Shown: positions 1 to 46,278 of the stretch, one piece after another
Position numbering within the stretch: position 1 is the stretch's first letter
How the letters are laid out: each line of letters starts with the position of its first letter
IMG/VR virus record: IMGVR_UViG_3300048854_000099
Span: 1-46,278 of that record
Strand: one strand, 5' to 3'
DNA from: a virus
Lineage: Duplodnaviria > Caudoviricetes
DNA length: 46,278 nt
Position numbers and translations under genes: made by a program
The notes under the pieces: model-generated
The model's database searches: none
Told to the model about the DNA's origin: nothing
Seen by the model: only the letters and a program-made list of their open reading frames with translations

Positions 1-162
1 ATTGCAGAATTCCGATATCTGCTCATCCGTGCTGTCGTCGGGCAGACGGACAATCGAAAGTGATTTCGGAGCGCCTTTCACCGCGCGTTGCGGATTCCAG
101 TAGTGGACGATCGTGCCATCGCCCCTTTTCCGGCCCTGGTAGCCTGGCCTGTCAGTCCTCAT
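1..162 (-). CDS. Probable phage integrase (tyrosine recombinase), N-terminal 54 aa, runs off the window
   Basis: Manual translation MRTDRPGYQGRKRGDGTIVHYWNPQRAVKGAPKSLSIVRLPDD..., open to the edge; resembles N-terminal arm-binding regions of rhizobial prophage integrases; overlaps the end of the xis-like gene. Catalytic domain not visible. Confidence 0.6.
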   Translation of the reverse strand, partial: MRTDRPGYQGRKRGDGTIVHYWNPQRAVKGAPKSLSIVRLPDDSTDEQISEFCN

Positions 163-367
163 CCCAATGTTCCTTTCCGCGTCGGGCATGATTGCCCGAA
201 GGAATCAGTCCCAGCGGATTGCCATACTCGTCAACCGGTTTTTCGACTGTGGGGGGGATTACCGTGGCGATAAGCGATTTCATGTCCATCTGGACGATGC
301 AGCCGGCTGCCGCTGCGGCTTTGAAGACGCGCTCCATGTCGGCTTGCTTGAAGGCGACCTTACTCAC
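152..367 (-). CDS. Probable excisionase-like small protein
   Basis: GTG start overlaps upstream stop (GTGA); VSKVAFKQADMERVFKAAAAAG... is typical of small ORFs directly upstream of alphaproteobacterial prophage integrases. Confidence 0.5.
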   Translation of the reverse strand: MSKVAFKQADMERVFKAAAAAGCIVQMDMKSLIATVIPPTVEKPVDEYGNPLGLIPSGNHARRGKEHWDED

Positions 368-1038
368 AGCGCCAGCTCCTTCTCCGAAATTGCAAGAGGA
401 GTGCCAAGCAAGCATCGCTCGAGTGTCCATCCGTAAGAAAACAGCCGCGAATACAGCGTGTGGTAAGGAACGCCGGAAAGTTCAGATATCTCGGCCAAAC
501 TTATCGAACGGCCATTTACTTCGAAATTTTTATTGTTGCGCCTATTCCGCTGCTGCTCTTTCATGGTCGCCCATCGGCAGTTGTCTTTTTCGTAGTTTCC
601 GTCTTGATCTGGAAAACGATCAAGCGTGTGTTTCGGAGTAGGCCGGGTCCCCATGTCCTCAAAAAAGCACATGAAACCGGTCTTTCCGCCCTCACCATCT
701 TTCCATCGGGAGCAAACCGAGATGCCTCTGCCGCCGTACAGGTGATACTCGATCGAGCTGGGATTGAAGCAGCGGCTTATCATATTTTTGTATGACAGAA
801 TTTCTTTGGACGCCGACATCCCGTGTGTGGATTTGGCCGCAGATGTCCTCTCCTTATGGAGGCATCCGCAGGATGACGTTGCGCCGGACCTGAGGTGAGA
901 TGGCTGGATGTTTTTCGTCTGTCCGCACTCGCAGAGGCAGATCAACCGCGTTAAGCGCGCGCCATTTTTCCGCGTGTGTATGTCGTCGATGCCGATAACG
1001 GTGAGCCTACCGAACTTTTTTCCTGTGAAATCACTCAT
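364..1038 (-). CDS. HNH-type phage homing endonuclease-like protein
   Basis: True start MSDFTGKKFGRLTVI (ATGA overlap); motifs CLCECG, SCGC, YGGRGISVC..W, F..DMG.RP, TLDR...DGNYEKDNCRWAT..EQQRNRR. Confidence 0.85.
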   Translation of the reverse strand: MSDFTGKKFGRLTVIGIDDIHTRKNGARLTRLICLCECGQTKNIQPSHLRSGATSSCGCLHKERTSAAKSTHGMSASKEILSYKNMISRCFNPSSIEYHLYGGRGISVCSRWKDGEGGKTGFMCFFEDMGTRPTPKHTLDRFPDQDGNYEKDNCRWATMKEQQRNRRNNKNFEVNGRSISLAEISELSGVPYHTLYSRLFSYGWTLERCLLGTPLAISEKELAL

Positions 1039-1745
1039 ACCAAAAGCCCTTGGCTCTCGCGCTTTGACAAAAACAACTTGAAATTCTGGCTCTTCAGGGC
1101 GCACCAATAGGCCATGATTGCGGCGTCGCGCGCGTCTTCGTTCCCGCCAATAATCCTCAGCCTGTCGGTGAAAACGCGTATCTTCTCCTTGGTGATCTTC
1201 TCCTTCGGCATGCCTTGGAATTTTGCATCCCGGATATCCTTCGGCAGGATCGTCCGCCAAGTCGTCGCCGAGACGATCTCCCACGGGATGCCGGCGCCCT
1301 CGAGCGTGGCCTGCGCGGTACCGACCAACCAATTAAGCTGCGCCGTGGTGTTGGAGTTGATCGTGGTTGCCGAGCCGAAATACTCAGAAACGATCGCCCG
1401 GGCGTCACCAGCGCCGATCCCGCCTCTTTCGATGGCGACGGTCAGTCTTTCCAACATCGCGCGCCCTGAGGCCACCTGGTCCTGAAGCGAGCCGGTCAGA
1501 AGATCGGCCTTGACCTTCTTGTCGTACTGAGGGGAGATCCCCATCGGTCTTTCGATCACGGCGTAGTCCGGACGATATTCGTTGCGGAGCTCGCGGATCC
1601 AGAGGCGGAGATCGGCCGCCTTGTCCCAGACCTCATCGCGGGCAAAGTGCTTATGGCCGAGCGCGATCGAGGAAGGAGTGTCCTCGGTATTGTAGATTGC
1701 AAAGCCGGTCCGGGTGGCAACGTCGAGAGCGAGAATCCTGGTCAT
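1035..1745 (-). CDS. RuvC-like Holliday junction resolvase (RNase H fold)
   Basis: ILALDVATRTGFA (catalytic D), AVIERP (E), C-terminal NEDARDAAIMAYW (DxxD). Confidence 0.8.
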   Translation of the reverse strand: MTRILALDVATRTGFAIYNTEDTPSSIALGHKHFARDEVWDKAADLRLWIRELRNEYRPDYAVIERPMGISPQYDKKVKADLLTGSLQDQVASGRAMLERLTVAIERGGIGAGDARAIVSEYFGSATTINSNTTAQLNWLVGTAQATLEGAGIPWEIVSATTWRTILPKDIRDAKFQGMPKEKITKEKIRVFTDRLRIIGGNEDARDAAIMAYWCALKSQNFKLFLSKRESQGLLV

Positions 1746-3073
1746 CTTTTTCTCTTCGCGATTTTGGGTTGGAGAGCCGCCTCAATTCTGGCGATGGCGA
1801 TTTCTGCGTAATCCGGGTTCAGCTCGACCATGGCGCTGTCGACGCCTAACTGCTCTGCAACAAGGGAAACGGTCCCGGCGCCGCCAAACGGATCGAACAC
1901 CTTGCCAGGAACACGTCCGAAGATTTCGCAGATCGGGCCGCAGCCCGACGGCGCTCCGCAGCAACCACAGACCGTTTTCGGGACGCCCGCCTTGATGCAC
2001 CGCTCGGCGAGTGCCGGCGGGAAGGTTGCGAAATGAGCCTCGCGGAAAGCCTTGGGCGCGATCGTCCAAACGTTGCGGCTATTTCGGGTATCGACATGCA
2101 AGGCCGTGCCCTCGGCAAACCTCTTGTTCGATTTTATCAGCTTTTCGTTCTCGCCTGCCATCTTGGTGACGACTCGGTCTCGACCTCTGTCTTCGTCCTT
2201 TGCGCATGTCCGATCGAGCCTGCCCCAGCCGACGCCGGTATCGCCCTTCCTCGATCGAGGAACACGGTCGACGTTTTCTCGCGAATTCTTTCCGACGGCT
2301 TTCATCGGCCGGTCGGGGCGGGTGCCCCCGTTGGCGCGCACGGATCCGAGCTGCTTCTGCAGATCCTGGGAAAGCCTTGCGTGAGTGTTCTGGCTTACGG
2401 GCTCGCGGATCGCTTCCTGGTCGTAGAAATAATCCTCGCCCTTTGTCAGCAGCCAGATCTTCTCATGGGCAACGGTCGGTCGGTCATAGACGCTTTCCGG
2501 CATGGGATTTGGCTTATGCCAAATGATTTCTGAGCGTACCCACCAACCGTCATCCTGAAGAGCTATCGCCAAGCGGTTGGGGATCATGCAGAGATCCTTC
2601 GGCTTCAGATAGCCACCAGGACGGATTGTTGCCCCGCTGTCGGGGCGATAGGCTTCCTTAGCGCCGAGCCGTTGAGGCCCGCGGGCGTCCGGCTGCAAAA
2701 TCGGCCCTATGGTTGAAAACGGCTTATCCCGGAAGGTACGATCGTCATTCCCGATTGCCTTGACATCCGCTGCGCTCCGGCCGTTCGGCTGTGCGGCATA
2801 GCTATCGCCGTAATTCAGCCAAAAGGTGCCGTGAGGTTTCAGGATGCGGCGGACCTCACGAAACACCTCGACCATGACTTGGATGTGCTCGCCGAGCGTC
2901 GACTCCATGCCGATCTGCCCGTCGACCCCGTAGTCGCGCAGGCCCCAATATGGCGGCGAGGTCACGACGCAATCGACCGAGTTCGCCTGCATGGCGCGCA
3001 TAGCGTCCATACAATCGCCGATGTGGATCGTACAGCGGCCGTTGAGGATGGATCGGATCAGAACGCCTGCCAT
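1742..3073 (-). CDS. Orphan DNA methyltransferase, N4-C/N6-A family (beta order)
   Basis: Catalytic VTSPPY near the N-terminus, IIWHKPNPMPES, HFATFP, SAM-binding VFDPFGGAGT near the C-terminus. Confidence 0.93.
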   Translation of the reverse strand: MAGVLIRSILNGRCTIHIGDCMDAMRAMQANSVDCVVTSPPYWGLRDYGVDGQIGMESTLGEHIQVMVEVFREVRRILKPHGTFWLNYGDSYAAQPNGRSAADVKAIGNDDRTFRDKPFSTIGPILQPDARGPQRLGAKEAYRPDSGATIRPGGYLKPKDLCMIPNRLAIALQDDGWWVRSEIIWHKPNPMPESVYDRPTVAHEKIWLLTKGEDYFYDQEAIREPVSQNTHARLSQDLQKQLGSVRANGGTRPDRPMKAVGKNSRENVDRVPRSRKGDTGVGWGRLDRTCAKDEDRGRDRVVTKMAGENEKLIKSNKRFAEGTALHVDTRNSRNVWTIAPKAFREAHFATFPPALAERCIKAGVPKTVCGCCGAPSGCGPICEIFGRVPGKVFDPFGGAGTVSLVAEQLGVDSAMVELNPDYAEIAIARIEAALQPKIAKRKR

Positions 3074-3858
3074 CACACCAGCACCGCCTCAATCTGCAGC
3101 GCAGCGATCGGCGGCGCCCAGCGGTCGAAGTGTGCTTCGATCTCGACATAGTTGCGGGGATGCTGCCGCCGGAGATCCAGTGGGTACTTGCCGACGACGT
3201 ACTGGCCTCTGGCCTGGTGCTGCTGGATCCAGCCCATTTCCATGAAGCGGCGTCGATCGATACCGATCTGGCGGAAGTCATCGATCGTGATCGTTCCTCG
3301 CTTTTCCAGCAGAACGCAGATCTTGATCGCTTTGATCTTCCACTCGGAAAGGGTGGAAGGAGCCGACGCGCCAGCCCTGACATCAGGGACATATTCGGGA
3401 AGCTGCAGACGCTCTGCAGGCGCGCAATCGCGCCAGTAGGTGTCCGTGTACCATTCCCGCCCGAGAACATCAGGAAGTTCCGGTTCAAACTTAAGCCGGC
3501 TGTAGGTGCTTCTCCTCAGGGCGAGGTACAATTCCTTCGATTTCATTTGGATGACTGTGATCCAGAGCTTCCGCGCTATCGCCATCATCTCTGATCCGGC
3601 TGTTCCCCATGGGACGAGTACCGCGCGGAAATCTGGGTTATGGACGCGATAGCGCGGTGTCGTCTCGACGGCTTGCAACAACACCTTGGCATTCAGCGTC
3701 ATCTTGGCCTCAACTCCGATCTGGCATCCGTCGGAGGGGCGCACGAGCACGATGTCAAATCCGCAAGTTTCCGGGTACGCGACCCAATCCTTCGGGACTT
3801 GCTTGATGAACGTGGCGCATAGCTCCGCCTCAGACTTGAAGATCGCTTTTGAAATCAT
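3073..3858 (-). CDS. Hypothetical protein with PD-(D/E)XK nuclease-like motif
   Basis: E...GFDIVLV.....QIGVEAK pattern; translationally coupled to the MTase. Confidence 0.55.
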   Translation of the reverse strand: MISKAIFKSEAELCATFIKQVPKDWVAYPETCGFDIVLVRPSDGCQIGVEAKMTLNAKVLLQAVETTPRYRVHNPDFRAVLVPWGTAGSEMMAIARKLWITVIQMKSKELYLALRRSTYSRLKFEPELPDVLGREWYTDTYWRDCAPAERLQLPEYVPDVRAGASAPSTLSEWKIKAIKICVLLEKRGTITIDDFRQIGIDRRRFMEMGWIQQHQARGQYVVGKYPLDLRRQHPRNYVEIEAHFDRWAPPIAALQIEAVLV

Positions 3859-3961
3859 GGGGTTTTCGCCAGTTTGGCCGGGTCGTTTATGACGGGGAGG
3901 CGCACGAAGCGGACCGCCTCCCCGCAGGACTGATCAGGACGGCGGTCCAGATCAATAGCGT

Positions 3962-4750
3962 TTACGTCGCCGGAACGGTCCTAACCGGGGCGTCCCAGTC
4001 ATCGTCCGTAATACCAGCCGAAGTTGGAGCGACGGTCCCCGAGACATCAGGTTGCGCTTGATCATCAGCCCCGACCGGCGCCGCTTCCGCAGGATCTTCT
4101 CCAAGGGCGTGATCCGTATCGGCCTCCGTCGCCAACTCGTCACCTTCCTGGTCGCCGGATCCTTCTTCCACGGCAGAGTCTTCTTCCGCGCCGGCGTCTT
4201 CGTCTTCGGCGTGGGCCTCATCCGCAATTTCCTCAGTGGTCGGGCTCTTGATCAGATCAGCCTCCGCCGCGGCAGAGATGGCCTGGTTGAGCCACGCATT
4301 GCGCAGTGTGTGTCCTTCGTTGCTGCCCTGCTGCCAGCGCTGCCCAGCGGCTGTTTCCATGCCGTAGGGATTGCTGTTCGCCATGCCGAGCTTGCCAGCG
4401 GAAAGGCCTTCAAGGTAAGCCTGGTCCTCCAGGGGCGTCCGATCTTCGAAGATGTCGAGCTGGCGACCGGCTGCGTGGCCCATGAGGCGCGCGATCCCGA
4501 TCTTGATCTTCAGATCATTAATGATGGACGCGACATTCTCCTTGCGGAGGCGCTTAGCCCACTTGATATGATCGGTCGAAAAGCCGCCTGCCTCGAGGCG
4601 CTTGACGATCCCCGACATCGAGCCTTTCTTTTCGGCCATGGATGCTTCGGCATCCGTATAATTCTGCAGCTCGACGATGAAGATCTTTTCCTGATCTTCG
4701 GTCAGGCCGGTACCGTTGTGGCCGGTGCCGGGGGTGGATTTCTTGGCCAT
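3962..4750 (-). CDS. GapR(DUF2312)-like N-terminus + Rmf/CrpP-like motif + acidic tail
   Basis: Start MAKKSTPGTGHNG; helical segment ...GGFSTDHIKWAKRLRKE; AYLEGLSAGKLG..NPY....GQRWQQG..EG; D/E-rich C-terminal third. Confidence 0.55.
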   Translation of the reverse strand: MAKKSTPGTGHNGTGLTEDQEKIFIVELQNYTDAEASMAEKKGSMSGIVKRLEAGGFSTDHIKWAKRLRKENVASIINDLKIKIGIARLMGHAAGRQLDIFEDRTPLEDQAYLEGLSAGKLGMANSNPYGMETAAGQRWQQGSNEGHTLRNAWLNQAISAAAEADLIKSPTTEEIADEAHAEDEDAGAEEDSAVEEGSGDQEGDELATEADTDHALGEDPAEAAPVGADDQAQPDVSGTVAPTSAGITDDDWDAPVRTVPAT

Positions 4751-5016
4751 TCTGGGGTTTCCCTTCATGATCTCCATCGGAGAATAATCGGTCATGTCCA
4801 TGTTTCCGCTTCGTAATAAGACGACTTGCGATAATTCGACGGTTTGAAATTGCCCGGGACCGACGCAGTGCCAATCGACCCCTTCCTGCACCGGCGCGCT
4901 CTCCGCCGGCCCTCCGTCGTCTGATCCGGTCTAACGCTCACACTCGACCGGACATCATCGCTTTGTTGTTTCGCGCGGTGTCGTCGTGCCGAGCGTGGAA
5001 CAGGTTGCAGGATCGG

Positions 5017-5235
5017 TTAGCTGCCGGACAAATCCGGCCGCAGAATTTCTTTGGGGATACCAGTGAGGCGGCTGACTTCGTCGACACGACCCGGCGGAAC
5101 GTACTTCCATTTTTTGATCGCGAAGGGCGTGACACCCATCTCTTTCGCAAGGTCGACCAGGACGACAGTTGCCCGGATGGCTTCAACGCCTGTCTTGCTG
5201 CCGAGAGAGTGTCTTGTTTTTTCCTTGAACCGCAT
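5017..5235 (-). CDS. cro: Cro/YdaS-like HTH transcriptional regulator
   Basis: 72 aa; LAKEMGVTPFAIKKW..VP..RV..V...TGIP...LRPDL signature; first gene of the leftward operon. Confidence 0.88.
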   Translation of the reverse strand: MRFKEKTRHSLGSKTGVEAIRATVVLVDLAKEMGVTPFAIKKWKYVPPGRVDEVSRLTGIPKEILRPDLSGS

Positions 5236-5260
5236 TTCTGCCTCTCAGTTTCAAACTGCC

Positions 5261-5360
5261 CTTCATTAGGTATATGTTTTTTCGGTGGGCCATAGCAATA
5301 GTCACGTATACCTATTTTCGAATACCTATCGGGAGGAGGCTAAGATGAGGGTGCAGGTAT
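5261..5360. promoter_or_regulatory. Divergent promoter/operator cluster (cro promoter on minus; putative rightward promoter for the non-coding transcript)
   Basis: Minus: TTGCTA-N18-TATACC. Plus: TTCGAA(5317)-N18-TAAGAT(5341). ATACCTA/AGGTAT boxes at 5267, 5308, 5322, 5355. Confidence 0.6.
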
Positions 5361-5916
5361 CATTTTAGACGGTCTCCAACACACCGGAGATCCCTCTATT
5401 CCAGTGCCACCCTTCGGCACCAAGCATCCGTGGAATCAACCTACTCTGAAGCTCGGTTTGATTTCGCTGCCGCTACAGCGTCCAACACCAGCAGTCTTTT
5501 TATCAGCCTGGTCAGGGCCATTTTTCGCTGGTCTAGCAAGGCCCTTTTCTTCGGACCCCGGTATAAAAGTGCTTCAGTTTCCCGGCGCCTCTGCAAAAAA
5601 GCGTTGATCCGGCGGGCCGCCTAAACCCGTTCGATTCCGTCCGATGAGCCAGGCATCGGCACCGCGAAGCAATTCATGTTCCGGAAAGATCGGCGGCGCG
5701 GGTCAAAAGCTAAAAAGACCGCATCACTCAGTCCTCAGATCACTAAATATTGGCGGGAACCACCGAGCAGACCCAATATTTCGTGATTTTCGAACCCCTG
5801 AAACCGCCGCAAGTATTGAAGGAAGCTGGGATTTACCCTATACCTAATTCAATTGCTCTGGATGAGCGACGGTTTCAAAGCCCCGGTCGGATCACTCCCG
5901 CCGGGGTTTTTCTTTT
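5353..5916 (+). ncRNA. Candidate large structured non-coding RNA in the cI position
   Basis: No convincing ORF; series of nested inverted repeats; putative promoter upstream and intrinsic terminator at the 3' end. Boundaries and strand are inferred. Confidence 0.5.
5877..5916 (+). terminator. Rho-independent terminator (possibly bidirectional)
   Basis: AAAG-CCCCGG(5881-5886)...CCGGGG(5901-5906)-TTTTTCTTTT. Confidence 0.8.
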
Positions 5917-5944
5917 CGGCCCAAACAGACGGTCCAGTCAAGCG

Positions 5945-6060
5945 CTTCATTAGGTGTTCGATTGGTATTCGACTCCGGGGATCGATCGAAGGTTACCTTT
6001 TTTCCGCGAATACCTAGTTTACCTATTGCGTCATTTAGGAAAGCAGGTATACCTATTTCT
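5945..6060 (+). promoter_or_regulatory. Early rightward promoter/operator cluster
   Basis: TTGCGT(6026)-N16-TATACC(6048); TACCTA/TAGGT boxes at 5951, 6011, 6020, 6050; shares 10-12 nt exact repeats with the 5261-5328 cluster. Confidence 0.6.
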
Positions 6061-6080
6061 ACCGAAGTGGAGATAGGACG

Positions 6081-6752
6081 ATGTCCAGAAAAATGATTTC
6101 GAAGCAGGAAATGCTTCAGCTTCGCAGTGCATTCGTGATTTTTTATCCGTCCTGCTTCGTGGCGTCCGGCGCGCCGAAACGCCCCCTGAAAATAGGTATT
6201 AAGCAAGACATGCTCGCTCGGGCGCGACAGGAATTCCCTGGCCTCGGGCATCGCCACATCAGATCGTTCCTCACCGATTACACCTCCGGAAAGCATTATT
6301 TCGAATGCTGCCGGGAAGGGGTCGCCAGAGTCGACCTGGATGGCGCCTTCTCAGGCTTTGTCACGAGACAAGACGCCGAGTTCGCCGATCGCTGCCTCCT
6401 GCTGATCAAACAGCGCAAGAACCCCGTTCACGCCAGATTTCCGACTGGTCCGCAATCCATCGGCGAGATCGCGGCAAAAGTCGTGAACGACGTCATGCCC
6501 GCTTCGTATTCGGAGTGGGCTCAGAAAAATCGCACCGCCGTCGCTGAGGCGTTTGGCGTGCCGTCCGCACTTCTGCAAGCTCCTCCGGAGACTTTGGAAG
6601 AGCGTCTCGCTCGCCTGGAGTCCGCTCAGTACGCGGCGTCGATGAGCAACAATTTCTACTACACCGACGGCAGCAAGGCGCGCGACGACGCCGAGATCGC
6701 CGATGTGCGACGCCAGATCGCCGGCCAGAAAATCGTAGCGCACGCAAGATGA
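6081..6752 (+). CDS. ProQ/FinO-domain RNA chaperone with C-terminal extension
   Basis: YPSCF....PKRPLKIGIKQDM, L..YT....Y, G..RVDLDG...G.VT..DAE.A are FinO/ProQ hallmark motifs; RBS GGAG/AGGA. Confidence 0.9.
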   Translation: MSRKMISKQEMLQLRSAFVIFYPSCFVASGAPKRPLKIGIKQDMLARARQEFPGLGHRHIRSFLTDYTSGKHYFECCREGVARVDLDGAFSGFVTRQDAEFADRCLLLIKQRKNPVHARFPTGPQSIGEIAAKVVNDVMPASYSEWAQKNRTAVAEAFGVPSALLQAPPETLEERLARLESAQYAASMSNNFYYTDGSKARDDAEIADVRRQIAGQKIVAHAR

Positions 6753-6946
6753 CGACGCTGGTGATCAACAACGACGGTACCGCGGACTGCGTCATCAGGT
6801 CTGAATGCGAGAGAAAATCGGCAATTCAGCGAGCCGAGATGGCCGGTCTGATGTGGTGTGCATCCTCGAAAATCCCGGATCCGCAGAATCCCGCCGTCTT
6901 TCTGAGACCGCAGTACCGACTCCATTTCAAAAGGAAACCGAAGTGA
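6749..6946 (+). CDS. Hypothetical protein
   Basis: ATGA coupling at the start, TGATG at the end. Confidence 0.6.
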   Translation: MTTLVINNDGTADCVIRSECERKSAIQRAEMAGLMWCASSKIPDPQNPAVFLRPQYRLHFKRKPK

Positions 6947-7218
6947 TGGACTGGAATTATCGCATGGCCGACGCCCCGCGCGGCACCGTAGTCGAAGGCG
7001 ACCGGGTGCAGATTGGCGATACGAGCCGATCGAACCGAAAGTTCGTCCCGACGCGCATCCTTATTTCCTTCCTCGACAATGGTGTCAGTAAGGTTTCGCA
7101 GACCTATCGGACCGAGCCGTCGATCGAGCATCCGACGGGATATTGGGCCGGTCTTCATCCGAAGAACCAAGGCTATGCCTGGATGCCGTATCCGGAGCCG
7201 GCGGAGCCGCCGAGATGA
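6946..7218 (+). CDS. Hypothetical phage protein (DUF551-like W...AP.....AWMP.P.P pattern)
   Basis: Start MDWNYRMADAPRG by TGATG overlap; ends YAWMPYPEPAEPPR. Confidence 0.65.
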   Translation: MDWNYRMADAPRGTVVEGDRVQIGDTSRSNRKFVPTRILISFLDNGVSKVSQTYRTEPSIEHPTGYWAGLHPKNQGYAWMPYPEPAEPPR

Positions 7219-7409
7219 GGCGCAACTCGCATCTCACCATAGCCCAGCAAATTCAGGAACTTGAGTGGCTCATCGCCAATGATCCGAACAAGGCCCTTCG
7301 CGACCAATACCGCGCCGAGCACGCCGACCTGACCGGAGAACCCCATGGACGAAGAAGCCTTGATGGCAGCGGCGAGGGCGATGTGGGCCGCCTGGGCTCG
7401 CATAGCTGA
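7215..7409 (+). CDS. Hypothetical protein
   Basis: ATGA-coupled start MRRNSHLTIAQQIQELE with GGAG RBS. Confidence 0.5.
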   Translation: MRRNSHLTIAQQIQELEWLIANDPNKALRDQYRAEHADLTGEPHGRRSLDGSGEGDVGRLGSHS

Positions 7410-7527
7410 TCCGAAGTGGGAGGAGACCCGGTGGAAGCGCCTTCCGCCGGCAGTCAAGGCGCAATTCGTCCTCGAGGCCGGCGCGGCAATCCAGACCTAC
7501 CAGTCTTTAACGCAGCGAAAACGATAG
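7345..7527 (+). CDS. Hypothetical protein
   Basis: GGAG RBS; MDEEALMAAARAMW...W..LPP..K..F...A.AAI small phage protein pattern. Confidence 0.6.
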   Translation: MDEEALMAAARAMWAAWARIADPKWEETRWKRLPPAVKAQFVLEAGAAIQTYQSLTQRKR

Positions 7528-7538
7528 GGAGCCAGACG

Positions 7539-8852
7539 TTGGCCGCAAAAGAAATTATCACCCTGGATAAGCCGACGACAGCGAAGCTTTTCCACAAAGA
7601 TCTCGGTCCTGATGCCAGAGCCGCCTTCCTGAAGCAGCTCGACGACAAGATCGCTGAGATGCCGGTCGCAGTCGAAAGCAAAAAGGACCGTGATCTCATC
7701 AAGTCGACAGCGTCGTCGATCGCCTCGCTGAAGAACCGCATCGACGAAGTCGGCGCCGCTGAAAAGGAAGAGGCAGTTGCGCTGGTCAAGCGCGTCGATG
7801 CCGATCGCACCGCGATCTGGGATGAGCTGCAGAAGCGCCAGGATGACGTCCGGCAACCGCTCACGGATTGGGAAAACGCCGAAAAGGCCCGCAAGGAAAA
7901 TATCCAGAAGAAGATCGAAGATGCGCGCAAGGCCGGCCAAGTCGGGTTCGGCGAGACCTCCGCTCAGATCCAGGATCGCATCGACCAGCTTCCGACCGAC
8001 CCGCTGTCGACCTATGGCGAGTTCGAGGATGAGGCGAAGTTGGTAATTGAGGCCGCCTACACCAACCTGGTCGCCGCTAAGACGATCGCGGTCAACGCGG
8101 AGGCCGAGAAAGAACGCGTCCGTCTCCAGGAAATTGAATTTCAGCGCCTCCGCGACGAACAGGCGAAGCGCGATGCCGAGCAACTGGCAAAGGACAATCT
8201 CCGCCGGCTGATCGACATCGGTAACGGCTTCATCGACGGCGAGGAACAGCCGCTGGCAGTTCTCTTCACCGCCCTCGAAAATATGCACGTCGATGAGACC
8301 TACGGCGATCTCCGGGAGCAGGCGAAGCAGGCCCACACCACGACGCTGCGCAAACTCAACGATCGGCGCGACAAGGCCATCGCCGACCAGAAGGAAGCCG
8401 AAGACGCCCAGGCTGCGATTGATGCCGCCAATAAGCGCGCCGCTGATGCAGCCGAGGAGACTCGCCTTGCCAATGAGCGAATCGCCAAACTCGAGCAGGA
8501 CAAGCGCGACGAAGAGGAAGATCGCGCCCGCCGCGCCGCTCAGAAGGTCATCGACGATCGCATCGCGGCCGAGGCTGAAGCCAAGCGCGTCGAGGATGAG
8601 CGCATCGCGGCCGAGGAGGCCGAGCTCGCCCGCATCGCTGAAGAAGAGCGCTTGGCCGAGCAGGCCCGCATCGATGAGGAAGAGCGCATCGAGCGCGACC
8701 GCGTCCTGAAGATCGAGGCCGAGCGGATCTTCAATGAGATCTCGGATGACGTCTTGGCCGTTCTCGCTGACGTCAAGGGCAAAGCCAGTGCCGGCCCCGC
8801 CGTAGCCGCTGCGATTGCCGCCGGAAAGATCCGGAACGTGGTGATCGCATGA
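7539..8852 (+). CDS. Long coiled-coil phage protein (often mis-annotated as TolA-like)
   Basis: TTG start after AGGGAG; E/A/R/K-rich heptads; ends AIAAGKIRNVVIA; commonly sits upstream of phage recombination genes. Confidence 0.8.
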   Translation: MAAKEIITLDKPTTAKLFHKDLGPDARAAFLKQLDDKIAEMPVAVESKKDRDLIKSTASSIASLKNRIDEVGAAEKEEAVALVKRVDADRTAIWDELQKRQDDVRQPLTDWENAEKARKENIQKKIEDARKAGQVGFGETSAQIQDRIDQLPTDPLSTYGEFEDEAKLVIEAAYTNLVAAKTIAVNAEAEKERVRLQEIEFQRLRDEQAKRDAEQLAKDNLRRLIDIGNGFIDGEEQPLAVLFTALENMHVDETYGDLREQAKQAHTTTLRKLNDRRDKAIADQKEAEDAQAAIDAANKRAADAAEETRLANERIAKLEQDKRDEEEDRARRAAQKVIDDRIAAEAEAKRVEDERIAAEEAELARIAEEERLAEQARIDEEERIERDRVLKIEAERIFNEISDDVLAVLADVKGKASAGPAVAAAIAAGKIRNVVIA

Positions 8853-8962
8853 CAGCGGCCCTCATCTCCATCGCCGTCTTTTTCATAGTCGCCTGCGTCG
8901 TCTGGACGGAGACCTTCGTCCGGCGCGCGCAGCATAGGAAGGGCATCACATGGGCAGACTGA
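8849..8962 (+). CDS. 37-aa single-TM peptide (not in the ORF track)
   Basis: MTAALISIAVFFIVACVVWTETFVRRAQHRKGITWAD; ATGA and TGATG coupling on both sides. Confidence 0.55.
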   Translation: MTAALISIAVFFIVACVVWTETFVRRAQHRKGITWAD

Positions 8963-9186
8963 TGACGGAAGACCTCTTGATGCTCACTGGTGCGTGGTTG
9001 ATCGCCGTCGGGTTCGTCTTGCTAATCTGGGCCTACACCACTTTCACGCAAAACAAGAATTACGCGATCAGCTTCATCGTCGCCGGAATCGTGACCTTCG
9101 TCTGGGGAGGCGCGCTGCTTTGCCCGCCGGACCCCATCCAGTTCGGCGCCGGCATCAGCATCAGGATCACATCCAATGACCGTTGA
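8962..9186 (+). CDS. Small two-TM membrane protein
   Basis: Two hydrophobic segments; coupled start (alternative ATG at 8950). Confidence 0.65.
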   Translation: MTEDLLMLTGAWLIAVGFVLLIWAYTTFTQNKNYAISFIVAGIVTFVWGGALLCPPDPIQFGAGISIRITSNDR

Positions 9187-10117
9187 AATTCTAGATTGGG
9201 AGGAGGGCGAGACCATCACTCGCCCCGGCCTCTACAAAAACATCCCTTTGGACCGATACCACAACGACACCACGCTGCTATCGGGACCGTCGGTATCGAA
9301 GTCCAGTATCAAGCATATCGCACCGCCGAGCGGGAGCCCGAAGAGGTTCTGGCAAAACTACCCGGGCAACCCGAACAGGCTCAAGAAGCCGTCGAGCCGG
9401 GAAATGGATTTCGGCAAGGCCGTCCACGCCATCCTTCTCGGCGATGAGGTCTTTCAGGACCGCTTCGTCGTCATGCCTGAGATCGTTGAGGGCGAGACCT
9501 ACAACAAGAACAAGACGGTCTGGAAAAATTGGTTCAAGCGGATGGAGGCCAACGGCCTCGTCGTCATCAGCCAGGATCAGATCGACCAGATCGCCCTCAT
9601 GGCGGAAGACGCTCGCCAGCATCCGCTTGTGGTCAACGGTGGGCTCAACGGCGACGTCGAAATCTCGATGTTCGCCAAGGATCCGGCGACGGGGATCTGG
9701 CTGAAGTCGCGCCCTGACGTGAGAGCCATTGATGGGGACTTCGTCGATGTGAAGACGGCGAGCTCGCTCGATCCGGACTTCCTGGAGCGCCAGATCGGCG
9801 ACATGGGCTACTACCTGCAGGGCGCGATGACGAAGATCATCTGCGATCTCCTCCGGATCCCGTTCAACAGCTTCACCTTCTTCTACACGCTCTCCAAGGA
9901 GTACGCGGACTCCGATTATCGGGTGCTGAGCGAAGAGGAAATCTTGGTCGGCACCGCGACGATCAACTACGGCCTGAAGCACATCAGGCACGGCCTCGAC
10001 AACGGCCAATGGCCCGGGGTCTCGATCTACGCCCGCGAAAACACCCCGATCCGGATGAACAAATTCGACCGGGAAACCCTCCTCAAAGCAATCGCAATGG
10101 ATGGCTTCAGACCATGA
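9176..10117 (+). CDS. RecE/exonuclease VIII-like PD-(D/E)XK nuclease (DUF3799-like)
   Basis: YH, SKSSIK, FGKAVHAILL, E.SMF..D..TG..LKSRPD, DVKT, YYLQGA; directly upstream of RecT-like gene. Confidence 0.88.
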   Translation: MTVEILDWEEGETITRPGLYKNIPLDRYHNDTTLLSGPSVSKSSIKHIAPPSGSPKRFWQNYPGNPNRLKKPSSREMDFGKAVHAILLGDEVFQDRFVVMPEIVEGETYNKNKTVWKNWFKRMEANGLVVISQDQIDQIALMAEDARQHPLVVNGGLNGDVEISMFAKDPATGIWLKSRPDVRAIDGDFVDVKTASSLDPDFLERQIGDMGYYLQGAMTKIICDLLRIPFNSFTFFYTLSKEYADSDYRVLSEEEILVGTATINYGLKHIRHGLDNGQWPGVSIYARENTPIRMNKFDRETLLKAIAMDGFRP

Positions 10118-11325
10118 ACGATCTCACAACAATTGACGAAGACGATTTCGCAGCGCCGGCCGTGGCCCGCAAGAGCGTCTTCGACACCGAACGTTTCAAG
10201 GAAATCATGGCCGTCGCCGAGGTCATGGCGATGTCCAGCTTGATCCCGGAATCGCTGCGCTTCGATATAGAAGTCGACACCAACGGTGAGCCGATAAGCA
10301 ACAAGAAGCGCGAGCTGCCCTATGAGCAGATCCGCGCCAACTGCTTCCTCATCTGCAACTGGTCGGCAGGCGTCGGCATGGACCCATTTGCGGTCGCCCA
10401 GGGGACGTCGATCGTACGTGGTCGACTCATGTTTGAGGGCAAGATCGTCCATGCCGCCCTGACTTCGACGCTGGGCGTCAAACTGAAGGCGCTGTATGGC
10501 GTCTGGGATCCGGCGAAAGCTCAGACGATTGTCGGTGGCGAGGCCAACGGCAAAGATCTTGCCGTCCGGATCTACGAAGAATCGCCCGACGGCTCGATCG
10601 GTCGGCACGTCGACGGCTATGTCGGCGGCTGGGAGACCACGGGCAAGAACTCCCCTTGGGCTTTGAATAAGGACTGGCGCAAGCAACTCGTTTACCGCGG
10701 CTCCCGTGAGTGGGCTCGGGTCTACGAGCCAGGCGTCATGCTCGGCGTCATCACCCCAGACGAATACGAGCCGGCCTGGGACAGAATGCGGGACGTCACC
10801 CCGACGCGGCAGCAGTCGACAGGAACCGACGTCATCGATCGCCTGAAGGCTGCGAAGTCCGGGGCGACCGACAAGCCGGCGGCTGGCTTCGACCAGGCCC
10901 GAATCAACGAAATCGCCAAAGCCCCTGAGGCCCCTGAAGAGGGCACGACCGCGTCCGGCGACGGGGAAGCTCAATCGACCATAAACCCCGCAACCGTGGG
11001 CAAAGACCCCGCGAAATCGGATTCTTTTGAGGGCGAAAATCCCCGTCCGACAGCGCCGGATTACGATTGGCTTCGTGCAATCGCGAAGGGCCTCTGGGCC
11101 GCCACGAACTTCAAGGGGGACATATCCGTGCTGAAAAATAAGCGCATCGGGCTTGGCGGCACTTATCCGTCCAAGGGGAAGCCGCAGGCCATCGTCGACA
11201 AGGCGAAGGCAATCATGGGGACGTGCACCGACGTCTGCGAAGGGAGAACGAACCCTGCGGACGCCCGCAAGCTCATCGCCGGCATTGCCGGCATGGAAGT
11301 CCGTGAGCTGGCGGAAAAAGCATGA
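10114..11325 (+). CDS. recT: RecT-family single-strand annealing protein with long C-terminal tail
   Basis: MDPFAVAQ.T.IV.GRL..EGK...AAL, KQL.YR..REWAR.Y.PGVMLGV.TPDE motifs. Confidence 0.8.
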   Translation: MNDLTTIDEDDFAAPAVARKSVFDTERFKEIMAVAEVMAMSSLIPESLRFDIEVDTNGEPISNKKRELPYEQIRANCFLICNWSAGVGMDPFAVAQGTSIVRGRLMFEGKIVHAALTSTLGVKLKALYGVWDPAKAQTIVGGEANGKDLAVRIYEESPDGSIGRHVDGYVGGWETTGKNSPWALNKDWRKQLVYRGSREWARVYEPGVMLGVITPDEYEPAWDRMRDVTPTRQQSTGTDVIDRLKAAKSGATDKPAAGFDQARINEIAKAPEAPEEGTTASGDGEAQSTINPATVGKDPAKSDSFEGENPRPTAPDYDWLRAIAKGLWAATNFKGDISVLKNKRIGLGGTYPSKGKPQAIVDKAKAIMGTCTDVCEGRTNPADARKLIAGIAGMEVRELAEKA

Positions 11326-11630
11326 GCAGAAATCCGCACACGAAGCTGGACGGCCAGGTCCGTGAACTCTTCCACGGCGGAAAAACCACCGGGGAAATCG
11401 CCAAGTCCCTCGGCTTGCCGCGCGAAGTCGTCGCCGAATCCCGGGGGAGGATCATGGAAGCCCGGGCCGAGCGCGAGCGACGCATGGACAAGGTTCGGCC
11501 TCGACCTGTCGACGACGAGTCGAAGGTTGTCCTCCGCCGACAGGGCTTTTTCGGTGACGTCGAAATCATCGTTTCCGTCCCGCGCATCATCACAATCCAT
11601 GGAAAATATAGGGGAGAGCAGCATGGCTAA
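11322..11630 (+). CDS. HTH-containing hypothetical protein
   Basis: VRELFHGGKTTGEIAKSLGLPREVV. Confidence 0.65.
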   Translation: MSRNPHTKLDGQVRELFHGGKTTGEIAKSLGLPREVVAESRGRIMEARAERERRMDKVRPRPVDDESKVVLRRQGFFGDVEIIVSVPRIITIHGKYRGEQHG

Positions 11631-11994
11631 GCAGGCATTCAAGAAGGGCGACATCGTCTCCCTCAAAGGTTCCGTCGAATACGAACACGGCGGGACGCTA
11701 AAGATCGTGCTGGTCGATCACCAGCCCGCATATGCCAATGTCGGTGATGTGACCATGGTCGCACCCAATTTCGATATCGGCGATGACGTAATCACCGACA
11801 CCGGCGAGCCATACACCGTAGCTGCTATCTATCGCGACTTCGCGTGGGTGTATTCCGACAAGGAAGGTTTCGACACCGTCGAACTAGCGACGTTGAAGCG
11901 GCCTGAGCCAGCTGACGAGGCGGACGAACCTGCCGGCGACACCGATGATTACAGTCAGACCGGCATCGCTGCAGACGCCAAGGGGAGCGAATAA
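11623..11994 (+). CDS. Hypothetical protein (tandem SH3/KOW-like repeats)
   Basis: Start MAKQAFKKGDIVSL after GGAG; second unit FDIGDDVIT. Confidence 0.65.
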   Translation: MAKQAFKKGDIVSLKGSVEYEHGGTLKIVLVDHQPAYANVGDVTMVAPNFDIGDDVITDTGEPYTVAAIYRDFAWVYSDKEGFDTVELATLKRPEPADEADEPAGDTDDYSQTGIAADAKGSE

Positions 11995-12296
11995 TGGTCG
12001 ATGTCGACGACGTGCCCCCACAATCACGGTCACCGGACGCCGAGCTCGATCGGCAGACCATGCTTTTCATCGCCGGGTTCTCGGCGGTGACCGCAGAACT
12101 CAGGCGGCAATTCGAGGCCGAAGGCGCTCAGTTCGACGTCCGCGCTGCTGCCAGCGCCATCGTCCGCATACAGGCGATGATCCTCGGATCGATCGACCAT
12201 CCGCTTTATCGCAAAGACATCCGGAAGGCGATGGAGCGCCGGCTGCCGATCGAGCTTGCCATGTTCAATTCCCAGAAGCCGGGGGCGAAGCGATGA
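11994..12296 (+). CDS. Hypothetical protein
   Basis: TAATG coupling; GC-rich codon usage. Confidence 0.65.
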   Translation: MVDVDDVPPQSRSPDAELDRQTMLFIAGFSAVTAELRRQFEAEGAQFDVRAAASAIVRIQAMILGSIDHPLYRKDIRKAMERRLPIELAMFNSQKPGAKR

Positions 12297-12517
12297 ATGG
12301 ATTCATGACTACGATCGGTCTTTTCGTCATCGCACTATCCCTGCTCTTGGGAGGTGTCTGGCTATCGATTTCGCTCGCGGCGTGGGCGATGGACAACTCC
12401 GGATACCTGTCATTGGCATCCGTCGTCACAATCTGCCTAGGCGCAATTGCCCTCTTTTACGTCTTCATCGTCGTTGGCGCGACGATCGCAGGCGTTGCCT
12501 TTAAGAGGGTGAAATGA
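12293..12517 (+). CDS. Small two-TM membrane protein
   Basis: MNGFMTTIGLFVIALSLLLGG...; ATGA coupling. Confidence 0.65.
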   Translation: MNGFMTTIGLFVIALSLLLGGVWLSISLAAWAMDNSGYLSLASVVTICLGAIALFYVFIVVGATIAGVAFKRVK

Positions 12518-13290
12518 CCGACCGCCCCATGCTGTTTTCTGGCGCGATGATCCGCGCCATCATCGCCGGCCGGAAATCTCAGACCCGGCGTGCCATAAGC
12601 TTCCCTGGATCTGAAAAGGTCATCGACTTCGTCAAGGTCGCCACCGACAAAGCAGGCCGGGGCGTCTACGAGATGAAGGACAAATACGGCACCGCTGTCT
12701 CGCGCCCCGCCGGAAAGGGGATAGTCGATTACCACTTCACGGCGCCTATTGCCGTCGGAGATCGTCTGTGGGCCCGCGAGGAATTCAGTGGCCCGCATAG
12801 GTTCAAGCCGAAGGTCAATCCTCCGGCAACGTGGCCGGTCGGAACCGACGTCTGGTATTGGGCCGATGGGAACCCTGATTTCGGCGACTGGACCAGGCCG
12901 AAGCCTGCGATGCATATGCCGCGTTGGATGTCCCGCATCACGCTTTTCGTTACCGACGTGCGTATACAGCGCCTGAGGTCGATCAGCGAAATCGACGCTA
13001 TAGCCGAAGGGGCTGAATTAGATCCGATTTCCTCTTCAATGGTCACCGGCGGACCGATGATAAGGGTTGGTCCTGGGGTCTATCTGTCTCCAGTCGCCTG
13101 GTATCACCGCCTTTGGGACGAAATCAACGGTAAAGGCGCGTGGGAGAAAAACCCATGGGTGATCGCATATACGTTTGCCTGGGATGTCCGCAACATCGAT
13201 GACGATCAATCGGCTAACGGCTTCTACGGGTCTTTGGACGACGGCGTCCCCAATCATTTCGACCATAGCAAACGCGGGTTTCAGCCATGA
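12514..13290 (+). CDS. Conserved phage protein, ASCH/PUA-like
   Basis: PMLFSGAMIRAIIAGRKSQTRR, GDRLWARE, HMPRWMSRITL, W..NPWV. Confidence 0.8.
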   Translation: MTDRPMLFSGAMIRAIIAGRKSQTRRAISFPGSEKVIDFVKVATDKAGRGVYEMKDKYGTAVSRPAGKGIVDYHFTAPIAVGDRLWAREEFSGPHRFKPKVNPPATWPVGTDVWYWADGNPDFGDWTRPKPAMHMPRWMSRITLFVTDVRIQRLRSISEIDAIAEGAELDPISSSMVTGGPMIRVGPGVYLSPVAWYHRLWDEINGKGAWEKNPWVIAYTFAWDVRNIDDDQSANGFYGSLDDGVPNHFDHSKRGFQP

Positions 13291-13565
13291 GCCGGAAGCG
13301 GATCTGTTGCTGTGTCCCGGGCTGCAAACGTTCCACCGCGCGTTTCGAATCCGGCGAGATCATCTGCGCCAAGCATTACCGGCTGGTCGACAAGAAGCTG
13401 AAGAAGCTCCGCGCCAGGATCAGGGCGCGGGACCGGCGCAATCATCAACCAGGCCGCATCATCACCGCCCTTATCGCACTCCGGATCCTGCGCGCCGAGC
13501 AGACCGACGCGATGATCTGGGAGCGGATCAAGAAGCAGGCCATCGAAAGGGCCATGGGCATTTAA
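13287..13565 (+). CDS. Putative Zn-binding hypothetical protein
   Basis: CCVPGC...IC.KHY. Confidence 0.65.
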   Translation: MSRKRICCCVPGCKRSTARFESGEIICAKHYRLVDKKLKKLRARIRARDRRNHQPGRIITALIALRILRAEQTDAMIWERIKKQAIERAMGI

Positions 13566-14543
13566 ATGGGCGAAGTCACAAACATTTCCTGGTGCGACCA
13601 CACGATCAACTGGTGGATCGGCTGCACCAAAGTCTCTCCGGCCTGCGACGGCTGCTATGCCGAATTCATGATGGATACCCGCTATCACCGTGTCGTCTGG
13701 GGTCAGCCCGGTAGCGGGCAGGGCACGCGATCGCGGACATCGAAATCTACATGGGATGCCCCGTTGAAGTGGGAGCGCAAGGCCGCGGCCGAGGGCAAGC
13801 GCCCATTCGTCTTCAGCTCATCGCTGTCCGACATCTTCGACAACCATGTCCCGGTGCAATGGCGATACGATGCCTTCGAAGTTATGCGGAAGACGCCGAA
13901 CCTGGTCTACCTGCTGCTGACCAAGCGGCCGCAGAATATCATTAAGATGTGCGAGGACGCCGGCGGCCTGCCCAAGAACTGCGCGATCGGAGCTTCCACC
14001 GAAGATCAGAAGCGGTTCGATCTCAACACGATGCATCTTTCCAGGGCCAAGCACGCCGTCGATCCTCTCTTCACCTTTATCTCGATCGAGCCGCAGCTCG
14101 GGATGATCGACCCGGAATGGCCGGCTACGATCTATCCAGATGGACCACCGATGTGCTGCAGCGGCTGGGAATGCGGGTGTCACGGCATGCCGACCGACCC
14201 TCCGCTCATCCACGATATCGATTGGGTGATCACCGGCGGCGAGACCGATCAGGGCAGCCACATGGCGCGCGTGCACCATCCTGTCTGGACGCGCCGGATC
14301 CGCGATGCATGCGTTCGCTGGGGAAAATCCTACCACCACAAGCAAAACGGAATGTTCGTGCAGGTAGATCCGCTCGATGCAGGGCCCGACGACATTATGA
14401 TCTGGCCGGACGGCACGATTGGGCCCGGTAGCGCTTCGCTTAATGGCGGACCGGCGGCATGGATGCGGAAGGTCGGGAAGAAAGAATCGGGCCGCCTTCT
14501 CGACGGCGTCACCCACGACGCCTTTCCGGAGCCGCGCCGATGA
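13566..14543 (+). CDS. DUF5131 (phage Gp37/Gp68) radical-SAM-like protein
   Basis: ISWCDHT.N.WIGCTKVSPACDGCYAE, SLSDIF, LLTKRP, SIEPQLG, DWVITGGET, HKQ.G, GRLLDG. Confidence 0.9.
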   Translation: MGEVTNISWCDHTINWWIGCTKVSPACDGCYAEFMMDTRYHRVVWGQPGSGQGTRSRTSKSTWDAPLKWERKAAAEGKRPFVFSSSLSDIFDNHVPVQWRYDAFEVMRKTPNLVYLLLTKRPQNIIKMCEDAGGLPKNCAIGASTEDQKRFDLNTMHLSRAKHAVDPLFTFISIEPQLGMIDPEWPATIYPDGPPMCCSGWECGCHGMPTDPPLIHDIDWVITGGETDQGSHMARVHHPVWTRRIRDACVRWGKSYHHKQNGMFVQVDPLDAGPDDIMIWPDGTIGPGSASLNGGPAAWMRKVGKKESGRLLDGVTHDAFPEPRR

Positions 14544-14941
14544 TGATTCGCCATTCCGGACGAACTACGAAGCAACTCGCCGACGTCCTTGAGATGTCGG
14601 AAGGCCCGCAGATGATCGTCTACGTCTGGCCGGTGACCAGGACACTGAGGTATCCGATGGAGATCTTCATCGACTCCTTGGTGGCTAGATACGGAAGAGA
14701 TCCATATCGCTTCGCTGTCCACACCGAAAAGCACATCGTCTTGCGCGAGGATACTTCGGCTGTCGTGAAGTTCACGTCGCTAATGTCGGATCCGCAGCGG
14801 TACATCCCGATCCCCAGGTTCGGCTCCATCGTCTTGGACCACGCATGCGAAACTTTCGATCTGCGCCAGAGCTGCGCATGGTTTGATGTTTGCGAGAGAA
14901 TGGCGTCGATCGCCGAGGAGGCCGGCCGATGGCGTCCATGA
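14540..14941 (+). CDS. Hypothetical protein with degenerate P-loop-like motifs
   Basis: RHSGRTT and IVLDH; coupled start. Confidence 0.55.
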   Translation: MMIRHSGRTTKQLADVLEMSEGPQMIVYVWPVTRTLRYPMEIFIDSLVARYGRDPYRFAVHTEKHIVLREDTSAVVKFTSLMSDPQRYIPIPRFGSIVLDHACETFDLRQSCAWFDVCERMASIAEEAGRWRP

Positions 14942-15318
14942 TCAAGCCCCAGGGCGGCTTCTCCATTCCGAAGCGCAGGGCGGTGAAATCCAAGCCGTAC
15001 CTGGCATGGATCCACGAACTACCATGCCTGATTACCCGGCAGTACGGCGTTCAGGCTGCGCACCTCAGCTTCACGAACCGTGCCTTCGGCCATTACGGGC
15101 GAGGACGGCAGACCAAGGCCGGCGATCGGTGGGTGCTCCCGCTGTCGCCGCGCATGCATGACGAACAGCATAGCGGATCCGAGGAAGCCTTCTGGTCTCG
15201 CTATGGCATCAACCCTCATCTCGCCTGCGTAATCCTCTGGGGCGTCTTTTCCGAGGTCGGAAACGATGGTCTCGAGGAGGCGGTGGCGATCATCAACGCG
15301 GGAGATTTCAGGCTATGA
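14929..15318 (+). CDS. DUF968/Ref-like HNH-fold protein
   Basis: YLAWIHELPC.IT, AAHL, DRWVLPLS...H.EQH...E..FW. Confidence 0.8.
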   Translation: MASMIKPQGGFSIPKRRAVKSKPYLAWIHELPCLITRQYGVQAAHLSFTNRAFGHYGRGRQTKAGDRWVLPLSPRMHDEQHSGSEEAFWSRYGINPHLACVILWGVFSEVGNDGLEEAVAIINAGDFRL

Positions 15319-16472
15319 CCGATAAGAATGCATCTACGCCGACTTCAAAGGCAGCCGGCCTCGATGCGGCGCTCTCTGGAAAGCTGGTCGACCAAAAAAC
15401 ATGGATCCACCTCCGGATGGAGAGGATCATTGAGGTCATTGAAGAAATGCGCGCCGAGGGGTATTGCGCTGATCACTGGCGGCCACTCGAGGACGAATTC
15501 ACGTTCCTGCGGGGGCGCATGTCTATGTTGGAGACCAGCGGACCAGAACAGATCAACGGAGAGATGCTGGCCGCGCTGAAAGCCATGATGCCGACCAAGG
15601 AAGAGTGGGAGAACATGGATGAGACCAGCGTCACCGTACTGAAGATCCCGCAGATCCGCGCCGGACGGCTAGCTATTCAACAAGCCGAAGCGAAGCTCAC
15701 AGCCCTCCAACCCGACCGGGCTGGAAGCGGTGATGCGGACCTTATCGAAGCCGCCGCCAAGATAGCCGAAGAAGATCGGACACCAGGATACGGTCCCCAC
15801 AAGGACGCGATGGAGTGGTTGGCTGAAACGCAGCGTAATAGCATTGCCGAACGCATCCGCGCATTATCATCCCGTTCCGCCCTCCTCGTAGACTCCGACC
15901 GTCCAGATAATGGGAAGGAGGAGAACCGCACGGCCGATTCAAATGTGGGGGCGATCGTCCCGCCGCACTGCACCGGCTACTCCTTTCTCTTTGATCCTGG
16001 CGTGATGCATATCCGGAAGGATGGAAGCGGATACATCGTCGTAGATGAAAACGATTTCGTCTTGGAAGATGATCGTGGCGAAGGACCGGACGGGCCAGAA
16101 GGAAGCGTCCATTGGATCGCCCGCATGGGATCCAGCGAGATCATCGCCTTGCGCAACTTCCTTAATGGCGCCCCTCAAGACCGTGTGAGGGAAGTTCCCG
16201 CAAACGTTATGGCAGCGGCGGCAAAGGCGTGGGCTTCCGTCGATTTGGCCACTGCCAGTCGGGAGGAGCTTATCAACTGCATCGCCAGCGCCATTATGTA
16301 TGATCGAGATCGTAACAGCCTACGTGATGCCGCAATCACCTTCCGCTGCCCAGAAGGCTTTGAGGCTTTGTCTGCTGCGCTGGATATGGCCAGCACCGAT
16401 AATGACCGCGCCCGCCTGGACGATGCGCTCAAATTTATCGCATCGGGATCGGAGGCTGGCAACAATGGCTAA
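15315..16472 (+). CDS. Mosaic hypothetical phage protein
   Basis: 385-aa ORF coupled on both sides; contains short phage modules (EMLAALK, IEAAAKIAE...IAERIRAL). Confidence 0.7.
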   Translation: MTDKNASTPTSKAAGLDAALSGKLVDQKTWIHLRMERIIEVIEEMRAEGYCADHWRPLEDEFTFLRGRMSMLETSGPEQINGEMLAALKAMMPTKEEWENMDETSVTVLKIPQIRAGRLAIQQAEAKLTALQPDRAGSGDADLIEAAAKIAEEDRTPGYGPHKDAMEWLAETQRNSIAERIRALSSRSALLVDSDRPDNGKEENRTADSNVGAIVPPHCTGYSFLFDPGVMHIRKDGSGYIVVDENDFVLEDDRGEGPDGPEGSVHWIARMGSSEIIALRNFLNGAPQDRVREVPANVMAAAAKAWASVDLATASREELINCIASAIMYDRDRNSLRDAAITFRCPEGFEALSAALDMASTDNDRARLDDALKFIASGSEAGNNG

Positions 16473-16920
16473 GCTCACCTACCAACAGAAGCTCGACGCG
16501 CTCTCATATCGTTTTTATCAGGGCGCTCAGTGGAGCCCGAAGGCCGGCGATTTTTATACAACGAGCCGCGCGGACCTAGAACTTTATCAGGTCGTCTCGG
16601 TCGAAGACGGCATTGTTCGGACGCGTTTCACAGAAGGATCAGAAGCCATTGCCGAGTGGCCGGAACCGGAGTTTCTGACTGGCGGCTTCGGCCCGAAGCG
16701 CGTCTTTGTTCCAGAGTGGGTATACCCCACCCCCGCACCGAATGAGGAGCTTATCCGCGATCTGGTGAAGGCGCTAGAATCGGCCAAAGAACTAGCCACC
16801 GTGGCTGAAGGCATGACGAGTTGCCAGGCTGACGATGATTTTGTTTGGGGCATTCAGGCCAAGATCAATGATGCCCTCACCCGTGCCGCCCTCTCTGCCA
16901 CAGCGACGGAGGGCAAGTAA
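16465..16920 (+). CDS. Hypothetical protein
   Basis: Start MAKLTYQQK after GGAGG; W.PKAGDFYTTSRADLELYQV. Confidence 0.75.
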   Translation: MAKLTYQQKLDALSYRFYQGAQWSPKAGDFYTTSRADLELYQVVSVEDGIVRTRFTEGSEAIAEWPEPEFLTGGFGPKRVFVPEWVYPTPAPNEELIRDLVKALESAKELATVAEGMTSCQADDDFVWGIQAKINDALTRAALSATATEGK

Positions 16921-17115
16921 ATGGGTGATTGGATTGATCTAGACGGCTTGGGTCGCCCGGCAGATTTGCCGGAATCATTTGACCTAAAACTTCGCGACGG
17001 GCGAATTCGTAAAAACTTCCGTAGCGAAGGTGTGCCGATGGAAAGCTGGCTACACAAATTTGGAAAACTCGATCTGGTCGCTTATCGAGATGCAACCGCC
17101 CTCACCCGTGCCGCC
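16873..17115 (+). repeat. 18-bp direct repeat GCCCTCACCCGTGCCGCC (16873-16890 and 17098-17115)
   Basis: Exact match; encodes ALTRAA near the C-termini of two adjacent genes. Confidence 0.85.
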
Positions 17116-17142
17116 GAAGCTGGATATGGAGAAACGCCATGA
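16921..17142 (+). CDS. Hypothetical protein
   Basis: GGAGG RBS; MGDWIDLDGLGRP....KLRDG...DLVAYR small phage module. Confidence 0.7.
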   Translation: MGDWIDLDGLGRPADLPESFDLKLRDGRIRKNFRSEGVPMESWLHKFGKLDLVAYRDATALTRAAEAGYGETP

Positions 17143-17564
17143 CCCTATCCGAACTCATTAAAGCTCTTGAAACAGCCGATGGACCAAGCCTGCATATGGA
17201 TGGGGTGCTCTGGTGCGTTGCCAATGGATACGAATTCATCGAATGGAACACAACTGGATGCGTTTATCGCGGCGGATCGGACAACCGTGTATATCGCGCT
17301 GATTCTACCACGGTAAGACCGTACACCGCCTCTGTAGACGCCGCTATAGCCCTGTGCGAGCGCGTTTTACCGGGATGGCGGTTGGGTATCACTCAAGGGG
17401 ATGATGACGAAAATAGCATTGATTTTCAAGGGAACGTTTGGCCTGGCGAGCAGCCATTCCTTCTGGAACTTGAGCAGTATGGCTATCACAAAATGCCAGC
17501 GATCGCACTCTGCATCGCCATCCTCCGCGCCCGTCTTTCTCAGGATGGAGGCGGCGATGAGTGA
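17139..17564 (+). CDS. Hypothetical phage protein
   Basis: LI..LE.A.GPS..., YTASVDAAIAL.ERVLPGW, PAIALCIAILRA. Confidence 0.75.
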   Translation: MTLSELIKALETADGPSLHMDGVLWCVANGYEFIEWNTTGCVYRGGSDNRVYRADSTTVRPYTASVDAAIALCERVLPGWRLGITQGDDDENSIDFQGNVWPGEQPFLLELEQYGYHKMPAIALCIAILRARLSQDGGGDE

Positions 17565-18000
17565 TCTGGTCGATATCCTGTCCGAGATCGACGCGGTTCT
17601 ACCGCTGGCGACGCAAGGGCCGTGGTGGTATGTTGAGCAACAGGGAGGAGCTTCAACTAATCCAAGCCCTTGCGCCTTCTTGTGCGGGCCAACTCGGGTC
17701 ATTGCCGGAGACGGCAAATCTATTGGCTACCTCCCTGGTGACGCGCGCTACATCGCGGCTGTTGAACCATCAAGCATGCGGCTTGTCCTTGCCGAAATCC
17801 TCCGCCTTCAGGAAGAGAACGCGCGCATCCGAAGCGAGACGATCGAGGAGATCGCGGCTCGTATGCAATTGACGGCAGATCGCCTCCGTAGATCAGCCAT
17901 CGAAACTTGGAGCGTCATGGATAGCGCTTGCTACAGGGCAATCCGCGACGAAATTACCGCCATCCGCGCTCTTCCTATCGATAAAGGGGTGGAGGGATGA
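17557..18000 (+). CDS. Ead/Ea22-like protein
   Basis: ATQGPW ... DARYIAAVEP....LLAEI-type pattern; GGAGG RBS. Confidence 0.65.
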   Translation: MSDLVDILSEIDAVLPLATQGPWWYVEQQGGASTNPSPCAFLCGPTRVIAGDGKSIGYLPGDARYIAAVEPSSMRLVLAEILRLQEENARIRSETIEEIAARMQLTADRLRRSAIETWSVMDSACYRAIRDEITAIRALPIDKGVEG

Positions 18001-18203
18001 AGGACGGCACCAGCATGGCGGAGATGGTCCGCTTCGTTGCCGACGCCATGAAGCTGAAGGCGAGGATGATCGCCCGAGGCCAGACAGCGGTGAAGGTGAA
18101 GTGCGGCAAGTGCAGCGGCTACCTTCATGCGTCTATCGTCGGCAAGAAGAACCACATTCATCTGCATTGCGATGGGCCGTGCCAACGGCGGATGGTGGAG
18201 TGA
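17997..18203 (+). CDS. Small zinc-ribbon protein
   Basis: CGKC...HIHLHC..PC; ATGA coupling. Confidence 0.65.
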   Translation: MKDGTSMAEMVRFVADAMKLKARMIARGQTAVKVKCGKCSGYLHASIVGKKNHIHLHCDGPCQRRMVE

Positions 18204-18487
18204 TGGCAGACATAATCGATGCGAAGAACAAGTTCCTGATCGACCCTGATAATGTCGAGGTAAAAGATTCGGGGATTTTTGAGTGCAAGGACAGGCCCGT
18301 TCCCTATGTGCAGAGATGGGGCATCCAATGTCCGTCGTGCGGGGAGCACATGGACTATGAGCCGGAGGAGAGCGAACCGGGGCGGTTCGTCATGGATCCT
18401 GCGGAGTGGCCGGTTTGCGAATGCGGGTGCATGTTCGAACCGGCGGCTGTCTGGGTCAGGACGCGGGGTTCGGACCCGCGGACCTGA
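18203..18487 (+). CDS. Zn-finger hypothetical protein
   Basis: Start MADIIDAK by TGATG; CPSC and CECGC. Confidence 0.65.
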   Translation: MADIIDAKNKFLIDPDNVEVKDSGIFECKDRPVPYVQRWGIQCPSCGEHMDYEPEESEPGRFVMDPAEWPVCECGCMFEPAAVWVRTRGSDPRT

Positions 18488-18490
18488 GAC

Positions 18491-18820
18491 TTACTTCCGG
18501 CGCTCCAGTTCCCTTTGGATCCGGAGTTCTTCGCGGACACGGTCGAGTTCCGTGGCCATATGGCGTTGATTTTCGGCCATTTCCTCGCCGACCTTGACCA
18601 GCATCAGAAGCGACTTGGTGAGCTCCATGGCCTGTTCGGTCAGCTTGTTCAGCGCCGTGGGGTCGACGATCACGGCGGCTACCTGGGCGGCGGCGGCGTT
18701 ATTCACCGGGGTGGACTTCTCGCCGGAGATCAGGCCGAGATATCGAACTCCGAATATAAGGGCCAAGCCGAGACCGAAGGCGACAAGCGCAGTCGGCGGC
18801 AGATTAGCGAGTTCTTCCAT
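18491..18820 (-). CDS. Single-TM coiled-coil protein, possibly lysis-associated
   Basis: Start MEELANLP; N-terminal TM followed by coiled coil. Confidence 0.65.
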   Translation of the reverse strand: MEELANLPPTALVAFGLGLALIFGVRYLGLISGEKSTPVNNAAAAQVAAVIVDPTALNKLTEQAMELTKSLLMLVKVGEEMAENQRHMATELDRVREELRIQRELERRK

Positions 18821-19259
18821 TCCTTGCTTCCCCTTGGTCATGTGCAGCACGGTGGATGTTGACGAGCTCGCCCACCGCAAACAGCGGATAGATGGCGAGC
18901 CAGGTGCTCATGACATTCGAGGATGCATAGCAGTAAGTTATGCCGAGCCAGATCATGCAGCCAACGCCCGCCGACACCTGCCGGATAAGCGGCGTCACAT
19001 TCTTGCGGGCTCCGTTGACGATGAGACCGCTGGTTCTCAACAGCCCGAGGAAGATCATGATCCACCCCAGACTTTCACTCTCTCCGAACAATGCCCGGAA
19101 GCCGGTCCATGCCGCCTGGTCGAAGAGATCTTTGTTCAGGACAAGAACTAGTCCCCACATCGTCGTGTGGCCGGCGAGGAACCATTCTGTCATCCGGGGC
19201 CCAAAGCGATGCTGGATGCGAATCCAGATGCCTGGCCCGACATAAGCTTGGTCAGCCAT
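18804..19259 (-). CDS. Four-TM membrane protein, holin-like candidate
   Basis: Four hydrophobic segments; overlaps the downstream TM gene. Confidence 0.65.
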   Translation of the reverse strand: MADQAYVGPGIWIRIQHRFGPRMTEWFLAGHTTMWGLVLVLNKDLFDQAAWTGFRALFGESESLGWIMIFLGLLRTSGLIVNGARKNVTPLIRQVSAGVGCMIWLGITYCYASSNVMSTWLAIYPLFAVGELVNIHRAAHDQGEARNGRTR

Positions 19260-19325
19260 TCATTTTGATCTCGTTGTTTCAGGGGTGGAGTTGACTCCGC
19301 CGACTAATGGAGGCCTTCATCGCAC

Positions 19326-19559
19326 ATGGTCGACAATTCGACATGGGCCGGCATGAAGGCCATGGATCTGCGGATGGATATCTTCTGCTCGCACTGCGAG
19401 CGGATGGTGGAGATCGATATCGACAAGATGCCGCCAGAGGGGAAAGCGCTTGGCCGGCGCTGGCCGTGCAGCAAATGCGGGCGCGACGGCCAGGTCACGA
19501 TCAGCCATCGATCGGCGACCCGATCGGTTCCCGGCCTGCGCGGAAAGGTCTGGGGCTAA
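19326..19559 (+). CDS. Small zinc-ribbon protein on the strand opposite the late operon
   Basis: CSHC...CSKC; GGAGG upstream. Confidence 0.6.
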   Translation: MVDNSTWAGMKAMDLRMDIFCSHCERMVEIDIDKMPPEGKALGRRWPCSKCGRDGQVTISHRSATRSVPGLRGKVWG

Positions 19560-19563
19560 GGTA

Positions 19564-20733
19564 TCATGCGCCCAACAAATTTCGCTTAAATATTGGCATC
19601 GACGATAGCGCTCTAGCAAGACCTATGGAGGGCTTATCGATGAAACGAGTGAAGACGTCGGCAGCGGCAAGGGACGCAAGAAATGCAGTCATGAGCGTCA
19701 GCGGGAGCGGCTCATCCAGATAAGCCCCAATCCGCGCGCAGACCAGAAGAACGATGAAGTGGGTCAGGTAAAGGGGATAAGAAATATGCCCGAGCCATGT
19801 CAAAACGGGATGGTCTAAAACGGATTTGAACCTCGCTGAACCAAAACCTAGTGCTACCAAGAGACCGGCACCGATCCCAGACAAGAAATAATGCAGAACC
19901 GCTATCTCTGTAAAAAGCCAATTGGCCTCCAGCAAGCAACAGCAAATTGCCCATACGCAAAACAATTGCCATCCGTTGAGCATTGAGATCGTTTGCCTGA
20001 TATTATCCTTATAGATCGCAATGAACCCGCCAAGAATAAATAGCGGGAGGTATGAAAACGTCTGCAGCATGGACGCGAGAATTGACCACGACCCGATAGA
20101 ATAAAGCCAAGGGAAGACGGACCCTGGCACTACTAATAAAATTGCTGCGAAAACAGTGAACTTCGGAGCGCGCAACACTGCGAAAACTATCACAGGCATC
20201 ACCACGGATATTCTCATTTCATGGGTGAGTGACCACATAATCGGGTTAAGTGTAAGATCCGTCCGTTTTCCCGTCATCATAAACTGGCCGAATATAGTTT
20301 CGGGTGAAACAGATGAATTCGAGATTTCAGCCAACCAAGTGCTGTACTTATCATTCAACAAAAAATTATGCGTAAAAAACCAGGCGATAAGCATCAGTGC
20401 GATCGCGGCTGCAAAGGGCAGCCAAATGCGAACTACCCTTTTTAATAGATATGAGGCGTAAGGCATAGGTTTGTTGTTGATTGCAAGCGTGAGGACAAAC
20501 CCGCTTAGAACAAAGAACACCAAAACAGCGGCTGGGCCATCCCAAAATAAATGCAGAACCGAAAACGAGATGAAATGCTTCCACTCTAGGCTAAATTTGT
20601 GGACGGCACTGTGGTCCGCCCACAATAGTTCGGCAAATCCGGGGATCGAAAGAACCAAGTGATTAAGAAGAACGGTGAGCGCGGCAAGCCCGCGCAAAGA
20701 ATCTAATGATGTAAATCGATCTTGGCTTTTCAC
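19564..20733 (-). CDS. Acyltransferase family 3 (OafA/Oac-like surface polysaccharide O-acyltransferase), moron
   Basis: LDSLRGLAAL.V..NH, VLVFFVLSGFVL, KRVVRIW, WSLTHE, LG.ISYPLYL.H; about 10 TM segments; visibly AT-richer DNA. Confidence 0.93.
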   Translation of the reverse strand: MKSQDRFTSLDSLRGLAALTVLLNHLVLSIPGFAELLWADHSAVHKFSLEWKHFISFSVLHLFWDGPAAVLVFFVLSGFVLTLAINNKPMPYASYLLKRVVRIWLPFAAAIALMLIAWFFTHNFLLNDKYSTWLAEISNSSVSPETIFGQFMMTGKRTDLTLNPIMWSLTHEMRISVVMPVIVFAVLRAPKFTVFAAILLVVPGSVFPWLYSIGSWSILASMLQTFSYLPLFILGGFIAIYKDNIRQTISMLNGWQLFCVWAICCCLLEANWLFTEIAVLHYFLSGIGAGLLVALGFGSARFKSVLDHPVLTWLGHISYPLYLTHFIVLLVCARIGAYLDEPLPLTLMTAFLASLAAADVFTRFIDKPSIGLARALSSMPIFKRNLLGA

Positions 20734-20810
20734 GCGCGCCCCCGCCTTGCAACAACTTCATGTATGTTACATGCCCGGTGGGGGGATTACAACTTCTGAG
20801 CGGGAATCCT

Positions 20811-21053
20811 CTAGCTTCGCGAAATGATGACAAGATCGCCTGATGCGATCCATCCTCTCGGGTAACGCTCACCTTTCCAATCTTCGAGACTGCAGGCGAA
20901 CTCTCCATCATGGTATGGCTTTCGATGTTCGATCTCGAATTCCGCGACAGCCTTGACCTTTCGGCCGTTCCAACGAAGGATTTCAATCCGGGGCACGAAA
21001 TCGGCCCCGGATCTGATTTTCACGACAGCTTCAAACTCATCATATTGCTGCAT
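20811..21053 (-). CDS. Hypothetical protein
   Basis: Start MQQYDEFE after GGAGG. Confidence 0.6.
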   Translation of the reverse strand: MQQYDEFEAVVKIRSGADFVPRIEILRWNGRKVKAVAEFEIEHRKPYHDGEFACSLEDWKGERYPRGWIASGDLVIISRS

Positions 21054-21088
21054 TTTACCTCCAATCAGTTGGGCGAGGAAAGGCAGCG

Positions 21089-22888
21089 TCAACCAAGCGC
21101 GTTGGCGATAAGCTGGTGCATCCATGAGGTCGGGTGCGTCTTATCGTTTGTCGGGCCATTGGCAACGGGTACGCCAGCATTTGAGAGGACGTTCCACTTC
21201 CCCGTTTCGCTTGCAGACGATCCGGTGTATCCGGATTCAGCCGCAAGGCAGAGATCGAGCGCAGGCAGATCGTAGAACCCGGCATTTGGAGGAGCCCTGT
21301 TGAAGGCGTTGATCCATGTCCTGACGGCGTTCGGCACACCGAAATTGGTAGTCGGTGTTTGCGCCGAGAGACTGGTATATTTCGTATCGGCAAGGATTGT
21401 ACCGGTGGCTGGAGACGAGCCGGGAGCGCTTCCTGCGGTATAGGAAATAGTCGTGGCATCAACGATGTGAACTGCGAACGTGCCGTTGTACGCGGCAGGG
21501 GATGCGCCGGAAATCGCGATGTTCTGGCCTTCAGTCAGAACCGACGTGTCAGGCACATTGCCGGTGCAGGTTGTCCCTGACGATGTGAGGTTTGTGACAG
21601 ATATCGTTGAGGCGGCGTCTGGCGTGCAGGTCGCCGGCAGGATCTTCGCGGTTGGCACAACCGCCCTGATCTGATCGACGGTTGCCATCGCGAGCCCGAC
21701 GACGGAAGCGGCCAGGTCGGATTGTCCGCCGTTGACGCGCGTCCCGATGTAATCCCATACGACCGTTCCATCAACGATGCCCTTTCCAGTCCCGACAGGC
21801 GCTGTCGAACCTGATGTTCCACCCGTACGCGCCATGTAGTACCGCGAGCCCCCAGCGAGCTTCACTGCGTACTTCGCGTAGACTGTGTTTGCCGCCCAAC
21901 CCGTAACACCAGACACCCCGCCGCTGATATCGTTGTGCGGATTGCCGGTCATGATGTGGGTCGGGTTCGCGAGGGCTATGCCCTGCAAGCGGTATTTCAT
22001 GGCACCGGATAGAGACCTGAACTTGTCGCCATCCGATCCCTTCGAAAGGTTCACATAGCTCTTGCCTTTGCCATACAGCCAGCGAGAGGCGTATCCGGCA
22101 TTGCCAAACTGGTCGCCGCGAACATCGCCGAATGTGCCAGAACCACCGGATCCCTCGCCAACGCCGGCACCGATCGAATTATCGAGGATGACCCAACGTT
22201 CGGCGTCCTGCGGGTGAGGAATAAGGATCATGCACGGGGTCAACGGGAACGACACGCCCGATTGAGCAGCCGTGAACGCGCTATATGATGCTCCGGTATT
22301 CGCATAATTGGATGCGATCAGCGACGATGTCGCCGTTGTCTGACCTTCGAAGCGGTTGATGAAGCTCGAATTTCCGAGCCCCGAGATGATCAGCTTGTTC
22401 GTGACGCCGCCGCTGCGGCCGGCTACGCATTCATGCGTAGTATGCAGCCCGAACTTCGTGTTGGCCGCAACCGTTTGGCCGACAAGGAGTTCGTCCGATA
22501 CTGCATAGGCCAGAGGCGGCTCTAACCCGTTATGCGAATAGGTTTCGACGCCGGAAAACAGGAATGGCTTGCGAGCCCCGAGGCCCGTGAGGCTCTGGAC
22601 AAACGGAAATTCAAGAGCGCACTGGAAGTCATAGGCTTCGGGAATAAGCGTCTCTATGACGCCTGTATAAAACCACAGGGGGATTGCGATCTTGATCCGG
22701 TCGAAAGCGTATGGAGCGTAATGGCCGGTCTTGACGGTGGCGGCCCATTGAGCGGCGCCGGTCGAACTGAGAACATTATCAGCCCTGAGCCCGGTGCCCG
22801 TGGCGGCGTAAACGGCTTCCCCACCCCCACCCTGTCTTGCAGCGGCAGTGGTGAGCCTGCCCATGCTCATAGATAGAAGAGAGGTCAT
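21089..22888 (-). CDS. SGNH/GDSL-like esterase with inserted carbohydrate-binding-like domains; candidate tailspike/receptor-modifying protein
   Basis: Block I-like ILDNSIGAG, block II VNLSKGS, block III HNDI, block V DKTHP; inserts WAANTVY...YY.A...GTSG.TAP...DGTVVW.YIG and a beta-rich YNGTF domain. Confidence 0.7.
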   Translation of the reverse strand: MTSLLSMSMGRLTTAAARQGGGGEAVYAATGTGLRADNVLSSTGAAQWAATVKTGHYAPYAFDRIKIAIPLWFYTGVIETLIPEAYDFQCALEFPFVQSLTGLGARKPFLFSGVETYSHNGLEPPLAYAVSDELLVGQTVAANTKFGLHTTHECVAGRSGGVTNKLIISGLGNSSFINRFEGQTTATSSLIASNYANTGASYSAFTAAQSGVSFPLTPCMILIPHPQDAERWVILDNSIGAGVGEGSGGSGTFGDVRGDQFGNAGYASRWLYGKGKSYVNLSKGSDGDKFRSLSGAMKYRLQGIALANPTHIMTGNPHNDISGGVSGVTGWAANTVYAKYAVKLAGGSRYYMARTGGTSGSTAPVGTGKGIVDGTVVWDYIGTRVNGGQSDLAASVVGLAMATVDQIRAVVPTAKILPATCTPDAASTISVTNLTSSGTTCTGNVPDTSVLTEGQNIAISGASPAAYNGTFAVHIVDATTISYTAGSAPGSSPATGTILADTKYTSLSAQTPTTNFGVPNAVRTWINAFNRAPPNAGFYDLPALDLCLAAESGYTGSSASETGKWNVLSNAGVPVANGPTNDKTHPTSWMHQLIANALG

Positions 22889-22889
22889 A

Positions 22890-23288
22890 TCAGGCTCCGA
22901 GATCGCCGATGAGAAGGGCCTGCGCAGCGGCCCCGCCGACGTTGTCGGTGATGAGAACCGTGAAGTAGGACTTCTGCTTTCTGGACTTCAGGTAGCCGTC
23001 AACGCTGTCCACGGCACCGCCGGTCTGCGCCTGCACCGTGATCCGGCCGGCCGCTCCCTGGATGATCGCGCAAGCGAATCCCTGCGGTAAGCTGTTTGGA
23101 ATTGTGAGCAAGACCGATGCGGCATCGTTCAGACGAAGGATCTGACCGTTGTCGGAGGCCTGAAGGGTATAGGCTGCCGTCACCTTTACAGGCGTGGTCG
23201 GGTTCGGGATACGGCCAAAGATAGCCGCCTCGAGCGCGGTCTGATCCGCGCCGGGATTGGTGAGGTAGTCGACAAGAGTGCGGCTCAT
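22890..23288 (-). CDS. Hypothetical structural/adaptor protein (tail-fibre-like beta domain)
   Basis: TAAYTLQASDNG..L......LTIP..LP.GF...IIQ..AG.ITV...W-less GDL ending typical of fibre-tip modules. Confidence 0.6.
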   Translation of the reverse strand: MSRTLVDYLTNPGADQTALEAAIFGRIPNPTTPVKVTAAYTLQASDNGQILRLNDAASVLLTIPNSLPQGFACAIIQGAAGRITVQAQTGGAVDSVDGYLKSRKQKSYFTVLITDNVGGAAAQALLIGDLGA

Positions 23289-23644
23289 TGGGTCGCCCTT
23301 TCTTGGGTGGCCAGCAGTTGATCGATCACACCGCCGTCGCCATTACAGCGCCGGGTCCGTGCGTTTTGCTTGTTGAGTTGGTTTCCCTCTTTGGCGAGGA
23401 GATCCCAGGGATTGGCGCCCCTCGGGATTTCGACATGGGGCTCTTCGACCTTGCAGTCGGCGGGCTGCTTCGGGGCCGACAGAACCGCCTTGAGCTTCCC
23501 GAGGTCCGTCGCCGAGCTATTTATGGATGCGGAATCCTTGTCGAGACAGGATTGCAGCGGTGCCATCATCGAGAGAAGGAGGAGCAGGCACGCCGGCTTT
23601 CTTGCGAAGGGCGGCGTTCTCAGCAATTTCTTTGTTGAGGTCAT
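23285..23644 (-). CDS. o-spanin (Rz1-like lipoprotein)
   Basis: Basic N-region, hydrophobic stretch, lipobox LQSC; overlaps the i-spanin 3' end; Pro-rich mature part. Confidence 0.7.
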   Translation of the reverse strand: MTSTKKLLRTPPFARKPACLLLLLSMMAPLQSCLDKDSASINSSATDLGKLKAVLSAPKQPADCKVEEPHVEIPRGANPWDLLAKEGNQLNKQNARTRRCNGDGGVIDQLLATQERATQ

Positions 23645-24041
23645 CGGTCTTTTTCGCTTCGGCTGCCTGCGAGTTCGTGAGCAGCGTTTTGTAGCCGGCG
23701 GCGACGATCGCCACCTTCACGTCGTATTCCTTCTCAGCGGTCAATTTTGCCGCCGCTGTGATCATTTCAGACTGGATGGCGAAGGTGTGTTTCGCACCGG
23801 CGACGGCTTCGTCGACCTTGACGTGGATCTTGCCTTCAATGATGGGGCCGATCCACGGGATCTTGTCGACCAGCCAGACATTCCTGAGCATGGGGATCCC
23901 TTCGTAGTGAAGGATGGTCCCACCCCAGAGGAGGGCGAGGACGATCACCAGGATCCCGGCGATGCCCCACCGCTTCCAGACATCGGAGAAGACGGCGCCG
24001 GCAGCGTCCAGGAACGGTTCGAAGAAGAGGAGGATGCTCAT
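23517..24041 (-). CDS. i-spanin (Rz-like)
   Basis: N-terminal TM + helical periplasmic part; downstream of endolysin/holin; overlapping lipoprotein gene. Confidence 0.7.
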   Translation of the reverse strand: MSILLFFEPFLDAAGAVFSDVWKRWGIAGILVIVLALLWGGTILHYEGIPMLRNVWLVDKIPWIGPIIEGKIHVKVDEAVAGAKHTFAIQSEMITAAAKLTAEKEYDVKVAIVAAGYKTLLTNSQAAEAKKTDDLNKEIAENAALRKKAGVPAPPSLDDGTAAILSRQGFRIHK

Positions 24042-24382
24042 TGCTGCGCTCCTCCATCAGCCGGCGGCGGCGGCGCGCTATCGGCGGCGACAGAAACCGC
24101 CGGTACCGCATATGGCCGTCCGGTGCCGGTGCGCCAGATCGCGATGATGTCCTGAATGGTCGCCAAGCCCGAGAACGTGGCGACGCAGAAGGCCAGGAGA
24201 TAGACCAGATACTTGGCCAGCATCTTCTTCGTGTCGGGTTCCGTCGTCGGATCGTTGATGACGGTGTGGACTTCCCAGGCAGCCCAGACGACGGTCGGTA
24301 GGACGATGAGCCTGCGGATCGCCCATCGCGGTTCGCCAGTATGTTTTGTTACCGGCACGGCCGGCGCTGCGGGGGCCGGCAT
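24038..24382 (-). CDS. Putative holin (two TM segments)
   Basis: Two hydrophobic helices; position in the lysis cassette. Confidence 0.6.
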   Translation of the reverse strand: MPAPAAPAVPVTKHTGEPRWAIRRLIVLPTVVWAAWEVHTVINDPTTEPDTKKMLAKYLVYLLAFCVATFSGLATIQDIIAIWRTGTGRPYAVPAVSVAADSAPPPPADGGAQQ

Positions 24383-24383
24383 G

Positions 24384-24698
24384 TCAGGCCAGCATCATGC
24401 TTGGCGTCGACCCGGCGGTGGCCGCGAAGGTGTAGGGGATACCAGCTTTCAGCTTTCGCCCGGTTGTCGCGCTGACGTTCCCGTTGAAAAGGACGCGGAT
24501 ATCGACGTCGGCCAGGATCTCCCAGATCTGGCCATTGGCGTTGGCCGCAATAGCCGGCGTGACGCCGTCGGGCAATTTGGGAATGGTCGGCGTCGAGGTC
24601 ACCGTCGCGTCAAGATTTGCGTCGGGAATGTCGCGAGTCAATGGCAGGACGATCACCCCAACGGAACGCTGGGAGAGCACGATATTCACATTCGTCAT
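24384..24698 (-). CDS. Hypothetical beta-rich protein within the lysis cassette
   Basis: Start MTNVNIVLS after AAGGA. Confidence 0.65.
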   Translation of the reverse strand: MTNVNIVLSQRSVGVIVLPLTRDIPDANLDATVTSTPTIPKLPDGVTPAIAANANGQIWEILADVDIRVLFNGNVSATTGRKLKAGIPYTFAATAGSTPSMMLA

Positions 24699-24708
24699 CG
24701 GAAGATCC

Positions 24709-25224
24709 TTAAGCGGCTGCTTTGCCTGTTGCTCGGACAGATGCCACCCTGGATTTCCATCCATTTCCAAAGTGGGACCATGTAGGGAGAGCCTGGAGAA
24801 ACTTCAGTCTCTCATCGCAGATGGCATCGATAAGTTTGCGCTTGTCGGCTACAGCTGCGGCCGCCGAAAGCGTCTTGGGACCGATCTGGCCGTCATCATC
24901 CACTCCAAGAGCGCGCTGAAGCCACTTCGACGACTGGCTAACGCCAGAATTCACGCTTCCATCGAAAACGATATACGAGACGCCAGCAGGCAGCTGATCG
25001 CATTTAGCGGCATCCCAGTAGTTGGCACGGTAGATCGCTCTCACCTCGGCGTCAGAAATGAATCTGACGGATTGGAGAGGCTGGGTGTTGCAGCTGCGAT
25101 AACTGTCATACACGGCTTGGGTGATGCCCTTGTTGGTCGCGCCGCCAGGATCCTTCGGATCATTGGAAAAACCACCCTCGCTCTGCAAAACATTTGCCAA
25201 TGAAAAACTGAATTGGTCGGTCAC
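24709..25224 (-). CDS. Endolysin, glycoside hydrolase family 108 with peptidoglycan-binding domain
   Basis: EGGFSNDPKDPGGATNKGIT, FD..VNSG, LQRALGV..DG.IGP.T, FG.GW..RV; GTG start after GAGGA. Confidence 0.93.
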   Translation of the reverse strand: MTDQFSFSLANVLQSEGGFSNDPKDPGGATNKGITQAVYDSYRSCNTQPLQSVRFISDAEVRAIYRANYWDAAKCDQLPAGVSYIVFDGSVNSGVSQSSKWLQRALGVDDDGQIGPKTLSAAAAVADKRKLIDAICDERLKFLQALPTWSHFGNGWKSRVASVRATGKAAA

Positions 25225-25332
25225 GCTATGATCCTCTGGCAGGTGGTGATACGACTTGGGTAGTCGTTCAAACCACAGTTGAAAGGTCTTCTGATGTGCG
25301 CTTTGGTGAGGTCGGATGCCTATCGAGAGAGA

Positions 25333-25857
25333 ATGGCGGAGATCAAAACTGTGCACGGCCATAGACCAGGAGGCCGTCGTTCTCCCGAATACAGGCTCTG
25401 GCTCGATATCAAGCGTCGATGCTCTGACACTAAAGCCAAGGACTATCCCAAATACGGAGGCTCTGGCATTAGGGTCTCCGCTGAATGGAACGCGTCATTC
25501 ACCACATTTCTTTCTGATGTCGGATCGAAACCCTCCGCTGACCATGTGTTGGCCAGAAAGGACCGAAACGGGCACTATCGAAAAGACAACTGTGAATGGG
25601 TGACGCGACATGCATCAGCCACGCGCCAACGTAAGTCGTTCATCCCAGTTACGGTGGGAGGCATCGACTTTGAATCGATGACGGCGGCGTGCCGCCATTT
25701 CGGCGTTGGCCTCACAACCGCCCTCGAAAGGATAAGGCTGGGGGCCACCATCGATGATGCGGTGACCGTCAAGGCGTGGGCAGTACCGAGAACCCGCAGC
25801 CGAGAAAGCTACCTTCGCCACGATCACCCTGACAAAAACCAAAGGGCAGCCGATTAA
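25333..25857 (+). CDS. HNH-type homing endonuclease-like protein inserted antisense in the late operon
   Basis: HG....PEY..W..IKRRC, YGGSGI.V..EW..F..FL.DVG.KP, R.D.NGHY..DNCEW; same family as 364-1038. Confidence 0.8.
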   Translation: MAEIKTVHGHRPGGRRSPEYRLWLDIKRRCSDTKAKDYPKYGGSGIRVSAEWNASFTTFLSDVGSKPSADHVLARKDRNGHYRKDNCEWVTRHASATRQRKSFIPVTVGGIDFESMTAACRHFGVGLTTALERIRLGATIDDAVTVKAWAVPRTRSRESYLRHDHPDKNQRAAD

Positions 25858-26870
25858 CGGCTGTCGACCCCGGCTTTCCCCTGCGGTTCCTTCAGTGTTA
25901 GGTGCGTGCGAAAGCCTGCGCCCTTGGCAAGTGTATGCGTCACCGAACCAATCCTATAGTCACCGTCAAGACCCGGGCGTATCCCGGACAAGGTCACAAT
26001 GGCTTCCGGTTCAGCGTTGACGTCGCCGAGGATCTCGATCCCGCCGCCGCCTTTCTCCCGTTTCGAATGCTTCCCGTGCGCTGAAGCCCTGCGCTGCGCC
26101 TGGTCGGCGTCGGCCGCGGTGATGACGGTCCGGAGAGCGGAGTCGACGTCATCGATGCCAGATGGGACCGACTCCTTGACGCGCTCGCCCTTCTTGATGT
26201 CCCAATACGAGATCTCGACGTTCTTGAATTTCGGCCGGGAAATGATTGGGCTGACGGATCCCTCGAGGAGGTTGTCGCCGTAGGTCGCGAAGATCGGCTG
26301 CAGCGTCTTGCCTGAGATCGAGATGCCCTCTGAGATCGCGACCATATAGGCTTGCTTGCCGATGATCTTCCACGACGCCCCGACCTCAGCGGCGATACGC
26401 TGGCCCCAGGCCATGAAGCTTTCGTTCTGCTGTATCCAATAGTTGCGGACGACATCCGTAATGGATCCCGCAACGTTCACCTCGATCCCTGCATCAGATC
26501 CGAACTTCTTCGCAACAGTCGGGAGATCCGCCTGATCCATGTGCTTCAGCGCGGGTTCCTTGACCTTGGATCCGTGGTCGATCGATGACGCGCCGACGGT
26601 GAGTTCCCTGCCGTTCTTCTTCCCGAACTTGTAATCGACGTCCGAAACGAACCCCATGAAGGCCTGCTGGCCGTTGATGTTGATCAGCACCGTCGCCCGT
26701 TCCTGCGGGAGATAGATGAGCCCATCTGGGTCGGACAAGTCGATCGAGCACTCATCGGCGGCCTTGCCGTGGGTACGATCGATCTTTATCGATTTGAGGA
26801 TCGGGTTGAAGCGGCTGGTCACGTCCTGTCCGTCAATGATGACGGAGTAATCGTTGGTGACAAAGCCCAT
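25854..26870 (-). CDS. Baseplate hub / late control gene D protein (P2 gpD-like)
   Basis: G.DVT, ADEC.I.L.D, Q.NESF, G....G.Y.I.SV.H; follows gpU and gpX. Confidence 0.9.
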   Translation of the reverse strand: MGFVTNDYSVIIDGQDVTSRFNPILKSIKIDRTHGKAADECSIDLSDPDGLIYLPQERATVLININGQQAFMGFVSDVDYKFGKKNGRELTVGASSIDHGSKVKEPALKHMDQADLPTVAKKFGSDAGIEVNVAGSITDVVRNYWIQQNESFMAWGQRIAAEVGASWKIIGKQAYMVAISEGISISGKTLQPIFATYGDNLLEGSVSPIISRPKFKNVEISYWDIKKGERVKESVPSGIDDVDSALRTVITAADADQAQRRASAHGKHSKREKGGGGIEILGDVNAEPEAIVTLSGIRPGLDGDYRIGSVTHTLAKGAGFRTHLTLKEPQGKAGVDSR

Positions 26871-26872
26871 AT

Positions 26873-27103
26873 CTAATCCCAGAGCCGGACGACGTTAGGA
26901 TCCTTGCCGGCGGGCGCCGACAATTCTTCGACCGGGAAGTTGATGACTGTTCCCACAGGGATGTGGATGTGGTCGGAAAGCCCTGGGTTTAGGGCCAAGA
27001 CCTTCTCGACGAAGCCGACGGGCTGTTTCTTGAACTTTATCCAGACGGCTCGGGACACGGTGAGCCCTTCGATGCCGACCGTTTCAGTAAGGATCGTGGT
27101 CAA
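26873..27103 (-). CDS. Tail protein X (P2 gpX-like, LysM-like)
   Basis: VEKVLALNPGL....P.GT.I..P ... VRLWD. Confidence 0.9.
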   Translation of the reverse strand: MTTILTETVGIEGLTVSRAVWIKFKKQPVGFVEKVLALNPGLSDHIHIPVGTVINFPVEELSAPAGKDPNVVRLWD

Positions 27104-27519
27104 AGGAAAATCCTCAAGATAGATTCAGCGGAGTCGATGCCCGGGGTTCCGACCTTGATCAGACTCACGGTGTAGTCGATCGAGTTGCCGATGCCTTCGT
27201 TAGCGTCGAGCTCGGTGTCGTCGCGATCGATGGCGTCGATCAGAACCCAGCCCATTGGGAGGCCGTCGCCACGCATCAGCGGCAACGGCACTTTTTGAAG
27301 CCTCGCGGCTTGTAGAGCAGCGATCCCGCTGAGTCCGCCAAGGAAGTACGGCATCAGCGTACCCTTCAGCGTGATCGTGCCTTCTTCCTCACCCGTATCT
27401 TCGTAGACCGGCGAGGATCCCAGGATGTCGTGCTTCGCAAAGCTGGACTTCTCTTTCTGGCTGATCGACTGCAAATCCAGCTTGAGGCTGAAGACGACAG
27501 GGCCGAGAGACATAAGCAT
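27100..27519 (-). CDS. Tail protein U (P2 gpU-like)
   Basis: MLMSLGPVVF, ITLKGTL.P, LMRGDG..MGWV.I. Confidence 0.9.
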   Translation of the reverse strand: MLMSLGPVVFSLKLDLQSISQKEKSSFAKHDILGSSPVYEDTGEEEGTITLKGTLMPYFLGGLSGIAALQAARLQKVPLPLMRGDGLPMGWVLIDAIDRDDTELDANEGIGNSIDYTVSLIKVGTPGIDSAESILRIFL

Positions 27520-29705
27520 TACGGTGCAACTCCATGGTCCGCGAAGGACCGGTTCATATCGCGGGAGACGGATCCTCCGATCGGCGGCAGCGAGACGTCA
27601 GACGCCGATTGACGCGCTGCGGACGCGGCGACGCCAAGAACCCTCGCGAGCTCGTGAGCCTTGACGATGGCAGCATCGATCGATGAGGTATCGACCTGTG
27701 GCGCCGCCTTAACGGAAAGCGCAGTTTTAAGCTGGCCGCCGACTGCTGTGGCGTGGTCGACCGCGGCTTGAAGCGGATTAGCGCCGCCCGAAGCTGCCCT
27801 TTGGCCGGCCATGATGGCGTCGACATTGCTGCCGCTGCCATGCTGCTCATTCCTCCAGCGCCGGTTACGCTCATCGATGTAGCGCTGGATGATCAGATGC
27901 TGCGTCTGCGCTAATGTCAGCGGCACCGAGCTGCCGGACTGGACAGCACCCAAACCGAGCACTGTACCGCTCGCGCCCAAGAGACTACCGAAAGCCCCCA
28001 GCCATCCGCGTCCCTTTGCTGCACCAGCCGCGGCTCCGACAGTGCCTCCGCCATTGGCTGCGACAATACTGCCGGCAGCGGCTTCAAGCGAAACGGCGGC
28101 GGCATTCAAGGCTGGGCCGGCTGTCGCCAAAGCATAAACGCTGGAGATCGACTTAAAGACGCCGTAAGCGCCAAGGCCGACACCGGTTGCAATCCCGGTT
28201 TTTGCCCATGCTCCGCCATCGCGCCATGCCGATTGCAGCCGGTTGATGCCGTCTGTCATGGCGTTCAAGCCCTTGACGGCGGTCTCCATCGGACCTTCGC
28301 CGACGGCGGCCGCAAGGTTCTTCAGCGAGTTGATGAAGCCCATCCACCCGGAAAAAGGATCCTGGTATCGGGCCTGGTCAGCTGCCTCGAGACCGACGGC
28401 ACCGTTACGCTGGTCGATCGTCTTCTGGATCGAGGCCCGCTGGTTGATCATCAGGGCCTGGATTGCAGCAGCGTTGGCGTTGCCGATGAGCTTGGTGACC
28501 TCAGCCTGCACTTCGCCTTTGTCATTGATGTTGATGCCGGCCTTTGTTAGGGCAGGAATCAAGATCTTCTGCGTCCATTCGAACGGGTTCGCCTGGAAGT
28601 CGCGGCGATCGACAAGTCCGTTTTCATCACGGATCCCGATGCGCTTCTGCTCTTCGAAGTTATGCTTGCCGGCGCCACCGCCGACATTTCCGAGGTACGA
28701 CTTGTTCAGCGAGCTAAGCGAGGTACCGCCGCCGGCCGCCGTCATTTCAACGCCGAGAGATGGCAGCAGCGCGATGAACTCATCGTTGGCACCGGCAAAG
28801 GCACCCTTGGCACGTCGGGTCATCGTGAAGAAGTCCGACATGCTCATATACTGGCCCTCGATCTGCGAGAACTTGATCCAGTTCTCGAGAGCCGTCTTGA
28901 AGCGATCCTGGCCTCCGGCACCGGGCTGGATGAGACCAGCGAGCTCGCCGCCCTTCGTGAACTTCGCCATTTCACCGCTGATGTCGGCATCCTTGCCCTG
29001 CGACTGGAAAACAGCTTGGGCTTGGGCCAGCAGCTTGGCGATATCGACGCCTTCAGTTGCGCCGCCGGTTGCGGCGATCGCCGACTTCGTCAGCTCGAGC
29101 GCTTGGGTCCCTGAAATCTGCGGGTACTTCGTCGTGATGTCCTGCGAGTTCTGGATCGCGGCCCGATTATCGGCGTCGCTGTAGCCGGCCTGCCTGAGGC
29201 GGAATTTCTCACGCTCCCAATCGGCGGAAGCCTCGATGCCGCCCTTGCCGACGACGCCAGCCATGTAGACGCCGGTATAGGCGCCCATTGCGACAAGGCC
29301 GGCTTTCGTGATGTTCTGGATGTTATCGCGCCAAGTCTTCGCTCGCTTTTCACTGCGATCGAGTTCGTCCCGGTACCGCTTCTGCTGGTCAATGAAATGC
29401 TGAAGCGTGGCATTCTTCCAGTTGCCCATTTCGGACTTCTGGAGCGCCTTCGACAGGTTCTTGCTCTGCATGTCGGCGTAGAGCTGATCCCAGGACCTCC
29501 GGAGATGGTCGATGTCCTTGGAAGACGCGCCGAGCTTGTCGAGCTGCTGGGTGAACTTGCCGCCCCACGGCATCTCATTGAGACGCTTGGCGGCGGCCTC
29601 GATCTTCCCGAGAGAGCCGGTGATATCAGCCGCCGACTTTTTGGCGCCGGCGGCGCTCTCGTCTTTGAAGCGAAGGATAAGCTCGCCGATAAACGTCTTT
29701 GCCAT
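27519..29705 (-). CDS. Tail tape measure protein
   Basis: 728 aa, Ala/Gly-rich helical; between chaperone and gpU. Confidence 0.9.
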   Translation of the reverse strand: MAKTFIGELILRFKDESAAGAKKSAADITGSLGKIEAAAKRLNEMPWGGKFTQQLDKLGASSKDIDHLRRSWDQLYADMQSKNLSKALQKSEMGNWKNATLQHFIDQQKRYRDELDRSEKRAKTWRDNIQNITKAGLVAMGAYTGVYMAGVVGKGGIEASADWEREKFRLRQAGYSDADNRAAIQNSQDITTKYPQISGTQALELTKSAIAATGGATEGVDIAKLLAQAQAVFQSQGKDADISGEMAKFTKGGELAGLIQPGAGGQDRFKTALENWIKFSQIEGQYMSMSDFFTMTRRAKGAFAGANDEFIALLPSLGVEMTAAGGGTSLSSLNKSYLGNVGGGAGKHNFEEQKRIGIRDENGLVDRRDFQANPFEWTQKILIPALTKAGININDKGEVQAEVTKLIGNANAAAIQALMINQRASIQKTIDQRNGAVGLEAADQARYQDPFSGWMGFINSLKNLAAAVGEGPMETAVKGLNAMTDGINRLQSAWRDGGAWAKTGIATGVGLGAYGVFKSISSVYALATAGPALNAAAVSLEAAAGSIVAANGGGTVGAAAGAAKGRGWLGAFGSLLGASGTVLGLGAVQSGSSVPLTLAQTQHLIIQRYIDERNRRWRNEQHGSGSNVDAIMAGQRAASGGANPLQAAVDHATAVGGQLKTALSVKAAPQVDTSSIDAAIVKAHELARVLGVAASAARQSASDVSLPPIGGSVSRDMNRSFADHGVAP

Positions 29706-29717
29706 GGTCCTCTACCT

Positions 29718-30247
29718 CTACATCCGCGACATCACGGCGAGCTTCGTCTGGATGAAGATTTCCTCAACCTTCATGTTGTAGGCCTCGCAATACCACTCCA
29801 GGATTTTCAGGACGTCCCACCCCATGACGACGTCCAGCGGAGTGGAGAAGGTACTGCTTACGAGCCCGACGTATCGTCGCCATTGCTTGGGGTCTGGTCT
29901 GCCGCCGCCTTCATACGGCGGGGCATAAAATCCATAGAGGCGATCCCCACGGTGTCCATGTCATCGGCATCCATGACGTCCCAGACTTCTTGGGGGCAGT
30001 CGATGGTGGGCGGGACAGGGCTTTCGACCTTGGAGTCAGTCATTGCCTCGACATATGCCTGCCACTGATGACCGGTGATCCGGCGGACGCGGATCTGATC
30101 GTAGACCTTGCCATTGAATTCGATCGGCCACTCCAGGGTGACTAACCGGTCGATCTCCTTGGTCGTAACGATCTTTGCGACGGGCGGCTCATCGGCAACC
30201 GGCTTTGCCGCCGGCTGCTCTGTTGCTGGTGCTGATTTTTCGCTCAT
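29718..30247 (-). CDS. Tail assembly chaperone frameshift product (gpE+E'/gpGT-like)
   Basis: Slippery G GAT TTT at 29933-29927; -1 frame open to TAG at 29718 (YAPPYEGGGRPDPKQWRRYVGLVSSTFSTPLDVVMGWDVLKILEWYCEA...). Confidence 0.75.
29858..30247 (-). CDS. Tail assembly chaperone (gpE/gp41-like)
   Basis: VTLEWPIEFNG.....I.VRR, MDADD.......DFMP; between tube and tape measure. Confidence 0.85.
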   Translation of the reverse strand: MSEKSAPATEQPAAKPVADEPPVAKIVTTKEIDRLVTLEWPIEFNGKVYDQIRVRRITGHQWQAYVEAMTDSKVESPVPPTIDCPQEVWDVMDADDMDTVGIASMDFMPRRMKAAADQTPSNGDDTSGS

Positions 30248-30250
30248 CTG

Positions 30251-30793
30251 TTAGACACCCAATCCGAGGTTACGGGCGACGGTGTTGTAGACGACGGCAC
30301 CATCGATGCGGATCCCTCGGGGTCCGGCGAAGAAGTCGAAATAGAACTTCTCGAGGCCATTGATCACCAGCTGGTAGCCGACGATTTCCTGGATCTCGTA
30401 GTCCGAATTGAGGCCGTTATCCTTATCGAACTGGCCGATATCAGACTTCGTCATCCGGCCGTTGACAACGGCGAGAACCGGGATATCCGCTTGGGTCTGA
30501 AGGTCGTTCAGGTTGCCGCGGAGGGTGTATTTCGTCCTGCGTCCGACCCCTGGCATGAACTTGTTCATGACATCGGGGTTCATGCCGGCGAGCTGGAAGG
30601 TCAGCGACAACGCGTTGACGGAGCGCATGCCGACGTTGATCGATGCGACGCCGCCGCCCGGGCTGTGCGCCTTCGTCTTCTCCTCGAGCGCCGGGAACTT
30701 GATGTTATTCAAGGTGAGGAACTGCGAGTTCGTGGGATCATCATCACCGGCAAACAGGTTGGCGGTGTCGAGGTTAAGGATAGTACCTGCCAT
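30251..30793 (-). CDS. Tail tube protein (P2 FII-like)
   Basis: ANLF, I.FP.L......H.PGGG, V.GR, Y.L.ING.E.F..DF; follows sheath. Confidence 0.9.
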   Translation of the reverse strand: MAGTILNLDTANLFAGDDDPTNSQFLTLNNIKFPALEEKTKAHSPGGGVASINVGMRSVNALSLTFQLAGMNPDVMNKFMPGVGRRTKYTLRGNLNDLQTQADIPVLAVVNGRMTKSDIGQFDKDNGLNSDYEIQEIVGYQLVINGLEKFYFDFFAGPRGIRIDGAVVYNTVARNLGLGV

Positions 30794-30826
30794 TTCCGAG
30801 GTCTCCTATTGGGGCTGGCGCGCGGA

Positions 30827-32305
30827 TCAGGCGGCGGTGAGGGTGCCGAGCGAAATCGCGATGTTCGACACCAGCGTCGTCAGCGCTTGGGCATAACGGC
30901 GCGACCGGATCGTCAACAGGCGCAGCGGCGCCGGCTCTTCGGCCTCCATGGTCAGCTTGATGAAGCCGAGCCGGAGATCCGAGGGATTGTTGTCGTTCGG
31001 ATCGAAGGAAATCCGGTAGTCGATGATGTCCTGGTTGGAGCGAAGCCCAGACAGGTATTCTTCCATCGTGTTGACGACGGCCTGCACGACCTGGAGCGTC
31101 AAGTTGAACTTGCCGATGTAGGTCTTGAGCGTCCGCGTCAGCGACAACTCCATGAAGTCGCGCATACGGACTACGTTAGCGAATAGCCACTGCGTATCCG
31201 AGGACAGGGTGTCCGTGCCCCAGAATGTGAAGCCACCATCGGAGAGGGAACCGTCGCTGTTGTCGCCCTTCACCACGATCCCGAAGTGGTTCTCGATCGC
31301 CGTCATGCCCGGGTTGGCGTCGTTGGTGATGTCGAGAACGATCGGAGGGGTGACCCCCACGATACCGAGGATCGACCGGTTCGCGGCGGAATGTGAAGGG
31401 ACGCCGCCGTTCTCGTAGTCCGCCTGGGCATAGAGCGCCATGATGTAAGGCGAGAGGGGCTTGGAGACGTTCGATCCGTTGACGGTCACCAACGCGTTCT
31501 GCTGCAGCGGATGAATGGTGTTGACGTCGCGCGGCAGCGTCGTCAGCCAGTTCAGCGCGGCGGCAGGCGAAGACGTCGGGCCCTCGGGGCACCACTTCGC
31601 TTTGAGGCGACCGCAGATCGTCGGCATCGTCGCGCAGATCTGATTGCCGACACCGCCGGTAGTTGCCGTCGCTGCGGCGCCGGTACCGGATCCAGCCGAC
31701 ATCACAAGCGTGGGCACCGTGGTATAGCCCTTGCCGGGGTTCACGATCTCGACCGACTGGACTGCCCCGTCGGCGACATGGGCGAGGCCGGAGAAGCCGG
31801 TGCCCCCACCGCCGGTAGCTGTAACCGGGAAGTCGGCGGTGTAGCCGGTCCCTGGTGTCGTGACTGCAATCGTGAGGACGCCTGTCTCGGTCTGCGACGT
31901 ATAGCCGGGGACGCAAAGGAGGCGAGGGGTGATGCCGAGATCGCCAGCAGATTCGAGGAAAGCCCAGATACCGGTCCCGTTGGCCTCATTCCCCACCAGG
32001 TTGGTGATCACATTGGCCGGTACGGCATCATTGGTGACGCGGACGACGACAACCTTTGCGGCGACGGAGTCATCCATCTGCGCGGAGATCGCCGTGATTG
32101 CGTCGGCCAGGGTGCCCGTCGAGCCCAAGGCAGCAATCATGACGGGGTCATTGGTGTAGACCAGCACCGGGGTATCCAGCGGAAATAGCGTCGGATTGGC
32201 CAAAGGCGCGGTGCCGGCAACGCCGAGAACAGCCATATCGGCTGGAATGACGGACTGCGCTTCGACTGCATCGCGCAGAAAATTCACGCCCATGACTTGC
32301 GTCAT
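30827..32305 (-). CDS. Contractile tail sheath protein (P2 FI-like) with inserted domain
   Basis: G..GTAP.A....FPL.TPV, PRLL..PG, S..NR.I.G, FWG..T, FANVVR..D, EEPAPLR. Confidence 0.93.
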   Translation of the reverse strand: MTQVMGVNFLRDAVEAQSVIPADMAVLGVAGTAPLANPTLFPLDTPVLVYTNDPVMIAALGSTGTLADAITAISAQMDDSVAAKVVVVRVTNDAVPANVITNLVGNEANGTGIWAFLESAGDLGITPRLLCVPGYTSQTETGVLTIAVTTPGTGYTADFPVTATGGGGTGFSGLAHVADGAVQSVEIVNPGKGYTTVPTLVMSAGSGTGAAATATTGGVGNQICATMPTICGRLKAKWCPEGPTSSPAAALNWLTTLPRDVNTIHPLQQNALVTVNGSNVSKPLSPYIMALYAQADYENGGVPSHSAANRSILGIVGVTPPIVLDITNDANPGMTAIENHFGIVVKGDNSDGSLSDGGFTFWGTDTLSSDTQWLFANVVRMRDFMELSLTRTLKTYIGKFNLTLQVVQAVVNTMEEYLSGLRSNQDIIDYRISFDPNDNNPSDLRLGFIKLTMEAEEPAPLRLLTIRSRRYAQALTTLVSNIAISLGTLTAA

Positions 32306-32365
32306 TGAGTTGTCTCCTTCTAGAGGGCCATCAGCCCAGCGGTATGAGATTGAATTGTTGGGGCC

Positions 32366-32896
32366 TTAGGCCGGCCAGTGCTCATTGTCGGCGTAGTCGG
32401 CGGGGATCGGATCCATCGCCTGCAGGACGAAAGAGGCCTGCCAGATCGGCTGCCTGAACGCTCCAGCTGCGATCAGGACGGATTGCCATTCAAGCGCAGT
32501 GACCGAGACCGCACCCGAATTGGTCTCGATCTCGATCGGCTGTGCTGGCTGCGAGGTGTTGATGTAGGCCTGGGCGAGTTTTGTGACCTCATCCCAGCCA
32601 ATCATGTCCTTGTCGGTAGTACCGATCTGGACGACGCCCCGCGAATCCTTGAAGTCATAGCTGAACCCGGTGGCGAGGCGCCGATCGCGTTCTGCGGCGA
32701 CGTCATCCACCGTCGGAGGCCCGGGATCGTCGACACCAGGAAGGGAGACCCCGAGGATCTTGAAACCGCCGTCGATGCTGACACGCTTGCCGACGGTGAT
32801 TGCGTCGAGAGCCGTCGAATACTGGTCAGCGGTGATCGGAATGGAACCGCTGAAGGGATCCGTCGAGATCCTGTTGTTCCCCGCGAAGTAACCCAT
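32366..32896 (-). CDS. Tail fibre assembly-like protein (DUF4376-like)
   Basis: V.AERDRRL..GF, L.AMDPIPADY.D..HW. Confidence 0.75.
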   Translation of the reverse strand: MGYFAGNNRISTDPFSGSIPITADQYSTALDAITVGKRVSIDGGFKILGVSLPGVDDPGPPTVDDVAAERDRRLATGFSYDFKDSRGVVQIGTTDKDMIGWDEVTKLAQAYINTSQPAQPIEIETNSGAVSVTALEWQSVLIAAGAFRQPIWQASFVLQAMDPIPADYADNEHWPA

Positions 32897-33918
32897 CAAC
32901 GGATCCTCATGTAGTGGTTCATCCGCATATTCCGCGGTCTGGCTTCATTGCCGCCGGAGGCTTGGATGCTGATGCCCGTTCCGGCTCCGCTGGTCGCACC
33001 AATGGTGCCGTATCCGCCGCCGGTTGAGCCCTGCCCGCCTGAGCCGCCGACGAGGACGACGAAGTTATAGCCTTGGGCGCCGTGTCCGTGCCCGGGGTCG
33101 TTGACCCCATGGCCATGCGAGAGATTCTGACTGTCTTCAAGCGTGCCGGTGGGTCCAGGTCGGATGAACCGTGCTTCCGTATTGAGTAGACGGACTACCT
33201 GGCCGAGGAGCGGGCTGTTCGCCAACGTCACCGTCGCAGTTGCTGTCACAACTGGCGCTGAACCGCTGACGGACTCGCTTCCCAGCACGCCGCTGTTGTA
33301 GGCGTCAGCTGCCGTTAACTTGATGTAGCGGTAGCTCTTGTTGATCGGCGGCACCTGCGACGGCGTCAGGGTGTCGTAGATCGGGATCGGCACCCCCAGC
33401 GGCATAGTGGCCCACGGATCGTTCAGTATCGCCATGATCGTCACCGCGAAGGCAGGATCATTGTTCAATGCTGCGGCGATCTCGACAAAGGTATTCAAGC
33501 CCGCGGGAGATCCGCCATCGATCGCCGTGAGGGCATTCGCTATAAATGCCGTTGACGCAATCAACGCTGATGCATCGCCGGCCGCGGCGGTGGGAACCGT
33601 CGGGCCACCGATGAAATGTGGCGAGTCCAACGGAGCAAGCCCGTTGGTATTGATCAAGGCAAGAGCCTGGGCAACAAATGCCGTCGTCGCAATTCGGCTA
33701 GTCTGATCGCTTGCATCAGGTGTCGGCGCCGATGGCGAACCCGTAAAGGCAGGCGAAAACAGGGTAGCCAGTCCGGACAGCGTTGACAGAAGATTGGCAA
33801 CGTCCGTGTCGATCTTGGTGAGGGCCTGCTGAAGACGGACGACGTCGTCAGCAAGCACATTGTTGCCGTCCGGCTCCGGATACTGCCGGTTCGGTGTGTT
33901 GTTGTCTACGATCGCCAT
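32896..33918 (-). CDS. Tail fibre protein
   Basis: Two SPxFxGxPxxPT...IAxTAF repeats, LNT..EIAAALNNDP.FA, H.H..DPGH.H, GGNEARPRN. Confidence 0.9.
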   Translation of the reverse strand: MAIVDNNTPNRQYPEPDGNNVLADDVVRLQQALTKIDTDVANLLSTLSGLATLFSPAFTGSPSAPTPDASDQTSRIATTAFVAQALALINTNGLAPLDSPHFIGGPTVPTAAAGDASALIASTAFIANALTAIDGGSPAGLNTFVEIAAALNNDPAFAVTIMAILNDPWATMPLGVPIPIYDTLTPSQVPPINKSYRYIKLTAADAYNSGVLGSESVSGSAPVVTATATVTLANSPLLGQVVRLLNTEARFIRPGPTGTLEDSQNLSHGHGVNDPGHGHGAQGYNFVVLVGGSGGQGSTGGGYGTIGATSGAGTGISIQASGGNEARPRNMRMNHYMRIR

Positions 33919-33925
33919 CTGTTCC

Positions 33926-36900
33926 TCAAATCGTGTAGGCGCGAAGATCGGCTACAGTCGGCCGAGCAGCAGGCGTACCGGCAAGGGTCAACCGCAGCCG
34001 GCCTTGAACGGCGGTAAAGCTCGCCTTTTCGTAGGTTTGCTCGATGAAGCCTTGATCCTCGACGACGGAGAGCGACAAGGGCATTGATTGCCAGGAATCA
34101 TTGGCCGCATCGCATTCCACGGTCAGGGCAGATCCAACCGGCAGCTTGGTCGACATGACCGCATCGACCTTGACAGATGACCCCATCTTCCAAGCATCCG
34201 AGATGTAGACGCCTGTGGCCTGCATGGTGCCGGCGATGACAAGGATATCACTTCGCAGAACCGGGCTGATCTTCGATGACCCCGCCAGGATCGCATCGAT
34301 GACGACGTTGCCGGTAAAGAAGTCGCCGCGCTCCCACACCTGATCCGGAAGGATTTGGATAGGGGCTTCCGTGCCGAAGGTGACCCGGAAGACGACAGAA
34401 GCCGCATCCGTGGGCAGGAAGATATCGCCGCGCACGATGAGGTCCGAGCAGTTCGTGACGGCAAACGTGCCGACATTGAGCGTCTTCGTTACCGGGTTGA
34501 AGACGGCACAGTTGATGGCGAAGGTGACATCGCTATCCTGATGAACCGTCCAGCTCACCGCATTGGAAGACGAGAACCGGGTACCAACCGTGTAGGGCTG
34601 GGCCGCTATCCACTTCTGATCGGCCGCATCGAACTGCCCACGCTCCGCGACCGAGATCGAATGATTGGGGTCATTCGTCGCGATGACGAAGGCGAAGTAA
34701 GTGTTTTCCGGCAGATAGAACGGCGTCGGAAAGTTGAACCGCGTCCACTGGCCAGCGACAACATTCGCCATGTCGATTTCCGACTGAGCGATGACTTCCG
34801 TCGTCGGAAAGCCATTATCCATGGTGACGAACTGCACGATGACCGGCTGTGTCCGATCACCTATGTTGCAGAACTTTAGGTCCAGGGAGCTGATATGGCG
34901 CCCTTCGGTGAGAACAAAGCTCTGTGCCTGCGGGTCGAAGCCGCCACGATCGCCGCCGTTGCCACCGACCTGGCTGTCGGAGACGGAAGCGCGGGCCGGC
35001 GGGTCGACCTGATATTTCTGCACCGTCGTTACCTGCTGAAGCTCCTTGATCTCCAGCAGCCCTTGGCCGGTGAATAGCGCGCCGCACACCGCACCGGAGC
35101 CGCCGGTAGCTACGACGTTCTTCACGCCGGAGGTCACGTTGGCCGGAATGGTGAAGCTTCCGCTCACGATCCCGTTTGCATCGGCCACAAGACCACCGGG
35201 ATTGACGGAAATGCTGTCGAAGGTGAGAGCATCTAGTTCTTCACCAGGACCGAATTTTGAGATCTGGAAGGCGACCGAGATCTGCCGGAGATATCGAATG
35301 GGCTGTTGCTGCGTCGACACCAGAATTTCGGTATCGACGACGCGTTCGGTATTGCCGGATCCAAACACCTGGGTCTGCGCCGAAAGCCATGTCGTCTGCT
35401 CGACCGTCCAGTAGTCCTCTGATGGCGTGATCTTGAGGACCGCCGGCAAGGGCGAGAACGCCTGGTATGGGTTGATCTTCTCGCAGCTGGAGATCAGCGG
35501 CTGGTTGATCACCGTTTCCTGCTGGAATTCCAGCATTGCCGTCGCCGAAAGCGTCGCATTGATGAACGTCGGAACGATCGGGATCTGAAAGGATCCTTGG
35601 AAGACGGCACCGTTCTGCACTTCGCCGGCATCTCGGAAGCTGTCATCCGTCAAAGGATCCGAGAAGGTACCCGTGGCCGACCCTGCGCTGCGGACATTGA
35701 TGTCGAGGGCCTGCTTCTGCAGCGTCACCAGATTGAGGACGTCGAGAAGCTTATTATACATCCTGTCGATCAGCGGGAACGGATAGGCCTTTATCCCGTC
35801 ATTTTTGACCGTGGGCGTGCCAAACCAGTCGTTGTAGACGGTGGCGAGGCTTAGCAGCGTCGTCGGCACCTGGGGCGGCTGCGCCTGAACGGCCGCCGAG
35901 ATCCCCTGCAAGTACGAGATATTCCCGAACTGGTCGATGCAGATCTTGTCAACCCGCGGGATCTTATAGGTGTAGCCGAGGAAAACCGGCTGGCCAGTCA
36001 CACCGCCGGCAAGGGTGACCGTCGATTGGGTGATAGCCGAAGGGGTCACCGCATCGAGATACCGATAGGTTACCTGGTAGGAGCTACCTGTCGTTGGTTC
36101 CGCGCCACCTGGGGACCAGTCAACACCGTCACCGTTCTGAACGAAATCGGCGGGCGTATGATATGTCGTACCGCCCTGGACCACAGAAATGATCGAGGTG
36201 ACGGAGTCGTCGGGAAGCGGATCGACAAGGCCCGTGTTGCCTTTGACGATCGTCGCGGTCTTCTGCTTCGTCACGATCGCCGACGATACCGACGAGATCG
36301 GCGTGCGGCGCACTGTGATGACGGCCGTCCCGGTGCCGCCATCATCGAAAGTGTGAGGCTCCGAGTCGACGGTCCCCACAGCGGGCTGTTCCTGCTGCTG
36401 CAGGCGGCTCGCCGACGGGCGGTTGATCTTGAAGCCGAGAATATTGGCGACACCCTCGCCAATGGAAAAGACCTGTTTGCCGGCACTGAGCCCGAGCGGC
36501 GAGACCGCGCAGCCGCGGACGATGTAGTTGTCGTGGGCATCGTAGTCATAGACAGCGAGCTGCTGCTGGACGCCTGAGAGCGTCGGCGGGGCGTCCTGGG
36601 CGACGAGGACCCCATCCTTCATCGTGGCATACGGGAAAAAGTCGCCATCCCCGTTATCGGTGTCGAATGCCCATGCGAAGCTCCAGACACTACGGGTAGC
36701 ACCCGGCTCCCCGTAACTTTCCTGTGCATCCGCTACCAGACCCAGATAGATCGGATCGTCATCTGCGGTAACCGGCACAACGGTGCGCCGGAATCCGAGG
36801 ATGACAGATCCCGCCATCGGCACGGCGGACATCGTCTTGGCGACGAGAGTACGGCGGCCGCCAAGAGCGTAGACGTCACCGGCCGCAATAAAGACGGTCC

Positions 36901-37147
36901 CAGCGTTGATATCGATGACGACATCGCCGCCGGAAAGCCGGTCGCCATCCTTGGCGATCAGATTGCCGATATCGGTCCTTTTGTCGGCCTCGATCGAGAA
37001 TGCCTCATTGACGTCGGCACCCTGGGCGAAGCTGTCTTCGCCGAAGTAGACGCGTTCGTTACCCGGCCGAACCGAATGCCGATCGCGGATGTTATCGAAC
37101 TGCGGATAGACCGTCGGATCGAAAACGTTGGTGCCGTCAGTTGCCAT
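33926..37147 (-). CDS. Large baseplate/tail structural protein (DUF4815-like)
   Basis: 1073 aa, beta-rich; DPQAQSF, INPY motifs; between gpI-like and tail fibre genes. Confidence 0.8.
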   Translation of the reverse strand: MATDGTNVFDPTVYPQFDNIRDRHSVRPGNERVYFGEDSFAQGADVNEAFSIEADKRTDIGNLIAKDGDRLSGGDVVIDINAGTVFIAAGDVYALGGRRTLVAKTMSAVPMAGSVILGFRRTVVPVTADDDPIYLGLVADAQESYGEPGATRSVWSFAWAFDTDNGDGDFFPYATMKDGVLVAQDAPPTLSGVQQQLAVYDYDAHDNYIVRGCAVSPLGLSAGKQVFSIGEGVANILGFKINRPSASRLQQQEQPAVGTVDSEPHTFDDGGTGTAVITVRRTPISSVSSAIVTKQKTATIVKGNTGLVDPLPDDSVTSIISVVQGGTTYHTPADFVQNGDGVDWSPGGAEPTTGSSYQVTYRYLDAVTPSAITQSTVTLAGGVTGQPVFLGYTYKIPRVDKICIDQFGNISYLQGISAAVQAQPPQVPTTLLSLATVYNDWFGTPTVKNDGIKAYPFPLIDRMYNKLLDVLNLVTLQKQALDINVRSAGSATGTFSDPLTDDSFRDAGEVQNGAVFQGSFQIPIVPTFINATLSATAMLEFQQETVINQPLISSCEKINPYQAFSPLPAVLKITPSEDYWTVEQTTWLSAQTQVFGSGNTERVVDTEILVSTQQQPIRYLRQISVAFQISKFGPGEELDALTFDSISVNPGGLVADANGIVSGSFTIPANVTSGVKNVVATGGSGAVCGALFTGQGLLEIKELQQVTTVQKYQVDPPARASVSDSQVGGNGGDRGGFDPQAQSFVLTEGRHISSLDLKFCNIGDRTQPVIVQFVTMDNGFPTTEVIAQSEIDMANVVAGQWTRFNFPTPFYLPENTYFAFVIATNDPNHSISVAERGQFDAADQKWIAAQPYTVGTRFSSSNAVSWTVHQDSDVTFAINCAVFNPVTKTLNVGTFAVTNCSDLIVRGDIFLPTDAASVVFRVTFGTEAPIQILPDQVWERGDFFTGNVVIDAILAGSSKISPVLRSDILVIAGTMQATGVYISDAWKMGSSVKVDAVMSTKLPVGSALTVECDAANDSWQSMPLSLSVVEDQGFIEQTYEKASFTAVQGRLRLTLAGTPAARPTVADLRAYTI

Positions 37148-37159
37148 TGGATTTCCTGT

Positions 37160-38539
37160 TTAGGCCGATGGCCCATAGATCACGTCAAAAGTCTCGAGCG
37201 GTCCCGTGCTAATCGCGCTGCCGCGCAGATCGGTCAGGATTGCTCCGCCCTGCGGAACGGCGCCGGCGTCCGGCACCTCAAGTTCGACATCGCCATCGAC
37301 AGTCGTCAGCGTTACACCGGCTTCATCGGAAAGCAGCGCTGCGCCGGCGGACACGGTGTTGATCGGCGGAAGCCGCAAATCGATGGTGACAAACTCTTTG
37401 ATCGTCTGCTGAAAGGTGATCGGCATCTGGAGCGAGCCGACCTTCGTTATCCCATTGGGGAAGACCGCATCGGTCGGCGACAGCCATCTCTTTCCCGGCT
37501 TCACGCCGGCTGCAGGCTGGCCACCAAACACGATCGACGCCGTCGCGGCGGTGCTGCCATAGCCGACGCCGAAGTCGACGCGGACGTCGTATCTGATGAG
37601 GTTGTCCTCGGTTTCATCCTGGCCGACATCCTTGGCGCCGACCAGAACAGGGGCATAGCCGATGACATTTCCGAGGACGTCGTAAAAGCCGACATACGCA
37701 GGCTTCCGCAGCATCAGCCACGTCTTCAGCGAGCGGGAGTCGACGACACCGTTCCAAGTCAGGCCGGGGGTGTCCCAAGTCAGATCCTGCGACCAGCGCA
37801 AGATGTCGCCGTCGTCATAGACCACATCCAAGCTTATTTGGTCATTGTTGCTGGCCAGGATCTCGCCGGAATGCTGGCGGCCATGTGACCACTTCGTCTG
37901 TCCGGATCCGATGCGGACGCCGGAAGAATCGCCCCAGATCGCGCGTCCCCATTTCGAGACGCCCCAGGTCACGCCGCGGACGTCGTAACCGTAGAAGCCG
38001 CGCCAGAAGAACGATCGAGCTCGGTCCGAAAGATCGGCAAGATATTCCGCATCTGCGAGCAGCTTGGCCTCATCAGGGAGAGGGAGTTTTCCCATTTCGA
38101 TCTGATAGAGATGCCACCGCTTGCGTCCCCGGACTTGGTCCATGACAACGGCATCATCGTAGCCGATCCAGGCGAGCGCGGTCTGAATGGCCGCCGGTGT
38201 GCCGCGAATGCGCTGCCAAGCCCGACCCTGGTCGATCAAATCCTCGATCGTGGTCGGCCCGATGACGACGATCTGGTCGACACCGAGATCTGTGAGCGTG
38301 GTGCTGTCCAACGTCGTGAGCGCCGTGGAATGCTGGATATCGCCGCCGAAATAGGCGGAGACTTGGCCGAGGCCGAGTTCAAGCACGATCCATGGCGCAA
38401 TCGTTGGGTTCAGCGGCCGATGCGTCTTGAAGCCGCGAAGATCCTTGACGGCCGGACCGATGATATCGACGACATCGATCGCAGCTTCCAGCGCGACCTC
38501 AAAAAGACCGCTGTTTGACGGAAGAAGCGAGATGCTCAC
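37160..38539 (-). CDS. Baseplate wedge / tail protein I-like
   Basis: SLLPSNS..FE.ALE, GRAWQRIRGTP.AI..AL.WIGY; follows gpJ. Confidence 0.85.
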   Translation of the reverse strand: MSISLLPSNSGLFEVALEAAIDVVDIIGPAVKDLRGFKTHRPLNPTIAPWIVLELGLGQVSAYFGGDIQHSTALTTLDSTTLTDLGVDQIVVIGPTTIEDLIDQGRAWQRIRGTPAAIQTALAWIGYDDAVVMDQVRGRKRWHLYQIEMGKLPLPDEAKLLADAEYLADLSDRARSFFWRGFYGYDVRGVTWGVSKWGRAIWGDSSGVRIGSGQTKWSHGRQHSGEILASNNDQISLDVVYDDGDILRWSQDLTWDTPGLTWNGVVDSRSLKTWLMLRKPAYVGFYDVLGNVIGYAPVLVGAKDVGQDETEDNLIRYDVRVDFGVGYGSTAATASIVFGGQPAAGVKPGKRWLSPTDAVFPNGITKVGSLQMPITFQQTIKEFVTIDLRLPPINTVSAGAALLSDEAGVTLTTVDGDVELEVPDAGAVPQGGAILTDLRGSAISTGPLETFDVIYGPSA

Positions 38540-39414
38540 CGGCTCCTCCCCATGTACTGGAGCGTCACCGTCCCAATCGTAGCGGCATTATTGGCATCCT
38601 CGACCTGGTCGGAGACCGGCGATGTGCAGATGAAATTCGAGACGCCAGGCACCATGATCCGGGCGATGACCCAAGCTCGGTTGATGTCGAACCCGATACC
38701 GCCTTCCGCAATTGCAGCAGCGCGCAACGTAGCCTCGAGCCCATCGAAAACAGACTGGGGAGTGGTCGGCAGTAGCCACACTTGACCGGCAACATTCACG
38801 ACCGACGTCGCAGCACCGGTGACAGTCAAGACATCATTCAGTCCGCGAACATCCGAGGCGTTGACCACGGCATAGACGGCATCGAGCAGATCCTGGGTTG
38901 GAACGCCACCGGCCTGCGTCGACAGGATCGCGATCGTTAGCTCCGGTCCAGTACCCGAACGGTAAACTGCGACGTCGGCGACCCTGATATCGGCTGTCAT
39001 CGCCCAATACTTATACCATTCCTCAGGACCGGCAGCAGAACTGCCCTGAACCTTCAGGATGTAGCGCTGCCTCAAACGATCGTCGGTTTCGCCGTCCATG
39101 CGGACGACGCCTTCGGACGCCACCAGATTGTCGAGGTCACCGCCGACCGCAAAAGGAAGGAGGTTGGCTTTCGCGGCGTCATTGACGCGCGATCGGAGGG
39201 CCAACTCGTCATAGGCATCGGCTTCAAGCACGATCTTTACTGGATCAGTTTCCAGCATGGAGACGTCGTAATCCGGCAAGTTCATGGAAGGATTAGACGT
39301 CCGAACTGCTTCCCACAGGTTCTGAAAGGACGTGACCTTGCGAGCCAGGATGGTTTCGTAATCCAGGACCTCAATGACTTGGGGAGCAGGCAGTGAGGTA
39401 AGGTCGATCGCCAT
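38536..39414 (-). CDS. Baseplate assembly protein J
   Basis: IDL..LPAP.VIE.LDYETI, RVNDAA, GETDDRLR.R, SAAGP...Y. Confidence 0.95.
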   Translation of the reverse strand: MAIDLTSLPAPQVIEVLDYETILARKVTSFQNLWEAVRTSNPSMNLPDYDVSMLETDPVKIVLEADAYDELALRSRVNDAAKANLLPFAVGGDLDNLVASEGVVRMDGETDDRLRQRYILKVQGSSAAGPEEWYKYWAMTADIRVADVAVYRSGTGPELTIAILSTQAGGVPTQDLLDAVYAVVNASDVRGLNDVLTVTGAATSVVNVAGQVWLLPTTPQSVFDGLEATLRAAAIAEGGIGFDINRAWVIARIMVPGVSNFICTSPVSDQVEDANNAATIGTVTLQYMGRSR

Positions 39415-39794
39415 TACAGGGCTCCGCTAAGTGTTACCGTTGTCCCGTTGATCGACAGGAAGGATTTGGACTGCACCCAATCGAGCTGGGCATAAGGCCG
39501 ATATTCTCCGTTTGCCGTGATCGCGGTCTCGCCAAGCCGGGTGATGTCGTTGAGGTCGAACTGGATGATCCGGAACCGCGGCTCAAACAGGTCGATCAGC
39601 ATGGAGATCACGTTGAAGAAGAGCAGGATCGTCTCCTCGGTCTGATTGCGGCCTAGCACCTTCAGACCGGGATTTCCAAACCACTCCCGCATGACGCGCT
39701 GGCCCTGCGGGGTGGAGAAGATCTTTGAGAGAGATTGCTGGACGTGATCAAAGCCGTCGAGCACCTCGCCGGTGTTTGCGTTCACGCCGGCCAT
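39414..39794 (-). CDS. Baseplate protein W / gp25-like
   Basis: G..A.TG..L.G.DHV.QS...I.STP.G.RVMR..FG, EPRF. Confidence 0.93.
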   Translation of the reverse strand: MAGVNANTGEVLDGFDHVQQSLSKIFSTPQGQRVMREWFGNPGLKVLGRNQTEETILLFFNVISMLIDLFEPRFRIIQFDLNDITRLGETAITANGEYRPYAQLDWVQSKSFLSINGTTVTLSGAL

Positions 39795-39797
39795 CGT

Positions 39798-40013
39798 TCA
39801 AGCCGCCGGAGGCGTTGCAGCCTTTGGAACGATAAGCGCGACCTGTTCGGTCTTCGTCACGGCCGGCTCTGTGGTTGCCGGCTTGATTTCAAGCGTCCGC
39901 AGAGGATGTTCGGCCTGCAGATCGGTGAGAGAAATGGTCTCGCCCTTGCCCGGGTTCCGGACGCCGGCCACAAAGCGGCCATCAGTCAGGACCGTGTAAT
40001 CCTTCTTTTCCAT
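39798..40013 (-). CDS. Hypothetical protein
   Basis: GGAG RBS; GRFVAG.R.PG.G...LTD.QA.H. Confidence 0.7.
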   Translation of the reverse strand: MEKKDYTVLTDGRFVAGVRNPGKGETISLTDLQAEHPLRTLEIKPATTEPAVTKTEQVALIVPKAATPPAA

Positions 40014-40022
40014 CGTTTTCTC

Positions 40023-40580
40023 CTAGTTGGCCGGCGGTTCCGTATCGGCGCCGCCTGGTATGACGCCGCCATGAACATGCGTGTCGTCGACGTGGGTGCC
40101 GTTGTGCTTCTGGTAGCCGCCGGTCTGATCGAAGCCGGCTGCAGCGAACGTGTAGACGGTCCCTCCGATATCGACCTCGATCGACGACTGCCCGAGTGTC
40201 ACCTTGACCGAGCCAAAGGTCAGCACATTGCTGTTGGCGTCGGCGGACGGCGACGGATTGTCGTCGCTGAAATGGTATGGATCGAGGACGCCCTGCTCGA
40301 TGTCGCCGTTTTCCGACCGAAGGCTCATCACCTGGCCAACCGAAGGCGGCTGATGGAACTTCAGGTCTCCGGCGATCTGGGCGTAGGGCACCCACGGCGA
40401 TTTCACCGGGTTTCCATCGGAATCAGTGCCGATCGCGATCCGAGCCTTCTTGGCGGAGGTATCGACGTCGGTCACCTTGCCGCGCATCTCCGCTCCGGCG
40501 AAGCGACGCTGCTGCTCGAGGATGCGGATCAGCATGTCCCGCAGAAGCGGGGCGATGTCCGACGAATGCACCAAAGTCAT
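40023..40580 (-). CDS. Baseplate spike protein V
   Basis: SPWVP....AG......PPSVGQ; C-terminal H.H.GV.PG iron-binding motif. Confidence 0.92.
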   Translation of the reverse strand: MTLVHSSDIAPLLRDMLIRILEQQRRFAGAEMRGKVTDVDTSAKKARIAIGTDSDGNPVKSPWVPYAQIAGDLKFHQPPSVGQVMSLRSENGDIEQGVLDPYHFSDDNPSPSADANSNVLTFGSVKVTLGQSSIEVDIGGTVYTFAAAGFDQTGGYQKHNGTHVDDTHVHGGVIPGGADTEPPAN

Positions 40581-41377
40581 GAGAGCGGGTCCGTTCCGGT
40601 TCCGGTGACCTCGACGGTGATTTCCTCCAGAACCGGGACAGCCCCGGTATCGGGGTCGACAGCCGCGGGAAGGGGACCGAGACCGGTCGATGCGAAATCG
40701 CCGGCGGTGAGGCCGAAATTGTTGATAATGTCCTGGTAGGGCGAAAGTCCCTCGGGTCGCTCGATCATCTCCTTGAAGAGATCGGCCAGCTTTGTGGTCT
40801 CCGACCCTTCAACGCGGAGCTGCGCATCGAACATGGACCAAGCCGCCATTCCGGCGATCGGGGTGCCGAAGTCCGGATCCGGGATCGATTCCAGCTTGTA
40901 GAGGATCTCCAGACACGGAATGCGGACGCCGTGCTCTAACTCAATGAGAGCGAACTGCTCCATGCGCTGAGTGAACTTCGGCACCATCTTCCGAAAGATT
41001 TCGACCCACGGCGAGGTCGAGGTATGAAGCGCCGCATCAATCTGCCTCCCCATCATATCGAGGGTGAGGCCAGCAACCGTGCCGTCCAAGGTGAATTCAT
41101 AGCCTGCCTCTTCCGGGAGCTTCACGACACCCGGGCTGATGTAGACGAAGACCTTCAGATCGATCTTTGCGCTCTTGCCCTGGGTGCGCCTGCCTTCGAT
41201 ATCGAAATCGGCGGTTTCCACATAAACGGCTATCACCGGGACCGAAGCGCCCTCAGCAACCCGGAGAACCTCCGAGATCGGGTCGATCGGCTGCTTAAGC
41301 ACGTTTGTTTCGGCCCACGTTGACCCTGTAAGCACTTTCTGCGCTGCTATGAGCAATGCTTGCGTTACGAGACTCAT
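40577..41377 (-). CDS. Putative tail terminator/neck protein
   Basis: Position between head closure and gpV; start MSLVTQAL by ATGA overlap. Confidence 0.6.
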   Translation of the reverse strand: MSLVTQALLIAAQKVLTGSTWAETNVLKQPIDPISEVLRVAEGASVPVIAVYVETADFDIEGRRTQGKSAKIDLKVFVYISPGVVKLPEEAGYEFTLDGTVAGLTLDMMGRQIDAALHTSTSPWVEIFRKMVPKFTQRMEQFALIELEHGVRIPCLEILYKLESIPDPDFGTPIAGMAAWSMFDAQLRVEGSETTKLADLFKEMIERPEGLSPYQDIINNFGLTAGDFASTGLGPLPAAVDPDTGAVPVLEEITVEVTGTGTDPLS

Positions 41378-41814
41378 GTCGCCCTCGAGCAAACGCAGAC
41401 GACACGCCCGATCCCGTCGGGATCAACGGTGAGGACGCGCACGGTTGGAAATGCGGGGTTTTTCAAAAAGGTGTCGACGCCTCCAGTTGCCGTCAGCGTG
41501 CCGGCTGTCAGGAAATCGTCCTTCTGAGGAAGAGCCGATGGATCCGTGAATTTCGAGACGTCGAAGCTGACGTGGTATTTCTCGCCGGCGACCTGTGGCT
41601 GAAGGCCGTCGTAGCTGCTCTTGTCTTGCAGCGTCGTCGTGATCGGATTGACGTCCATGATCCCGGCGACATAAACGGCAGGCCGGCTTCCGTCCGCGAC
41701 AGAGCCGAACACGGTCCCTTTGACCTTGCGCTCGATGAGGAAGACTTCCCCATAAAGCCCGTCGATCGCATCGGAAGCCTTGGGTTCGAACAATGTCGCG
41801 AACAGAGATGGCAT
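41374..41814 (-). CDS. Putative head-tail joining (head closure) protein
   Basis: Follows the major capsid gene; ends V.PDG.GR-type motif. Confidence 0.65.
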   Translation of the reverse strand: MPSLFATLFEPKASDAIDGLYGEVFLIERKVKGTVFGSVADGSRPAVYVAGIMDVNPITTTLQDKSSYDGLQPQVAGEKYHVSFDVSKFTDPSALPQKDDFLTAGTLTATGGVDTFLKNPAFPTVRVLTVDPDGIGRVVCVCSRAT

Positions 41815-41827
41815 GTCCGATCGCCCC

Positions 41828-42868
41828 TTACGAGCCGAGGCGCGCTGAGAAGATGCAGCGGGGACGCACGCAGTAGTGCAGAACGTTGGACTGGAATTCC
41901 ATGTTCATGCCCTTGTCGTTGTCCATGCGCCAGACCTTCGAATACAGGCGCTGGCCAAGGGTATTGACCGTCTCCATGTAGTCGGCCGGCACGTAGACGG
42001 AGCGGAAGAGGTCCGGGGTGCCAAGCGGGATAAAGTACGCCTTATCCGTCGGGATACCCACGGTCTGGCCGCCGCGGTAGTTGACCCAATAGATGTCGAA
42101 CATCTTGAAGGCGCCCCAGATGCCACCGACTTGGCCATTACCGATCAGCGGCTGCTGCAGGTTCACGGCGGCTGCCCAATTCTGGTAGGGCCCGGTGACT
42201 TCAGGATGCACAGAGAAGGCGTCGAAGAAGCTGTCAGAGCACAGCGCCATGATCCCAGAGAACGGGATACCATCGAGCGTCGTGCCCATCTGTCGGACAA
42301 GCGCTGCGCAAAGCTTCCGAAGAGCACCGCGTGCGGGGCTTACGTTTGCAAGGTCGAACGCGATTTCCGTGGGCATCGTTTCGCCGAACTCGGCGTAGTA
42401 ATCGTACATCGTGGTGCCGTCGGCATCGAGAAGCAGGCCCTTGGTGACAACAGCCAGCTTCTGCCGTTCCTCCGTCAGGGCGAAGCTCTGGGAGACCTCG
42501 CCGGCGCGGCGGGTGATCTTGCCGATCAGGGTCTCGACGGCAATCGGATCGCCCATGGCACGAGCAGCCTGCACCTCGTCAGCGTAAATCGCATCGTCGA
42601 CCTGATAATGCGGGGCGGCGAGCTTGCGCATCTGGCGACGGCCCTTGCCGAAGGTGACGCCGGGGGCGCCGCGCGGGCTGGAAGGCACGATGAAGATCTG
42701 CTGGTCCGCGTCCTTCTCGATCACGATGTCGACCGTATCGATGTAGGTTTCGCGGAAAATCCCTAGCGAGGAAAGATAGCTGGGGACGTATTTGATCTCC
42801 CGCATGGCCTGCGCCATGGTGGTGACCCGGAATGCGTCTTGGTTGAAGATGTCGAGCAAGTCGGCCAT
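41828..42868 (-). CDS. Major capsid protein (lambda gpE family)
   Basis: LDIFN.DAF...M, LG.F, PRGAPG, T.E.....VV.KG..LDADG, F.....PAD..ETVNT.G, QSN.L..C.RP. Confidence 0.95.
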   Translation of the reverse strand: MADLLDIFNQDAFRVTTMAQAMREIKYVPSYLSSLGIFRETYIDTVDIVIEKDADQQIFIVPSSPRGAPGVTFGKGRRQMRKLAAPHYQVDDAIYADEVQAARAMGDPIAVETLIGKITRRAGEVSQSFALTEERQKLAVVTKGLLLDADGTTMYDYYAEFGETMPTEIAFDLANVSPARGALRKLCAALVRQMGTTLDGIPFSGIMALCSDSFFDAFSVHPEVTGPYQNWAAAVNLQQPLIGNGQVGGIWGAFKMFDIYWVNYRGGQTVGIPTDKAYFIPLGTPDLFRSVYVPADYMETVNTLGQRLYSKVWRMDNDKGMNMEFQSNVLHYCVRPRCIFSARLGS

Positions 42869-42919
42869 GTCTGTAGTCTCTCCTGAAAATTATCCGGGGA
42901 TGCGGCTCGAATGCTCGCG

Positions 42920-43579
42920 TTAGCGGAGGATGACGGATTTCGTGCCCAGGGCCTGGATGGCGTCCTGCTTCTGCGCGAGCGTGATGCCGGCAGGCCACTG
43001 GATGAGGTTGATGTTCAGCTCGCAGTGGCGGACCAAGGCGGAAGCCTTCTTCGTGTTCACGCCGTCGGTTACGACGGGATAAGGCGAGTAGGCCGACGGG
43101 ATCTGTGAACCGTCCGTTGCCGACGGGTTGTAGGCGACGTACTGGAAATCATCGGCGTTGGCGGCGACGATGAAGTTGAAGGTGTCGCCAACAACGAAGT
43201 CAGTCGCGCCATCAGCGATGGTGAACTTGATTTCCTTGTTGAACAGGACACCGACGGTGGCCTCACCGATGACGCGGCCATTCGGATCTTCGACCTGGAA
43301 GGTGCCTGCGTTGGCGGCTGCCGTGGTGCAGATCAGGCGATAAACACCGTCCTTAACCAGAGAATTGACAGGCGGGGAGGCCGGGGTGAGAACGCCGTTG
43401 CCGGTACCGGAATACGACTGAGTGACGTCGACTCCGGCGACAATGGCGAGCGCCGCAAGAAGCGAATTGGCTACGATGGTCTGGCTGAGGGCGACAACCA
43501 CGGTCTCGCGCGAGATGTGGAAGTTGCCTTCAGACATAATTGCTTCGCCAGGCTGAGGAGCTTGGGTGAGAACGGTCAT
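42920..43579 (-). CDS. Head decoration protein (lambda gpD-like) with inserted domain
   Basis: SE.N..ISRE, Y..YNP.ATDGSQ, R..E.N...L.WP, L....I.LR. Confidence 0.88.
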   Translation of the reverse strand: MTVLTQAPQPGEAIMSEGNFHISRETVVVALSQTIVANSLLAALAIVAGVDVTQSYSGTGNGVLTPASPPVNSLVKDGVYRLICTTAAANAGTFQVEDPNGRVIGEATVGVLFNKEIKFTIADGATDFVVGDTFNFIVAANADDFQYVAYNPSATDGSQIPSAYSPYPVVTDGVNTKKASALVRHCELNINLIQWPAGITLAQKQDAIQALGTKSVILR

Positions 43580-43597
43580 CGGGATGATCTCCTATTT

Positions 43598-43629
43598 CGG
43601 GGTTCTAGCGTTTTTGGGGTGGAACCCCG
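43598..43629 (-). promoter_or_regulatory. Stem-loop upstream of the decoration gene RBS
   Basis: CGGGGTTC...GAACCCCG 8-bp stem in the protease-D intergenic gap. Confidence 0.5.
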
Positions 43630-43639
43630 TTGGGAGCGC

Positions 43640-44038
43640 TTACGCGGCGCCGATGCCGCGGTTGACGTTGGCGACAGCTTTGCCCCAGAGAGCAGAAGCA
43701 TCAGGCTTTTCGGCACCCGTTGCGGCGGGACGGCCGAGACCGAGTGCACCGGCGGCCGTCTTGCTGGCAGCGAACTCCGCGGCCGCCACGGCCGGGTCGA
43801 TGACTGGCGGGACGACAACAGGTTCGACGACAGCGGCAGGAGCGGGAACGTCAGCCTTTGCAGCCGTCAGGATCTTTCCGGCATCTTCAGCCGTGATCTT
43901 CGTCTCGTAGGCGAGATGGGAGGCAAGCGTTGGGATGGCCTTGCCGGCTTCCGATGCCAAAATGGCCTTCATCCGGTTCTGGGCTGCGGTTTCAGCGGCA
44001 GCGGTGATGGCTGCGGCGTCGAGAGTTGCTTCTGACAT
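43640..44038 (-). CDS. Nested in-frame scaffold protein (Nu3-like)
   Basis: GGAGG-N7-ATG (MSEATLDAAA) inside the protease gene; Ala/Pro-rich. Confidence 0.7.
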   Translation of the reverse strand: MSEATLDAAAITAAAETAAQNRMKAILASEAGKAIPTLASHLAYETKITAEDAGKILTAAKADVPAPAAVVEPVVVPPVIDPAVAAAEFAASKTAAGALGLGRPAATGAEKPDASALWGKAVANVNRGIGAA

Positions 44039-44896
44039 TCTGAGGCCTCCGAAATGGCGGGTTATGGACCGGCTTTTGCCGTCCGAGATCATGGTGGCCA
44101 GAACGTCTTCGAACTGCCCGACACCGTCGGCCATGCCCGCTGCGACTGCTTCCGCACCGACTTTCATTCCGCCAGCGCCGAATTTGGCGATGACGTCGTC
44201 TTCCGAGACGCCCCGATAAGCGGCGACCTTGCTGATGAAGACTGAGGCGAGGGAGTCGACCATCGCTTGGATGTGCGATTTGCCGCTTTCCGTGTTTGGA
44301 TCCGGCCGCTTGTTTGGCGACTGAGACGAAACGAATTGAAGCTTGCGGACCCCGCGTTTCTCATCGGCCAGGCTGGTATCGTTGATACCGAGCACGACAC
44401 CGATTGAGCCGACCATTGATGCTTCGGACAAGATGATGCGGCCGCCGCCAGCCGCCATCCAGTAGCCGGCGCTGGCTCCCATGCCGGAGACGTAAGTTGT
44501 CACCGGCTTGATCTTGTTGGCAGCGTGCAGCATCGCAGCGAATTCATCAGCGCCGTTTGCCTCGCCGCCTGGGGTGTCCATGAGCAGGGCGATGGAATGC
44601 AGCGATCGATCATCAAGAGCGGCCTGGAGATCCCTTGCTAGGATCTGATAGGAGGTTGCACCCGAGATCGATGTCATCAAATTCGATTTTTTGAACATCG
44701 GACCCTCCGCGTAAAGGATTCCGACGCCATCACGCGCCCTGAGACGATCGGCGTTCTCGACCGACTTCGCGCGGTACGCCTCGAGTATTTCCGGATTGAT
44801 GTCGACCGACCGCTCGGCGATCGCCACCAGATTTTCGACAGCCTCCGGCAGCATCGCCCAGCCAGCGGTGGCGGCGAAGTCCATGAAGTGTTTCAT
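43640..44896 (-). CDS. S49 prohead protease fused to scaffold (lambda C-like)
   Basis: DTPGGE, ASAGYW.A, VGSIGV, A..AGMAD; start MKHFMDF by ATGA overlap. Confidence 0.93.
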   Translation of the reverse strand: MKHFMDFAATAGWAMLPEAVENLVAIAERSVDINPEILEAYRAKSVENADRLRARDGVGILYAEGPMFKKSNLMTSISGATSYQILARDLQAALDDRSLHSIALLMDTPGGEANGADEFAAMLHAANKIKPVTTYVSGMGASAGYWMAAGGGRIILSEASMVGSIGVVLGINDTSLADEKRGVRKLQFVSSQSPNKRPDPNTESGKSHIQAMVDSLASVFISKVAAYRGVSEDDVIAKFGAGGMKVGAEAVAAGMADGVGQFEDVLATMISDGKSRSITRHFGGLRMSEATLDAAAITAAAETAAQNRMKAILASEAGKAIPTLASHLAYETKITAEDAGKILTAAKADVPAPAAVVEPVVVPPVIDPAVAAAEFAASKTAAGALGLGRPAATGAEKPDASALWGKAVANVNRGIGAA

Positions 44897-45183
44897 CGGC
44901 GCCACCATCCTCCGATGCAGCAGTTGTGGATTCTGGCGCCCGCCGTGATGGCGAACCGCCGTTTCGACGCGCCGCTAGCCGTGCTGCAGTCGGATTCGAG
45001 TTGGGCAATGAGCTCTGCGAGGGACGACAAGTCTGCCGGTGCAAACTCGGTGTCACGGTCGCGGAATTTGATCCGCTTTACGGTCCCCTCGACCCGCATC
45101 TGCATGTAGACCGGCCGGAGCACTGCGAGAGCTGCGCAGGGGTCATAGGGCTCTCCGGCGAAGATGGTGTAATCGATCGCCAT
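44893..45183 (-). CDS. Head completion protein (lambda gpW-like)
   Basis: DPCAA...LR..Y......G.V..I.FRDR...F...DL..L...I..LE..C....G..RR.AI. Confidence 0.8.
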   Translation of the reverse strand: MAIDYTIFAGEPYDPCAALAVLRPVYMQMRVEGTVKRIKFRDRDTEFAPADLSSLAELIAQLESDCSTASGASKRRFAITAGARIHNCCIGGWWRR

Positions 45184-46277
45184 CAGGGTTCCTCTTTGAG
45201 TTCTGCCTCGAGCGTGACATCGACGTCTTCTTCCGACAGCTTCTTGCCGGGTACCGGCGCGATCGGCTTTGCAGCCAGATCCTTGTCGAGTTCGGCCGCC
45301 TTGTCGGCGTCTTCCGGCTGCGGAGCGACCTTCTGGATCCAGGGACGCGGCAACTTCAGCTCATCGGCCAAGCGGTTTTCTTCGGCGCGCTGGCGCATAT
45401 CCTCATCCCAATCGCGGCCATAGGAGGCAGAAATCTCGGCGAGGGTTGTCGCCTGGATGCCGGCAAGCACTTCATGCGATCGAGCCGCCTTGAAGTCGTC
45501 GGCCTGAGGCTGCGATGGTCCGGACCAAGCGCCGGCGTTGGCAGCATCGCGATTGGCGATGTAAGCGAAGTATCCGCCCGGGAAGGGAAGGCGCCCGGTC
45601 TGGATTTCTTCGTCCAGAAAGGTCGCTTTGACAGTTTCGCAGAACGGCGTGATCAGATTGGCGCGCCGACGGAGAACCGTCAGCCACGCCTCGGCGCCGC
45701 CCATGCGGATCGAGGAGTAGGTGGCACCGCGATAATCGCCTGTCGCGCTTTCGTAGGTGACGCCTGAACCGGCCGCAATTTCTCGCATCAGCCAGCCCAT
45801 GAAGGCGTCGTACTGCTGTCCTGGCTGCTTCGCTTCGGTGAACTCGAGCGTGTCGTTCGGAAAGAGCTGCGCGATGCGGCCATGCTGTGTCAGATCGATC
45901 GACGATCCGTCGTACCACTGCTGCTGCGCTTCGGCGAAGTCGGCCAGGTTCATGAACCCGGCATCCTTGCCGTTGACGTCTTCCTTCGTCATCAGACCGT
46001 CGTAAGCGGCTTGCCCGGTGATGCTGGTCTTGATAACGGCGGCGAAAATCGTCTGGATCAGTGCAGATGTCAGCGTGGCATCGGCATACTGGTCGACTTG
46101 GCGGACCACCTTGAGAATGGTCGACATCGGCGAAATCCCGCGCGTCGTTGCCATCGACGGGTCGAAGACGAGGACGATCTGCTGACGGCCGTCTAGGTCG
46201 CGGGCATCGAAAAGCTGTTCTTGCCACCCCAGCAAATTGCTGAAGGTTCGAAGTCTATAGGCGAGAGGGAACCCCCA
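45183..46277 (-). CDS. Portal protein (lambda gpB family), 5'-truncated by the window
   Basis: RGISP, L.P.D.L.F, L.REIAAG.G.TYE..TGDY..ATYSS.RM, G.DW.E...Q.A.E; frame open to the window end. Confidence 0.95.
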   Translation of the reverse strand, partial: WGFPLAYRLRTFSNLLGWQEQLFDARDLDGRQQIVLVFDPSMATTRGISPMSTILKVVRQVDQYADATLTSALIQTIFAAVIKTSITGQAAYDGLMTKEDVNGKDAGFMNLADFAEAQQQWYDGSSIDLTQHGRIAQLFPNDTLEFTEAKQPGQQYDAFMGWLMREIAAGSGVTYESATGDYRGATYSSIRMGGAEAWLTVLRRRANLITPFCETVKATFLDEEIQTGRLPFPGGYFAYIANRDAANAGAWSGPSQPQADDFKAARSHEVLAGIQATTLAEISASYGRDWDEDMRQRAEENRLADELKLPRPWIQKVAPQPEDADKAAELDKDLAAKPIAPVPGKKLSEEDVDVTLEAELKEEP

Positions 46278-46278
46278 A

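Follow-up and report, generated by a model that had tools for sequence, protein, structure and literature searches.

The 845-nt gap between the cro-like gene and the ProQ/FinO-domain gene (5236-6080) in the phage contig analyzed here (46,278 nt, hereafter the window) contains a large, conserved and structured non-coding element which, judging from comparison with its homologs, belongs to a family of large structured phage RNAs that has no Rfam model and is accompanied by a predicted antisense gate. In the explanation that we favor, to which we give about an even chance of being correct, the element is an antisense-gated cargo RNA for lytic growth that helps the phage. The cassette would encode two overlapping RNAs, namely a folded RNA of ~550 nt transcribed leftward from its own promoter and an antisense RNA of ~65 nt that would pair with the 5' end of the long RNA and block a loop-loop contact needed for its folding and action. 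The long RNA might be, as a guess, a trans-acting scaffold or decoy that displays an invariant tip motif to a host factor in early lytic growth. All of these points, from transcription and its strand to the antisense gating and the downstream job, are inferred. A preliminary description of this DNA had proposed a plus-strand RNA that, together with ProQ, replaces the CI repressor; the element is real, the strand and part of the fold in that description are wrong, and the function is probably wrong as well. The features relevant to the argument are the following, in coordinates of the window.

1..430, minus strand: N-terminal part of an integrase, cut (1-162; protein homologs), and a presumed excisionase-like ORF (152-430)
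5017..5235, minus strand: Cro-like HTH gene that opens the leftward operon (Pfam YdaS, E 4e-7; P22_Cro, E 3e-4; 40% identity to the gene in the cro position of locus L060)
5267..5361, no strand: putative OR-like control region (repeated AGGTA/TACCT boxes; promoter-like site at the equivalent L060 position)
near 5298-5293 (-35) and near 5274-5269 (-10), minus strand: likely cro promoter, inside the OR-like region
5355..5908, minus strand: predicted long structured RNA, ~550 nt (covariation; wobble strand counts; ends from the promoter motif and the conservation edge)
5683..5691, minus strand: internal hairpin loop, predicted kissing partner 2 (co-varies with 5890-5898)
5752..5774, minus strand: 23-nt motif, near-invariant, that caps a long co-varying stem (homolog alignment)
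5816..5844, plus strand: predicted antisense promoter (-35 5816-5821, -10 5839-5844; TTN-N3-N17-TA motif)
5851..5916, plus strand: predicted antisense RNA, ~65 nt (promoter motif and terminator; complementary to ~58 nt at the 5' end of the long RNA)
5880..5916, plus strand: terminator-like hairpin and U-tract (terminator scan; 96.6% of cells paired; two-sided change in 4 of 7 pairs)
5890..5898, minus strand: 5'-hairpin loop of the long RNA, predicted kissing partner 1 (co-varies with 5683-5691)
5913..5941, minus strand: predicted long-RNA promoter (-35 at 5941-5936, 17-nt spacer; -10 overlaps the plus-strand U-tract)
5951..6060, no strand: putative OL-like control region (AGGTA/TACCT boxes as in the OR-like region)
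6026 (-35), plus strand: likely rightward early promoter, inside the OL-like region
6081..6752, plus strand: ProQ/FinO-domain gene that opens the rightward early operon (domain residues 20-113 and a conserved C-terminal segment)

The order of elements in a lambda-type immunity region is cro-OR-cI-terminator-OL-PL. In the window, AGGTA/TACCT boxes are clustered at both ends of the cro-proQ gap, resulting in an OR ... OL layout. The identities previously given to the two flanking genes are confirmed by Pfam profiles; in particular, the product of 6081-6752 matches PF04352 (E 3e-21, 75.8 bits vs a cut-off of 27) and aligns to the solved ProQ (5nb9, E 1e-10) and RocC domains. The gap indeed contains no repressor-like ORF, and a six-frame search of the whole window with locally built HTH and S24 profiles produced no match at E <= 10. 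A cI pseudogene or a recoded cI was rejected, six-frame translation and profile searches being negative, and a decayed cI in the interval, which had been named as a possible explanation of the gap, is further contradicted by homologs that carry the element alongside an intact cI. A ribosome-binding site with an ATG at 5332-5347 was rejected as a gene start given that it opens a frame of only 7 codons and is absent in L060.

The contig is incomplete: its portal protein covers profile positions 192-354 only (the second half), and the integrase is truncated at base 1. The N-terminal 54 residues of the integrase share 63-87% identity with 25 proteins of ~385 aa, several of which are named integrase at source, with Rhizobiaceae-type hosts; the protein belongs to the same family as the integrases of the cI-bearing carriers G001 and G186, and is unusually placed in the cro operon. 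The overlapping ORF, which we take to be excisionase-like, has no family match. Comparison with a diverged complete relative of 66,331 bp (G006) suggests that the contig lacks ~20 kb of the phage genome; this part could hold a repressor, so the absence of cI cannot be asserted genome-wide for this phage.

Homologs and conserved structure

A distant blastn match links the window element to an intergenic stretch of Brucella phage BiPBO1, and a 21-nt pattern common to the two, used as a query, retrieved 31 viral and 22 genome loci. With four suspected chance matches (L020, L043, L048, L054) and six duplicates left out, and the window and BiPBO1 added, the family comprises 45 distinct loci in phages and mobile DNA of alphaproteobacteria, 34 of which contain the full terminal cassette (alignment A2) and 11 of which are distant members without the terminator/antisense cassette, so antisense gating would not be universal. 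The named hosts are mostly Rhizobiales (Sinorhizobium, Rhizobium, Phyllobacterium, Brucella, Microvirga, Bauldia and Aureimonas), and one carrier MAG is labelled Chitinophagaceae. In family-level samples, 5 of 151 genomes match the RNA model, one of them weakly and probably falsely, and 13 of 401 match the element DNA, the match of several being confined to the terminal hairpin. A further 23 loci came from a metagenome scan; most of these are distant members, and many are near-identical among themselves. A second search pattern found only three duplicates and one chance match. BiPBO1 is the only match over the element among the cultured phages searched, and the plasmids searched include no convincing carrier. 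Single-protein locus searches with ProQ and with Cro returned almost nothing, and no locus from a metagenome search with a ProQ alignment was confirmed.

The element is uncatalogued: at the gathering score, Rfam 15, which presumably includes ROOL, GOLLD and C4-type models, has no match in the window. Six sub-threshold matches (E 0.11-5.2) fall within 5200-6120. No match over the element was found at E <= 1 in 11 homologous loci or at E <= 0.5 in 12 distant loci.

In the preliminary description, positions 5371-5916 were considered almost continuously paired. All the listed pairing motifs are found at the coordinates given there and the element is structured across homologs, but only about half of the ten helices survive comparison. 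Among 9 aligned relatives, helices 5446/5571 (Watson-Crick pairs in 63 of 63 cells), 5641/5654 (52 of 54), 5745/5773 (66 of 81) and 5404/5416 (35 of 45, with 9 additional G-U) are kept, as is the terminal hairpin (62 of 63); 5498/5563 and 5514/5540 are middling (33 of 54 each), and 5799/5870 (13 of 72), 5815/5848 (19 of 54), 5371/5386 (21 of 63) and 5398/5431 (27 of 54) are not kept. The single-sequence fold of 5360-5930 is weak (z = -1.68 on the plus strand and -1.65 on the minus strand), so the claim of structure depends on the homologs.

Covariation among the related intervals, which had been proposed as a check, is present, and it is strong in the core. In alignment A2 (34 sequences), two-sided change is observed in 21 of 34 predicted pairs. 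In A3, an alignment of the core that omits three near-identical sequences and retains 31, 94.3% of 928 cells are paired and 20 of 30 pairs show two-sided change, although kinship among the sequences makes such counts overstate the number of independent events. None of 500 shuffles of A3 reaches the observed pairing, and slid controls reach 35-45%; the structure being derived from the same alignment of related sequences, this is strong support and not a p-value.

The predicted long RNA consists of a 5' hairpin, a spacer, a conserved core (5631-5816), which is the stretch of the window matched by the RNA model on the minus strand, and a 3' domain that in the window is of type A, one of four sequence types (A-D) found downstream of the core. 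The invariance of the tip motif arises partly by construction since the homologs were chosen by that motif; the motif varies in loci that were retrieved in other ways. A possible pairing between the core and the conserved 3' end, considered by eye, was dropped. Among 27 sequences, the long RNA contains no shared ORF of at least 18 codons with a ribosome-binding-like site. The type I toxin-antitoxin systems modeled on hok/Sok have a small hydrophobic ORF in the long RNA; no such conserved ORF was found among the homologs and none is present in the window.

Strand, promoters and the predicted antisense RNA

Watson-Crick helices are compatible with either strand, and the strand was therefore judged by wobble counts. 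In the Watson-Crick-only alignment of the long core stem, 118 A-C vs 43 G-T cells are counted on the plus strand, where A-C corresponds to G-U on the minus strand. Consensus energies are lower on the minus strand in 6 of 6 alignments, with a near tie for the type-C 3' domain (-36.4 vs -35.6), and single-sequence z-scores do not separate the strands (minus better in 19 of 45 loci). TTG[AC] is located 33-38 nt upstream of the hairpin on the minus strand in 32 of 34 sequences, against 2.1 expected, and the surrounding operator-like sequences differ; a 17-nt spacer from this motif leads to a -10 on the reverse of the U-tract and a start at the hairpin base. From the wobble bias, the consensus energies and this leftward promoter motif, we infer that the long RNA is on the minus strand, in the direction of cro. 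A similar leftward motif is present at L061, a ProQ-bearing phage locus without the RNA, so the motif may be a wider feature of such early regions. A consensus promoter scan predicted no promoters in 4700-6800.

The terminal hairpin, read on the minus strand, has 0 G-U and 5 A-C, which indicates that it works on the plus strand, consistent with its earlier recognition as a terminator-like hairpin with a U-tract; in relatives, it is likely also the end of the cI operon. A single long plus-strand RNA that ends at this U-tract, as originally proposed, would start from a PRM-like promoter or would be the 3' end of the cI operon. The orientation of the terminator, the fit of the Watson-Crick helices to either strand and several GNRA/UUCG-like loops readable by eye on the plus strand are all compatible with such an RNA, but the wobble bias, the consensus energies and the promoter motif favor the minus strand, and no conserved -35 is visible by eye at the left end. 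The PRM-like motif itself is present at 5317-5346, but falls in a 13-nt gap in L060, the sole relative with an equal layout. Altogether, we regard a long plus-strand RNA as highly improbable.

The antisense RNA is predicted from a TTN-N3-N17-TA motif, present in 32 of 34 sequences with an offset of 62-65 relative to the core motif (background 0.0007 per position), and its predicted length is 52-66 nt in 33 of 34 sequences and 83 nt in one. Its predicted target is one of two complementary loops, ~200 nt apart, that change together. The cognate loop duplexes have a mean energy of -11.1 vs -8.9 +/- 0.5 kcal/mol for permuted ones (0 of 20000; 19 distinct combinations), whereas the cognate loop outranks all other partners in just 5 of 19 rows, and the energies are similar on both strands (-11.1 vs -10.7). 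All four cassette-bearing loci that are outside the alignment and differ from its members (L060, L078, L080 and L088) have, by eye, their own matching loop pair; the pair in L060, a locus found via ProQ and not via the motif, is a fully complementary 10-nt match. Thus, these comparisons point to a long-range loop-loop pairing that co-varies and includes the predicted antisense target loop. The predicted antisense RNA carries the sequence of the internal partner loop and would thereby act as a competitor for the 5' loop. No significant complement was found in the rest of the window or in G006 (best E 0.39-0.89).

In ColE1, the terminator of a convergent antisense RNA, RNA I, overlaps the start of the ~550-nt RNA II. 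The present cassette is similar in size and in convergent antisense geometry and differs in its phage context, and no plasmid carrier was found. Priming of this type, with the antisense RNA setting the copy number, could also account for the G-rich 3' ends in types C and D and for the RNase H gene directly downstream in L018, and the G-T wobble asymmetry is compatible with a related possibility, namely a single-stranded DNA structure. We consider these possibilities very unlikely given that G006 encodes its own DnaB-like helicase, types A and B lack a conserved G-run, and the RNase H gene occurs at one locus only.

Plasmid systems that combine antisense RNA with a FinO-type protein offer a further parallel. 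The passages of the sources concerned with these systems describe Inc of pCol1B9, an antisense RNA that acts on the repZ pseudoknot with FopA (PMC9977716), and FinP of the FinP/traJ/FinO system (PMC9977716, PMC7491321). Common to these systems, as described there, and the window are a short cis-encoded antisense RNA, predicted here to disrupt long-range pairing, and a FinO-domain gene nearby. In contrast to repZ, the long RNA has no conserved ORF and thus no gated coding sequence; furthermore, the FinO-domain gene is located beside the RNA in two loci only, in a phage switch region rather than in a plasmid replication or transfer region.

Repressor, ProQ and the cI-less layout

In most carriers, the element coexists with a repressor gene. 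Within the 3-3.5 kb fetched per locus, the upstream gene in 33 full-cassette homologs is an S24-type cI in 22 (one below the Pfam cut-off) and HTH-only in 6 (one below the cut-off), and neither is found in 5. For example, BiPBO1 (KT724718) has its homolog between the cI operon and the early operon and differs from the window in possessing an intact HTH-S24 cI and no ProQ. Judging from these neighborhoods, the RNA mostly does not replace CI: most carriers keep a normal repressor, so the RNA likely helps the phage and is not a repressor substitute.

The link to ProQ is equally narrow in the loci compared. Within flanks of at most 3-4 kb, some shorter, ProQ is beside the RNA in 0 of 44 other motif-selected loci and in 0 of 23 metagenome loci. 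Conversely, the RNA is found in 1 of 15 ProQ-bearing phage loci (L060), the other 14 being without it, and in 0 of 3 ProQ genome loci; a sample of ~400 genomes includes 13 that match the RNA and 3 that match ProQ, with no overlap, a tally that is a floor because G296 was unscored. The FinO-domain gene thus adjoins the RNA in only two loci, the window and L060, and the protein and RNA genes do not travel together as those of a cognate FinO-sRNA pair would. The proposal that the RNA and ProQ form such a pair in place of CI is contradicted by these counts, by the 28 of 33 homologs with a repressor-type gene upstream and by the assignment of the long RNA to the minus strand. In our reading, ProQ is an early gene whose product may bind the short terminator-ended antisense RNA without being a required partner.

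L060 and the window share an equal layout and junction, with 40% identity between the cro genes, 48% between the ProQ proteins and 76% between the RNAs. The genome that contains L060 (G006) has terminal repeats and is 100% complete, and has no S24, HTH_3 or integrase match; the integrase result was obtained by tblastn and with a profile built from the family of the window integrase, a PF00589 search being set aside since the provirus G007 also scored none. A search with the junction pattern specific to the cI-less layout found only G006 again. The layout is common to the window and this diverged complete phage, which indicates that the cI-less cro-RNA-proQ arrangement is a lineage trait and is old. 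It is likely that cI was lost in this lineage and the cassette was retained. One small ORF of G006 looks HTH-like by eye and has no family match.

This lineage could be thought to decide between lysis and lysogeny by RNA, with ProQ protecting the 65-nt antisense RNA that gates a 550-nt lytic-entry RNA, so that the circuit, instead of CI, holds the lytic operons off in an integrase-bearing lambdoid phage. The window combines part of an integrase with a switch that lacks cI, and its early operon opens with ProQ, as does that of the only other cI-less carrier found. The best ProQ and integrase homologs are both on 344,569-nt contigs, which suggests an integrated relative; in addition, FinO-family proteins bind cis-encoded antisense RNAs, according to the relevant part of PMC9977716. 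We nevertheless find such RNA-based immunity quite unlikely. Apart from the cI or HTH genes in the majority of homologs and the separate distributions of ProQ and the RNA, cro retains a promoter-like site and operator-like boxes of its own, a complementary target was not found elsewhere in the window or G006, the missing part of the window phage could encode a repressor, and the complete cI-less relative, having no integrase, may need no immunity. If the cI-less, ProQ-bearing lineage is temperate, it would be a natural case of an RNA circuit replacing a protein repressor. The favored explanation, a helper of lytic growth, draws on the location of the predicted long-RNA promoter in the OL region beside the early promoter and on the intact cassette in G006, where retention in an apparently non-integrating phage without cI points to a role in lytic growth. 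The integrase of the window is left unexplained by an account that combines a lytic helper with loss of cI.

Genomic placement and relation to known RNAs

The cassette has a constant position, with the cI operon ending on one side of it and OL on the other. Accordingly placed, leftward transcription might act in cis, as antisense to, or by interference with, the convergent cI operon, or by read-through into cro where cI is gone; in a variant of the latter, the antisense RNA decides whether leftward transcription continues. In the window, the predicted long RNA does not end in a U-tract terminator, and minus-strand genes follow the RNA in L018 and L059, both of which are compatible with such a switch. 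We consider a cis-acting role, including this variant, to be unlikely because sequence conservation ends sharply at the cassette edge, and four elaborate alternative 3' domains as well as members far from any cI exceed the needs of a cis signal. The cassette of L007 (2874-3368) recurs as a module between differing flanks in contigs from eight sequencing runs; all of these runs consist of assembled contigs, two being 31-48 kb and DNA-like and four probably DNA or phage-length contigs.

Few large structured phage RNAs are known, and what they do is open, according to the account in PMC12286853 of ROOL and GOLLD, elaborately paired RNAs of phages and prophages; the family described here adds one without an Rfam model. 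In the same account, GOLLD is divided into a conserved and a variable half, and its level rises during lysis (PMC12286853). Compared with these accounts, the present family, known from its sequence, likewise has several hundred nucleotides of co-varying structure in phages and, similar to GOLLD, combines a conserved core with alternative domains, although the conserved half of GOLLD is the 3' one and that of the present family the 5' one. Unlike ROOL and GOLLD, it is usually located in the immunity region, not in tRNA islands, and carries a predicted antisense cassette.

The element thus resides inside the lambdoid immunity region, long regarded as a protein-only switch. Its function is directly testable by genetics, since the promoters are predicted exactly, an antisense regulator is predicted alongside, the loop-loop contact is compensatory, the tip motif hardly varies, and named non-pathogenic soil hosts carry the element: Sinorhizobium glycinis CCBAU 23380 (L058), Neorhizobium lilium 24NR (L056), Rhizobium alvei TNR-22 (L052) and Phyllobacterium trifolii CECT 7015 (L038). 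No description of such an RNA was found in the literature searched, subscription papers and bioRxiv supplements being outside its scope. The KT724718 record has a 44-codon hypothetical gene annotated over the element, and the passages on the phage in the BiPBO1 paper (PMC4729917) mention no RNA. The core motif as text occurs in none of the papers searched and in none of 7 supplement files of PMC10690425, of which two larger files may hold it; the text of bioRxiv 10.64898/2026.09.15.751765 has no occurrence of phage, prophage, Rhizob or Brucella.

RNA-RNA pairing in a phage control region is also characteristic of P1 C4 RNA. According to PMC4825925, the CI RNA of P4 is a processing product of the strand that also contains its targets seqA and seqC, and it pairs with sites on both sides. 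The family described here resembles these systems in its RNA-RNA pairing within a phage control region; it differs from P4 CI in that its small RNA is predicted from a convergent promoter and the CI protein is usually present. A search for loops that could pair with leader sites of lytic genes identified no target in the window or G006, and there is no C4-type Rfam match. In distant members, the RNA is preceded by a tRNA gene, an integrase or an ORF in the orientation of the RNA, in agreement with the strand assigned to it; a tRNA is called in 3 of 57 loci, two distant members adjoin tRNA genes, and some follow a gene that we take to be AlpA-like, a further similarity to P4.

Genomic settings of the distant members

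Type-D members of the RNA family that are closely related to one another and lack the antisense cassette (the terminator hairpin with the predicted convergent antisense RNA of ~65 nt at the 5' end) were identified in 11 loci (L106, L107, L109, L110, L112, L114, L117, L121, L124, L126 and L128), all of which are surrounded by varied host-like genes. An ORF that we take to be AlpA-like is located upstream of the type-D RNA on the same strand in L110, and an integrase is encoded close to the RNA in L112, which points to small integrative elements. Other distant members, likewise homologues without the full terminal cassette, have a tRNA gene or an integrase immediately 5' of them and in the same orientation (L044:3342-3416, L046:3100-3176 and L051:3237-4436).

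The near-invariant tip motif of the core stem (window 5752-5774, minus strand) is common, together with its flanks, to L020:2990-3030 and L108:730-775, but the remainder of the core is not. L020 was left out of the family as a suspected chance match; it may represent a further distant branch. One part of the motif resembles the beginning of a tRNA T-arm, a likeness that may be fortuitous because the predicted pairing of the motif differs.

ProQ and genes downstream of the RNA

The C-terminal segment of ProQ (approximately residues 176-206; window 6600-6730), which has no family name, is retained in all seven aligned homologues and, by itself, also matches in L074 and L138. L061 is a prophage with both ProQ and cI in which the slot of the RNA is filled by a different non-coding stretch (3520-3900) that contains C/U-rich repeats on the minus strand and whose terminator is followed by a -35 motif pointing leftward.

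Genes that follow the RNA in related loci, and an Acyltransferase_3 gene of the window
L018:3424-4140, plus strand: RNase H gene directly 3' of the RNA, same strand
L059:4007-4972, same strand as the RNA: Acyltransferase_3 gene after the RNA
Window 19564-20733, minus strand: Acyltransferase_3 gene

In L018, the RNase H gene is followed by a DUF5131 gene. Acyltransferases of the Acyltransferase_3 type often modify the cell surface.

Integrase, HNH and other accessory genes

Accessory genes of the window and of G006, a complete 66,331-bp relative without cI
Window 1-430, minus strand: excisionase-like ORF and integrase, within the cro operon
Window 367-1332, minus strand: HNH endonuclease gene adjoining this pair
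Window 25279-25857, plus strand: ORF resembling an HNH endonuclease gene, opposite to the late-gene direction
L083:15521-15796 (G006): BrnA-type antitoxin-like gene preceding the terminase

The excisionase-like assignment is presumptive. Where the window carries this ORF and the integrase, the cro operon of G006 contains a DnaB-like helicase. Integrases of this family are also encoded by two carriers that have cI, at a distance of ~7-10 kb from the RNA towards the early operon. No Pfam family matched the HNH-like ORF at 25279-25857. Finally, G006 possesses a separate leftward gene cluster (L083:2023-11824) that includes a sliding-clamp-like gene and an ATPase.
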